Of a DNA stretch of 64,000 bases, positions 1 through 64,000 are shown piece after piece (the stretch's first letter is position 1; every line of letters begins with the position of its first letter). Position numbers and translations under genes: made by a program. The notes under the pieces are model-generated. The model was not told where the DNA came from, searched no databases, and worked only from the letters and a program-made list of their open reading frames with translations. Origin of the DNA: Vitrella brassicaformis CCMP3155 (Eukaryota > Protista > Chromerida); the NCBI GenBank assembly GCA_001179505.1, contig CDMY01000277.1:1-64000 (forward strand), in the 5' to 3' direction.

Positions 1-534
1 GAGTGTGTGTGTCCCTGTCTGTCAATCATGAAGAAGAACGGGAGGCGGAACCTGGAAGCTGGGATCTCTGATGGACGTGGGGATGATAAGATGTCCCACG
101 GGCAAGTTGTGGCCACACACCTGCATACACACACACACAGGGACACACACTCACACACACGCACTGGCAGCTGTTTGTTTGACTTTTTTTTTGCTATATT
201 CGCCGCTTTTGCTCTGCAGTCTCCCACTCTTCCCACTCTTCTCAATCAAGAGAAACGAAGAGAAATGTATGAGAGACAGAAGAGACAGAAGAGACGGAAG
301 GGACGGAAGGGACATTGGCAAACAAAGCCTTTTTGAGGGAACTGGAAAGAAACCAGACAAAAGTTGACCCTACACGGGCATTGGGTATTTCTTAATGCAT
401 TGTCCCGAATGTATGACAGCCACTCACTTCAAAATTACACAGCGCTGACAGCGCTCCTCTAAATTACCTCAGATTCCCATCCCCGCCCCCCGCTTAGAAG
501 AGTCTTGCCATCCTGTGAAGTCAACCGATGCAGT

Positions 535-2778
535 TTAGTCTATATAATGGGTCGAGTGATACATACAGAAGTCCCGTGTTTTCTCTATATGTCCGTATCT
601 GCTCTCGTCCACAGCACTCAAAAAATACAGCACAAAGTATGGCCCTCCACGGAAGATACATACGCCGCCGCCGATCGCCAGTCCGAGTACATACATTCTC
701 ATAAATCCGGGCTCTGCCATGCTTCTCAGGAGAGGCAAGTTGGCGGACCGGACCAGCCAAACGAATAGTACGCCCTCGAAGACCAGCTCGATAAGCGCCA
801 TGATCAGTAGACCGGCCACTCGTTCAAGCAGCTGCGGAAGTGATGGAGACACCACCTGGTCGAGAGTGATGAAAGATGCGTTGGTGAGAATGAGCACCGT
901 TAGTTCCGCCAAGCCGTAAGCGTGCATCTGCTGCATTCATCGTCCATCGACGGAAACCAGCCAGAACAGGGGGGAGACGTGGGATTTGAAGGTATGAAGA
1001 AAATTCACTTGCTCCTCCCTTACGTCGCTGAGCCTCCTGAGAAATATTGGGTGAAGCTTGAACTGGACAACTCGTGTGGGGACATCGAGAAACGAGCTCA
1101 GGGAGCTCAGCGATTGGTGGCTGAAAAGAGTGCTGACGCTTGTGCGACTTCTCGTGTAGAAGCTCATTACAGTAGTGGACAGACGGCTGAGCAGTTTGGC
1201 CGGCGGATGCTTGATGACATTCGGTCTTTCTGTGTTGTCGGTGTCTTCGCCAGTAACGGTATCGGGCGTCTCGTTTGAGTGCTGATGCTGAATTCTCCTG
1301 CGTGCTTTGTCTGAGGAGAGGTATTGTACATGGCATTGCATCAAAGCTCTCTTAGCCATGCCGCCAACAACCATCACTGCACACGTAGACAGAGAAAGAC
1401 AAAAGGCGTGAATACGGCAATATGGTCGCATATAAGTCTCATGTGTGCACACTATATACTAACAATATGGGATCGCCAAGTCGGTCAACAAGTCGAACGA
1501 GGCCAGCATAAGCGAAGTCAAAATCTGAAAAGAGACATGGATGCCGAAAAGCAGAGGAATCTCACTTAATCACAGGCAGTCTTCAGCTTGCTTCTTCTGA
1601 CCCGAGCAGACAAATGTTGCATCTCAGCCTGCATCATTCTTGGGTAGACGGCGAAAGCTACCGCCGGATAAGAAATTGCTGGACCCGTCTGCGGTGCAGG
1701 ACCGTCGCGTACTGAACGGACTAGCGCTGTCACTGACAGATGGACAAATTGAAAGCATACGACAACACGACGAGGGGGAGCTGAGGAAGGGCTCTTACGG
1801 AGAGCAAGAAGAGGGGACATTGTGAGCAGCCAAGTGATGACGGCAATGCTTTCTTCTTGGCGACCTCCCGCGACTTCTTTGATAAGAGGTAAGAAGAAGG
1901 ATCGTGCTGAAATCGAAAGGGTCATCAATATGAGAACCACCAGCCCCATTTGTAAGACATAAAGCCGCTTTCTTATGACTGTCCTCGATGTCTGAGCCAC
2001 TTGGCGGAAGACCCTACATGGAGCACACAGGAGAATATCTAGCTGCCACTTTGTGATTGTCCTTTATCTGTTCCCTTCCTTACATCACTGGCACTACAAT
2101 CGCCACTACAAAGTTGAAACAGACCGCAATAATGCGGTAAGGCCGCAAGTCCTCCGCATGAAACAACACCACCGCGCCGACTTGTACGATTGCAGTGGGA
2201 GTCAAGAAGGGCCACGTTGTCCTCAAGCGATGGAGGGCCCCACGAAAGCTGCCTTCGGCCATAAGCAGCAGGATGGCGGCAAAGCATAGGAAAACGACAG
2301 TCTGACGAGCAGCATCAAGCAAAATCCACCGTCCTTTTCCACATGCCCAGAAGTACCCGACCCAAACCTGAGACCAGATGAAGGCGATGGTTGCCGCAGC
2401 GGCCATTTGGAAGACGAGCACCTTTGCCGTCCGCCTCACTGTCTTCCAAAAGGGCTCCGGGGTGAACACAGCACCAACAAAAGAACCACCCTCATAGCGC
2501 AAGCGAGTCTCGAACTCCTGAAAGGAGGCTGCAGGTCCCGCGCATAGTCGAAACTCAGCCACCATGGCCGCCAACTCGCGCTCCTCCCTCCGCAATGGTT
2601 GTCCATCTTCTTCTCCGGCCTCATTGTCCCCAGCCCCCTTCTCTGAACAGGTCTCAACAGCAGCAGTTGCGCCCGTGCTCTCGTCACTGAGCTTCGTGAC
2701 ATGATGCTCCTGCGGGGCGGTGTCTTCTGTATCAACGATGACTGCCCCAATGGTGGATTCTTTGCCTTCCTCCATCAT
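535..2778 (-). CDS. Hypothetical multi-pass membrane protein, multi-exon
   Basis: Minus-strand ORFs 2080-2778, 1566-2000, 937-1452 and 535-936 have alternating hydrophobic segments (VLVFQMAAAATIAFIWSQVWVGYFW; LYVLQMGLVVLILMTLSISA; VAGLLIMALIELVFEGVLFVWLV). An atgcag acceptor near 931-936 explains the in-frame TGA at 937-939. No family recognised. Confidence 0.5.
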
Positions 2779-2959
2779 TGGTGACCTTCTGAATCAGTTG
2801 ATTTCTTTTCGCGGGGGGGAAAGGGGGCCAGATCTGCCTCCAGAGTCCGTCTCCAACGGCATTTCAAGCAGACGGTTGCTAAGGGCTGGATGAAACTTCA
2901 TGAAAGGGATATCGGTACGTCAGGCTGCGATGACCAACGAGTGCAAACAGCTACTCAAC

Positions 2960-3199
2960 CGTCACCCGCGGGCCATACAGGCCAGACACCAGCCCCGCTC
3001 CGGGGCTGTGAGGTGGCTGGCTGGATCTGGGTTGAATGTGTATGTCCATGTTGCATGTCTCACACTTGTTTGTAGTGTGCGACATGTTTTCGCAGTCAGC
3101 GAACGTTGTCCTTTGTTTCTGCATGTATTGTTTCCCTTCGCTTGCTTGATACGGACTGATGCTTAGACGAACTTCGTCGCCCGTTTCATGTATCTGCTT
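2960..3199 (+). repeat. ~240-bp dispersed repeat, copy 1 (inverted relative to 12797-13035)
   Basis: ggccatacaggccagacaccagccccgctccggggctgtgagg...gatacggactgatgcttaga matches the reverse complement of 12797-13035 with few mismatches, mostly at the ends. Confidence 0.95.
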
Positions 3200-3290
3200 C
3201 TTCGTTAAGTCTGGGCAACGTATATCGGACTATAATGCTCAGCATGAAACCTCCGATAGATCTGCACAGGCCAGCAGTACAACAACAGAG

Positions 3291-4989
3291 TCACTGTCCT
3301 ACGAGGCACTCAATATACGCCGCCACACTCACGTCCTCCTCGCTGCACACACATGCATCCCCTCCCGGCCGCTGCGGCGCTATGCCACGCTTGTTGATGT
3401 CATTCCCGTCAGGCGTCTTGTACTTTCCCACTGTAACTCTCAGCGCACTCCCGTCCTCCAACTTGACCAGACTTTGGATCAAAGCCTTGCCGTACGTCTT
3501 CTCGCCAATCGCAGACGCCCTCCCGTTCTCCAGCAAAGCCGCAGCCAGCACCTCCGCAGCCGAAGCCGTGTTCTTGTCTACAAGCAGGGCGACCGATGAC
3601 GGCTCCCTCGCGTATCTGCCGTCATCTGTAGTGCGGTACACTTCAATGATGCGCCCATCTCGTCCCTCCACAGACGTAATGAGAGCGTCCCCGGGCAGCA
3701 GCAGCCGCGCCACAGCAGCACCCGACTCAAAGTTGCCACCAAGATTGCGCCGCAAGTCCAATACAAGCACGTCAGGAAGCGGCCGGTAGCCATCGAGAAG
3801 CGCCGCCAACTCTTCCGCGGCGTCCTTGCTGAGCCGATTGATGCGAATAATGGCTGTCGGCCGTCCATCGACAAGGGGAAACCGTCTGTCTGAAGGAGAG
3901 ATGGCGCGCACAGACGCGTTGGTCGACTGGCCGCTTAGTCGTTGAAGCACCACCTGTCTGGCCGCCCCGTCTCGACCGCTGATGACTCCCACAGTGACGG
4001 ACGTCCCAACGTCGCCCGCCAGAGCCATCTGGAGGGCCTCTGCATCGAGGCCTGACGTAGCCGCGCCATCCACCGAGACAATCCTGTCGCCTTTCTCTAG
4101 ATCTTGAAGTGCTGCAGGCGACGCTGCTCGCACACTCTCGATCACAGGGAAGCCGCGCTGCAAGTCAACAGTCACCCGGATGCCGGTGTCACCATTGCCC
4201 ACTTTGTACGCCGATAGAAGACGGGAATACTGCAGTCACAGACAGCGATACACTCGCCTCTGGGGTGGTGACAAAACCAACCTCTCGTCGGCCACTCACC
4301 TGCTTCGGTGAGAGGAACTGAGTGAATGGATCGTTGAGGCTGCTGATCATCTCCCGAATCGCCTCGTGTGTCTGCTCACGGCTTGTCAGCGGCCGCTTGA
4401 GCACCTCTTCACGCACCTCTTTCCACTTGCGGGAAGAGAACGAGCCGGATGGGTCCACAAACGCCCGGTTGATGACACCCCATGCCTCATTGATAAGCCG
4501 TTTCTCCTCAGCTGACGATACGCCGTCGTCGTCCAGCCGCAGCGAGAGCAGTAAACTGTCCCTAGGCAGGAACACCGGCTGATGTCGTGACGACAGTAAG
4601 CTCACCGTATGTTCGCGGGCTGCAGCTGCATTTTCAGGGCCGATGACGCTGGCATTAGACGCGAGAGGGATGAGTCCCATAATGCTGAGAAGCGCTGCAG
4701 CGATGAATCCACACAAGCCACTCGTTTCGCTCCAAAGATTGTTGGACTCATCGCTTCGTCCATGCTCCACCCGTGCTGTCAACGTCGTGCAGTGACGCCA
4801 GCGCCTGGCGAGAGGAACAGGAAGATTGCTGGCGTTCATCCTGACACGATGTGAGCCGCCGATGTTGCATAAGAGGAAAGCGCTGTTGGCTGACGAGATG
4901 GGGACCGTTGCGAGCATCGCGATGCGATGCCGTGGGCACGAGAGCAGATGATGTTGATTGGAGGAAAGTTGGCCGGATTGCGAGCTCAT
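3291..4989 (-). CDS. ctpA: Photosystem II D1 C-terminal processing protease (peptidase S41), plastid/lumen-targeted, 2 exons
   Basis: EAWGVINRAFVDP...LNDPFTQFLSPKQ, then a GT-AG intron ~4230-4299, then a PDZ domain (LEKGDRIVSVDG), LVLDLRRNLGG, catalytic Ser in TASAAEVLAAAL and catalytic Lys in TYGKALIQS. Long N-terminal extension with a hydrophobic thylakoid-transfer-like segment ending ASNA. Confidence 0.93.
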
Positions 4990-5384
4990 CTTTGAATTGG
5001 ATCAGACAGAACGTTGATCAGTGCATACATGCAAATTCAGCAGTGGTAAGAGCTCCAACAGTCTGTAAGTGATGGATATGCACACAACTTACACACAAAA
5101 ACGCCGTAAGTGATCTGCCAGCATGTCCGTCCGCTAAGAATGAGTGACCGGATGGTGTGGGTGTTGGGTGAGTAGGTCAGCCAGACAATTCAAGCAACGC
5201 CACAAATAAGAGAAAAGGACCAAACACCTATGCACTCATACACACACTCATACACCAGTGGACCGATATCTGCCTGTCTGCCCATGTCTCCACGACTCAC
5301 TGTCTCTGTCTACAGTTCACGTCTGTCCCATCCCTCCATCTGAACCGTCCCGCCCTCCCTCCCTCCCCCCCCGTCCCTACCTAC

Positions 5385-7317
5385 CTATATCAGATCTCGC
5401 CTGTCCTGCCCCACGCGCATCTCATACTCGCTGCCTTCGTTGCTGCCGTCGTGCTCGTCAATGCCGCAGCACGTGTTGACCGCAGACAATATCGCCTTGT
5501 TCGTCTGCCGCACTCGCGGAGGCGTCTGGTCGCCTGGTATTGGGGCAGGCTGAGCGGGGGGCAGCCGGGCGACTGACGCGGCCTGCTGCTGTGTCTGTGT
5601 CGGTGTCTGTGTGAGGGGGTAAGGAATGGTGGCGGAGGGTTGTGGCTGTGAGGGCTCCGGGGATGGCTCGGGGATCGTGTCTGTGGAGTTGCTAGACTCG
5701 CCGAGAGAGGGGACCGAACCGTTGATGCTGCTCTGGTCAGTCGGCAGGCCGGTGGGCTCCGACCGCACCGATGGCACGTCGGTCGTGTCGTCATCGTCTC
5801 TGCATCAATGGAGAGACACACACAATATGGGGGCCTGCGACCTATGTCGCTGTGGTTCGTCGTGTCAGTCTGTCTGTCGGTGCCGGTGCGCACTTGTCGT
5901 CGTCTTCGTCGACCCATCCTGCCAGACGGTCCTCAGGAATCGGCCACAGGGGGGACCGCCCGCGGATACTGCACACATGACACGGGTGCATAGGTGTGCA
6001 GTGCGTGTGTATCTGTGTGCCATGGCGGACCCTTTGAGTTTGAGCACTCCCCTCTGTCTGTGTGGCACATAGGACTTGGACGGCGGATAGCCGCCGGCCA
6101 GACCACGCTTGCCTGCATCCATGCGCCCAGTGAGACGGAATCATTGTTGTGTCGTCTGTGTTGTTGTGTGAGTGAGTGTGGCCGCACCTCTCTGTCTGGC
6201 CACCCTCCTCGCAGAGTTGGCAAATGCAGGCGCATGGGCGCCGTGGATACCAAGACCTGCATGCGCCACACACACAGACCCAGACGACGTCCCATTCGTT
6301 GTCATCCATCCACAGACGCGGCCGTACCTCTGCTGCCATACTGCACAGTAGGGGGCACATTGAAGGTCTGTGCGCTGCCGTTGGCCCGCTGCAATGTGTC
6401 GCCCGTCTCGAGGCCGTTTGCTGGCGATGGGGGCGGGTTGGACTGGTGCTGCTCCCTCTTCCGACACAGACACGGACACACGTGGTCCAGACCTGCACAC
6501 GTCCACAGGTGAATGGCCATGTGAGTGTTGTCAGTTCGTTGGCGGTGTCTGTGTGTGTACCTTCTCCCATTTTGATAAACCAGCAGGACGAGAGGCATCG
6601 TTTCCTGACCTCCCGCATGCGGATGGGCCGACCGCTGCCGCTCTTCATCGAGTGCAGCAGCCAGATTAGAGACACCACCACCTGCACCGCACCGCAACCC
6701 ACACACGCATCAATGTGTCACACACTCGTACACACAGGGTCCGTGTGTGCATGACATGGCATGACGGTACGGACCAGGCAGGGAATGAGGACGCCCAGGG
6801 TGATGAAGAGAGCCCGTTTCAGCTTCGATCGATCATCACCTTGGTCGCCAGACACCGCACCTGAACGCGTCGACACACGAGCACCATGTATGTGTACGCG
6901 CGTGTCAACGCAACAGTGCCACCTACCTTCTTGCTGCTTGTCTTTTCTTGGCTCCAGGAATCCTCCTTCTCCCGGGGGAACAGGAGGGAGCAGTGTGTCC
7001 AGATCAGTCGTGTTGGTGCCTGCCATGGTCGACATGCACACATTTCACACACATGTTGTTGCGCGTGAACGGGTCCGTTACCTAGTACGCTGGCCTCGTC
7101 TTCGCCAGAGTCGTCGCGTGGGCTGGTGGTGGCGTTAATTGGGTTCCATTTGCCTGACACACGTGCACACATGTGTGGACACGTGTGGAAATGCGGGAAC
7201 ATGCCCCCTTTCTCTGCTCACCAAATACGAATTGTGGGCCTTCGCCCGGCTTTGGGCAGGGAATAGGGCCTGCCACACGCACAGTAAAGATGCATACGTA
7301 TTCACATGCTCGCGCTC

Positions 7318-7351
<34 letters not shown>

Positions 7352-8819
7352 ATGTGTGCGAAGCCATACCCGTAGTGACGTTATGTGGCATTGGGGACCT
7401 GACGGTGTACTCCATCTTGAGCCAACACAAACCGCCGCGGACATCAGACCTGACGACACCCACCCACACACGCACACACAACAAACAGTCACGTATGGGA
7501 TGTGCTGTGCAGCTGGCCGTGGATGTGTGGGCATGTCTGCCCACCACAGGAATTGTGAGCATCCCTGCGTCAGTCGACAGAGGTCGAAACACAAGGGCGC
7601 ACTCTTGTGCGCGTTCGGGGGGTCTGTGAACGGACACAAGAATCGAGCCGACATATGTGTACACACAGTTGTTGCGTCCGTACCAGCGATCCACCATCCA
7701 GGCGGCCCGATCACAGGCCCGATATAGTCATGGTACTGCTCGAAACACACTGCATGACACAGAGACATGGGGACATGTATACACCCGTGAGTCTCATGTG
7801 TCGCCTTACGTGCCACACACTGCTTCTCGTGACAGAAGCTGAAGACGGTGGTGTTGTCGCCATCGTCGCATAGGGCGCCCTCTGTCTCCTCCTGTATACA
7901 GAGCCACATGTATACATGTACATGTGCATATGTACACCCGTGTGTAGACGCTTGCGTACATATTAGTGTATTAGTGTACATGTAAATGTATACGTACGGT
8001 GCATTCGGTAGCCATCCCTCCGTACGTGTCGGTGACAATCAACGGAGAGTGGTTAATGAGGCCGCTGCTGCTGCTGGTGCCCGGCAATTCACTCGTGCAC
8101 TCGCGAGGGCCCGACACATACCTACGTGTGACGTGAGTACGCGATAGGTGATCGATCACGGCAAGGGCCTACCTGAGGTCTCTCTGTTGTCCTTCAGGCA
8201 GGTCAGCGGCCCATGTGACTCGCCTGCCCTTGTCGCTCTTCTTGAGCCGGCAGTCACCAGGCACAAATACGTACGACGAAGCTGACGGGTTGCCGGCCTG
8301 CACACAGCATGTGTCCACCATGCCATGGGTGAATCCGTACAGACATCCGTCCACCCCACATGAGTGTACCCCTGCTGCCGGGTCTTGCTGGCCCTCCACA
8401 TACGTAAAGTACTGGCAGTCACCTCCATTCTCGCGGTTGATCTGAACAGGGGAAAGCATACACGACAATGTCTTTAAAGACACTGTCAGCCACAAACACC
8501 CACACACACGCCGTGTGTGCGTCTGAACCTACACGCACCTGACACATGGCCTGGCACTGGGCAGCGCTGCTCGCATTCGAAAGGCGACCACCTTCCTGCA
8601 AGCAGCCATGGTCAGTCACACATGCACACAGTGACACAGCCGCCATCACACGCACAGGGCGCTCATACTATCATTTCAGCCCACCTGAAGCACATCAAAG
8701 CCGGCATAGTCCACCCCCTCCTCGTAACAGCCCCCTTGAGCCAGACACAAGCATGGCAACAGCAACACAGATACCACGGTCGCTCTCAGCAATACCGCCC
8801 CCGTCCGTTGCCGCTCCAT
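5385..8819 (-). CDS. PAN/Apple-domain type I membrane protein (microneme-adhesin-like), multi-exon
   Basis: Signal peptide MERQRTGAVLLRATVVSVLLLPCLCLA. Apple 1: CYEEGVDYAGFDVLQ|...SAAQCQAMCQ|...DCQYFTY...LKKSDKG...GPREC. Apple-like 2: FCHEK|YHDYIGPVI...CWLKMEY...GPIPC. TM segment ALFITLGVLIPCL|VVVSLIWLL, then a P/S/T-rich tail ending at the stop at 5385. Confidence 0.7.
7321..7349 (+). repeat. (TG)n microsatellite, representative of the many intronic simple repeats
   Basis: Perfect tgtg run inside an intron. Similar (CA)/(TG), (GA), (GATG) and (CAGA) runs occur in most introns. Confidence 0.95.
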
Positions 8820-9573
8820 CTGTGTCCGGGGGAAATCGCAGTCATGAACCACTCTATATACTCCCAGTTCTACCTTTACAGTGCGTACACTGTCAGGCCG
8901 TTAAGCTCGCCATTGTCTACCATCAGTGGGTGTTTGTGGCTGTCTTTTCTTTTGTGTGACCATTGTCAACACACGTGCAGTCCTCACAGGGGGTGGTTTG
9001 CAATGAGTTATTGGTTTATGTTGCCTTCTCTTGAGATGCGTTTCACGATTTCCCAACCAAAGGCGACGCCGAGAACCGCGAAGCTTTGACAGCGCCGCCA
9101 CCCTGACCGAGCAGCAGCGATGGTGTGGATCGGAGGGTTTCTCGGACGACCGGGGGCAAGCAAGAGCGCGCCCCTCAGAGTGGGAGCTGTCGCTCTCGCA
9201 GCCTGTAAGCAAACACCAGCCGAACACGCCCAGAGGGGAGGGAGGGAGGAAGGGTGTGTTCGCGTCGGGCAGAGGTGCTTTGCGTTTCATGTGGGCGCTG
9301 GGCAAAGACGGTATGTTGTGTGTGGTGTGTGGTTTGGTTGTTCTTTGTTTCAGCGGGTGCGGTGATCGGAGCTAGCTACTACTACTTTCCCGACCGCGGC
9401 ACACATCGCGCAGCACGTAAGAGCAAACGGAGCCTGCAGGCACGCCGCGCGCGCACAGGCACCATCCCGCTCACAATGACTGTTTGTGTGCCTGGCCCTT
9501 TCCTGTATGTACGTGTCGTCAGTTGTGGCTGCCGGTTGTGCAGCTCCTCCCGCGCACAACTCGGTAGGCGCAA

Positions 9574-11864
<2,291 letters not shown>

Positions 11865-12796
11865 ACACACACCAGCCCACTCCAACTAGATGGCCTGGAG
11901 GGAGGGAGGGTGAATGAGTGAGTGAGAGATCCATATTGTTCGTATCTTCCTAGCTATCGTATGTGTGTGTGTGAGCGTTACGAGAGTTGTCAGCGAACCA
12001 GCGGAGTCGATGCAGCATGTGTACGCACCTCACGAGCGGACGTATACATAAGACGCAGAGTACAGCGACCGAACACTCACTCATTCACTTGCATGCGACA
12101 GACAGTGTTTAGTCAGTAGACAGACAGACAGACCGATGGATGGATGCAGTTGCTGGGGAGGGACGTTTAAGCACGAATCGAAGCGAGAGACAGCGCGAGC
12201 GAGCGAACGAGAAAGGGACACCCACGTGTCTCACGAGTGGGTGGGTTTGGTATGTATGCTGTTTGAGTGTATGTGTGTATGACAACCGAACTTTTCTCCC
12301 TGCTGGTCTGCGCGGTGTGTTGCTCTGTCGGTCCTGGATGTCCGTGTGCTCACAGATATGTACCGTGAGCACACGGCACTCCAGAATCGGAAGCAAAACA
12401 CACCACAGCAGACAGCAAGGGGCAGCCGACCAGTGAGAAGACTGAGTTTAGAGAGACGCCAATGCGGTCTTTTTCCATAATCGGGTTTGACTGACACCAC
12501 ACGTAGACCGACCGACCGACTGACTGACCGACACACATGCATGTGTCTCAGTGTCTGCCTGTTCGTCCCTGCCTACCTGCCTGTGTGTCTCTCTATGTCC
12601 CTGTCTGTCCTTCTATCTCTCTGGGGGTTTTGCTGTGGTCATGATACGGACGGACGGACAGCGATGGAGAATATGAGCCAATTAACCCAATCATGATGGA
12701 CAGATGACGAGCATGCAGATCTGCGTTTAAAGTCAGACAGAAATCACACACACAAGACACTCACTGGTTTCTTGTTTTTCATCCCCCCGACGTTTC

Positions 12797-13035
12797 AAGC
12801 AGATACATGAAAAACACACAAAGTTCATCTAAGCATCAGTCCGTATCAAGCAAGCGAAGGGAAACAATACATGCAGAAACAAAGGACAACGTGCGCTGAC
12901 TGCGAAAACATGTCGCACACTACAAACAAGTGTGAGACATGCAACATGGACATACACATTCAACCCAGATCCAGCCAGCCACCTCACAGCCCCGGAGCGG
13001 GGCTGGTGTCTGGCCTGTATGGCCAGCGGCTGACG
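12797..13035 (-). repeat. ~240-bp dispersed repeat, copy 2
   Basis: Reverse complement of 2960-3199. Ends ~155 bp upstream of the metallophosphoesterase ATG. Confidence 0.95.
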
Positions 13036-13189
13036 AAGTCCTCGGAGGTGGTTGGTGTCACTCGTGTCTGTAACCCCGAAGGGATCCTGTCATGTCACCG
13101 CACTCTGCAGGCTAGTACGAAAACTGGGGGCTGCGAGCTTCGTTGCAGTGGCGAGAACGTTTTAAATTTGTTTCCTTTTTTCCACCACC

Positions 13190-16100
13190 ATGTCTTTTCT
13201 TTGGTCCGTCGGCGTCCTCCTGGCGGTGTGTTCTCCCGCATTCGGTTTGCACCATCGAGATTCCGTCCACAAGTCAGCCCCGCTCGCCGCCAACAACAGT
13301 TCCAATGAAGATGGATTCTACGTCGTGAGGCCCGAGCAGCTGATTCAGCACCATGCATGCAGATGCATCGCATTCTTCGTGTATTACATTTTTTGCAGAT
13401 TCGGGTTGTGTCTGACCATCATCTGGGCAGCCCCCGGTGCAGCAGAGAGCCTGGCTTAATCTGCACTGGCAGCAATGCCTGAGTGTTGTGTCCCTCGGTT
13501 GTTCCCCTCAGGACGATGAAGGCCGAGACTTTGAGGGCCATCCAGAAGTTCTTTGAGTTCCACAAGGACCCGCAATACATCGAGGATGAGAAGATCAAAC
13601 ACATCGTGTTCCTTGGCGATGTCTTCGAGGCCTGGTTGACGCCGCTGCACGAGAAGTGCCCCACCATCAAGGGACTTCTCACGAGTGGGAGTGAACGATT
13701 TCGCATCTCCTTCCCCGGTAGACACATCATCAAGCCATGCGCACGCTTGTTTGCAGTGGCTCTGTGTGTGTGTGTGTGTGTGTGTGAAGACATCATTGAC
13801 TCCATTAAGGCCATAGCTGACGAGTGCGGCGCCACAGTGTGGATCATGCGAGGTGCGGACACGCAGAATACACCGCAAGAAGAGAAAAGCCGACATGTTT
13901 ACTCTCTGGTTGCCATTACCTGTCTCCCTCAGGCAACCACGACGACCGGCTGTCCAGGGAGCTGGTTGCCGAGCTCTTCGGCGACTCTGTCAACTACGCC
14001 GAAGATGTGCTCGTCTTCCCCTCTGTAAGGCACATAGGACCCACCGGCAAAGAGGAAAGCGCGAACGTTCATGTGCGTTTATTGATCAGCCGGACAAGCC
14101 CCTCGTCAAGATGCAGGTAGGTAGATAGAGGCACAGGTGTCATGCATGACATACACATACCCGACATCAATCCCGCTTCCTGCCCTGCAGCACGGCCACT
14201 TGAACGACTTGTTCAACCGACCGGTATGGACGGTCACACGAGACACACGCTGCATATGTGTCCGCCTTGTCTCGATGTCTCTTCCCATCCGCAGGATCCC
14301 TACGGCCGCCCGAGTACGTGTCGCGCTGCCAGGCCGACTCATATTACCGGAAGATGCCCTTCGACGAAAATGCTTCATCGACCAAGGAAGAGGTGAAAAG
14401 TGACAGGAGGCGTCGAGGCCCATGCACATATGTGTTTGTGTCTCTCTGCTGTATCTGACGCGTACGCCTTTGACAGGGCTTTCACCGGTGGTTCGGTCAG
14501 CTCCCTGAGTCGGTGAACGACTGGATCAAGCAGAACACCTGGCTCAACCAGACATCAGACCCATTCGCCTTACCGGTCAGTAATGCAAACTGGTCACAGC
14601 CAATTATAAACCAAGCCACACATCGCCACTCATGCGCACGGGTTTGTCCTCTGTCTCGTCACGATTCACCGACCAATCGTTCAATCAGGTGTACAGCGAG
14701 ACGCTTCGCGGCTCTTTAAAGCTCCTCAGGCGCGGGTTCATCGGCAGATGGCTATCGGGGAAGTACATTCGGAGCATGTAAGGAAGAAAAGACGTCGCAA
14801 GCCGAGAAAGAAATCGTACCGCAGAGTTCGCGAGCCCTCGCATGAAAGGTGTGTATTTCTCGACTGTATGCCTGCAGCATCAAATATGGCTTCCCAGCCG
14901 TCGCGTGAGCGAGACTGACAGCACACGGATGAGGCTCCCACCTTCTCTGTGTGCACGTATGCGTGTGTGTCTGCCTTTCAGTCGCTGGACTATGCTGGCA
15001 GCGTGTGCATTCGACGAGTGGCCGACCGACGAAGAGATGGCAACAAAATTTTTCCAAGGCCAGGTTGGCAGCTAGCCGCCCACCCAGTGCGTGTACACCA
15101 GCGAAGCTCTGGTGTGCTGACATCAGCGCAAAGGCAAGAGTGTGTCATTCATCAAGCCTGACGAGAGCATGTACGACGTCATCCAACGGTACGCATCGCT
15201 GCCCTGCGACTTCAAGACCAAGGAGGGATTGTCGGAGGACCTCATCAAGGAACTGCTCATCGGGTCCACTGCCAACCAAGAGTACTTCGGTAGGCACACC
15301 GTCAGACAAACGATTTTGCCCCCTTATGTCCACCAATTGTGTATTTGTGTTTCAGTCTGCAGCGAGACCGATGCGCTGGTGACCGTCATGGGCCACACCC
15401 ACAGTAAGTATACACACACCTTACAACGTGCCACAAAGATCGCAGAATTGGAACATAGGTGTCCGTGTCCGTGTCTCTCTTCCCTCTGCGTCTTTCCTGG
15501 TCTGCAGATCACTACTTGCGCAAATTTGAAAAGTACAAGAAAGGCGCCGGGCAGATAATATACGCCAACTCGGGCGGATGGACCGACTCCTGCAAGAAGG
15601 TAACCAAGAAAGCGGCAGTGCAGAAAGAGACGCATACGAGTCAAATCTCTCCACCCATGTATGTTGATGCGTCCATCCGCGCTTGTGTGCATGCAGACAT
15701 TTGTGGACATCAAGATGTCCACTGGGCTCACTACTTACCCTCCGTCCGTCGCCAAGTTTGCTGCCAAGTGGAAGGCGCCCCTGAACACACCCGTCCGTGT
15801 GATGGACGAGTACCCGCTGCGCGTCGAGCTCTGGGAGTGGAATGACGGGTATATATCCCGCGGGACCTACTCGCGGCCTTTCTTTCGATCCATTCACATG
15901 TGTATACGTGTGTGGAGTGCAGATTCCCCTCCCTCCTGGCGGCTTTGAACACAGAGTACCTCACGAAAGTCACCCCCACAACATGGGACTGGCTTAAAGA
16001 CAAGATCAAGAACATCGGCGAGGAGATTGACGAATGGAAGGAACAGGCGAGCAAAGGAAAAGCCATGTCACCCAAAGTGACCGGAGGAGGCTCACTGCAT

Positions 16101-16229
16101 TCTCTGTCTGCCTGCCCTCAGGAGAAGCCAGACCCACTCGAGGACGAAGAGGGCGACGAGAGCTGCGAGGAGCTGCACAAGGAGACGTGGACCGAGTGGC
16201 TCCATCGGCTCGGCGCACACGTCTTCTGA
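13190..16229 (+). CDS. Secreted calcineurin-like metallophosphoesterase (LpxH/YbbF-like motif set), multi-exon
   Basis: Signal peptide MSFLWSVGVLLAVCSPAFG. All five metal-binding motifs appear in order: VSDHHLG, FLGDVFEAW, GNHD, HGHLND, VMGHTH, plus YANSGGW. Confidence 0.85.
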
Positions 16230-16610
16230 GGCACACATACACGCTAGAGATTTGATGAGAGGGAGGGAACTCTTTTCTGTTTGGGATGAGACACAAACGC
16301 GAAGACAAGGGGAAGGCCGCATTTGTGTTTGGTTTTGCGAGTGAATAACTGAGTGATCAGTCAGACACAGTCAACTAACGGATTCAATCGAGCCACATAT
16401 AATGACCTGTGCCCAACGTCACGCAAATCGCATCTCTCATTACTTGAGTGTCAGTCCCCCATTTCCCCCGGCTGTTGTGGCATTCGCGACAGTCCTTCAA
16501 ACTGAGATGTCATGCACAGCACAATAACAAACAAGCCATCAGTTCAATCCTCTTCGTTCGTCGAAGTCGAACGATTGCGAGCTTAGCTGAGAGGGAAATC
16601 CCGCGTTGCC

Positions 16611-17295
16611 ATGATGACGTCTTCCTCCTCCGATGTTCAGCCCGTCAGCTTGGAGCATCTCCGGACAAAGCCACGAGTGCTCGACTGCAAGGGCACGCCT
16701 GTGTTCTGCCGTCCGATGCGCCCAACAGACTACCCGGCCGTGAGAGATCTGTTGCCCAAGGTGAGCGGATAACACGGGCGCTTTCGTCTACAGTGTTTTT
16801 TAGCTGTGTTGTCTGCCATTGTCATAGGTCTCCCGCTGCCGTGAAGAGCACTCGCTGGAGCTGGTGGCCGCCTACTTGTCCCTCCCCACCTACCACGCCT
16901 TCTGCTGCTTCACCTCCACTGACCCAGACCAGCCCTTCTCCGCACCAGCGGCACCAGCAGTAGCGGCGGCCACCACCAACGGACATGACGGACCTTCCAC
17001 CCTCCCAGCCGACTTTGACGAGTCATCCTTGGAGCTGGTGGGGTACGGTGAGCTGTACCTGATGCCGCACATGGGGAGGGGCTTCGACGGCCGCCTGGAG
17101 AGGGTGGTGGTGTCGGAGGGCTTCCGAGGCAGGGGGCTGGCCACCGCCCTGTGTGAGCACATCATCGAGCAGGCGCGGGGGCCGCTGGCGTGCGGACGGG
17201 TGGATTTGACGGTCGAGAACCCTGCCGCCAAGCACATCTACACCAAGCTGGGGTTCGAGGACGTGCAGACCAAGATGATGCGGCTCATGCTGTGA
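16611..17295 (+). CDS. GNAT acetyltransferase, probably apicomplexan-type glucosamine-6-phosphate N-acetyltransferase (GNA1-like), 2 exons
   Basis: RPMRPTDYPAVRDLLPK|VSR...ELYLMPHMGRGFDGRLERVVVSEGFRGRGLATALC (acetyl-CoA R/QxxGxA loop)...HIYTKLGF. GT-AG intron ~16761-16828. Confidence 0.85.
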
Positions 17296-17810
17296 GCAAA
17301 GTGGTGTGATGAGAGGAGGCAGGCGGCACACAGACGGAGGCCGGTGAGTAGCTGTGCGAGTTAGTCGATTGAGGCCTGCTCGTTTGAGTAGTATTGATGT
17401 GTTTGTGCCGACTCCTTTTGTGTGCGAATGTGTGTCTGGGTGAGATAGACGGACATCACGCTGATGCATGCACGTGACCACTCATCAGTCACTCTCTCCC
17501 ACGGGAATACTTGTAAGGAAGGAACAAGGGAAAAAGAGACCCATTTGTCTTACTCGTCTAGACAAGCTTAGCAGGAGACACATACACCAATCAACCAGGC
17601 TTAGAAATAGAGGCAAGCAGAAACTAAGAAGGAAGCAGCGAGGAGAGCGACAAAAAGACAGACAATCACGTGTCGGTTGAAAACCTGCTTGACGCCCCAT
17701 GCACACGTATGGATGGAAACAAACACACATCGTGGGCTCTTATGAATCAATGCAGCCCAGCCCCACTGACTGATTGATGGCCCACATCAGTCAGTCACTT
17801 GACAGCTCAC

Positions 17811-20800
17811 TCACGTGTAGACGTCTCCCTTCTTGCCGACAGTGTCTGCCTTGGGCGAGAGGGGCTGGTTGGTCGCTGCCGCCCCCTCCTGCTTGGTCAC
17901 CCAGCTGAAGTAGCGGTTGTAGACGTCACTCCACTTCTCATCTGTGCTTGCCGGGGCACCCCTGAGCGGCTTCACGTTCTCTGTCGAGGCATCGCTCACG
18001 CGGTGCTGCTCATAGGGCACCTCGGCGCCCTTTACAGGCGGGGCGCTGGCAATGGCCGTCTCGCCGAACGTCTTGGACGGCGCTGCGACGAACTTGGCCC
18101 TCCTGCAGTCATCCAGTCAAAAATTGTGGACGGATGGATGCGTGTGTCGTCTGTGGCGATGGCTCACTTTCTGAAGCACGTGAAGTAGACGATTGCGGCA
18201 GCGATGGTGATGACGGCGAGGCAGCAGAGTGCGCCGATGAGGAAGGCCATCTCTGTCGAGAGGCCCTTGTCTTCCTTCTTGGGCTCAGCCCAGGACGGCA
18301 GGCCGTCGCCCAGCTGGTCGTCGGCAGATGACCCCCGGCCCGCCCCCAGCACGTCATAGGAGCCGTTGTTGTTGTCCGTAATGCCTACAAAGGCGTAGTC
18401 GGCCGACACGCCGTAGATGTTCTTGCTGAACGCCATGATATACGCCGCACCTGGCGGAATCCTGCACCCACAGACAGACAGACAGACACACAGGCAGGCA
18501 GACGGACAGATGGCAGTCTCTTCAGTCCAGTGTGTGTCTCCGAGCCATCTTTCCTCCAGCGAGCTCACGGTTCGTTTGTGAAGGTGTAGGAGAGTTTGGA
18601 AACGCCGTAATTGGGCTTGATGTTGCTGGCGACGTGCTGGAGTGGAAGGTCTATGAGGTCCTTAATTGGACTGAGGCGCTGGTCGCCCCAGCGGATGGCG
18701 TAGTACCTGATGCCAGTCTCGTCCTGCGCGTAGTCAACGTGCAGTGTGACAGTCAGCTGCATTGGCACCTCATCCGTGTCATTCCTGAACGCGCGAAGCA
18801 CACACACACACACACACAGACGGATGGATGGATGGATGGATGGCGTAGGTGTGTTTGGGTTGATTGCATACGAGAGCATGGCGGCGATTGGTGAGAATAC
18901 GGGTGGCGGGCAGTCGCCGTCCGCGCAGTGGCTGGGGGGAATGGACGTCATGGCGAGGACCCGCATTTCGTTCGGAGGCTCCTGCATATCGTTAAAGAGT
19001 TTCGTCCTGTTGTTGGCGTCCCGCAGCCGCGTATCGAGTGCACGCTGTGCCTCCATCACTGTGTCGTAGTTTTCCTGCTCGCCGGGCGTGGCGTCTTCGC
19101 CGCCCTCAGGCTCAATATTGGCGTTGACCTCGGTGCTGCCGTCGGCCTGGAGGCGCCTGACGATGCCGTTGACGAACGAGCCGACGGTCCTGCCACCGGC
19201 CTCGTAGATAGCGTCGTGTAGGCGTCGCGACTTGAGAGGCTGCACGTCGGCAATCTTGATGCGGTCGGCGGAGATTTCCAGGAGGGTGGCGATGTTGTTG
19301 ATCATCTTGCCCCGTCTGGTGTCGGTAAAGTCGTCCAGAGGCACATCCAGCTTCAGGTTGAGCTGCACAATGGTCGTCGTCCGGATGACAATGTAGTTCT
19401 TGCCTGCACACACGCACTCGTCCAAGGAGCGGAAACAAGAGGCGATCGATGTGCGTCCGTGCGTCCCTGCCGACTGACCGTATTCAGCTTGGCGGCCGCC
19501 CTGCATCACCAGGTGGAATCGCCTCAGTTGGGGGTTGTTGGCATTGGTCCCATGCGTCGCATTCACCAGCACCGGCTTGGTTGTGAGGGCGAGGCTGGAC
19601 TCGCGTTCGACGCCGTTGCGAAAGACGTGTCTCTTGATGGGGTCTCTGTAGAAGATGTTGAGCAGGATCTTGTCGTCCTCGTCGGGCGACATGTAGTGGA
19701 GCTCCATGCTGTTGGGCGTGGTGCCCAGCAAGGTCAGGTTGTACTCTCGGTCGGGAACCAACGGCGCTTGGACCAACGAATAGTAGAACCTGCAGAAATC
19801 CATCCATCCATCCACCCACCCTCTTTGTGTTGGTTCTGTGTGGGCACAGGTCAGTTGCTTGCTGACCGTTTGGCGCATTCGTCGTTGCCCATTCCCTGTG
19901 CGGCGAATTCTTTCTCCGTGCCGTTTGCCACCTCTCGTCTCATGACCATTGGCGGGATGCGCCGGCTGCCGCTGTCGGGGTCCAGGGAATACAGACTGAA
20001 CCAACGGAACTTGAGCGAGCGGCAAAACTTCAACCCTGGCGAATCACACACACACACACACACGCAGAGAGAGAGAGAGGGAGGGTGGCTGGCGCGTGTC
20101 AGTCTCTGTGTCAGTGTGTCCCGTTGTCGCACGCACTCATATCGGTGAGGTCTTCGCAATCGGGGTAGTTGTCGATGACCGCCACTGACTCTTTGGGCGT
20201 GAACAGGCCGGAAGTGCCCTGGCCCAGCAAAGTACCGTCCATGTCGTGGCCGAAGGTCAGCTGCACGGCGTCGCACACACCCGTCGCGTCGTCGGGGTTG
20301 CAGCCCGTGCCGCCCTCGCCTGCACGCGTGTCGAGACGGAACTTCTGCCCATTCTCTGGACACAGCACAGCAGACATCCATGGTTGCATTCATCGCATCA
20401 CCAGCACCACAGTGGGTCTGGCTGACCGGTGTCGATCCACTTGGTCTGGTAAAAGTCCATGTCAGGAGTGTAGTCGGGCTGGCTGGGGTTGTGGGCCACC
20501 GCGTAGGCCTTCTCGTTGCACTCGTCCTTGAACTTGGCGAACACGGTGTTCCGCAGCTCCACATGGGCGTAGATGCCGCCGCGCACACCGTATCGCCGCT
20601 CCCAGGGGGGCGAGCACATGCGCTCGGGGACGGTGGGGGGGCGGCAGTCCATCCCGCCCTCGCCAGCATCGAGACCGACGTCCATCACACACGTCTTGGC
20701 GCGATTCGTCTGCACACGCAATGATGCAATAAGGCAGACGGGCCAATCCGCGTGAGCCTCCACCCACCGACCGACGGACCTTTTGGACTGTCATGAAGCC

Positions 20801-23800
20801 GACGCGTCTGACTGTCTCGCCGGTCACTGGGACGAACTCGGGCCCGGCAAAGACAGAGTTGCAGCCATTGGGCTCCACGTCGCCCTTCGTGAAGGCCTGT
20901 GCCACACACACGCAGACACACACATGAATGAGAGAGGAATGTCATTTGTGTGCGTGTGTGACAGAGACAGGCAGGGAGGCACCAGGCAGGTCTGTCCATA
21001 GCAGGTGTCTCCGTCGGTGCGAGTGGAGGCGGCGGTGGTGCCCATGAGGATGGTGTCCTGCAGCCAGGCGTACTGGATCTTGGTGTAGTGCACAAAGTTG
21101 AGCGAGATGCCGATGTGCGAGTCAGACACCGTCACGCTGTTCAGCTGCATGTCGGCACCGGTGTCCACCACCAACACGCCCTGCGCCCATCCACACACAC
21201 ACGCACACAAAGGAGAGAGGTGGGTCTGTGTAGTGGGAGGGGGGAGAGAGGGCTCCTTACGAAGTGCGCGGCTTTCCAGATGGTCCACTTGTTGAGTGCC
21301 TTGCACTGGTTGCCGGTGGTGCCGCCGGTGCCACCAGCCCCCATCTCGGGCCACATGTACACGCCGATCACCGCACCCACCACCTCGTTGCTACGCACCG
21401 TCTCTGTGTGCGCCCACCCATCCACACCACACACACACATCGCACACTCATCAACGGCGATCGATGTCTGTGTGGTGTGAGTGAGTGATGCGTGTGCACC
21501 CACCCTGGCCGCAATCGTCTGCGACGATCATGAAGCCAGTGTCCTGCGAGCCGGAGGCCACGTTGCCCGTCACCCACGTCTGCCTGCACACCCACCACAC
21601 ACACGGGAAGGATGAATGGGGGCTTGTGTCTGTGTGTGTCTGTGTCTGTGTGGGTCTACTTTGCGGCCAGGTAGAATGAAGCGTAGGTAATGAGCCAATC
21701 GTCTGGATCCTCTGGATCACGCCGTGTGCCGACCACAAGGTTGTTCTATCCCACAGACACACGCACACACAGAGACAGGCACACATACGCCCACAGACAG
21801 AGACACAGAGGAAGAGACGTATCTGTCTGTGTGAGTGTCGCCCTCCCCCCTTGGCTGCGACGCCTACAGTGATTTCATTGCGGTCAGCGTCGTTCCACGC
21901 CTCGACGGTCTGTTTGCATCCGTGGTAGTAGACGTTGCTGTCGATGCGCGTGTTGTGGATGCCCCGCAGCACCGTGCCATAGTTGAGGAGCGAGAAGGAG
22001 CAGCCGATGACACTGTTGGGGTACACGCCCTCCACGATCTCCATCGCCTCGTCCCGGCCGCCGTCGTTCTTCGACAAGTGGTACTCGAAGTTGAGCGCTC
22101 CCCACGGCAGAGACTGCTTGCCGGCGTTCTCAAAGTGGACATACTTGGCGTCGATGTGGCCGTATCGGTATGTGGTCACGCCCTGGTCGACGTCCTCCTG
22201 GGCGACAGCCACCACCGCCAGGTGTCCGCCGAACACCTTGTTGGGGTCGCCGTCTGGCAGAGCGCCCCTGACAACGACGTTTCTGGTGATCTTGCCGACA
22301 GGCGCGCGCATCTCCACAGTGCGTGTGTTGCCGGCGGCGTCAGTGACGGTCTCAACGCCAGCGTAGTGCCTCTTCTGGAGAGCTGGGGCGATGTTGACTC
22401 TTGTGACGTAGACGCCGGTGTCGCCGACAGGTCCGGAGGGATCGCCGACAGAAGTGATCTTGACCTCCTCAATCTCCCTCCAATCGTATTCGGTGGACCC
22501 GATGACCAGCACGTCGTTGGCCGCCCAGCCCTGGAGGACGCCGATGCTGCGGACATCGATGGACTGGGTTCCTGCCTCGGCTGTGGTCTCGAGCTTGGCC
22601 CAGGGGGTGGTGGTCGCGCCCAGCAAGTTGAGCTGGCCCACTACGCCAACGGCCTTGTTGCCTAGCCTGCACACATTCATGCGCACACCAACAACGGGCT
22701 CGGTTGCTCTCTCTGTCCCTCCCTGTTCGTTGCCTCACGCACCAGACGTCCTCGGCGTATGGCGTCATGGATTTGTCGAGGTCGTTGCCGTGCAGCTCGA
22801 TGGTGGCGGTGAAGTCGGTGGCGCGGTAGTCGATGTGCAACATGCCCGACACGCGGATGTTCTTGGCCTTGAGCAAGATGTTGCGACCGCCACCGCCTTC
22901 CGCGTCCTGGAAGTCCGTTATAAGGATGTCCAGACGCCCTGCAGGCGCACAGACAGACAGACAGACAGACAGGCAGACAGACAGAGAGACGGGCAGACAG
23001 AGACATGGATGGTGGATGGCTATCACCGCACTGCCGACCTCCCCCACCTTCCCCACCTCTGACGTCGAGTTCTGGGATGATCTCGTTCTCGAGTGCTCCG
23101 GCAGCCGTCGCATCGATGTAGATCCACCTGGTGGATGGGATGATGAGAGGGTCGCCGCTCTTGGGGAAGCTGTTGCTGCCGCCAAACTCGCTCGCATCCT
23201 CGAAGAAGCCCTCGATCCTTCTGTGCTTGCCCTCATCGACGTCGTCACCGGGCCGGACCCACGTGTCGGCTTCCGACCATGCGTATCTGGTGTCGCCCCA
23301 GTCGCCCTCCTCAATTGCGGGGCAGCCCGTCTCCTCGCACTGCCGCGCCTTGATGGCCATCGTGAAGGGGCTCGACAGGTTCGCGATCTCACCTGAAGAC
23401 AGGCAGAGATTTGTTCATCGTAGGGTGGCATGCTATGCGCACATGGACACATTAGATATACCTTGCTGGTAGATTTTGTCGGTGTTGAGCATCAAGGCAA
23501 AGGTGCCGTTGTGGGCGCGGCCGCCAGGCAGAATGTGGGTACCGAATGCCATTTCTGCCCACACAGGCAGCGCACAGCAAACAGGAGAGAGACAGAACTC
23601 CCACACCTGAAAACCTCTGTCTACTGCTCTGCCTTCTTACCGTTTGTGAGTGTGGTGATGGGCTTTTCGGTCTCCGTGTAGAGGCTAAAGAGGTCGGGGT
23701 CGCCCTCGGGCCCCTTCTTCTCGAGGCCAATGATGCGCACCAGGGGAGCCGACTCGTTGTCCTTGGCGTCGATGGTGGTGCACTTGCCGCCCAAAGAACC

Positions 23801-26800
23801 AGCACAGTTGCCGCCCAGCACACCGTCCCAGCCCACTGTGTTGGCCTCCGTCCACGACTCGTCGTACTTGTTGCTGTCGTACCATGTCGGCACTGTGACC
23901 AAGAAGTGGTCCCTCCAGTTGTCCCACTGCCAATACATGCCTGTACGCATCCAGCCATCCATCGAAGACACAAGCGGAATGACCCCATTGTCGGCCGCAC
24001 ACACACACGGACGGACGTACCCATCCACTCTTTGGGTTCCCGGTTTGTCGTTGCCGCCATTTCTTTGTACTTCTCTATGTAATCGGGGACGCCGTACTCG
24101 AGCTTGAACTCACGGAAATTCGAACGCATCCTGCTCATACACACACACAGACAGGGAGAGAGGCCACATGCCCTCATCCACGTGTGTGGTCGTCCCCCAG
24201 TCCGTTCCCTCACTGACGCGGAGTTCCATGTGATGTTGTAGTAGGCGTCTGCCTGCAGAGGGACGGCCCAGCCGGAGAAGTCACGTGGCCGGTAGGGGAT
24301 GCGGTCGGTCTGGGGCGGCAGGCCGCTGTCCACCACCTGCTTCTCGGCCTCCCAGCTGTCGGCCCCGAAGATCTCCATCTCACGCCACAGCAGCTCGCGG
24401 GGCTCCATGCTCTTGAACTTGACCTTGCTGCACAGACACAGACACAGACCCAACACACCCGGCAAAGGCACGAATGAGCGTTGAGATGGGAAGGCAGGCA
24501 GTGTGCTTCCTTCAGTGACCGACCGACCGGATGGGTCTGGTGCAGACGAGTCCCTTGTCGTATGTGTCGTCCTCGTTCATGTGCCTGCAGCTGCTGCGGT
24601 TGTTGAAGGCGAAGTACTGCGTGGCCCAGCTGCACACAGCCACAAAACATCCATCCATCTCGGCCGTGTCCATTCACTACCGACCTGTTGGCTCCTAAGC
24701 CCGTGAAGGATCCGTCAAGGTCCCAGATGATGTCTTTGAGGGTCCAGTCGACCCGCTTGTTGGAGTTGACGAACTTGAGGTTCTTGACGCGCGTCGTGTA
24801 GGCGCCCTGGGCCATGTCCGTGTCAGACAGACACTTGGTGCACGGCTCTACACACACACAAAGGGCACACACACACACAGAGCCGTCATCGCCGGGTGTG
24901 GTGGGGTGCATTGTTTACTGATGGCATAGTTGTTTCCGAGGTTGACGAAGTAGGCGTCCTCGATGCCCCAATACTCCTTCTGCGGCGCCATGATGCCGCT
25001 GCCACCCGAGCCGTCGACCGAGCCCACCACCAGCATCTTGTAGAAGTTGGGCGGCGACTTTTCGCCCACGTCCTCGTGCATCTTTTCCCACTCCACACCG
25101 AGGCCGTTCTCGAAGAGACGATAGCCGTGGTGATGCGCATCGCCCACCTGATCGATTCATACATCAACCATCCATCCATCCACACACACATGCACCCAAA
25201 TGAACGAGTGGCTTGCCTCTTTGTGGAAGACGCCGCGCCCATTTCGGTAAGAGAGCAGTGTGTCGAGGTACTGCGGTTTGGTGACGGAGCCGCCGCAGGG
25301 GTCCGCCATTGGGTTCCATCCCGGGTAGATGCGGAGGCCGATACTGTTGGAGTGGGCAGAGTTGTTCTTGTACTGACCGACGTGCTCTTTGATGGGGCAC
25401 AGATCCATCGTGGCCGAGGGACCGGTGGGCCGGCCTGTCAGCTCGAACCAGAAGCCCCACGATACTGAGCCGGCAGCGACGTTGTGGCGCCAGTAGTTAG
25501 AGGGGATTTGCTGACAGGGGAACAGAGAAAGACATCCATGCATGACCTCACTTTGCAGCGGAGAGGTGGACGTGGCATGATGTATACGCACCTGCCAGAA
25601 GCTCGCTGTTGTGCAGTGATGACAACAGGATGGCAGAGACACGAGAAGTCAATCACGGGCGTGAGTGTGTGTGTGTGATTGATGTGATGTACCTGGCTTG
25701 AGGTCTCCCTTGAGCATGACGGGATTCTTGCGCGTGAGAGCCACCAGGTTGCCCTCAATCCGATTGTACTTCTCGGCACCATCCTCCACAAACACAGTCT
25801 GCACACACAATACAGAAATGCATCCCCACTCCTCCACCCACATGGGCGTCAAGGCACTACACACGCCCACGTACGTGGCCAGCGACGTCGTAGTAGCAGT
25901 TGTCGGTGATCTTGGCGTACCACACGCCGTGGATGGTCGTGCCTCGCTGGAAGGAGTGGTGCACAGAGTTGGCCTTGATGTAGCCGTCGTGCAGGATCGA
26001 CGACAGGTGGAAGTGCGAGCAGTATCGGCCGAGATTGCCCTGCTGACCGCAGTGGTACAGCTCGGCGTTCTCAAAACGCTGGAGAGCACCGACAGCCGCC
26101 ATCGTGTGCACACCGTATTTCTGACACACAATGCACAACGCAGAGACGGTGGTCGGCCCCTCTCTCCACTCTCTCTGTTCCCCAGCAATCTGCTCTGCCT
26201 GCCCACCTTACCTGTTTTGGAGAGTTTTCATCTCCGTGTATCTTGATGTTCCTCGTCATGAGGCCGGCTTCACAAGTGAGTGTGGCCGGCTCGTGGTCCT
26301 TGACAATGTCGACATTCCACTCGTCGAGCTTGGCTTGCGTGACTGTGGTGACGATGTGGTCATGCTTGAGGGGCGTCTGGAGGGTCACGATATTGCCAGC
26401 GGAGCTGGCCACCTTGTGGACCTCGATCTGGCCGAGGGAGCTGGTGCACGACGTGATGAAGATCTCCTCGTCCTCGGCCCAATCCACTTCCGTCTTCAGG
26501 GTTATCTCGGTGTCATCTGCAGACAGACAGCCAAACACACAGAGAGACAGACAGACATGGGAGAAAGACGTCTGTCTGTCTGTCTGTCTGTCCATCTTTC
26601 ATGCATGCACGCATACAGGGCTAAAGGGGCACCCACCCTTGAGAGCAGTTTCTGCGAGGAACGTCCAGACGCGCTTGCGGACTTTGCCGTGTATGTCCAT
26701 GAGACCCATTCTGCCGACAGTGGAGCTGGGCGAGACGGCGAGCATCTTGTTTCCCACGTGGGGCATGGCGATTGTGTCGAACTTGTCGCCGTGCAGCACG

Positions 26801-29800
26801 ATCTCGGCGTTCTGCTCGAAGGGTTCGGCCTGCGTCCCCAGCTCCCTGAACACAGCCAAAGCCAGCCAAGATAGGAAGAAAGGAGCACACCAACATTGGA
26901 GTGCCGGCTGTGTGTCTTTTCCTGACTGACTGACCAGATGCCTCCGTGGATCCAGATGTACCTGCATGAACCAACACCAACACCGACACAGACACAGACA
27001 CAGGTGCGTGTGCGTGTCTGCCCGTCGCCCTCCCTCCCTCCCTGTCTGCCCTGACTTACGTAGATTCCAGTTTGAGGTCCTTTCGGTCCCACACGAGCAT
27101 GCCGTGGATGAGCAGCATCTCCAGCTTGGGCGGGCTCACGTCCAGCAGCACACACTGACCGTCTGACAGGTGCGGAAGGAGAAATGACAGACACACAGAC
27201 CAGACAGACAGAAGGGGCAGACAGACAGGCCATCGGCTCGGTGTGCCCATATGAATGCGTACGGACCTGGTATGATGACGAAGTCGTCTTCTGCAGGCTC
27301 CTCGAAGTCTTTCCATGTGTTGACATCCGACCACCGGTCGAGGTAGCGGAAGTAAACCGTCTCGGTGTTTTCCACCATGGCATTGCCCCGACCCGGCACC
27401 TTGACGTCCACCGAGAAGGCTGCAGAGAAAACGGATGAAGATGCAATAAGAATGGACAGACAAAGAGACCAGTGCTGCTGCCTTGATCATTCACTTTGCA
27501 TGGTGGATGTGTCCCTTCGCCCGGTTGTGCACTTCCACTCCGTCTCAGTGGCGGTCGTCACTTCGCACTCGACGCCGTTGAACTTGACGATCCGTTCGGG
27601 TGGTTCGGTGCCAGGGTTGAGCCCAGTGCCCTTGATGCTCACGGTATCGTTTCCAAGCGAAGAGCCGTACTTGGAATTGTCGGTCTCCTTGCCGATGCTG
27701 CTGATGAGCGGCGTGTTGGCCCAGCTGTAGGCGACCACATAGCTGGCGTCGGCGACCGCGTTGGACGGAGTGGGTGGCTTGGTGATGAAGGTGGGCTTCG
27801 GCTTGATCTGCACGTGGGTGGGGCACTCACCGCCGGCAGCCGTGGCGACCACCACGTGACCCTCAAACCTGAATGAATCAATGAATCGAGAAAGGGGACA
27901 AGAACGGACAGATGGACACAGAGCGCCACACAGAAAGAGAGAGAGGCATTGGTGCACGTGAGGTGACGTACTTGATGTCGTGGATGTAGCAGCGGTGTGT
28001 TGCACCCCAGTAGCTGCACCACGCCAACAGAATCGATGCATGAGGAGCCTATTTCTTTCTCCTTTCTTTCCTTCTTTCTTTCTTTCTTTCTTTCGCCATA
28101 CCGGAAGTATCTGGCGGTGACGGGGGTGCCCAGCTCGTCTGTCTCCTCGACCTTGAACTCGCGGGCGGTGAACTCGTTCCATCCTTCGTTTGGCCGTGCG
28201 TCAGCGAGCCGCATGAAGGTCGTCCAGGTGCTGCCGTCGTTGGACCACTGGAACTCGCCCAGCTTGAAGAAGTTGCGCTCGTGATGCGTCGCGGGAGGGA
28301 AGAAGGCCAGGTTCGTCAAGTAGCCCTTGACCTTCTCGCCCTACACGCACCGCAACGAAACACACAGGAGAACTAGCCTGGCCGAGCCCATCCGTGGCCT
28401 GCGTACCATATCGATGCCAACATAGCATCGGTCGCCCGAGTCCGCGCCATGGTCGATTGTGCCGGCCGTCTCAGGGTCGTTGTCGAAGATGCGGCTCTTG
28501 TCGTACTCCTTGTTGGCCGTCTCGTCGAGCGAGCTCAGGGTGGCTTCGTGGGGGAAGATCTCCAGCGGCAGCACCACATTGCGATCCGCCAGCTGACCGA
28601 TGTCCGCCTCGGTGAGGACTGGCGGGGTGCGGCAGGTGGCCTGTCCATACACAGGGCCGTCCTCGACTGCACAGGGGAGGCCGCAGACGGTGATGCGGTT
28701 GTCGTTGGGAATGTCGCTGAAGCCTCTGCCGGCGAACGTGATGAGCTGGCCGCCGGCAACGGACCCTGGACCGCTGCCGTCCGATGTCACGCCGGTCACT
28801 GCGAGTTCAAATGTGATCTGGAAGGAGGCGGCCAGACCCTTGCCGCCGACGTACACCTCAACCCAATGGGTGCCTGAAGACACACATACAGGCAGACACA
28901 CATGTACCGGTGAGGAAGGGATGGATGAGGTGCACCTTGTCTACATGGACATATGTGTGTGTACCTGCCGTCTACATGGACATATGTGTGTGTACCTGCC
29001 GGCGTATCACCCAGAGTGCATTTGATGGAGGTGGCGTCGGCCGATTGCCAATCGGTGATAGCGCACTCCTTGCCGCCGATGACGACCTTCCGCTTGTCGG
29101 ACTCGGGGACCTCCTGGGTGTCATCGTCTGTCAGGCTGCACGAGTCTGTCACGAGGGGGGGCTGGACGTCCTTCTCCTCGAAGAAGGTCTTGAATGTGTG
29201 GTCGGTGCCCATGCCCTTGATCTCCAGCGTTTGGCCCTTCTTGAAGCCGCTCTCGATGGTAACCTTGTTGTTGTCGACGTTCGGGTTATTGCCATCCTGG
29301 AGCACCTTGGGCGTGATGCCCGTGTCGATGTACGCCACCTGGCAGTTGCACCTCGTCTCGCACTTTGACGACTTTGCTATCAGATCGTCGGGCCACACTA
29401 CCGCTGCAGCAGCAATGCACACACATGGGGGCAGCATTCGCGTGAGTGTGTGGTGGTCATATGGGTCGTCATGTGTCTCCTACTTACTTTGGAGTCGTCT
29501 GCGTCTGTGCGAGCCGACGTCCTCCTTGGCCCAGTCTCTGATCATGGTGACGACGATATCATCAGGCTCGGTGTGGATCGTAGCGTTGCCGGCGTCTCCA
29601 CGGGGGGCAGACAGGCGGCGACGGGAGTCGGCACCCGAGATCTCCCGCTCCTGACGGAGAAGCCTCACTGCATGGCTGGTCCACGCTGCCGCCTCCTACA
29701 CGAACACACAAAGATGAACCGTGATGTTCATGTGCCGTCCCTCCCTCTGCCCCGGCGTGCGTGGCTGCCTGACCGCGTCTCCCTTGGTCCTGTGTGTGTT

Positions 29801-32800
29801 GTGGTGAGTGCCGCCTCCGAGGGCTATGTCAACGTCATGGTGGCGGTGGTAGGAGAGCTCTTTCTTGTGCAGCGAGAACCGAGACGCCACGCCGCCTTTG
29901 CCGTGGGCTCTGAGGCGACGACGGATGCGGTCGGACGGATGCAGCGATATCTCAGCTGCACAAAGAGAAGATAGGTGTACACGCAAAGACACATGAAGCG
30001 AGGGAGATCCGCCTGTTGTCATTTGCTACTAACTCTTGGGAGTGAGCCGCCTTCGCCTGCTGGACGTGTCGGTGGTGAAGAGAGTCTCGTCCTGCCCGAG
30101 GACACGGACTTTGATGTCCGCCAGCTGGAACTTGTCGTTGCCGACTGTGTCGGGCTTCTTGGATGTCATGCACTTGAGCCTCGTGTGGGACGCCTCGATC
30201 GGCTGCACACACATAGAAAGGCGCACACACACACAGAGAAAGAGCGCCAAATCGACGAGACATGTGCAGTTAGTCTGCCGGCAGCTGAGGGTACCGTGCA
30301 GTCGCCCCATTCGTTGTCATTGTTGCTTGGGTCGAGTATCTTGACCTCGTTCTGGTCAGCCTGGGGACTGAAGCCCTCGCCGATCAGCGTTATCACACGA
30401 CCGCCCTACATGAATACAGTCAGGGAGCATCGAACGCAGGACACGTCTGCGTGTGGCTCTGCTGGCCTACCTCCATGGACGATCGGCGAGGCTTGACTTC
30501 GGTGAGGATCAGCTGATTGAGGAAGCCCTCTGCCGCCACGTTTGTGGCGTCCTTGGCGTACCCATCGCCTGCACACCACGCAAACACGTCACGCCGTCCC
30601 CATCCATCCATCCATCCATCGTGTGTGTCCGTTCCCGCTGACCGACCTTTGATCCACAGAGTCACGGGGAGTTGGCTGGCGGGGTATTCAGGGATAGTGC
30701 ACTTGGCTGTGAGGGTGGAGCCAGATATGCTGGTCACATCACAGAGCTCGCTCTCCACGTGGCTGTCCGTCGCATGGTTGCCCAAAAGCAGCCTCGCCGT
30801 GTCCCCCGTGGTGGCCTTGGACTCGGCTGTGTCGGCCAGCTGTGCTGTGAAGGTGACCTCAGTGCCACTCTTGCCGGTAGTGTGGCTCATTGACGTGAGG
30901 GTGTTGGTCTGCTTGGCCGTGTACTTGAACATGCAGTTGCTGCCGGAGTCCTCACAGAGGGGCTGGACAGAGTTGACGGTAAGGTTGATGTAGCCGGTGA
31001 CCTCCAAATTCTTGGTGCAGATCTCCTGTGCGGCCTCCTCGGCGTTGGTGTACTCCTCACGGACGGGCCAGGCGAAGTCACAGAGAGACGGGGTGACGCA
31101 CTCGATGCGGGTCGCCGTGGCTTCTGTCACCTTGCAATCCAGCTTAATCTCAGCTGATGAATCACCAGAGAGGCAAGCAACACACACGGCGATCAATCAA
31201 TGCGTGTGTGAGTGTGTGTATGTGCTCGGGCTACCTTGTTTCTCCTTGGTCTCTTCGAAGCCCTCGTGTGTGTAGTCGAACCAGAGGTACACGTTGTAGT
31301 CGGCCGTCAAGGGGTCCAGCGCGAACCCCTCGCCATCGATCTCGATCTGAGTACCGCCGTACAGCCCGCCTAACACGCAAACACACACACCGATATGACA
31401 ACGCCTCAATGCAACTCGGTCTGCACGCGTACCCGAGGGCATCACGCCATTGTTGACCTTCGTGATTTTGTAGGTCATGTTGAGCTGAGTGTTCGCATCT
31501 GTCCCCCTTATCTTGGCCTTACCCCAGTCCGTGACCGTGAGGGTGGGCGGGACTTCCGTCACGGGGACGTCCGGCTCGGGATGGACACGTTTGAGGCGGC
31601 ACAAGACGGTGTCAGGGTTAGTGTCGATGTTGATCTGTAGGATGCGGCAGGGGCGGTTGCCGAAGAAGACCGTCATGGGCGGCTCCCTGTTCTTGTCGGC
31701 CTCATCCAGGATGTCGTAAGTCGTCCCAGGCTCACCAAACTTCTCACCTGCATGAGCACACCCGTCGAAATAAGAGGACAATGGTGGCGCATGACCAGCG
31801 ACCCACCCACGCACATACCTGTGATGGTGATTGATCTGGATACTGATGCTGGCACGATTAAGGGGTCAGAGCCGTTGCCAACCTCGATCGTGTCGATCTC
31901 GGGAGTCTTTAGATCCGAGTAGGTAAAATTGAAGGCTTCTATCCCGGAGGAGGCCGGGAGACCGTCAGCGCCTTCGTTGACCTTGACTACTGCACCGCCA
32001 GTCCCTTCCGGCGTGAGACACGTGATGCTCGTGTAGGACGCAGCTGTGATGGTGCAAAGCTCCGAGCCTGCGCATGGAGAGAGAAACAGCATGTGGTCGA
32101 GTTGGTGGATGCGGGTGTGCGCGTGTCTCCCTTACTCACCGACTTTGACGACATTTTCTTCGAGAGCCGCTTTGAAGCCGCTGCCTGTGATGGTGATTGG
32201 CAGCCCGCCGGCCTCCGACCCGTCCACAGGCGACGCATCGGCTGTGATCCACTGCAGGTACCCCATGCCGCCCGCGGGATACCCCGATCCAAGGGTGGCG
32301 ATGCCTCTGCTCTTGACCAGCACCTCCAGGGGAATGTTTGAGCCAAACTCGCCCGCACCGACGGTGCAAGTGATAGTGCCGGGGTCGGCAGCGTCGACCG
32401 AGTCCACCTCGCACGGCGCCTTGCCGATCATCACAGTCACGTCCTCGGCCACAGCGTTGGCGATGTTCCTGACTGCATCGAGACACACATGCACAGGTGC
32501 ATCCAATGAGAAAAAGGCATCTAGCCTCATTTGTGTGGTGCCAACGCACTTGTGATGGTGAGTTGGTCTCCCATCTTGACGTCTGTCTTGTCGATGGCCG
32601 TGACCTCGGGGGTGCGGCTGGTGTCGTAGGTGAAGGTGTGGCCGTATGCCGAGTCGTCCTTTTGGTGGGCAGCAACCATACCCGTCACCTCAACGTCAAC
32701 CTGCACACACATGACACACACACAGAGAGAGATGCCAGTGGTGGGTGCGTGTGTGTCTCGGTGCGCGACCTGGTTGTAGTCGGGTGGCACAGCTGCTCTG

Positions 32801-35722
32801 AAGAAATCAGCCGGAATGGGCGAGAGGAAGACGTCCTTGGGGTCACCCTGTTCCACCACCATAACGGGCGGGCTGGCCAGGGAACAGTTGCCGCGAGTAA
32901 GGCCGCCCTTCTCGGTGTCCTGACCACGTTGCATACCGCACACACACACTCTCAAAGCGTTCCAGCGTATGTGCTCATCTCCTCTGCGCACCTCAGACGC
33001 AGTGATGGTCGGTATGACGCCGTCGCCGACCTTGCCCGGGACGCCGAATTGCACCACGCGGTAGACATCAGGACCGTCGCTCCAGCCCCAATACTGCACA
33101 TATACACATTCACACGCATCAGCCGGACAGGCAGAAATGGATGGGGTGTTCGGCTGTGTGTGACCCGATCGACAGGGATGCCCGCGTTTTGGATTGCGTT
33201 GCGGAACTGCGAGGACGTCACATTGCCGTAGATGGGGACGATGGTCTCACCAACATGCAGCTTGATAAAGCCTGCACACACACCCCATCCATCCATCCAT
33301 CTCTGCACAAGTCCTGCCGTACCGTATCTGTATTTGAGTGTGGGGTCTGCCACTTCGTCGTGTATGATGTGGAGCATGACGACGGCCGTCATGGAGTGGT
33401 ACTGGCGCAGCAGCTGCTTGGCCGGCTGGTCAAGGCCGTCCACCGCCTTGATGCGCGCAGCCAGACGGAACCGACTCACACCCGTCCACTGAGAACAGAG
33501 ACAATCCACCATGGCATGTGCACAGTGCGGGCAAATGAGGCTTACGTACCTCCCAGACTCTTGCGCGCATAAGGTATGGTGTCTCTGCCACGAGGTCCTG
33601 CTCGGCCGATATCTGGCCGGCCGCCTTCCAGTAGTACCAGTCGGGGCTTGTGGCTGACTCGATGTTGATGATCGGCGCCTGCCATTGGCCGCCGCTGTAC
33701 ATCCTGACACACACATACAGCCGTGTCTCTGTCTGTCTAAAAGTCTGATGTGTGTGTGTTGTTGTGGCTCACTCGAGTGTGGCCTGGTCATCGGCTGTGG
33801 CGTAGAAGACGTATTTGCCGCTGACAGGGGGGATGAAGTACATGACCATCTCCTCGCCGTAGTTGTCGTCCTCGCCGCCCGCGTTCTTGTAAAAAGACAC
33901 AGATGTCTGCGTCACATCCTGCACACACACATAGACAGCATCATGTGATGTGTGTCTGGCTGCACACACATCCATCCATGTGTCGATGTGGGGCTGAATT
34001 TGACCTCCATGATTGGCGAGTTCGGGTATGGTTTTTGCTGGTCATCATTCGCGTGGTCAGGGTTGAACACGTCTTCTCTTGCGATGCGACTGTTGCCCAC
34101 CTTGTACCAGCTGTATCGCTGAGTGAGTGACACCACACGCCACAAAGACGACAGAGAGCATTGTCCACCTTCTTCGATCTGTGCTAAGCTCAGTCCATTT
34201 TGCGTCTCACCCTCCTGGGAACGCCCCTGGGCCCCATCTTCCATGGGTCAGAGGTGGCAACGTCTTGCTTGGCGCGTGCCTTACATGTGATCATCTCGGG
34301 CTCCACGGTGAGCACATCACACGGGATGCCGGCCAGCGTCACATTGACGTCCTCTGGCCCCAGGCCGTCCATCGACTCGGGAAACGACGTGCCCTGCGAA
34401 ATGGACACATACACAGAGACATAGAGACACAGTGTCCAGAGACATGCACGCACTTACGTTGATGTGGACAATGTCTCCTCCGTTTTGGCCGGTGGTGTCT
34501 GGCGTGACTTCCCTGACGGATGGGTAGACGGTGACGTGCCAGCTCTCGCCCGTAGCGACGTCATACTGCGCCGCATAGGGCTCCGCGTATGCACGACCGT
34601 AGCCACTCCAGTCCTCCTCGATGTTCTGCGCCTTGTGGACGATGCTGTGGCGGCCACACGGCAGCTCCTCGTACACAGTGCACGTAACCCGCTGGCTGCA
34701 CACACACACACACACACAGAGACAGAAACAGTTCTTCTCTTCCCCATGTGTATCATGTGTGTGTTGTGCCTGAATGTGCATGTGCATACTTGTAGCTGAC
34801 GCCTTCCTCTGCGTCAGGAGTTTCGCATCGCTTTCCGCCGATCCAAATCTGATGATGGTCGATATTTGAGACTGACAGGCACAGAAATAAAGGGATTGAA
34901 GCATAGAACGGAGCCAGATCGGTGCTTACGTTTGAGCGAGCCCTCGATTTTGAACTCGCTCCCTGCGGTGGTGGCCGACGTCATTGATGTGATTGTGGGC
35001 GTCTGACCCCACTCGTAATTGTACTTGGCGCTAGTCACTATCTGAAACCATGGATCATACGAACAGGACAGCGAGTGTCAGAAGCGCCTCTCTGGCTGGT
35101 CCCTCTTGCCTTTCCCTTTACCTGGCTGGCGTAGATGGGCGTGATGATGTGGACCTGTATCTCGATGTTGTTCTTGGGCTCGAGGACGCCATTCTCGTCC
35201 AGGCGGGGCCGCGTCTCGCACTTGATCTGGTTGGGCGTGTGGTCGTACTCGACGATGTCACATGGAGTCGTTCCTACCACAGATCCCCCACACCACCAGG
35301 CGTTTGCAGCCAACTGGTCGGCCCGGCGTTTGTGTGTTCACCGATGTAGACGACGGTCGAGGTTGACTCGAGAGCGTCGCGCGACTCGGGCGTCAGCTCG
35401 TTGCCCTCTATCCACACTGAACCAACCACAACAGACGACACACTTCACAGAGGGCTCACGGTCTGTCTATCCACTCATCTCACGGAAAGATCCGCCCATC
35501 AAGGAGCCCTTCCGGGGACGCACACTGGTGACCTGCGCGATGCACACGCGCACACAAAGGATAAAGCCGTGACCCACCGAGCAGAGAGCCGAACGTCCAT
35601 ACGATGTGCAGATCTATGCAGCCTGCGGTGTGCGTGTTCCTTACGGTGGTTTTTGCTGGCTGAGCATAGCTCCATGGAACGAGCAGTGCCAAGATCAACA
35701 ACACAGACCTGTAACGCCCCAT
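17811..35722 (-). CDS. Giant fibrocystin-L (PKHD1L1)-like type I surface protein: many IPT/TIG, PA14, F5/8-type C, two G8 domains, CEMIP/TMEM2-like beta-helix, TM; dozens of exons
   Basis: Signal peptide MGRYRSVLLILALLVPWSYA. IPT starts (VTSVRPRKGSLMGG, ASPVDGSEAGGLPITITGSGF). PA14 (YFIPPVSGKYVFYATADD, ~33.6-33.9 kb). G8-1 (RWSDVNTW...CVLLDVSPPKLEMLLIHG, ~26.6-27.4 kb). Beta-helix (ELYHCGQQGNLGRYCSHFH...HHSFQRGTTIHG). G8-2 (WSEADTW...LGNKAVGVVG, ~22.6-23.3 kb). TM FLIGALCCLAVITIAAAIVYF. Confidence 0.9.
28939..29000 (+). repeat. Perfect 31-bp tandem duplication containing a minus-strand splice donor
   Basis: gtctacatggacatatgtgtgtgtacctgcc occurs twice (28939-28969, 28970-29000). Confidence 0.9.
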
Positions 35723-35936
35723 CTTCGCCTCAATAACCTATCGCTATCCACAAACGTTGCCGGATCCTTGGGTATGGAAGATGGATGTGGGGGACGGTGA
35801 AGAAGCTCCCTCGTCACTATGTTCACCTGTCGTAGCAAGCCCGGCCACCCCCGGCGTGTGTTCGAACGAGATCTCTCGCGCCCCTCCCAGCTCGCATGGG
35901 CCCCCGCCCGCCCCCCAAGTCTTTTGGAAGACCACA

Positions 35937-37175
35937 ATGAGGCTGTGGAACCTTGGCGTTGCCGCATTCGATATCGTCCCGCTCGTATTGTTATGCGTCG
36001 GTACGCAGCTTCTCACAAATCACTCTGCACTTCGCTGCGAACGTGTCTGTTGCGATGCAGCGTTGAAGTCGGACGAATGGCTACGTCAACATGAGTTTGG
36101 CTACGTCATGGACTCTAAATTTGCCTCGGGCTTCCTCGCATCGGGCGTCGTGCTCCTCCTCATGTCAATCTGCTGCAAGTGAGTACACGTGAGGGTTAGC
36201 TCCTTCACAGCTTTCATGCAGACACATTCATGGATTCGAATTCCGCGTCTGCATGACTTCCTGCCTGCAGCGTCTACACGTCATACACCGAAGGTGGGCT
36301 GACTGCACACTCCGGGCTGGACATTCATCCATCATTCATTTCTCTGTCTCTTTCTCTTCACCCTCCGCGCCGGGCGCAAAGATATGCGGGTTGTGGCGCT
36401 GTCCTTTGCCGGCGCAATTTTCCATCTCTGCGTCTCATTGGTGATGTTCCTTGCGACTGCCACATTCTTTTCCCTCGGCCTGATCATCACATGGTTTATC
36501 CCATGTCTTCCGCAACACTGGGACCTTCCTGAATTCTACCACACCGTCGTCACCTCCGGCTTCTTTTGTACGGCACACGGAGGAATAGAAGAGGCCGCCG
36601 GGGCGAGAATCGACCTGCAGCGTCTAGCTCAGCCCGATGCAGACGATGTGCCTGATGTAGATACAAAAGGGAAATCTAGCGGCGGTACAACAGAGAGACC
36701 AAGAAGGATGCACTTATTCGTGGGAGTGTGTATTCAGAGGCAGCCGGGGCGGCCGCTATTGCAAGTATATACATAGTATTGTATCTCATCGGCAAATTCC
36801 TTGCTTGGGTCTATCACCTCGACTGGACGCAACCCGCGCTTCTCCTCGTCCGGCCATGCAAGTGGCTGGCAAACGTCTTCTTCGTCACAGGTAGGCAAGG
36901 CGTGGATAATCATAAATGTGTCTCATGGTGTGTCTCCCACAGGTTTCATATTCTGGCTGGTGTTTGCGGCCGCCGAGGTCAAGACGGATGGAGGGCCATC
37001 CAAGATCGAAATGGGCGAGGCCAGCAGAATAGGTGAGTGCATACTGAGCAGAACGATTACACGATGTGCGATTGTGTGCATCGATGACTACAGCGGTGGC
37101 GGGTATTGCTCTGACCATGGCCTCATTGGCAGTCGAGTATTGGCAGCTGAGAAGCAAGGGCAAACCCGTCATTGA
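35937..37175 (+). CDS. Orphan Cys-containing multi-pass membrane protein, copy P1
   Basis: MRLWNLGVAAFDIVPLVLLCVGTQLL...FLASGVVLLLMSICC|...MRVVALSFAGAIFHLCVSLVMF...; canonical introns; paralog at 46818. Confidence 0.6.
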
Positions 37176-37733
37176 CGTCAGTAAGCTGGATGAAGAAGTG
37201 CTTGACCAGTCAGCCAACGAGTGAGCTCAAGTGAGACCGAGGGAGGACAAGGAAAAAGGAGGGAGGGAGTCTGCGTGTAGGTTGGTAGAAGTAATTGCTC
37301 GTCTGCTTTTGTTTCTGTAAGACTGAGTGAGCAAGAGACGTCTGTGGACTAAGGACCGCCATATGTCATATCCGCTTCACTGAGTCTTTCTCCACAGTGA
37401 TGTATGTGCGATATCCTTAGCTGCTCGTTCAGCCTATCAGATATCCGAACCATCATCTGATAGAGCGAACAGTTTGATGAAGGTTCCGGCAGTCAGGTGT
37501 CCGGCCCTTCAGGTCGTTGCCTTTCCCCCCGTACACAGACCACTAGGTCACACACGTCCTTTACCTCTCCCCCTTGACACACAAAGCCAAAAACACATTT
37601 CTGAACGTCCGCTGCATCTGGCCCCCAGCACGCAGGCCACCACGTCACACGCGTCTTTCTCTCTTCCATACCCCCCTTAACACACACGACCCATCGAAGG
37701 CACACTTTGAAAGACAAGAGAACAAACTGCCGA

Positions 37734-40700
37734 TCAATTCCCGATTGCCTCCTGGACGGCAATGGACGATTCAAGCACCTCCTCGCGCCACAGCGCCATA
37801 GCTACCCAGAAGAAGACGATCAAGACTCCAAACACTGACACCAGCGATGCGCAGAAGAAAAAACTCCTCATCTGCATACCCACACAAAGACAAATACATA
37901 CATACAGCACCAACACATGCCCATCGCTGCCGCAAACACACATGTGCGGCCGGATACGTGCCCAGGTCCTCTCTGCTCTTGTCGTACCCTCTCCAGTCCT
38001 TTGCGCTTTTCTTCGTCCTTCTCGTGGCGAAGACGAATGTACGTATACAAAAGCCCTATATGAGACACACACAACAACGGACGGACACACGCATGCGTCG
38101 GTATGTCTGATGTCACTGCTATGTGTTGGCAGCGAACCAGGGATGTCACAGCAGCAGGCCGCAAGGGGCAGAATGCAGCGAGCGCAGCCGCGCGACCAGC
38201 CATACAAGCACTTCAGACTGCAGGCAAACCACACTCAAAGACAAGCGAATCGACATTTGTGCCTCAGTGTAGGGGTTGTGTACATACATGCGACCGCCGT
38301 CAACGCCAGGGGGGAGAACGCACAGCTCTCTCCTAAATTGGCCACTGCGTGAGGCGCGGAGGATGGGGCCAACGATGCCGAGGAAGAAGACGGCACCGAC
38401 GGTGATGTAGATGATGCCGACAATGCACAAGGCCCTCTAAAACCACACCCCAAGGCCCAAGACGTACATATCGACGGCAAAACACTCACTTACCCATCCA
38501 CTTACCTCGTACGGCCCTGAGACGTAGGGCAGGTAGAGGAGGCCGATGAAGGGCACCGTCACCAGGAACGCAATCATGTATGCCCAGGCGACGCAGACAA
38601 AGATTCGATGGGGCACCGAGTCGCCCTGTAGTGCTTTCTTCTGCCCGCAACAATGCACAGCAGAAGAAGAGATCTCCACGGCTGTCTGGTTCTTACAATC
38701 GCAATTTGTAGGCGGTAAGCTCGGAGAAGCAAAGAGATCTGGAGACCCTCTCAGAGCCAAAATGAAAGAGACATACGTGTATTGTCAGTGCCTGTTGCAC
38801 CTCGAAAACCCAGGAACGTGACAGTCCAGGGCTGGAGAAGAACTCCGCAAAGAACTCGAGCATCACCTTTTCCTGATCGACGGCACAGACGGACAGAGAA
38901 AAAAGTCAGCTCTTTGTCTGTCTCGAGAGGTGAGGCACCTGATCGCCATGGAATTCCTTAAGCGCGCCGTCTACATCGTGCACCCATTAAGAATGGGGAA
39001 GCATGATTCCACACTAATTTTTCCACGCATACTTACTGAGGCTGTTGACCAGCTCGGACGCAAACCAGATGCTGATGGTGAGCGCACTAACCGACAGAGA
39101 CACAGAGCATGCATTCATGAAGCTGAGCTGCTCGTCTCGTTTCGCGTGCGTACATGTCGAAGGCAGCCGAGCGGAAGGGCGACTCGTCGTCGAAGGGCAC
39201 ATACAGCAGCGGCAGCACCGACGTGACTGTAGTGAATATGACGGTCACCTTCACACCCGTCGGCCAACGGTACCGGTTAGAGGATTCTGTTGCCCGCTTC
39301 TTGGCTTCATCCACACGCAGTCTCCACACCAAGCAGATCAGCAATACGAGGGGAAGCGTAACCGTACCATCCCGCTGCTGAACTTCTCGTGCCAGGCCTT
39401 CTTGAGCTGTAGGCTGCTGCACTGTGTCTCCTCCTCTCTGGTCCTTGGAGCCGTCGGCGTCCCTGTCCTGGGCTCCCGCCGTATCGGCTTGCGCCTTCTC
39501 CTTTTCTTCCTTTTCCTTCTTGTCTCTGGCCAGCCTCTCCTCGACTGCAAGTTAAATGTGTGTGAGACAAGGACGGAGCATAGCTACTTGATATGTGACA
39601 TATCTGTTTCAATGTGGTATTCTCGCTTAGCGTTGATCGTCACCAGAAATTCCAGGAGTCCGACTGATCCGAGAATACGCAACAGGTCCAGGACAGCCTC
39701 TTTCGGTCGTGAGTCTTCCTCCATCTGTTGCTGCGCCGTCTTTGTTGTTTTGTCCGCCCTTTTCTTGGCCCCTCCTGCTTGCTTGTCCCCCTGCCCCTTT
39801 TTGTCTTTTTGTCTATTTCGCCCGGTCAGCTTCGCATCCTCTCCCGGCATTCCGCTTATGTGTCCTGCTGCTGTTTTGGTTGCTGGCTCTTCCTTGATGT
39901 CGTCTTTGTCTTCATCTTGTTGGTGAACACGAATGTCGCTCAGTCCAACGCCGCAAGACTCGTCTTCACGGCGTTCAACGTCTTCACGGTCTCCAATTTG
40001 CTCCCCTTCTGGCGCTCCGCTTCCGCCTGCTTCGGCAGGTGGGGCCTTGGATTGCTCTTGGCTGTCTTTCTTTTCCGGTCGTGTATCTTTCATGCACTGC
40101 GACGAGCAGCGAAAGTAGTTCTTCAGGGGAAGCCAAATCGCAAGGGATTGAATGGCCAATGCCGCGCCGAAGAAAATTGAGTGATATCCGACACCCGCCG
40201 AACCAAAAGCCCTGCATTCATCGACGTAATCACACTCTGCATTGTGTGCATTGGGCGGTGCGAGTATCTTACGTGAGCCCAAAGAGGAGACCGAATTGCG
40301 AGAGTTCCATGAAGGTGAGCCAAGCCTTCTTTCTATTCTCGCCAATCCAGGCACGGCAGCCGGCAAGCATGCGTCTGCATGAAAGCTTCCCCTCGTCCTC
40401 CTCAAGGAGATCCTCAATGATGCCGCTGGCCAGGGCGTGGACAAAGAAGACGGCAAAGAGACCCAATGTGTGCCACACGTCACCCTCATCCACAACGAGA
40501 ATGGCCCATATGTCCTGCAGGGTGTGATGTAATGCGATTGACCGCACTGCAGGGTGTGATGTCACTTTCCTCTTTCTCACCTCTGCCAACGTCAAAGCAC
40601 TGATGAACAGCCCGATGTTAAATTCTGCGTTGCACCACTCCATGTGCAAACCAGGCAGAACGACAGCGGCCAAAAAGACGAAGAGGAGCATGGCGCCGAC

Positions 40701-43574
40701 GATGCAGAGGATCACAATCGACAGGATCATGTCAAAGTCGAAGCCGCACTTAGGGCAGATCAGCTGGAACCAAGTGGGCTTGGGCTCTGGCGGGGGCGGG
40801 GGCGGCTCCTGGTCGGCTTCGTAGCTGTCAAGGATAAAAGTCTCGTTCTCGATTGAGCCCATGGCATTGGGCATGTTAAGGATAGTGACTACCAATACGA
40901 TGGAACAGAAAACACTCTCACTCATCGACGCAGTCGACACCTGAGATTATTCACCTGAGATGTTGGCAGTGATGTTGATCATTACGGTGGCTTCGCGGTA
41001 TCTCCACGGATTATGGTCGTCATCTTTGGTGAACCGATAAGAAATATTTCTTCTCAGCTTGGAAAATCCATTGATCTCAGGGAACGCTGAGAGATCTATT
41101 ATATCCCAGGCAAAGTTGACGAGGTGGACACGGCCGGAAATCTTGGAAAGCACGCTGTACACCAATAAGAAACACGTATAGGGAAAAAAAGAAGGACCTT
41201 CACTTACAATGTGTCAGCGTAATTGGACCCGTCCTCGAGCACTGAGACACAAAAAAAGCACGACATCCAGCAATTGAATCAACTGAATCAGTCTGCGCAC
41301 CCACCATCATCACCACCTCCACTGACGAAGGTATCACCGCCCCCACCTCCATAGAGGACATTGGCCTCTGAGTTCCCCATCAGAACGTCCCCACCTGTTG
41401 TCGAGCCCGTCAGCGCGTCGATCAATGTGTCTTCGGGGAGGGTCATAACTTTTGGATACTGCGACTGTGAGCAGCTGATCTCATTAGCCGACTCGAGAGA
41501 GACTGTGCAGTTTGCGGCCGCATCAAAGGGGTCGGAATCGTTCACCTTCTCAATCGCCACTTGATTGGTGTTTATGAGGGATGAAAGATCCTGCCCAATC
41601 CAAAAGTTCCGCGGCAGGAGCTGAGTAGGTTTGATATGGCGCATCTCGATTGTGTGCTCTTGGTCCAGGGCGATCTCTGTGATGGGAATGTCGCCATCGG
41701 CTTTCTCGGTCATGAGAGACATGATTGAGCTGGGTGTGTTGACGTCTGGAAATGCCCTAAGGTCCAAGATGTCAGGATAGAATCCCCTCCACCCGTAGCG
41801 TTCAGTTGAGTTCAGCCATAGGTCGGGGCTGAATTCGCTAATTTCGAGGTGGCTGGTCGTGCCCGGCGTGCGTAAGAAGACAAAGGTGTCACGCGATACA
41901 GAACCATATCGCCGTTCTTCGTCATTGCCTCCAAACAGGTGGTGTCTTCCGCCGGCTGCTTGTATGTAATCCGGGTCTGTGCCTCCTTTGATAATGCAGC
42001 TGACGCAGTCAGAGTGGAAGGACCTCAAGTCGTTGTAGCCCGTTCCTCGATAGCCACTTGCCTTGAGTACCGTCAAAGCTCCTAGGCCTTCGATCCAGAT
42101 GTTTGGGAGGTATGTGTGAATGACATCCGCATAGTCCGTGCCGATCACTTTTGCGATGGTGCTGTTTGCGTGGACGATAATGCGCTTCCCATTCTTAGCG
42201 GATGAACAGTCCAGCACCAAGACTTGTCCGGGCGGTGGGGACCAGTCCGTAGGGACTGCCGTAGTAGAGACAGCAGCTGTAGTGGACACGTCATTTGTGG
42301 TGGGCTCCTCTGTCGACGAACTACTGCTACTGCTGGACCCTGAAGAGCAAATATAAGAAAAGCCAATGAGACATGCGCAAGCTTTATTGCGTGTGCAGCA
42401 CACTCACCATCGTCTGACGTAGTCGGCTCTTCTGTTGTTGTGACCGAAGGTGCGCCAGTGGGCGATGAATCTTCATATTGTAGCTCACAGCCTTCCGTGC
42501 CGTCGTCCCCGAGCACTAAGTCAGAGATGTCCTCAAGTTCCAGTGTCCTATCAATGATCATCATCACTAGCTCGGATGCTGAGAGGCAATTGAGAGACGG
42601 ATCATGCCAGAGGATTCCGTTGCACATGAATGTGTCACGTACGCAGAGATCCAAATCTGAATCTGAACTTTGCCCGAGCGAGCTCGTTCGGTAGCACGTC
42701 CTTGATGCAAAGCCAGTCGGCATTATCGAGCTGCATCGTGGTGTCTGTGAGATTATCCGTAAGAAGGGGCTCAACAGCAGACCACTGGAAGAGTGCATAG
42801 AAGGCCCCGACGTCGATGAAGTCTCCGGAAGCGGGCATCATGTCATATATTGTGTTAAATGACCCGTTCACGCTGCGGGCTGGTATAAACTTATCTGTCT
42901 CACTATCGTTGCCGCCGACGAGGACATTCTGCGGTCCTCCAGACGGGTAAAGCCAATCGGCTCCTTCCCCACCGTCGAGTTGGCACCGAAGGTGGTACGA
43001 CAGCTTGCAATAGAGAGAGTCGGTTCCGTTGAGTCCATCCAATCGAATGTCCGAGACATAAGTGAGTACATCAAATCACACATTCTTTGCTTATCCGTCG
43101 GTTCTTGATAGTCTGTCTTGCCTTCTGATTTCGTCGTTAAAGTTGGTCCCTTGCACTCTGTTGATTGGGCACTTCCTACCTTGGTAATCAGTCTCCCTCA
43201 TGTTATATCCCGGCCTCCGGTGGATGCGAGGGAGCAATTCAAGGTGAGTTTGTCGGGTTCATCTCCCTCATCCACGACGCAGCCCTCCAATCGATCACCC
43301 TCGACTCCATAATCATTCTCAATATCCACACATTTATTATAGAGCAGGTCCGCAAGAGAAACATTTGCTGCTGAGGCACAGCATTGAAAGCAAACACATC
43401 ACACATGTGCTTCTGAATCACATCCATGATGATATGTCGCTTACACGACGTGAGAAGGCGGATGCTGCTCGAATCGTTGACAGGTGCCTTGGCATTGCCA
43501 GATGGATGGATTGCAAAGTAGGAAAGGCACAGGATAAGACACTGCAAGACCAAAGACCAGAAGAGGCCGGCCAT
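37734..43574 (-). CDS. RTX-like Ca-binding repeat + polytopic membrane protein, copy A (no FG-GAP; 5' lesions, possibly pseudogene)
   Basis: Signal peptide MAGLFWSLVLQCLILCLSYFA. RTX-like LDGGEGADWL and YGGGGGDTFVSGGGDD. About 10 TM segments collinear with copy B. In-frame TGA at 43198-43200 followed by a frameshift. Confidence 0.65.
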
Positions 43575-43589
43575 GCTGCCCCCTCCCGC

Positions 43590-43815
43590 AGCTCGCATAG
43601 GCCCCCGCCCGCCCCCCAGTCTCTCCCGCGGCGCCCGTCGCCGGGAGGCCGTGGAACCTCGGCGTTGCCGCACTCGATATCGTCCCGCTCGTATTCTTGT
43701 ACGTCGGTATGCAAGAATCGAGCGGGACGGCATCTGAATGCCATCAATGTGTGCGTTGTGTGCAGCGCTGGAGTCCGAGAAATGGGCGCTTTCTGAGCTG
43801 GGCTCCGTCAGGGAT
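43590..43815 (+). pseudogene. 5' fragment (promoter + exon 1) of the P membrane-gene family, start codon lost
   Basis: gctcgcataggccccc...GGG AGG CCG TGG AAC CTC GGC GTT GCC GCA CTC GAT ATC GTC CCG CTC aligns with the P1/P2 starts, with ATG replaced by GGG. It then breaks into CCT3 upstream sequence. Confidence 0.8.
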
Positions 43816-43895
43816 TCAACCTTGGAGTGTCGGAGACGGGGGGAGGGGGCGAGTTGCTAAAGCTCGCGTACTTGACAGAAGAAGATCTGAACACG

Positions 43896-44893
43896 ATGAT
43901 ACGGCCGCAGGCTGCTCCTGTAGTCGTGCTGCGGCAGAACACCAAACGCGAGCAGGGACGGAAGGCCCAGCTGGCGAACATACAGGCAAGCGACGCCCAG
44001 CTGCATGCCGTTGGATAGATCTGCACACGCACATGACCCTTGCTGTGTGTACGTCAGGCTGGCAAGACGATAGCTGACATTGTGCGTACGACACTCGGCC
44101 CGAAGTCGATGCTCAAGATGCTTCTGGACCCCATGGGCGGCATCGTCATGACCAACGACGAGAGCGCCATGCTCAGAGAGGTACGGGTGGCACACGCAAA
44201 GATGCGTAGATGCCGCACTCGTCATTGCCTTTCTCTGTTGCGGTGTGATTTGCAGGTTGACGTGGCTCACCCCGCCGCCAAGTCGATGATAGAGCTGAGC
44301 CGCTCGCAGGACGAGGAAGTGGGAGACGGAACGACCTCAGTGGTCGTCCTCGCCGGTACGCATATATACATCCACACACCCACTCATGTGCCCATAAGTG
44401 ACGCCCATACGGTGGTGGTGGTGGTGCGCGCATGTGTCGTTGTTCAGGCGAGATTTTGGCTGTGGCCGAGCACTTTTTGGGTCGCAACATGCACCCCACA
44501 ATCATCGTGGCGGGATACATCCAGGTCACCAGACGGACGACGGGATTGTAAGACTCGTTTCGACACATCGTGGCCATCTCATTGCCTTGCTGTGTGTCAG
44601 GCTTTGGATGACGCGTTGAAGATCCTCAGCGAGATCGCCACGCCCATCGATGCTTCCGACGACAAGCGATTCACCGAGATCGTCCACACATGTACACACC
44701 CACACAACCACACAACCACATCCACACATTCGCGAGACCGACACGCGACTGGGTCTGTGTGCCGTTGTGTGGGTCAGGCATCGACACTAAGTTTTCCGCC
44801 CGTTGGGGCAACATGATCAGCGACTTGGCTGTCAAGGCCGCCAAGTGCGTCACGATCGAGCTGCCTAATGGCAAGAGGGAAATCGACATCAAG
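43896..44893 (+). pseudogene. CCT3: 5'-only duplicate of CCT3 (first ~5 exons)
   Basis: Near-identical exons and introns to 55806-56796, ending at [15 protein letters not shown] is changed to TNDESAMLRE. No downstream CCT3 exons. Confidence 0.88.
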
Positions 44894-45834
44894 GTGAAGC
44901 AGCCAGCAGCCGTTCGGTGATTGAGGGAGCTGCGGAATCAAGCGACGGACGGAGCTGACCCTTTCAGATAGATACCTTCAGCGTGTATCGAGTGCCTGCA
45001 CCTACCGGCCTGGCCGAGCGGCAGCTCTGCATGCATCAAGCGAGCATCAGGCGGAATAGCACAACGAGGTCTGGTGGAGAGATGGGTGCTCACCACTATG
45101 GCAAGGCAGCCGGCTGAAGGGCAGAATGGATGGATGGATGGATGGATGGGATGGAGTAGGGAGAGGAGCGCAACACACGGACGGACGGCTTGATTGATTG
45201 AGACAGGCCGAGTTGACTGAGCTGCGTGGAGCGAGTGACTGACCGTCAGCCCGGCGGCAAGTTCGGTCATGGCCAACAACGGCCGTCTGCACGGCCCTGA
45301 CAAGCAGACAGAGATGGACGGTTAGCTAGTTACCTACGAGTGGCAGTGGGTGGGCGAGTGGAGGAGAATTACTGAGGCATAGAGTTGTGGTGGAAATGGC
45401 TGGCTGCAGTCCTATGTAGGGCGAGGGCAAGACCAGCACAGGAATGATATTACTGGGTGATTGTGCGTACGGATGGTGTGCCTGTGTGCTGTCCGGTGGT
45501 CATGATGATGGGTGCGTGGTTTATATGTAGTTTGTGTGTATGTATAGGACGTGGGTAGGAAGAGGTGTGTGTGTGTGTGTGTGTTAGAAAGGTTGAGCAT
45601 GACGAGAAGCTTGCGTCCATTGCACGCAGAGTGACCTAACACGCCAATGGACACAGAAATGCGCCAAGATGGCTCCATTCACATCAACCTCACCTACCGT
45701 CCACTGCAAGACACACACACACAGACACACAAGCAGGAATGAACGCCGTGCACTCGTCCCTCGCCTATCCCCTCGTTCGATGAGGAAGTCAGTGTTGGCC
45801 TGCTGCAACTCCTCGCTCCACCGCAGGATACACA

Positions 45835-45868
<34 letters not shown>

Positions 45869-45984
45869 CAGAGAGAGAGACACAGACACACACAGGGGAG
45901 AGACAGAGAGAGTAAGGACGGGCAGCATTGCATGTATAGTCAATTGTCGTGTGGGTCTGTCTCCCTCCTCTCGTTCATTAGTTG

Positions 45985-46019
<35 letters not shown>

Positions 46020-46224
46020 TATGTGTGTGCGTCAATTGGCGTGCGTGCGTGTATGTCTGTCTGTCTGTGTGTGCCAGTGCCAGGCGGGTATCGCCCTTGT
46101 TCTGCAGTGCCGACCGACACCTTGCTCATGACCGCGATGGTGTTGCGGCACCTTTCCCCCAGCAGGATGACAACTAGGACCTTCCGTCGGCTCCTCCAAA
46201 TTTTCCTTACCAGCACCAAATCTT

Positions 46225-46609
46225 CCTTACGGGGGTTGCACACCGTCTCGTCAATCGACAGGATCAAGCAGCCCGCCTGGAAACACGGACGTGTATGGTG
46301 GGTGTGGGGAAATGGGTGTGTGAGTGTGGGGGGGTTGGTGTGAGGATAGACCTGAGTTTCGCTTTTTCTTGACCATAGGCCTCAGTTTCATATGTGGCTC
46401 TCGTATGTGTCACAGATGCCGCCACCAGCGGTTCTCGGCTGAGAGCCACACACACACCTTGACACACACACACACAGGGAGACATGCATGTTCGTGTCAA
46501 CTCGCCCGAATACCTCCCCATTGTGTGCGTGTATGTCTGCACACGTACGTTTGGCCTGAGCGTGCCTTTGTCGCAGCATGTTGAGCAGATCGGTGGCGTC
46601 CAAAGCTAC
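46225..46609 (-). pseudogene. CCT7: Decayed 3' fragment of chaperonin CCT7 (TCP-1 eta)
   Basis: LDATDLLNMLRQRHAQ|..ENRW[deletion]GGICDTYESHI*(W->TGA)..MVKK|AGCLILSIDETVCNP matches the CCT-eta C-terminus (DATNILNKLRARHAQ...WEPAMV...AACLIVSVDETIKNP). Introns are retained. Confidence 0.75.
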
Positions 46610-46817
46610 CTGATACGAAAACACAAGACAGCATACGAGGTGGCGGTGCTGTGCGGGCTGTGCAGGTTGTGCGGATCCAGCGGCTTACCGTCATCAAGGA
46701 AGTCTTTGTCTCCATCACGACGGTAAGAGAATATCATCAACGAAATCTCTCTCGGTAGCTCGCATGGGCCCCCGTCAATTGCCCCCAGTCTCCCGATTCG
46801 CCGGCCTTTCCCTCACC

Positions 46818-47564
46818 ATGAGGCCGTGGCACCTTGCCGTTGCCGCACTCGATATCGTCCCGCTCGTATTTTTATGTGTCGGTACGCAACTTCTTCTTCT
46901 GGCGCTCCCATCAACGTGTGGGTTGTGTGCAGCGCTGGAGTCGGAGAAATGGGTGCTTTCGGGAGTCGGGTCCGTAGTGGATTCACCATTGTCCTTTTCC
47001 TTCTTCGTCGCTGGCATTGTTTGCCTCGGAGTATCCGTGTGCGGCAAGTGAGTGCCAGCAATCTTCAGTAGGGCATCGTGTATGGCATTCTTCTCCGCAT
47101 GTAGCCTCCTCATGTCATATTACGTCGAGGACCTCCGCATCGTGCTGCTGTCACTTGTCGGTGCAATCTTCCACTGCGCCGTTGTGCTGATGGTGTCTCC
47201 TATAATTGTCTCCTGGCGGATAGCGCATTGTTTTCTGGCGGGTGGTACGTGCCCGGATGAGGGAGAGTCGCCCTTCTTTGTCAAACTCACCACGCCAGCC
47301 AAGTGGATTGCCTTCTTTCTTCTCCTCATAGGTAAACCAGTTGTCACGAATGCTATCGATCCCTCTGTGTACCCGTGATGTTTGCATACAGGCTATGGCT
47401 ACTGGTTGGGGGCGAACTTCTTGGATGAAGGCAGGCTCGAATTTGAGGAGGCCGGCATCCTAGGTGGGCAGATAGATAGGTGCTTGTGTGTATACACATC
47501 TGCACGACTGCATGTCTACAGCGACGGTTGGTATTGGTCTCATTATCCCTTCACTGGCCATTGA
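46818..47564 (+). CDS. Orphan multi-pass membrane protein, copy P2
   Basis: MRPWHLAVAALDIVPLVFLCVGTQLL...FFVAGIVCLGVSVCG|...EDLRIVLLSLVGAIFHCAVVLM...; homologous to P1. Confidence 0.6.
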
Positions 47565-47879
47565 GCATGTGAGGCTGTGTCTCAAGGGCTTTCCCACCAA
47601 GGACGTTCAACAGCTCGGTGAAGATATAGTAGCAAGTATTCCAGCTAGAGTGTAAGACCGGAGGAATGCAGAGTGCTCTGCATGTTATTCATCGGCAAAT
47701 TGAATGGCCTTTCCGACTGAGTGAAGAATAGACAACGGATTGGCTTGTACCCAGCCCAATAGCATTAGTCGCAGACACCCTCATACAGAAAGGCCACTAA
47801 GGAAAACGGACTAAATGATGTACAAACACCAAAGTGTCCGACTGCACTGCCGTGTCGTTTTGAACAGACTGAAAAACTA

Positions 47880-50800
47880 TCAGTCTCCGACTATCTGCTC
47901 GACGGCAATGGACGATTCAACTATCACGTCTCGCCACAATAACATGGCCAACCACAAGAGGAGGATCAAGGCTGCAATCACTGATATCAGCGACGCGCAG
48001 AAGAAAAAACCCTTCATCTGCACGATACGTGCGTAGCTGAATGAACACACATACAATTGAAGCACATTCGTGTTTGCTGACCTTTTCGAGGCCTTTGTGC
48101 TTTTCTTCATCCTTCTCGCGACGCAGGCGAAGGAATGTGTACAGAAGCCCTGCACCGAAACAGTTGCACGGCCCATCAGCACACACACACACACACACAC
48201 ACAAAACTGAAGAAGTCTGACAGTGGGTCCTTTTGATCTCGGGAACGCACCCGGAACGTCACAGCAGAGAGCTGCTACGGGCAGAATGATACGAGCCCAG
48301 ATTTCCGAGCACGCATACAGGCACATGAGGCTGCAAAACATATGCGAAGGGATGGGCTGTATGTCTGGCACTGTCTGCTGTGTTCATGTGCGCATACATT
48401 GGATCAAAGGGAACACCATCGGAGGGAAGACAAATATCGGGCTGGCTGCAGAGGTCTGCATTGGGTCTGAATTTGTCCATATAACGTTTGTCCAGACGTG
48501 AGGCTCGAAGGACGGGGCCAACGATGCCGAGGAAGACAACACTGCCGACGGTGATGTAGATGAGGCCAACGATGCACAGGGCCCTCTCATACCTGCGGAG
48601 CATTCATGTCGCAAGACATCTTGAAATTTCTGTCTACTTCTATCCATACATACGGCCTGGTTGCAGAGGGCAGGTAGAGGAGGCCGATTAAGGGCACCGT
48701 CAGCAGGAACAAGGTCATGTATGCCCAGGCGACGGAGACAAAGATTCGATGGGGCACCGAATCGCCCTCCAAAGCCTTCTTCTGCGGAGGGGACAACAAC
48801 ACGGATAATATGCACATAGGAGAGACATGCCTGCCATCTGTACTCACGATTGCCTTTTGGAATCGGAGTGATCGAAGGAGCACTGAAATCTGGAGACACT
48901 CTCGGAGAGAGACATATGTGCATTGACCATTCATCACTGTTCTTGCACCTCGGGAATCCCGGTATCTCTGAGCGATTGTTGGCGAAAGAATTCCATAAAG
49001 ATTCCGAGCATCACTTTTTCCTGAGACAAAAAAATCAGCTCCTTGTGTGTCTCGACTCGTCAGGTACCTTATCGCCATGGAACTCCTCGAGTGAATTGTT
49101 GAGACTGCCGACTGCCACACAAGACACCACGATGTCGTGTCTCCCTTCAACGTGTCTCCCTTCAACGCGTGCGCGCATTTGCGTGTCTCGCTCACCCATG
49201 TCTGATGCGAATCAGATGCTGATGGTGAAGGCACTGATCGACAGATGCAGAGTGCTGTGCTCCTTGCCCATTGCTCATGATGCGTGTGAAAAAAAGTATG
49301 CATACATGTCAAAGCCAGTGGATCGGAAGGGGGACTCATCGTTGAAGAACACATAGAGAAGCGGCAAGGCCGAAGTGACAATAGTGAACACAGCGGTCAC
49401 CAGCACACCCGTCGGCCACCGGTAACGTTTAGAAGATTCGTTTGCCATCTTTTCAGCGTCATCTTCACGTAGCCTCCACACCTCATCAATCAGTCGACGA
49501 ACAGTAAAATTGGCCGATTGCTCAGCGCCGCTCGAAGCATCCAGCTCCCGTTCTTCCTCTTTCTTCTTGTCGCTAGCCTCCTTCTCCCCATCTGTAAGTG
49601 AAGATTGCTCCGCACCGTGTCTAGCTCTCGAGGCATCGCGCTGGTTCTTATTCTTCTTGTCTCTGGCCTTCTTCTCCTTGGCTGCAGTTTAAATAGTGTG
49701 GGAAAGGTCGACGGAGCATTGATTGTCGATATGCACTGGCATACCCGTTTCCAGCTGGTATTCTACTCGTCGAAGCTTCTCGTCCTTGTCTTTCACTCTG
49801 TTGATCGTCACGAGCAAATCCAAGACTGGGCCTCGTTCTAAAACACGGAACAGCATCTCTTTTGCGCCTTCCGGCTGCTTGTCTTTCTCCTCCTTCTCTG
49901 CCGTCTTTGTCGTTTGCCCCTCTTTCTCCTCAGCTCCTCCTACTGTCCTCTTGAAGATGTTGCTCAGCGCAGTGCTCTTTCTCGCCGACCCGACTTCTTG
50001 TCCTGCGGCCGCTTTGGCTTGGGGTTTCTCCTCCTTCTCACTGTCCTTTCCGCGTCTTGCCGCTTGTGCACGGCCGAAGCAGATCAGTAGCACCGACCGC
50101 CAAATCGCAAGGACCTGCACGTCCTGATTCTTGCCTTTCGTGCACTGCGACATGCAGCTAAAGTAGTCTTTGAGAGGCAACCAAATCGCGAGGACCTGCA
50201 CGGAGACTGCCGCCAGGAAGAAGATAGAGTGAGACCCAAAGCCAGCCGAGCCGAAGAGTCTACATGAGCCAATGAGTCCATTCATGTGTGATTTGAGGGT
50301 GCGCATCGAAGAACACAAGTATCTTACGTGAGTCCAAACAGGAGACCGAACTGGGTGAGCTCCATGAGAGTAAGGAGAACCTTTTTCTTGTTATCGGACA
50401 ACCAGGCGCAGCAGCCGGCGAAGAAGCAGTTGAGGGATATCTTGCCTGTGTCCTCCTCACAGAGATCCTCAATGACGCCGCTGACCAGAGCGTGAAGGGT
50501 GAAGATGGCAAAGAGACCCAATGTTCGCCAAATGTCACCCTGCAATGATCCCAAACATATGTGTAGACAAGAAATGACATTCTTTTCACGCCATGTACCT
50601 CATCGACTACAAGAATGGCCACTATGTCCTGCACGGTGCACATATGCAATGAGCTTGGTGACCGATGTTGTGTGTGTCTCTGTGTGTTTCTCCCTCGGTA
50701 TCACCTCTGCCGGCGTCAAAAGACTTATGAGCAGGCCGATGTTGAACTCGCAGTCGCACCACTTCCACTTGTCGTTTGAGAGACATACAGTTGAACAGAA

Positions 50801-53800
50801 GAGGAAGAAGAGTAGAGCGCTAACGACGCACATGGCCAGAATTGACATAAAGATGAAGTCGATGCCGCACTCGCGTTGTTTGCCGATTGGCTCGAATGGA
50901 TTGCAGACGGGCTTGGGCGGGGGCGGGGGTGGCTTGTAGAGGAAGAACATGTCACTTTTGAGATCACTCGGTGTCATGCCAAGGATAGTGACTGTTGGCA
51001 GCAACAGAACATCCGACCATCAGCTCAATCAGCTGCTTCATGAAAGCACCTTCGTTCACCTGTGTGGTTGGCGGCATGTTGATGATTACGCTGCCTTCGC
51101 TGACCATTGTCACCAGAGTCGTGAACTCGTTGATCTTCCGAAATGCAGAGAGATCGATTTTATCATGGAGTCGTCTGTTGGCAACGATGATATGGCCAGG
51201 AACGTTCGAAATCGCGCTGTATGCAGACACGCGCACGCGCACACCACACACAGAGCATGACTGATACGTATGTTTTTGCTTACAATGTGGATGCGCCATC
51301 GTATCCCCCCTCGAGCACTGCAAGTCAACAGAGACACGGCTTCAAGTCTGTCTCAGATTGAATTTGAAGCAGTGCATACACCTACCATCATCACCGCCTC
51401 CAGTGATAAGCATGTCTCGTCCGCTAGTCTCATTGAAATCGCCTCCTCCCCACCCTCTCAGTATGTTCCCCTTGGAATTCCCCGTCAGAATGTCCCCGCC
51501 TGCTCTCGAGCCGGTCAGCGCATCGATCACTGTGTCTTTGGGAAGGGACATGACTTTCGGATACTGCGACTGTGAGCAGCTGCTCTCATTCATCGATTCA
51601 AGCCGGACCACACAATTTGCATCCACATCATCAGGATCGTCGTCATTCACCTTCTCGATCACCACTGAGTTGGTTGCCATAAGCGATAGAACGTTCTGCC
51701 CCATCCAAAAGTTCCGCGGCAGGAGCCGAGCAGGTGTAATATTGCGGATCTCAATTGTGTGCTCGTCGTCGAGGGCGATCTCTGTGATGGGAATGTCGCC
51801 ATCGGCCTTCTCGGTCATGCGAGACGTAATTGAGCTGGGTGTCTTGACGTCTGGAAATGCCCTAAGGTCCAAGATGTCAGGATAGAAGCCACTCTCAGCA
51901 GATGAATTCAGCCATAAATCGGGGCTGAATTCGCTAATTTCGAGGTGGCTGGTCGTGCCCGGCGTGCGTAAGAAGACAAAGGTGTCACGCGATACAGAAC
52001 CAGATCGCCGTTCTTTGTCATTGCCTCCAGACAGGTAATGTCTCCCTCCGGCTGCTTGCATGTAATCCGGGTCTGTGCCTCCTTTGATGGTGCAGCTGAC
52101 GCAGTCAGAGTGAAAGGACCTCAAGTCGTTGTAATAGGCTCCTTCTGACGCTTCGAGGCCTTCGATCCAGATCTTTGGGACGTGTGTGTGAATAACGTCC
52201 GCAAAATCCGTTCCGATCACTTTTGCGATGGTGCTGTTTGGGTGGATGATGATGCGCTTTCCATGATCTGATGCGGAGGAACAGTCCAGCACCACGACTT
52301 GTCCGGGCGGTGGGGACCAGTCCGTAGGGACTGCCGTAGTAGAGACAGCAGCTGTGGTTGGATTCCCTAATGAGACACATAGTCAAAGAGATGCAAAAGA
52401 GCTGCGACACAGACATTCACTCACCATCACCTCCAGCTGCAAGCTCTTGCAAAGCTGCCGGCAAGCTCGTCGTAGTCGGCTCTTCCGTAGTGATATCAGG
52501 AGTGGAGGCGAAAATCTGAGGTGCGCCAGTAGTCGGTGAGTCCTCAGATCGAAGCTCGCAGCCTTTCGTGCCATCCTCATTGAGGACAAAGTCAGAGATG
52601 TCCTCAAGTTCCAAAGTCTTATCGATAATCATCATCACTAGCTCGGATGCTGAGAGGCAATTGAGAGACGGATCATGCCAGAGGATTCCGTTGCATATTG
52701 ATGTGTCAAGACGTACGGAGAGGTGCAAGGCTGAAGTTTGCTTCGGAGAGCTCGTTCGGCAGCACGCTTTTGATGCAAAGCAAGTTGTCTTCACCGAGCT
52801 GCATCGTGGTGTCTGTGGCATCTTCAGTCAGAAGAGACTCAACAGCAGACCATTCGAAGAAAGCGTAGAAGGCAGAGACGCTGATCACGTCGCCGGAGAC
52901 AGGCGTCATGTCCATGGTTGTGGAAGACGTCGTGTTGCCGCTGCGTCTCAGGTAAAAGGTATCGGCGTTAGTGTCGTTGCCGCCGAAGAGAACATTGTGC
53001 GGGCCTCCAGAAGGATAGAGGCTGTCAGCTCCTTCCCCACCATCGAGTTGACACCGGACGTGATATGATAGCATGCACCGAAGAGAGTCGCTTCCATCGA
53101 GTCCCTCCAGCTGGGTATCCGAGACATAGCTGAGTACATCAAATCATGCATTCTTAGTTATCATCAGTCGGCTCTTTTTGGCCTGTCTCTTGCCTGGTAT
53201 CTCGTCGTCAAAGTTGGTCCCCTGCACTCTGTTGATTGGGCAGCCCTCCCAAATCGTTATGCGCCTGCCGCCGGTCGATGCGAGAGAGCAATTCAAGGTG
53301 AGTTTGTCAATTCCATCTCCCTCCTCCAAGACGCAGCCCTCCAAAGGATGTCCCTCTGATCTATCGTTAATTGCCACCGTCAGATTTCCATTCGGTAACA
53401 GTATCAGAAGAGAATCGTTGGCCGCTGAGACACAGCAATATAAGATAGCGCATCATATGTGTCTTGCTGTTGCTTACACCACTGGGGGGCCCAATCGCTG
53501 CTGCCGAAGACTACGTATGCACCCATGGCGGCATCGTCGTCGCCCGACACGAAAGCGTTTTTCATGGAATTGGTAGAGATGATGATATCAGAGACACCAT
53601 CCCCTGCAGCCACACAGGGGAACTAATCAATGCACGGCAGTGGCTTAATGACGCTGGTCTCCTTTGCTGACCGTTGAAGTCGCCTCGACCGATTGGGTTG
53701 CCGAGATAGGAGCCTGATGGCCGTTGCGTGTTCTCAATTTTGACTCCCCGATAGATATCCATTGCCTCTGGATCGAATGACTCCCCAAAAATATTGCCGC

Positions 53801-55566
53801 AGCACCCAAAGGTCATATTAGCTCTTCCCCAGATGCCGCAGCATCCGTGGATTACATAAACTCTCCCTCTGGTACTGTCATACCTCGAATCAGACACCAA
53901 GAGGTCAGGGATTGTATCGCCGTTGAAGTCGCCGGCATCGATGATGCCAATCCAATCAGACATGTTTCCTCCCGGTCGAATCTCCGTCCCAAATGTCTCA
54001 GCGTCGCTCCAGTGGATGTCCCTCAGATAGCTGAAGTCGGTCACGCCGTCACCTGTAACATCACTAATGGCCCCGACGCGAATATCTTGCCGGAATTGGG
54101 GGCTTAAGGCAGAAGATCCTCCTTGTGCCGAAGTGACATTGTTCAGGTCCGCACATTTGACATCGCTCTCGTTGATGTATTTGGAAAAGTCCTCATATGA
54201 GAGCCTCCAATGTTGCTTCTTCACGTAAGGCTCCCGAATGAGTATCTCGCTCTTGCCGTCCGAGTTGAGGTCTCCGATGGGCCAGCCGAATAGCGACACA
54301 TGCGCGCGACGCGAGTCAGGATGTCTTATCATGTGTCTGGCATCGTACTTTTCCGCTCCTTCGAGATCAAAGGCGGAGCAGATCACATCAAAATGGGGCA
54401 CTTGGCTGTCAGTCGAGTACAAGTCCAGGATGCCATTGAAGCTAGCCGGCAGATACGACATTGGTCCGCCTGAACATCCACAAGTGCAAGTGATGGCCTG
54501 ACTTATACTATCGTCATGTCTCATCTATCGTACCATAAAGCACGACCACATTCATGTTATATCCACTCAGCACCACATCATTATAGCCATCCCCATTAAT
54601 GTCGCCCCTGAACAAGGGTAGTGAGACAGCAATTTGTTTGTGTGTCTGTGTGTGTTCTCTCTCTCTCTCTCTCTCTTTCTTCTTCTGCTGACCCTTGGCT
54701 TGGCTGACAGTAGCGAGCGTCCGATTCGGGATTGTTATAGCGAATGCGAAAGCCATTCGTGCCGTCCATCGAGGCCAGATCGATATCGATCGCTGGCGCC
54801 CTTGCTTGCCATGTTCGGTCGCCGAAGACAACATAGCATTGCCACCTGATAGTTGCTGAACAGCGTCTTAAAATGATTGCTGCAGACTCATGTGCTTTCG
54901 CTCCCTCACTGTGCGAGTGGGCTCCGCCGATAGCGAAATCAGGTACCCCATCGCCTGCATGCAGAAAGAAATACAATGTGTATGGCCTTCATTCACAGAC
55001 AGACGTAGCGATTACCGTTGAAGTCGCCCAGCCCTTTAAGGCTCCATCCAATGTTTTCTTCATCGCCATCAGGGGCGCGAGTAGAATCGAAGAAGCGGAC
55101 ACCTTCACTGAGGATCACAGAAGACAGACTCTCATACTTCTTTGCAGACAGCACGTTGCGACCATGCTTACGATCCGAGTGTATATTTTGGTGCACCAAA
55201 CGGTTTATCTCCTTGCCGTCCAAAAATCAAGTAGACAACACCTCTCGTTTCTGCCGGGTACTTTTTGCCGGGGTCGGAGATGAGAATGTCATCGATGCCG
55301 TCATTATTCACGTCGCCAATGAAGTCTGCTATGCCCAACGAAGCCGTACTGTAAGAATATGAGGATCCTCCCGTTGCTCGACGGATGACGAACCCTCCTG
55401 AGCCGTCCAGGTCGTACACATCTATGGTGTTGGCCGGCTCTTCAAGACGCCGGACGCTGCTGGCATAATGATTGTCGACCAGGTTGTCGATGGCCTGAAA
55501 TGGATGAATTGCAAGAAGGAAAAGAAGGACCAGCGAAGCCCAAAAGAGGCCGCCGACCAATGGCAT
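47880..55566 (-). CDS. FG-GAP (integrin-alpha-like) + RTX/hemolysin-type Ca-binding repeats + ~10-TM membrane domain, copy B
   Basis: Signal peptide MPLVGGLFWASLVLLFLLA. FG-GAP repeats: IGDVNNDGIDDILISDP...GVVYLIFG, LGDFNG|DGVPDFAIG, GDINGDGYNDVV, GDLNSDGKSEILI, SDVTGDGVTD, AGDFNGDTIPDLLV...GRVYVIHG, GDFNG|DGVSDIII. RTX motifs LDGGEGADSL and TGGGDD|VLEGG. TM domain collinear with copy A. Two frame anomalies at splice donors. Confidence 0.8.
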
Positions 55567-55805
55567 GTTTCCTGATCATGAGGCACAGCATGAGAAGCAG
55601 ACACACAACACATGTGCTTCACGTCCATGATCATGTGTTGCTCACACGACTTGAGGCGGCGATGCTGCTCGAATCGTTGGAAGCTGCGCAAGCACTGCCA
55701 GATGGATGGGCGAATCAGGCACGTATTGGGACAGCCGCGAGACTGGGGGCAGAGGGGGGCGAGTTGCCAAAGCTCGCGCACTTGACAGAAGAAGATCTGA
55801 ACACG

Positions 55806-58800
55806 ATGATACGGCCGCAGGCTGCTCCTGTGGTTGTGCTTCGGCAGAACACCAAACGCGAGCAGGGACGGAAGGCCCAGCTGGCGAACATACAGGCAAG
55901 CGTCGCCCAGCTGCATGCCGTTGAATAGACCTGCACATGCACATGCGCCTTGCTGTGTGTACGTCAGGCTGGCAAGACGATAGCTGACATTGTGCGCACG
56001 ACCCTCGGCCCGAAGTCGATGCTCAAGATGCTTCTGGACCCCATGGGCGGCATCGTCATGACCAACGACGGCAACGCCATACTCAGGGAGGTACGGGTGG
56101 CCCCGACGCACGCAAAGACGCGTAGATGCCGCACATGTCATTGCCTTTGTCTGTTGCTGTGTGCTGTCTAGGTTGATGTGGCTCACCCCGCCGCCAAGTC
56201 GATGATAGAGCTGAGCCGCTCGCAGGACGAGGAAGTGGGAGACGGAACGACCTCAGTGGTCGTCCTCGCAGGTACGCAGATAGACATGCACACACGCATT
56301 CATGCGCCCACAAGTGATGCCCATACGGCGGTGGTGGTGGTGGTGTTGTGCAGGTGAGATGTTGGCTGTGGCCGAGCCCTTCCTCGAGCGCAACATGCAC
56401 CCCACAATCATCGTGGCGGGCTACATACAGGTCAGCGGAGGAACGACGGAATTGTAAGACTCGTTTGGACACACTGCCGCCCTGTTGCCTTGGTGTGTGT
56501 CAGGCTTTGGATGACGCGTTGAAGATCCTCAGCGAGATCGCCACGCCCATCGATGCTTCCGACGACAAGCGACTCACCGAGATCGTCCACACATGTAAAC
56601 ACCCACACAACCACACAACCACATCCACACACTCGCCAGACCGACATGGATCTGGGTGTGTCTGCCGGTGTGTGTGTCAGGCATCGACACCAAGTTTTCC
56701 GCCCGTTGGGGCAACATGATCAGCGACTTGGCTGTCAAGGCCGCCAAGTGCGTCACGATCGAGCTGCCTAATGGCAAGAAGGAAATCGACATCAAGGTCG
56801 GCCAGCCAGCCAGCCAGCCACTTATCCAAACGGACATGAGCAACACACGCATGTCTTTGATTGATGCATCGATTGGTCAGCGTTACGCCAAGGTGGAGAA
56901 GATCCCCGGAGGCGACTTCGATGAATGCGGTCAGGGAGGGAGATAGAGAAGGCAGGCAGTCGTCACAACAGCTGCACTGACTGCTTTTGTGCGTGTTTGT
57001 CTGTTGTATGCATACAGCTGTGTTGAACGGTGTGATGTTAAACAAGGACGTAACGCACCCCAAGATGAGGCGCATCATCAAAAACCCAAAGGTGGGCACA
57101 CATTGATCAATGAATGGATGGATGGATACTGGACGGCTTCCTGTGTCAGGTGGTACTGCTCGACTGCAATCTCGAGTACAAGAAGGGTACACACACCACC
57201 GGACAGACGGACGGACGCTTGGCGACACAATGCTCTCTCCTTGTGTGTGTGTGTGTGTGTGTGTGTGTTGTGGATTAGGTGAGAGTCAGACCAACGTGGA
57301 GGTCATGAAGGAGGAGGACTGGGAAGCGCTACTCAAGGAGGTCTGTCTGCATGCCGAGCACACACGCAGCCATCCTCGATGTCAATCTGTCTGTGTGCCG
57401 TCATGTCAGGAGGAGGAGGAGATTCAGAAGATGTGCAACGACATCATCAATGTCGGGGCCGACCTCGTCTTCACCGAAAAGGGTACACATGAAAGACCGC
57501 GGCCATCCCGCCTCGTTGCTAGCACAATCTGTGTTGGGTGTGTTGTGTGTGTGTAGGTGTGTCGGACCTGGCGCAGCACTTTCTGATGAAGAAGAACATA
57601 TCGGTCATCAGGCGAGTGCGCAAGACAGACAACAACAGACTCGCCAGAGTGGTCAGCACTAACACCCACCCACCCACACACACAGAGAGAGAGAAAGGTA
57701 TGCATGAGGGTGATGTGGATGCAGACGGGTGCGCACATAGTGAATCGGACGGACGAGCTGACGGCCGACAACGTGGGCACTTTGGCGAGGCTGTTCAAGA
57801 TCGACAAGATAGGCGACGAGTACTACTGCTACATCACCGAGTGCGACAACCCCAAGGCATGCACCATACTCATGAGGGGCGCATCCAAAGACGTACTCAA
57901 CGAAATCGAAAGGTATCTCACACACTGAGAGAGGGAACGGCCATTTCCCGTGCCACGTATGTGCACACAAAGGCCTCTCTGTGTGTGTGTCTGTGTGTGT
58001 TTAGGAATTTGCAAGATGCGTTGAACGTCGCCCGCAACGTGTTGGTGGAGTCCAAGCTGCTGCCCGGGGGCGGCGCCACAGAGATGGAAATCGCCGCCAG
58101 GCTCAACGAAAAGGCGAAAAGTAAGCCTTCACATGAGATGCGCGAGGCGAAGAGTGTAGTGTGCACGCGCTGTGTTGTGCTATGGGTGTCTGCAGGCATA
58201 GAGGGCATCAAGCAGTGGCCATACAAAGCCGTGGCTGTGGGTCTCGAGGTACAGCAAGGCAGCGTCCACCGAACGAACACACGCGACACACGCATGTTGT
58301 CTACACAATCAGGTCATTCCCAGGACGCTCGCTCAGAACTGTGGGGCTGACGTCGGTGAGCCGACACACATGAGGGAGAGGAGGAGATGAACCCATCGGG
58401 TCTGTGTGTATGGTTGTGTCGCATGGATGCAGTTCGCACCATCACCGACCTGCGGTCCCGCCACGCCCTGGCCGGGGAGGGCAGGTTCTGGGGCATCGAC
58501 GGAAACACTGGTAGGTCACACAGACAGACAGACAGCCGACCAGCGACCGAAACGCAGTGTATTTGGCCGTGACTGACTGGGTGTGTGTGTTACGATGTGT
58601 GTGTGTGTGCAGGCAAGGTTGTGAATGTGGAGCAGGCGGGTATCTGGGACGCATACGCCGTCAAGCAACAAGTCATCAAGACCGCCATCGAAGCGGTCAG
58701 TGAGAGCCACAACACCCACATAGCAGAGGAAGCTTAATTTCATGCAAGCTGAGATGAGAGTGCTGCTGCTTTGGTGTTGTGCATGAAGGCTGCGATGATC

Positions 58801-59006
58801 CTGCGTATCGACGACGTGGTGTCGGGCATCGGCAAGAAGGGCGGCGCGGGCGGCGGGGCGCCACGGGGAGGTATGCACACACATCATCAGCCACCCACCC
58901 GCACGCACACACACGTAATGCTGCTGTGCGGTGGTGTGTGTTGATCAATACAGGTGCGGCCCCCGATGACCAGGTTGAGGCGTTCGGAGACTCGCGGGAC
59001 GGCTAG
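55806..59006 (+). CDS. CCT3: T-complex protein 1 subunit gamma (CCT chaperonin), full-length, ~20 exons
   Basis: [114 protein letters not shown]. Intron 1 (55896-55967) is GC-AG. Confidence 0.97.
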
Positions 59007-59663
59007 ACCACATACACACACACACCTGCATGGATCCCACCCGGTAGCTAGGGAGTAGTTGCGTACACATCAGCCAATGCATTTCGTGTCCGTGTTCGGT
59101 GCGTCTTCCCGATGCATCTGTGTGCATGTGTGTGCGTGTGGTGCCGTTTATAGCAAATGCCTCATGTGAGTGCCGTGCTGACTAGCCGAAAGACACACCT
59201 GTTTTCCTCTCCGTGTGACGGATTGCATGGAAACCATTCATGGTCTCACTCCAGTTATTTCGGTTGATGAGGGACGCATTCATTCATTCAAATGTCAGCA
59301 GCATCGCATCGCATCGCAGGTACGCAGTGAGCTGAGTGTCCCTCCTCTCATATTCAGTGTCACTCATTCAGTGGGGTGGCGAAAAAACACATACACATAC
59401 TCACTCACACACACAGACCAGGATCACACACACAGGATCAATGAGTCGATGGATGAATTGTGCACACACAGACAACACACAGATGATGGCCACGAACGCT
59501 CTCGCTACCCACGCCGACCGATCGATCGAAGACTACGCACCACCGCCAGCAGCAAAAAAGGCCCGAATAAAGCAGCAGACAACACACAGCACGCCACGCA
59601 CCAAGGCACCCAAGGCCAGCCAGCAAGACCCCTGTTTCTCTCATTCTCTGTCAGCCAAGTTCA

Positions 59664-62600
59664 CTAGTTTGCCGCCGTGCTGGGCGTCCCGTGTCCATGT
59701 GGCGGCATAACTCCCGGCTGCCTCTGCTCCAGAGGGAATGGGTTCGACCCCCCGGCTGCTCCCGCCACTGCTGCGACTGGCACCGCTGCTGGTGGTGGTG
59801 CTGCAGCTGGTGGTGGGTTGGGCCCCACATGGTTGGCCATCTGCATTCCGCCAGCACCGCTCATAGGAGTCCCGCCGGCCGCGCCGCTCTGCCATGGCTG
59901 CCCGCTCGGCTGGGGCGGCCTGACCTTTGGCTGGGGGGGCGCGTTGGCCTCTCTGCTGGGGTTGGCCTGCGGGGCTGGCGGTGCTGCCGTGGTGGTGGTT
60001 GACGCGAAGAAATCCGCGTTGAGAAAGTCGGGCGTCGTTGTCTGCTGCTGCTGTTGTGCGGGTGGTCGTGGTTGTGGTTGTGGCTGCGGCTGCGGCTGTG
60101 TGTGTGGTGGGAGGGGTCCGCCTTTGCGTGGCTGGTGGGGGTGGGGCGGCTGGACTGCCGTGCGGATGTCGAGCTTCATGAGGAAATCCACACCGCCCTG
60201 CCGGTGAATCTGACGACGGGAACAGAACACCAGCGGTTGGTTGTGAGAGCTGCTGTCGGAGTGTGTCACTTACGGCGTGTCTGAGTTTGCCGACGCCCTC
60301 GATTGCATTGCGCACGAACTCCTCAGACCGCCGCGCCTGACAGTCACACGTACGCAGGCACACACACGGGGAATGAGGTCATGCATTCGGTGTGTGTCTG
60401 CCTGCTTGCTCACCCTGTGAAGTCTGTTGATGGCCTCTGATCTGTCGAGGGAGAGGCCGTAATAAGACAGCAGCTCCTCGTCAGTACGCGGCAACGGACG
60501 GCCTGCACACATAAGGGATGGATGGATGGATAGGTGGATGGATGCAGGTCGATTTGGCGAGTTGGTAGTAGGAACGAACAACTCACCTGTGCCGCTTTTC
60601 TCGCATAGGAGGATGTCCTGCAGGCATTTCTCGAGCTCGCTCTCGCAGCTGAGGCTCCGCCGGCCCTCAGCAGCCAAGTGCTGACACACACATGACACAC
60701 ACACCACGACACGAGCAGGCAGCGTGTGTTGCGTGCATCTGTGTGGCCATGTTGTGGTGTAGGTACCTGTGACTTGTCTTTGATGTCCTTGACGAACTGC
60801 ATGTAGAGCTTGGTGGTCAGCGGGGCTTGCAGCAGCATCTTGCACGCCCAAAACTGAATGCGAACCTGAGATATTCAATTTTTATCCACACACAAACACA
60901 ATCCACCACACACATCCCTCACCCAATCTCTCTCTCTGACCTCATCATAGATGAGGTCCGAGGCGAGGCTGCTGGTCTTGCCGTGCCTCGTGTAGATGTC
61001 AGTGATGCCCAGCTTCTGCTTCCTCAGCGCCAGAGCCGTCTTGACCCGGTTCACCACCTCGTCCATCTGGTGCACATTGGGCGGCGGCGGCGCCGCCATC
61101 GGCGGAGGGGCGGCCGGCGCGCCGAAGCCGAAGCCGCCCCAGGCATTGGCACCGGCCGCCGGTGCAGGTGGTGCTGGAGGGGGCAGGGCTTCGTCAACTG
61201 GCATCGGTGCTTGTGGGTTGGGATTGGTGGGGCTTGTGGCCGCCCCGGCTGCTGCTGGTGCTGCCGGCGGTGGCGCTCCTGCCGCTGGGGGCGGCTGTGG
61301 TGGCTGCTGTGGGGCGGCTGGCGGGGGAGGCTGTGTGTAGAAGTGCTGTGGTGGCGGCGGTGGTGGCGGTGGCGGTGTGGGCGGGACGGTGCCTAGGAAG
61401 TCTCGCTCGAAGTGCTGGCATCCCTCGAAGAAGTCCTCGATCATCTCGAAGTGGATGGCGTGGGTCTGCTCGAAAATCAGGTCGCGCATCGTCTCGGCAC
61501 AGTGGAACGCCTTATCCCTGACACACGCGCACACAGGGAGAGAGGGGGTGGGCGGGTGGGTGTAGTGTGCTGGTGAAGGACATGTCCATGCTCACTTGAT
61601 GTAGTCTTCCATGGCTTGCTGCAGCTCCTCGATGAACTTGTTGCTCTTGATCAAAAACGCCAGACTCCCAGCCAGCTCACCCACCTCTACCAAACGCACC
61701 ACCTGTCAGCACACACACACAAAACACAGACAGATGTGCGCGTCTCTCTCTCTCTCTCTCTCTGGGCAGGTGCCATCTCGTTCAGGCGCACCTCGTGCAC
61801 CGAGGCCCTCAGGATGCGCCTCAGCGCCACAGCCGTTGCACACGCAGACAACCTCGCCAGGTGCAGCATCCCCCCCCGCACATTCGCCTGCAGCAAATCC
61901 GCCACCAACGGCTCCCTGACACACACACCAAACACACACAGACGTTCGCCATCACAATAAGCGGGCTTCCTCCCGCCCGCTGTCCCTCACTGACCAGTCG
62001 GCCTTGTCGACGACATGCCTGACACTTCGCATCATCTGCAGCAGCACGTGGTCGCTGAAGTGCCGGTCGGGCTCGAGGGTGCCCAGGTGGAACTTGAGCC
62101 ATCTGCCGAGGTGTGTGAGGGACAGCTGGTTGAGGAGCTTGGTCTGCGCGAATTCGCCGGCGATGAGGTGCAGGGCGGGCGGGGCCTCTGCGGCGTTGCG
62201 CTCGATGGCCTCCTGCACCGTCCACTGTGGCTGGGGGTGGATCTGGTGTGGAACCGTCATGCCCTAAGTGGCCACACACACATCTCTGTGTCTGTGTGTT
62301 TGGTGTGTTTGGTGTGTGTTCTTCTCTCTCTCTCGCTCACGTCGATCTGTTGCTGCTGCTGTGCGGGAGGGGGTATGTCCACCCACAGGTCGTCAAGCCC
62401 GACTGTGTAGGAGCCGTCCCCCCCCTGCAGGCCCGTGGGCAGCGGCGAGCGGTAGATGGGCAGCACCACAGCAATCCCCGTGTCAAAAGGGTTGGGCGCG
62501 TTGGCCCCTGCCGCCTGTGGGTGGTGGACGCTCCGCACCGCCACCCCCTGCAAGGCCTCCCACCCGTCGGGGCGGAAGTACACCTGCCAGCAGTAGAGCC

Positions 62601-64000
62601 CCGCGTATGGCTGGATCTGGTGCTGCCCCAGCTGGTAGCCCTGGATGAGCTTCGACACCGGGTAAATCCGGTTCATCTCAACGGGCTTCTGCCGGATCTC
62701 GCGGGTCTCTGTCGTCTGGTGTGAGTGGCGCTCCGGGGCGTCCTGCTGCGACGTCTCTGTGGGTGAGAGGGCACCGTTCTGCGCGGCGGGGGATGGCGCG
62801 ACGACTCGCTGGACGAAGGTCACCTGCACCACCTGCAGAGGGGCGTCCGGGGCGGGCAGCTCCACAACGGTGCCGAGCAGGAAGCCGCCCTTGATGGACA
62901 CTCGCACCGGCTGACCCACTTGCAATGCAGGCATCTGACACACACACACATACAGAGGGAGAGGGAGAGGGTGTGATGAACGGCGACTCCTCTCTGTATG
63001 TCGTGTCGTGAGACCTACGTGAGGTGGTGGTGTGCGTGAAGTGGCGGGCTGGCTGGGGTATGGCACCGCGGCGTCATCGCGCCACTGCACCGACTGGCCG
63101 GCGTGGCCGGGGCTCGGAGGGTTGGACATCACACCACGCTGCGCCTAACACATGAACGTTGAGCGGCGTGACAAGCAAGGATGTGGTGTGTGGTGTGGTG
63201 TGGGTACCTGGAAGATGGTAGGGAGGGACCTGCCAGCGCCGTTCTCGCCCTGTGGAGCGGCCAGGCCCCTCTCTGGCACGGACCCTCGACGGCTGGTGCG
63301 GCCGGTGGGTTTGCCTCGGATGCGGGGGTTGTGCCCGGTGGGGGAGTTGGGAACCGGCTGCGGCCATCCATCCATCACACACACACACAGATGAGATGGC
63401 GATTGCGTGTGCCGCGCATCGCATCGATGTGGTTGTGGTCGTCACTCTCTGTGTCTCACTCACCATGACTTTGTCGAGGAAGGCGGGATCGTACTGCAAG
63501 TTGTCGGGGAAGATCTCGAGGGCGAGCTCGTGCCCCTCCTTGAGGTTGTCCTCCAGGTTGCCGCCCCACCGCTGCAGGAAACGGTCGCCCGACTCGGGCA
63601 GACGGAATATCGTGTAGTTGCCTGCACACACGCACACACACAGAGAGAGAGAGAGAGAGAGATGTGTTGATGCACCGGTGAGTGGATTGCCAAGGCAGTG
63701 TGTGTGTGGTGGGGAAGAAAGGTACCCGTGACGAGTTCGGTGACGATTTGCATGAGCTCCCTTAGGAAGAGCTTGATGTACTCGCGGCACGACTGAGGCG
63801 CACTCTCCGTCAGATAATCCTCAGCCTGATACCCACCCACACATCCATCACAACACATCTCCCATTTCGCTGTGGCAGCACGTACCTCAGTGATTTTCTT
63901 CTGCAGGTCGATCTTCTTCTTGAGCAGCCGCCGCTCGAGGTGCCCGAGCTGCTCGTTGAGCAGCCTCTGGAACTTGGTGTTGAGCTCCTGCTTGAAGAGG
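59664..64000 (-). CDS. Dynamin-related protein, ARC5/DRP5/apicomplexan DrpC-like; C-terminal part (GTPase domain lies beyond the window end)
   Basis: RLLNEQLGHLERRLLKKKIDL...LFLRELMQIVTELVT|GNY...DRFLQRWGGNLEDNLKEG and FIEELQQAMEDYIK|DKAFHCAETMRDLIFEQTHAIHF resemble, from memory, the post-GTPase helices of ARC5/DRP5 (LFLTKLSLLLKG...DKFGETLQDER; FLKRVASAF...CRDKCMEDL). Pro-rich tail. Confidence 0.6.

Follow-up and report, generated by a model that had tools for sequence, protein, structure and literature searches.

The window analysed here comprises 64,000 nucleotides of contig CDMY01000277.1 of Vitrella brassicaformis CCMP3155, a free-living relative of apicomplexan parasites whose source assembly amounts to 72.7 Mb in 1064 scaffolds. 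A sequence-only reading had proposed that one spliced open reading frame in this window encodes a chimeric surface receptor, in which a bacterial-type, putatively horizontally acquired ectodomain made of an FG-GAP propeller and RTX cassettes is grafted onto an orphan polytopic membrane domain. This locus thus raises the question of whether such a protein is, or ever was, encoded here, and to which known families its parts are related.

Gene Structure and Transcription

The gene is located on the minus strand and runs from an ATG at 55566 to 47880, with the modules arranged in the order signal peptide, seven FG-GAP blades, three RTX modules of the serralysin/AlgE type, poly-Pro stalk and approximately 10–11 hydrophobic helices (Table 1). 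A spliced RNA-derived contig of 3552 nt (run X6) spans positions 47800–51744, with 15 GT..AG introns among the joints listed; a 16th intron (51318–51385) was deduced from the public model P0001 together with a contig piece whose first base is 51386. This single spliced contig, reaching from the cassette 2 exon to the 3' end, places cassettes and multipass part on one transcript, which speaks against ectodomain and membrane domain being separate genes, an outcome that would have undone the proposed fusion. Nor is the locus silent, as mRNA was detected in runs of two studies. Of the single transcript postulated for 55566–47880, the portion from cassette 2 to the 3' end is hence backed by RNA, whereas the 5' junctions above 53799 are predicted from the sequence. 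Reading frames were followed exon by exon, using RNA-derived junctions and, 5' of 53130, canonical predicted ones; minimum-intron path searches gave wrong gene models, and homology-forced, hand-checked junctions were used instead. When P0002 and the cassette and propeller exons served as queries in word-index protein searches, conducted within a length window that hides long relatives, nothing came up beyond the public models of the locus itself and two weakly matching FG-GAP proteins.

Table 1. Coordinates of the gene modules, frame breaks and tandem paralogue in the 64,000-nt window.
Feature	Position	Strand	Basis
Signal peptide and seven-blade FG-GAP propeller	53478..55566	-	Pfam, Ca-loop motifs, predicted in-frame GT-AG introns
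Propeller exons	55566-55172, 55107-55016, 54954-54910, 54855-54693, 54607-54534, 54469-53672, 53603-53478	-	predicted junctions
Exon with N-terminal part of cassette 1	53194..53424	-	frame tracking
Frame break 0: 1-nt deletion, 5 nt before donor	about 53199/53198	-	three-way DNA alignment with copies B and C609
GC-AG intron after exon 53194-53424	53193-53130	-	acceptor 53130/53129 fixed by RNA contig piece ending at 53129
Cassette 1 main exon: RTX-like nonapeptides (GGEGADSLY...), DTFYL, GDVISVSAF, cap ending in NFSL	52717..53129	-	profile match
Acidic, Thr-rich linker exon	52425..52649	-	mapped from P0001; GT-AG introns on both sides
Cassette 2 (DTFVF, PDILDLRAF) and first half of cassette 3 (GGDILTGNSKGNIL...GGGDD)	51386..52330	-	homology
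Rest of cassette 3 (HDKIDLSAF): exons 51317-51284 and 51216-51060	51060..51317	-	RNA joints 51216/51284 and 50991/51060
Frame break 1: 1-nt deletion relative to B and C609	51076/51075	-	alignment and frames
Stalk, poly-Pro (50932-50915), anchor TM1 (about 50872-50774) and multipass start (WCDCEFNIGL...), one exon	50705..50991	-	RNA joints, hydropathy
Orphan multipass module, 13 further exons	47883..50704	-	RNA joints, hydropathy
Frame break 2: in-frame TGA inside hydrophobic segment	49214-49212	-	TGG (Trp) in B, C616 and C263
Terminal stop codon TGA, conserved frame	47880..47882	-	sequence
Tandem paralogue B: signal peptide exon, no FG-GAP exons, cassettes, multipass module	37734..43574	-	colinearity with present copy (A)

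An Integrin-like Propeller

The N-terminal modules turned out largely as anticipated. A hydrophobic, signal-like N-terminus begins at ATG 55566, consistent with the claimed signal peptide, and the roughly seven claimed FG-GAP repeats correspond to seven DxNxDGxxD-like motifs in the in-frame exon model, predicted to form Ca loops and sufficient in number to close a propeller. Pfam PF01839 (FG-GAP) reached 41.7 bits (cut-off 22.1; E = 1e-10) on the 320-aa exon 54469–53672, with weaker Pfam matches on two further exons. All predicted propeller introns are GT-AG and in frame, two of the seven Ca loops being split by introns at the identical point (GDFN/G/DG, split sites marked by slashes), and the whole module has a colinear paralogue at C718:275158–277244, after which no cassette or multipass-module match follows.

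In a PDB search, blades of integrin alpha-V (E = 3e-4), alpha-X and alpha-M were the best solved relatives of the propeller, in a database biased towards animal integrin alpha. Both proteins share seven FG-GAP repeats with DxNxDGxxD Ca loops, but the present propeller is followed by RTX modules, whereas integrin alpha proper has thigh/calf leg domains, a single transmembrane helix and a conserved cytoplasmic motif. Pfam returned no integrin-leg family on any piece, and no GFFKR-type tail was seen by eye. An integrin alpha subunit proper was rejected, as FG-GAP was the sole Pfam family matched on any exon and RTX cassettes come after the propeller.

RTX Modules of the Serralysin/AlgE Type

All three cassettes that had been described as GGxGxD-type motifs followed by DxF and D.IDL.AF could be assigned to exons, each consisting of GGxGxD-like nonapeptides, then DxF, then D.I(D/S)(L/V).AF; the Thr-rich linker and the poly-Pro run are present as well. 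Cassette 1 is homologous to cassette 2, the pair aligning over 134 columns in hhalign with E = 1.7e-7. A cassette 1 profile built from three copies matched the RTX domain of Erwinia protease C (PrtC, residues 361–449; 90 aligned residues, E = 5e-4), RTX proteins accounting for 15 of the 16 chains listed. Among NCBIfam models, EglC matched the cassette 1 main exon (E = 2.4e-4), serralysin and SMc04171 the cassette 2/3 exon (E about 1e-4), and over copies A and B the serralysin, SMc04171, EglC and ZapA models gave E = 1e-4 to 1e-3; the AlgE4/AlgE6 R-modules in the PDB aligned to the cassette 2/3 exon at E = 0.15–0.45. This exon (query residues 119–334) further matched the C240 paralogue (E = 9.7e-9), whose cassette-3-like part passes the Pfam family HemolysinCabind with 29.2 bits versus a cut-off of 23. 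The present copy did not pass this family (PF00353; 7.2 bits versus 23, E = 6.9, on P0001), so that the suggested HMMER-type family check succeeded for FG-GAP but fell short for the hemolysin-type repeat. An AlphaFold2 model of P0001, built from a six-sequence alignment with paralogue rows, was unusable (mean pLDDT 34).

Judged by these profile matches, the cassettes are RTX-type modules of the serralysin/AlgE R-module kind, with which they share a short GGxGxDxUx run, DTFVF, (D)xIDLSAF and a beta cap. Unlike in those proteins, the unit occurs three times with degenerate repeats, in a eukaryotic gene that contains introns, encodes a signal peptide and lacks a protease or epimerase domain as well as a type-I secretion context. 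The view that D.IDL.AF represents a type-I secretion signal had to be abandoned, since in the alignment the motif falls within the body of the C-terminal RTX domain of serralysin (PrtC 361–449). A type-I secretion substrate was likewise rejected: the cassettes are internal, thrice repeated and align to the RTX body rather than the tail, and the gene is split by introns and encodes a signal peptide at the N-terminus.

Some bacterial proteins combine an FG-GAP-type propeller with hemolysin-type calcium-binding (RTX) repeats. The present gene resembles them in this pairing of propeller-type with RTX repeats, but a pattern scan of the genomes of 185,579 prokaryotic species, which distant kin could escape, recovered no bacterial relative of cassette 1. 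We found no paper linking Vitrella brassicaformis with FG-GAP; the papers found to join FG-GAP, RTX and eukaryotes were unrelated to the present architecture, and the Vitrella genome paper leaves propeller and RTX domains unmentioned.

Fusion to an Orphan Multipass Module

The 13 exons after the anchor exon add approximately 9–10 hydrophobic segments and a loop, rich in K/E, of some 200–250 aa; overall, hydropathy gives ~10–11 segments with long K/E-rich loops, in good agreement with the ~10 helices and large charged loops noted before. Both ends of exon 50991–50705 are set by RNA joints, and the anchor-plus-module exon arrangement recurs in copies B and C609. The fusion of the ectodomain to the multipass module is genuine, because the anchor and the first conserved multipass helix share this RNA-confirmed exon and the modules also have separate paralogues. 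On this point, the idea of an ectodomain grafted onto an orphan module has stood up well.

The earlier suggestion of an adhesion-GPCR-like receptor or a channel fared differently. No membrane exon nor P0002 had a match in Pfam or NCBIfam, a PDB profile search with the membrane part gave E values of 0.99 or worse, and Atlas offered no family with a score high enough to be useful. When the first third of the module was run as a profile against 1.84e9 proteins, two matches emerged, both from Vitrella, and none outside it. The Atlas model of P0002 reached a pLDDT of 0.44, rendering its structural neighbours meaningless, and we attach no evidential value to the proteins that a language model placed near the membrane part, whose scores did not exceed 0.84 and which included an isolated XK-related lead at 0.79. 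The likeness to adhesion GPCRs and polycystin-1-like receptors is one of layout only, a big modular ectodomain on a polytopic part, whereas no 7tm_2, GPS/GAIN, PKD or ion-channel match was obtained here and the helices number ~11.

Sister Copies and Paralogues of Single Modules

The tandem copy B is colinear with copy A save for A's segment 53356–55579. At its 5' side, alignment alone indicates damage in the form of a 17-nt insertion (43195–43179), a TGA (43200–43198) and an acceptor changed from CAG to CAC (43064–43062); from 42403 in cassette 2 to its stop at 37734, copy B remains open across 15 homologous GT-AG introns. Contig C609 carries a third copy, in a badly decayed state. The GCAAGA donor of the GC-AG intron in cassette 1 is common to A and B, whereas C609 has GTGAGA. 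Paralogues of the multipass module were found in C263, C512 and C616 besides B and C609, and in P0003 the module comes after a Pkinase domain (E = 1.4e-35). The reverse situation is met in C240, which resembles the present gene in its propeller (FG-GAP_2, seven matches), Thr/Pro linker, RTX module with HDVLDL-type cap and one membrane helix, and in C520, where the likeness covers the RTX-to-anchor part. In both, the single anchor is followed by no more than a short or plain tail, whereas A, B and C609 continue into the ten-helix module.

Three Frame Breaks in the Present Copy

Exon-by-exon phase tracking revealed that the frame, assumed to be one spliced ORF, is broken three times. At break 0, exon 53424–53194 ends in phase 1 and exon 53129–52717 requires phase 2, a mismatch caused by the 1-nt deletion relative to B and C609, and a stop follows near 52951. 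No GT or GC donor of the required phase occurs nearby; the donor in use is predicted here, and six RNA joints lie outside those listed. At break 1, the deletion throws exon 50991–50705 out of frame: after the RNA-supported 68-nt intron the frame reads SLSLA and then encounters TGA 50976–50974; the homologous intron of B measures 66 nt and is in frame. An alternative donor, GT 51049, would mend the frame through an in-frame intron of 58 nt, which was not seen in the RNA contig. Splicing around the TGA of break 2 is impossible without shifting the frame, and decoding of TGA as Trp was rejected, copies A and B both terminating with TGA.

Comparison with two or three paralogues in each case marks all three lesions as derived. 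At the lesions they cover, the RNA and DNA contigs are free of base differences; they come from one strain and probably from the assembly's own data. Both ends of the public models P0001 (521 aa) and P0002 (475 aa) fall at or between the breaks, P0002 ending at TGA 49214–49212. The dN/dS ratio between A and B is about 0.33–0.35 for the cassettes and the membrane module, the latter with 0.33 both before and after the TGA, giving no sign of relaxed selection after disablement in this comparison.

Discussion

We consider the locus, more likely than not, to be a young pseudogene: a transcribed, correctly spliced copy, with a broken frame, of a fused surface-protein gene. As judged from this copy and its paralogues, the product of the ancestral gene would have begun with a signal peptide and an FG-GAP propeller of seven blades, continuing with three RTX beta-roll-plus-cap modules, a Pro-rich stalk and a membrane anchor. 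This ectodomain plus anchor may have constituted an integrin-alpha-like, probably Ca-dependent adhesin of presumed type-I topology, of which single-anchor relatives persist in the genome (C240, C520). The anchor would then have been joined, within one exon, to the orphan module of about ten helices, which elsewhere exists without such an ectodomain or behind a protein kinase domain. Two single-base deletions and a TGG-to-TGA change have split the frame into four pieces, of which the first alone, of ~700 codons, would be translatable from the mRNA start; comprising the signal peptide, the propeller, the start of cassette 1 and 59 out-of-frame codons, it would yield at most a secreted propeller fragment. 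Copy B, with its single frame from cassette 2 to the stop and all homologous introns preserved, is in line with a recently disabled A. The young-pseudogene reading has to accommodate the readily detected mRNA, although a target of nonsense-mediated decay is to be expected, as well as the potential of GT 51049 to mend break 1 and the unrelaxed dN/dS beyond the lesions. The latter fits only a very recent inactivation: with about 0.33 before and after the TGA, decay would have to be recent.

Could the full chimeric receptor, a protein of ~1970 residues that unites propeller, RTX modules and some 11 membrane helices, be made nevertheless, with the breaks bypassed by alternative splicing or readthrough, or being assembly errors? 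Cassettes and membrane module on the same transcript, a conserved frame that remains open for nine exons past the TGA and through cassettes 1–3, the dN/dS of about 0.33 throughout and the in-frame 58-nt intron from GT 51049 would be compatible with this. We nonetheless regard it as highly unlikely, since three independent rescues would be required: the RNA contig uses the conserved 68-nt intron rather than the 58-nt one, a right-phase donor is absent at break 0, splicing past the TGA shifts the frame, the gene's own terminator is also TGA, and the contigs show no differing bases at covered lesions. Still less credible, and very improbable in our estimate, is a set of independent genes with their own starts, namely one gene for the propeller, another (P0001) for a 'calcium-binding protein' and a third (P0002) for an uncharacterised membrane protein. 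The two public models do cover exactly these stretches, but a single spliced contig spans the territory of both; P0001 begins in the middle of cassette 1 and without a signal peptide, P0002 begins just past the frameshift and ends at an in-helix TGA where paralogues have Trp, and the same stretches form one open frame in copy B.

A remodelled shorter gene, encoding a secreted FG-GAP propeller protein with the remainder serving as a long, intron-rich 3' untranslated region, strikes us as unlikely but deserves consideration. Its frame, which opens at ATG 55566, closes at a stop near 52951 and includes signal peptide and seven blades, is intact, the C718 propeller likewise stands without cassettes or multipass module, and mRNA occurs in the runs of both studies. 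However, this frame ends with 59 out-of-frame codons in cassette 1, which looks accidental, and a stop with more than 20 introns after it normally triggers mRNA decay.

Returning to the family to which this young pseudogene would belong, a farther-reaching interpretation, decidedly unlikely at present, is that in Vitrella a novel type of modular membrane receptor has arisen, in which the orphan ten-helix module takes varied N-terminal inputs and of which at least one member works. One subfamily would receive the extracellular propeller-RTX adhesin by way of an additional anchor helix, another a cytoplasmic kinase; working candidates might be copy B from an internal start or the present copy via frame rescue.

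The practical weight of the present copy is modest because it is probably non-functional. It does call for caution in annotation, as neither 'chimeric receptor' nor the public three-gene annotation fits one transcript with three fresh lesions. The orphan module, also found behind a kinase, gives structural and functional studies a defined target. Beyond this, Vitrella has surface proteins built from integrin-like propeller and RTX modules, one of them fused in-exon to a lineage-restricted multipass module, and it is such domain shuffling that is thought to underlie the surface-protein repertoires of apicomplexans.

Results

The minus-strand open frames of copy A, the surface-protein gene under study, carry the parts that the sequence-only reading had named. 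Its FG-GAP propeller is confirmed: a 320-aa open frame scored 41.7 bits against a Pfam cut-off of 22.1 (E = 1e-10), two other pieces gave weaker FG-GAP matches, and an exon model of the 5' third, restricted to GT-AG introns of 53–85 nt with the frame kept, gives a hydrophobic N-terminus followed by seven blades that all carry a DxNxDGxxD-like loop. The junctions in this third are modelled ones, as RNA contigs were mapped on 47800–53799 only. The best solved relatives of the propeller are animal integrin alpha chains, which the solved structures strongly over-represent.

The cassettes and the membrane part of copy A gave no Pfam match. Cassettes 1 and 2 are homologous to each other (hhalign probability 93.8%, E = 1.7e-7, 134 columns). 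Compared alone with the PDB, P0001, a public protein model spanning cassettes 1–3, gave weak matches, all to RTX proteins (AlgE4/AlgE6 R-modules, protease C, serralysin, CyaA), and NCBIfam returned serralysin, SMc04171, EglC and ZapA for copies A and B at E values of 1e-4 to 1e-3. A cassette 1 profile made from three copies matched residues 361–449 of Erwinia protease C (E = 5e-4); the alignment begins at the last nonapeptides, takes in DKIDLSAF and continues into the strands beyond. Together with a relative on contig C240 that passes Pfam, this profile match supports homology of the cassettes to the RTX beta-roll-plus-cap unit. Judged by the protease C alignment, the D.IDL.AF motif is a part of this unit and not the signal for type-I secretion. 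As to the bacterial ancestry that the sequence-only reading had proposed, a cassette 1 pattern scan of prokaryotic genomes found no relative.

By hydropathy, the C-terminal membrane module comprises an anchor, about ten further hydrophobic segments and a K/E-rich loop of ~200–250 residues. It gave no identifying signal in Pfam, NCBIfam, PDB or Atlas, and a profile of its first third retrieved two matches from 1.84 billion representative proteins, the public models P0002 and P0003, both from Vitrella. One exon of the module in copy A holds a short internal repeat that the paralogues lack, and dinucleotide microsatellites lie within introns of the gene; the one at 48172–48212 was passed over as a repeat when reads were mapped.

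Coordinates of copy A, its lesions and related features in Vitrella brassicaformis CCMP3155; window = C277:1-64000
Feature	Contig	Position	Strand	Remark
Copy A	window	55566-47880	minus	
Copy B	window	43574-37734		tandem to A; colinear except A's 53356-55579 (propeller exons), absent in B
Break 0	window	~53199/53198	minus	in exon 53424-53194; next exon 53129-52717
Break 1	window	51076/51075	minus	in exon 51216-51060; next exon 50991-50705, stop at 50976-50974
Break 2	window	49214-49212	minus	in 38-nt exon 49233-49196
GC-AG intron	window	53130-53193 (A); 43115-43126 (B)		donor GCAAGA
Alternative GT donor	window	51049	minus	ten bases downstream of break 1 donor
59-nt intron of A	window	50540-50598	minus	
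Three introns of A	window	49195-49112; 49067-49021; 48948-48890	minus	
Internal repeat of A	window	50070-50240	minus	VQVLAIWLPL ... VQVLAIWRSV
Microsatellites	window	48172-48212; 54640-54685		(CA)n or (GT)n; (GA)n
TGA in copy B	window	43200-43198		within 17-nt insertion
Acceptor in copy B	window	43064-43062		CAG to CAC
Tandem duplication (~9 kb)	window	37734-44911 vs 47880-56815		
Chaperonin-gene part	window	55739-56815 vs 43833-44911		90% identical
Propeller-only paralogue (L014-L015)	C718	275158-277244	plus	
Ankyrin-like ORFs, kinase, ten-helix module (L020-L021)	C512	38500-44400	plus	
Propeller-RTX relative (L008)	C240	19560-23171		ORF 418-2148
Long ORF (L018-L019)	C263	37409-38329	minus	
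Long ORF (L015)	C718	281540-282661	plus	

Contigs of RNA run X6, and partly of run X1, skip 15 listed stretches of 47–101 nt, all 15 with GT..AG ends on the minus strand after the cut shifts stated by the tool. A single contig of 3552 nt extends from the 3' end to 51744, within the cassette 2/3 exon, so that cassettes and membrane part lie on one spliced RNA. Six further joints were detected but unlisted; their count equals that of the introns modelled between 51318 and 53671, which would be consistent with a transcript that continues as far as the final exons of the propeller. The start of the exon following break 0 was set by an RNA contig piece.

The sequence-only reading had described one spliced open reading frame. 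When the frame is followed from one exon to the next across the RNA junctions, breaks appear instead, and copy A does not encode one protein. At break 0, compared with copy B and the C609 paralogue, the exon is short of one base just ahead of a GC donor; the following exon is therefore entered in the wrong phase and a stop is reached after 59 codons. No nearby GT or GC donor in a fitting phase was found. The GC-AG intron is common to A and B, the same site in C609 reading GTGAGA. At break 1, a three-way DNA alignment identified one base missing in A and present in B and C609: the exon that ends cassette 3 (HDKIDLSAF) leads through a 68-nt intron, with conserved donor and acceptor, into an exon whose conserved frame is missed (SLSLA, then the stop), while the homologous 66-nt intron of B is in frame. 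Break 2 is an in-frame TGA where B and the paralogues on C616 and C263 have TGG, within the motif (F/L)TISIW(F/Y)AS; the conserved frames of A and B both terminate in TGA.

The signal-peptide exon of copy B runs straight into cassette 1. With introns forced at A-homologous positions, B has a single open frame from 42403 to the stop at 37734 across 15 GT-AG introns, and its 5' end, judged by alignment, looks broken, carrying a 17-nt insertion with a TGA and an altered acceptor. The 59-nt intron of A is missing in B, which reads VVDEGDVWH uninterrupted. In the third copy, on contig C609, the last blade is joined to cassette 1 and the membrane module has lost its 3' half. Several frameshifts fall within a stretch that A and B have as a single exon, and the C609 copy likewise encodes no single protein. 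The tandem segmental duplication also takes in ~1.1 kb from the 5' end of a divergently oriented chaperonin (TCP-1/CCT-like) gene, more similar between the duplicates than the surface-protein gene bodies are (67–84%).

Nei-Gojobori estimates of dN/dS between A and B were 0.35 for the cassettes and, for the membrane module, 0.34 before and 0.33 after the TGA of break 2, with identities of 73% in exons and 62% in introns. Purifying selection acted on both copies during most of the time since they separated, and the lesions must in consequence be recent.

Discussion

We consider it probable that the locus is a pseudogene of recent date which is still transcribed and belongs to an unusual family of fused genes. 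The public annotation represents it by P0001 (521 aa, UniRef name 'calcium-binding protein'), whose Met start lies inside cassette 1 just past break 0, and by P0002 (475 aa, uncharacterised), which starts with a Met just past break 1 and ends at the break 2 TGA. As these models fit between the breaks, the annotation pipeline evidently met the same breaks and split the locus into separate genes. That they are truly separate genes is very improbable in our estimation, with cassettes and membrane part joined on the 3552-nt RNA.

A rescued full-length receptor could draw on the alternative GT donor, which would create an in-frame 58-nt intron at break 1; use of this donor was absent among the RNA joints shown, and we regard such a rescue as quite unlikely. 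A secreted propeller has a precedent of layout in the C718 paralogue, which is colinear with the signal-peptide-plus-propeller module (49–71% amino-acid identity) and is followed by no cassette-like or membrane-module-like sequence in the stretch past the propeller; its likeness to A reaches into some introns. Copy A could itself be a remodelled gene of this kind, ending at the stop past break 0, although we deem this rather unlikely, and a recently inactivated member of the fused family remains the reading we prefer.

The proposed graft onto an orphan multipass module holds. In A, B and C609, a single exon contains both the anchor helix and the multipass module's first conserved helix (C.AEFNIGL...LTLAE); the fusion is thus a feature of the DNA itself and does not reflect read-through from one gene into its neighbour. 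The modules also have separate paralogues in the genome (72.7 Mb, 1064 contigs). The membrane module recurs at C263, C616 and C512, with no cassette or propeller matches on the stretches compared there. P0003, the model at C512, is one protein in which a kinase domain (Pfam Pkinase, E = 1.4e-35) leads directly into the start of the membrane module. Ankyrin-like ORFs and the protein kinase domain lie upstream of the ten-helix module at this locus, and the C616 copy has an unbroken open frame where A has three introns. Two similar long ORFs at C263 and C718, with the motifs GHL.PW.LT.L.P and ...LVIDC..ETA..., neighbour unrelated members of the families studied and probably represent a separate multicopy gene family.

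More distant cassette relatives were also found in the genome, including those on C240 and C520. The C240 ORF combines seven FG-GAP_2 repeats (E = 2.5e-29) and a linker rich in Thr and Pro with an RTX stretch scoring 29.2 bits for Pfam HemolysinCabind, above the cut-off of 23. Downstream frames add an HDVLDLTNF-containing cap and, after it, one membrane helix bearing a basic stop-transfer; from its sequence, the locus looks like an intact single-pass relative. C520 (L007) resembles it from the RTX stretch onward. The propeller-RTX type-I surface proteins of Vitrella thus form a wider family.
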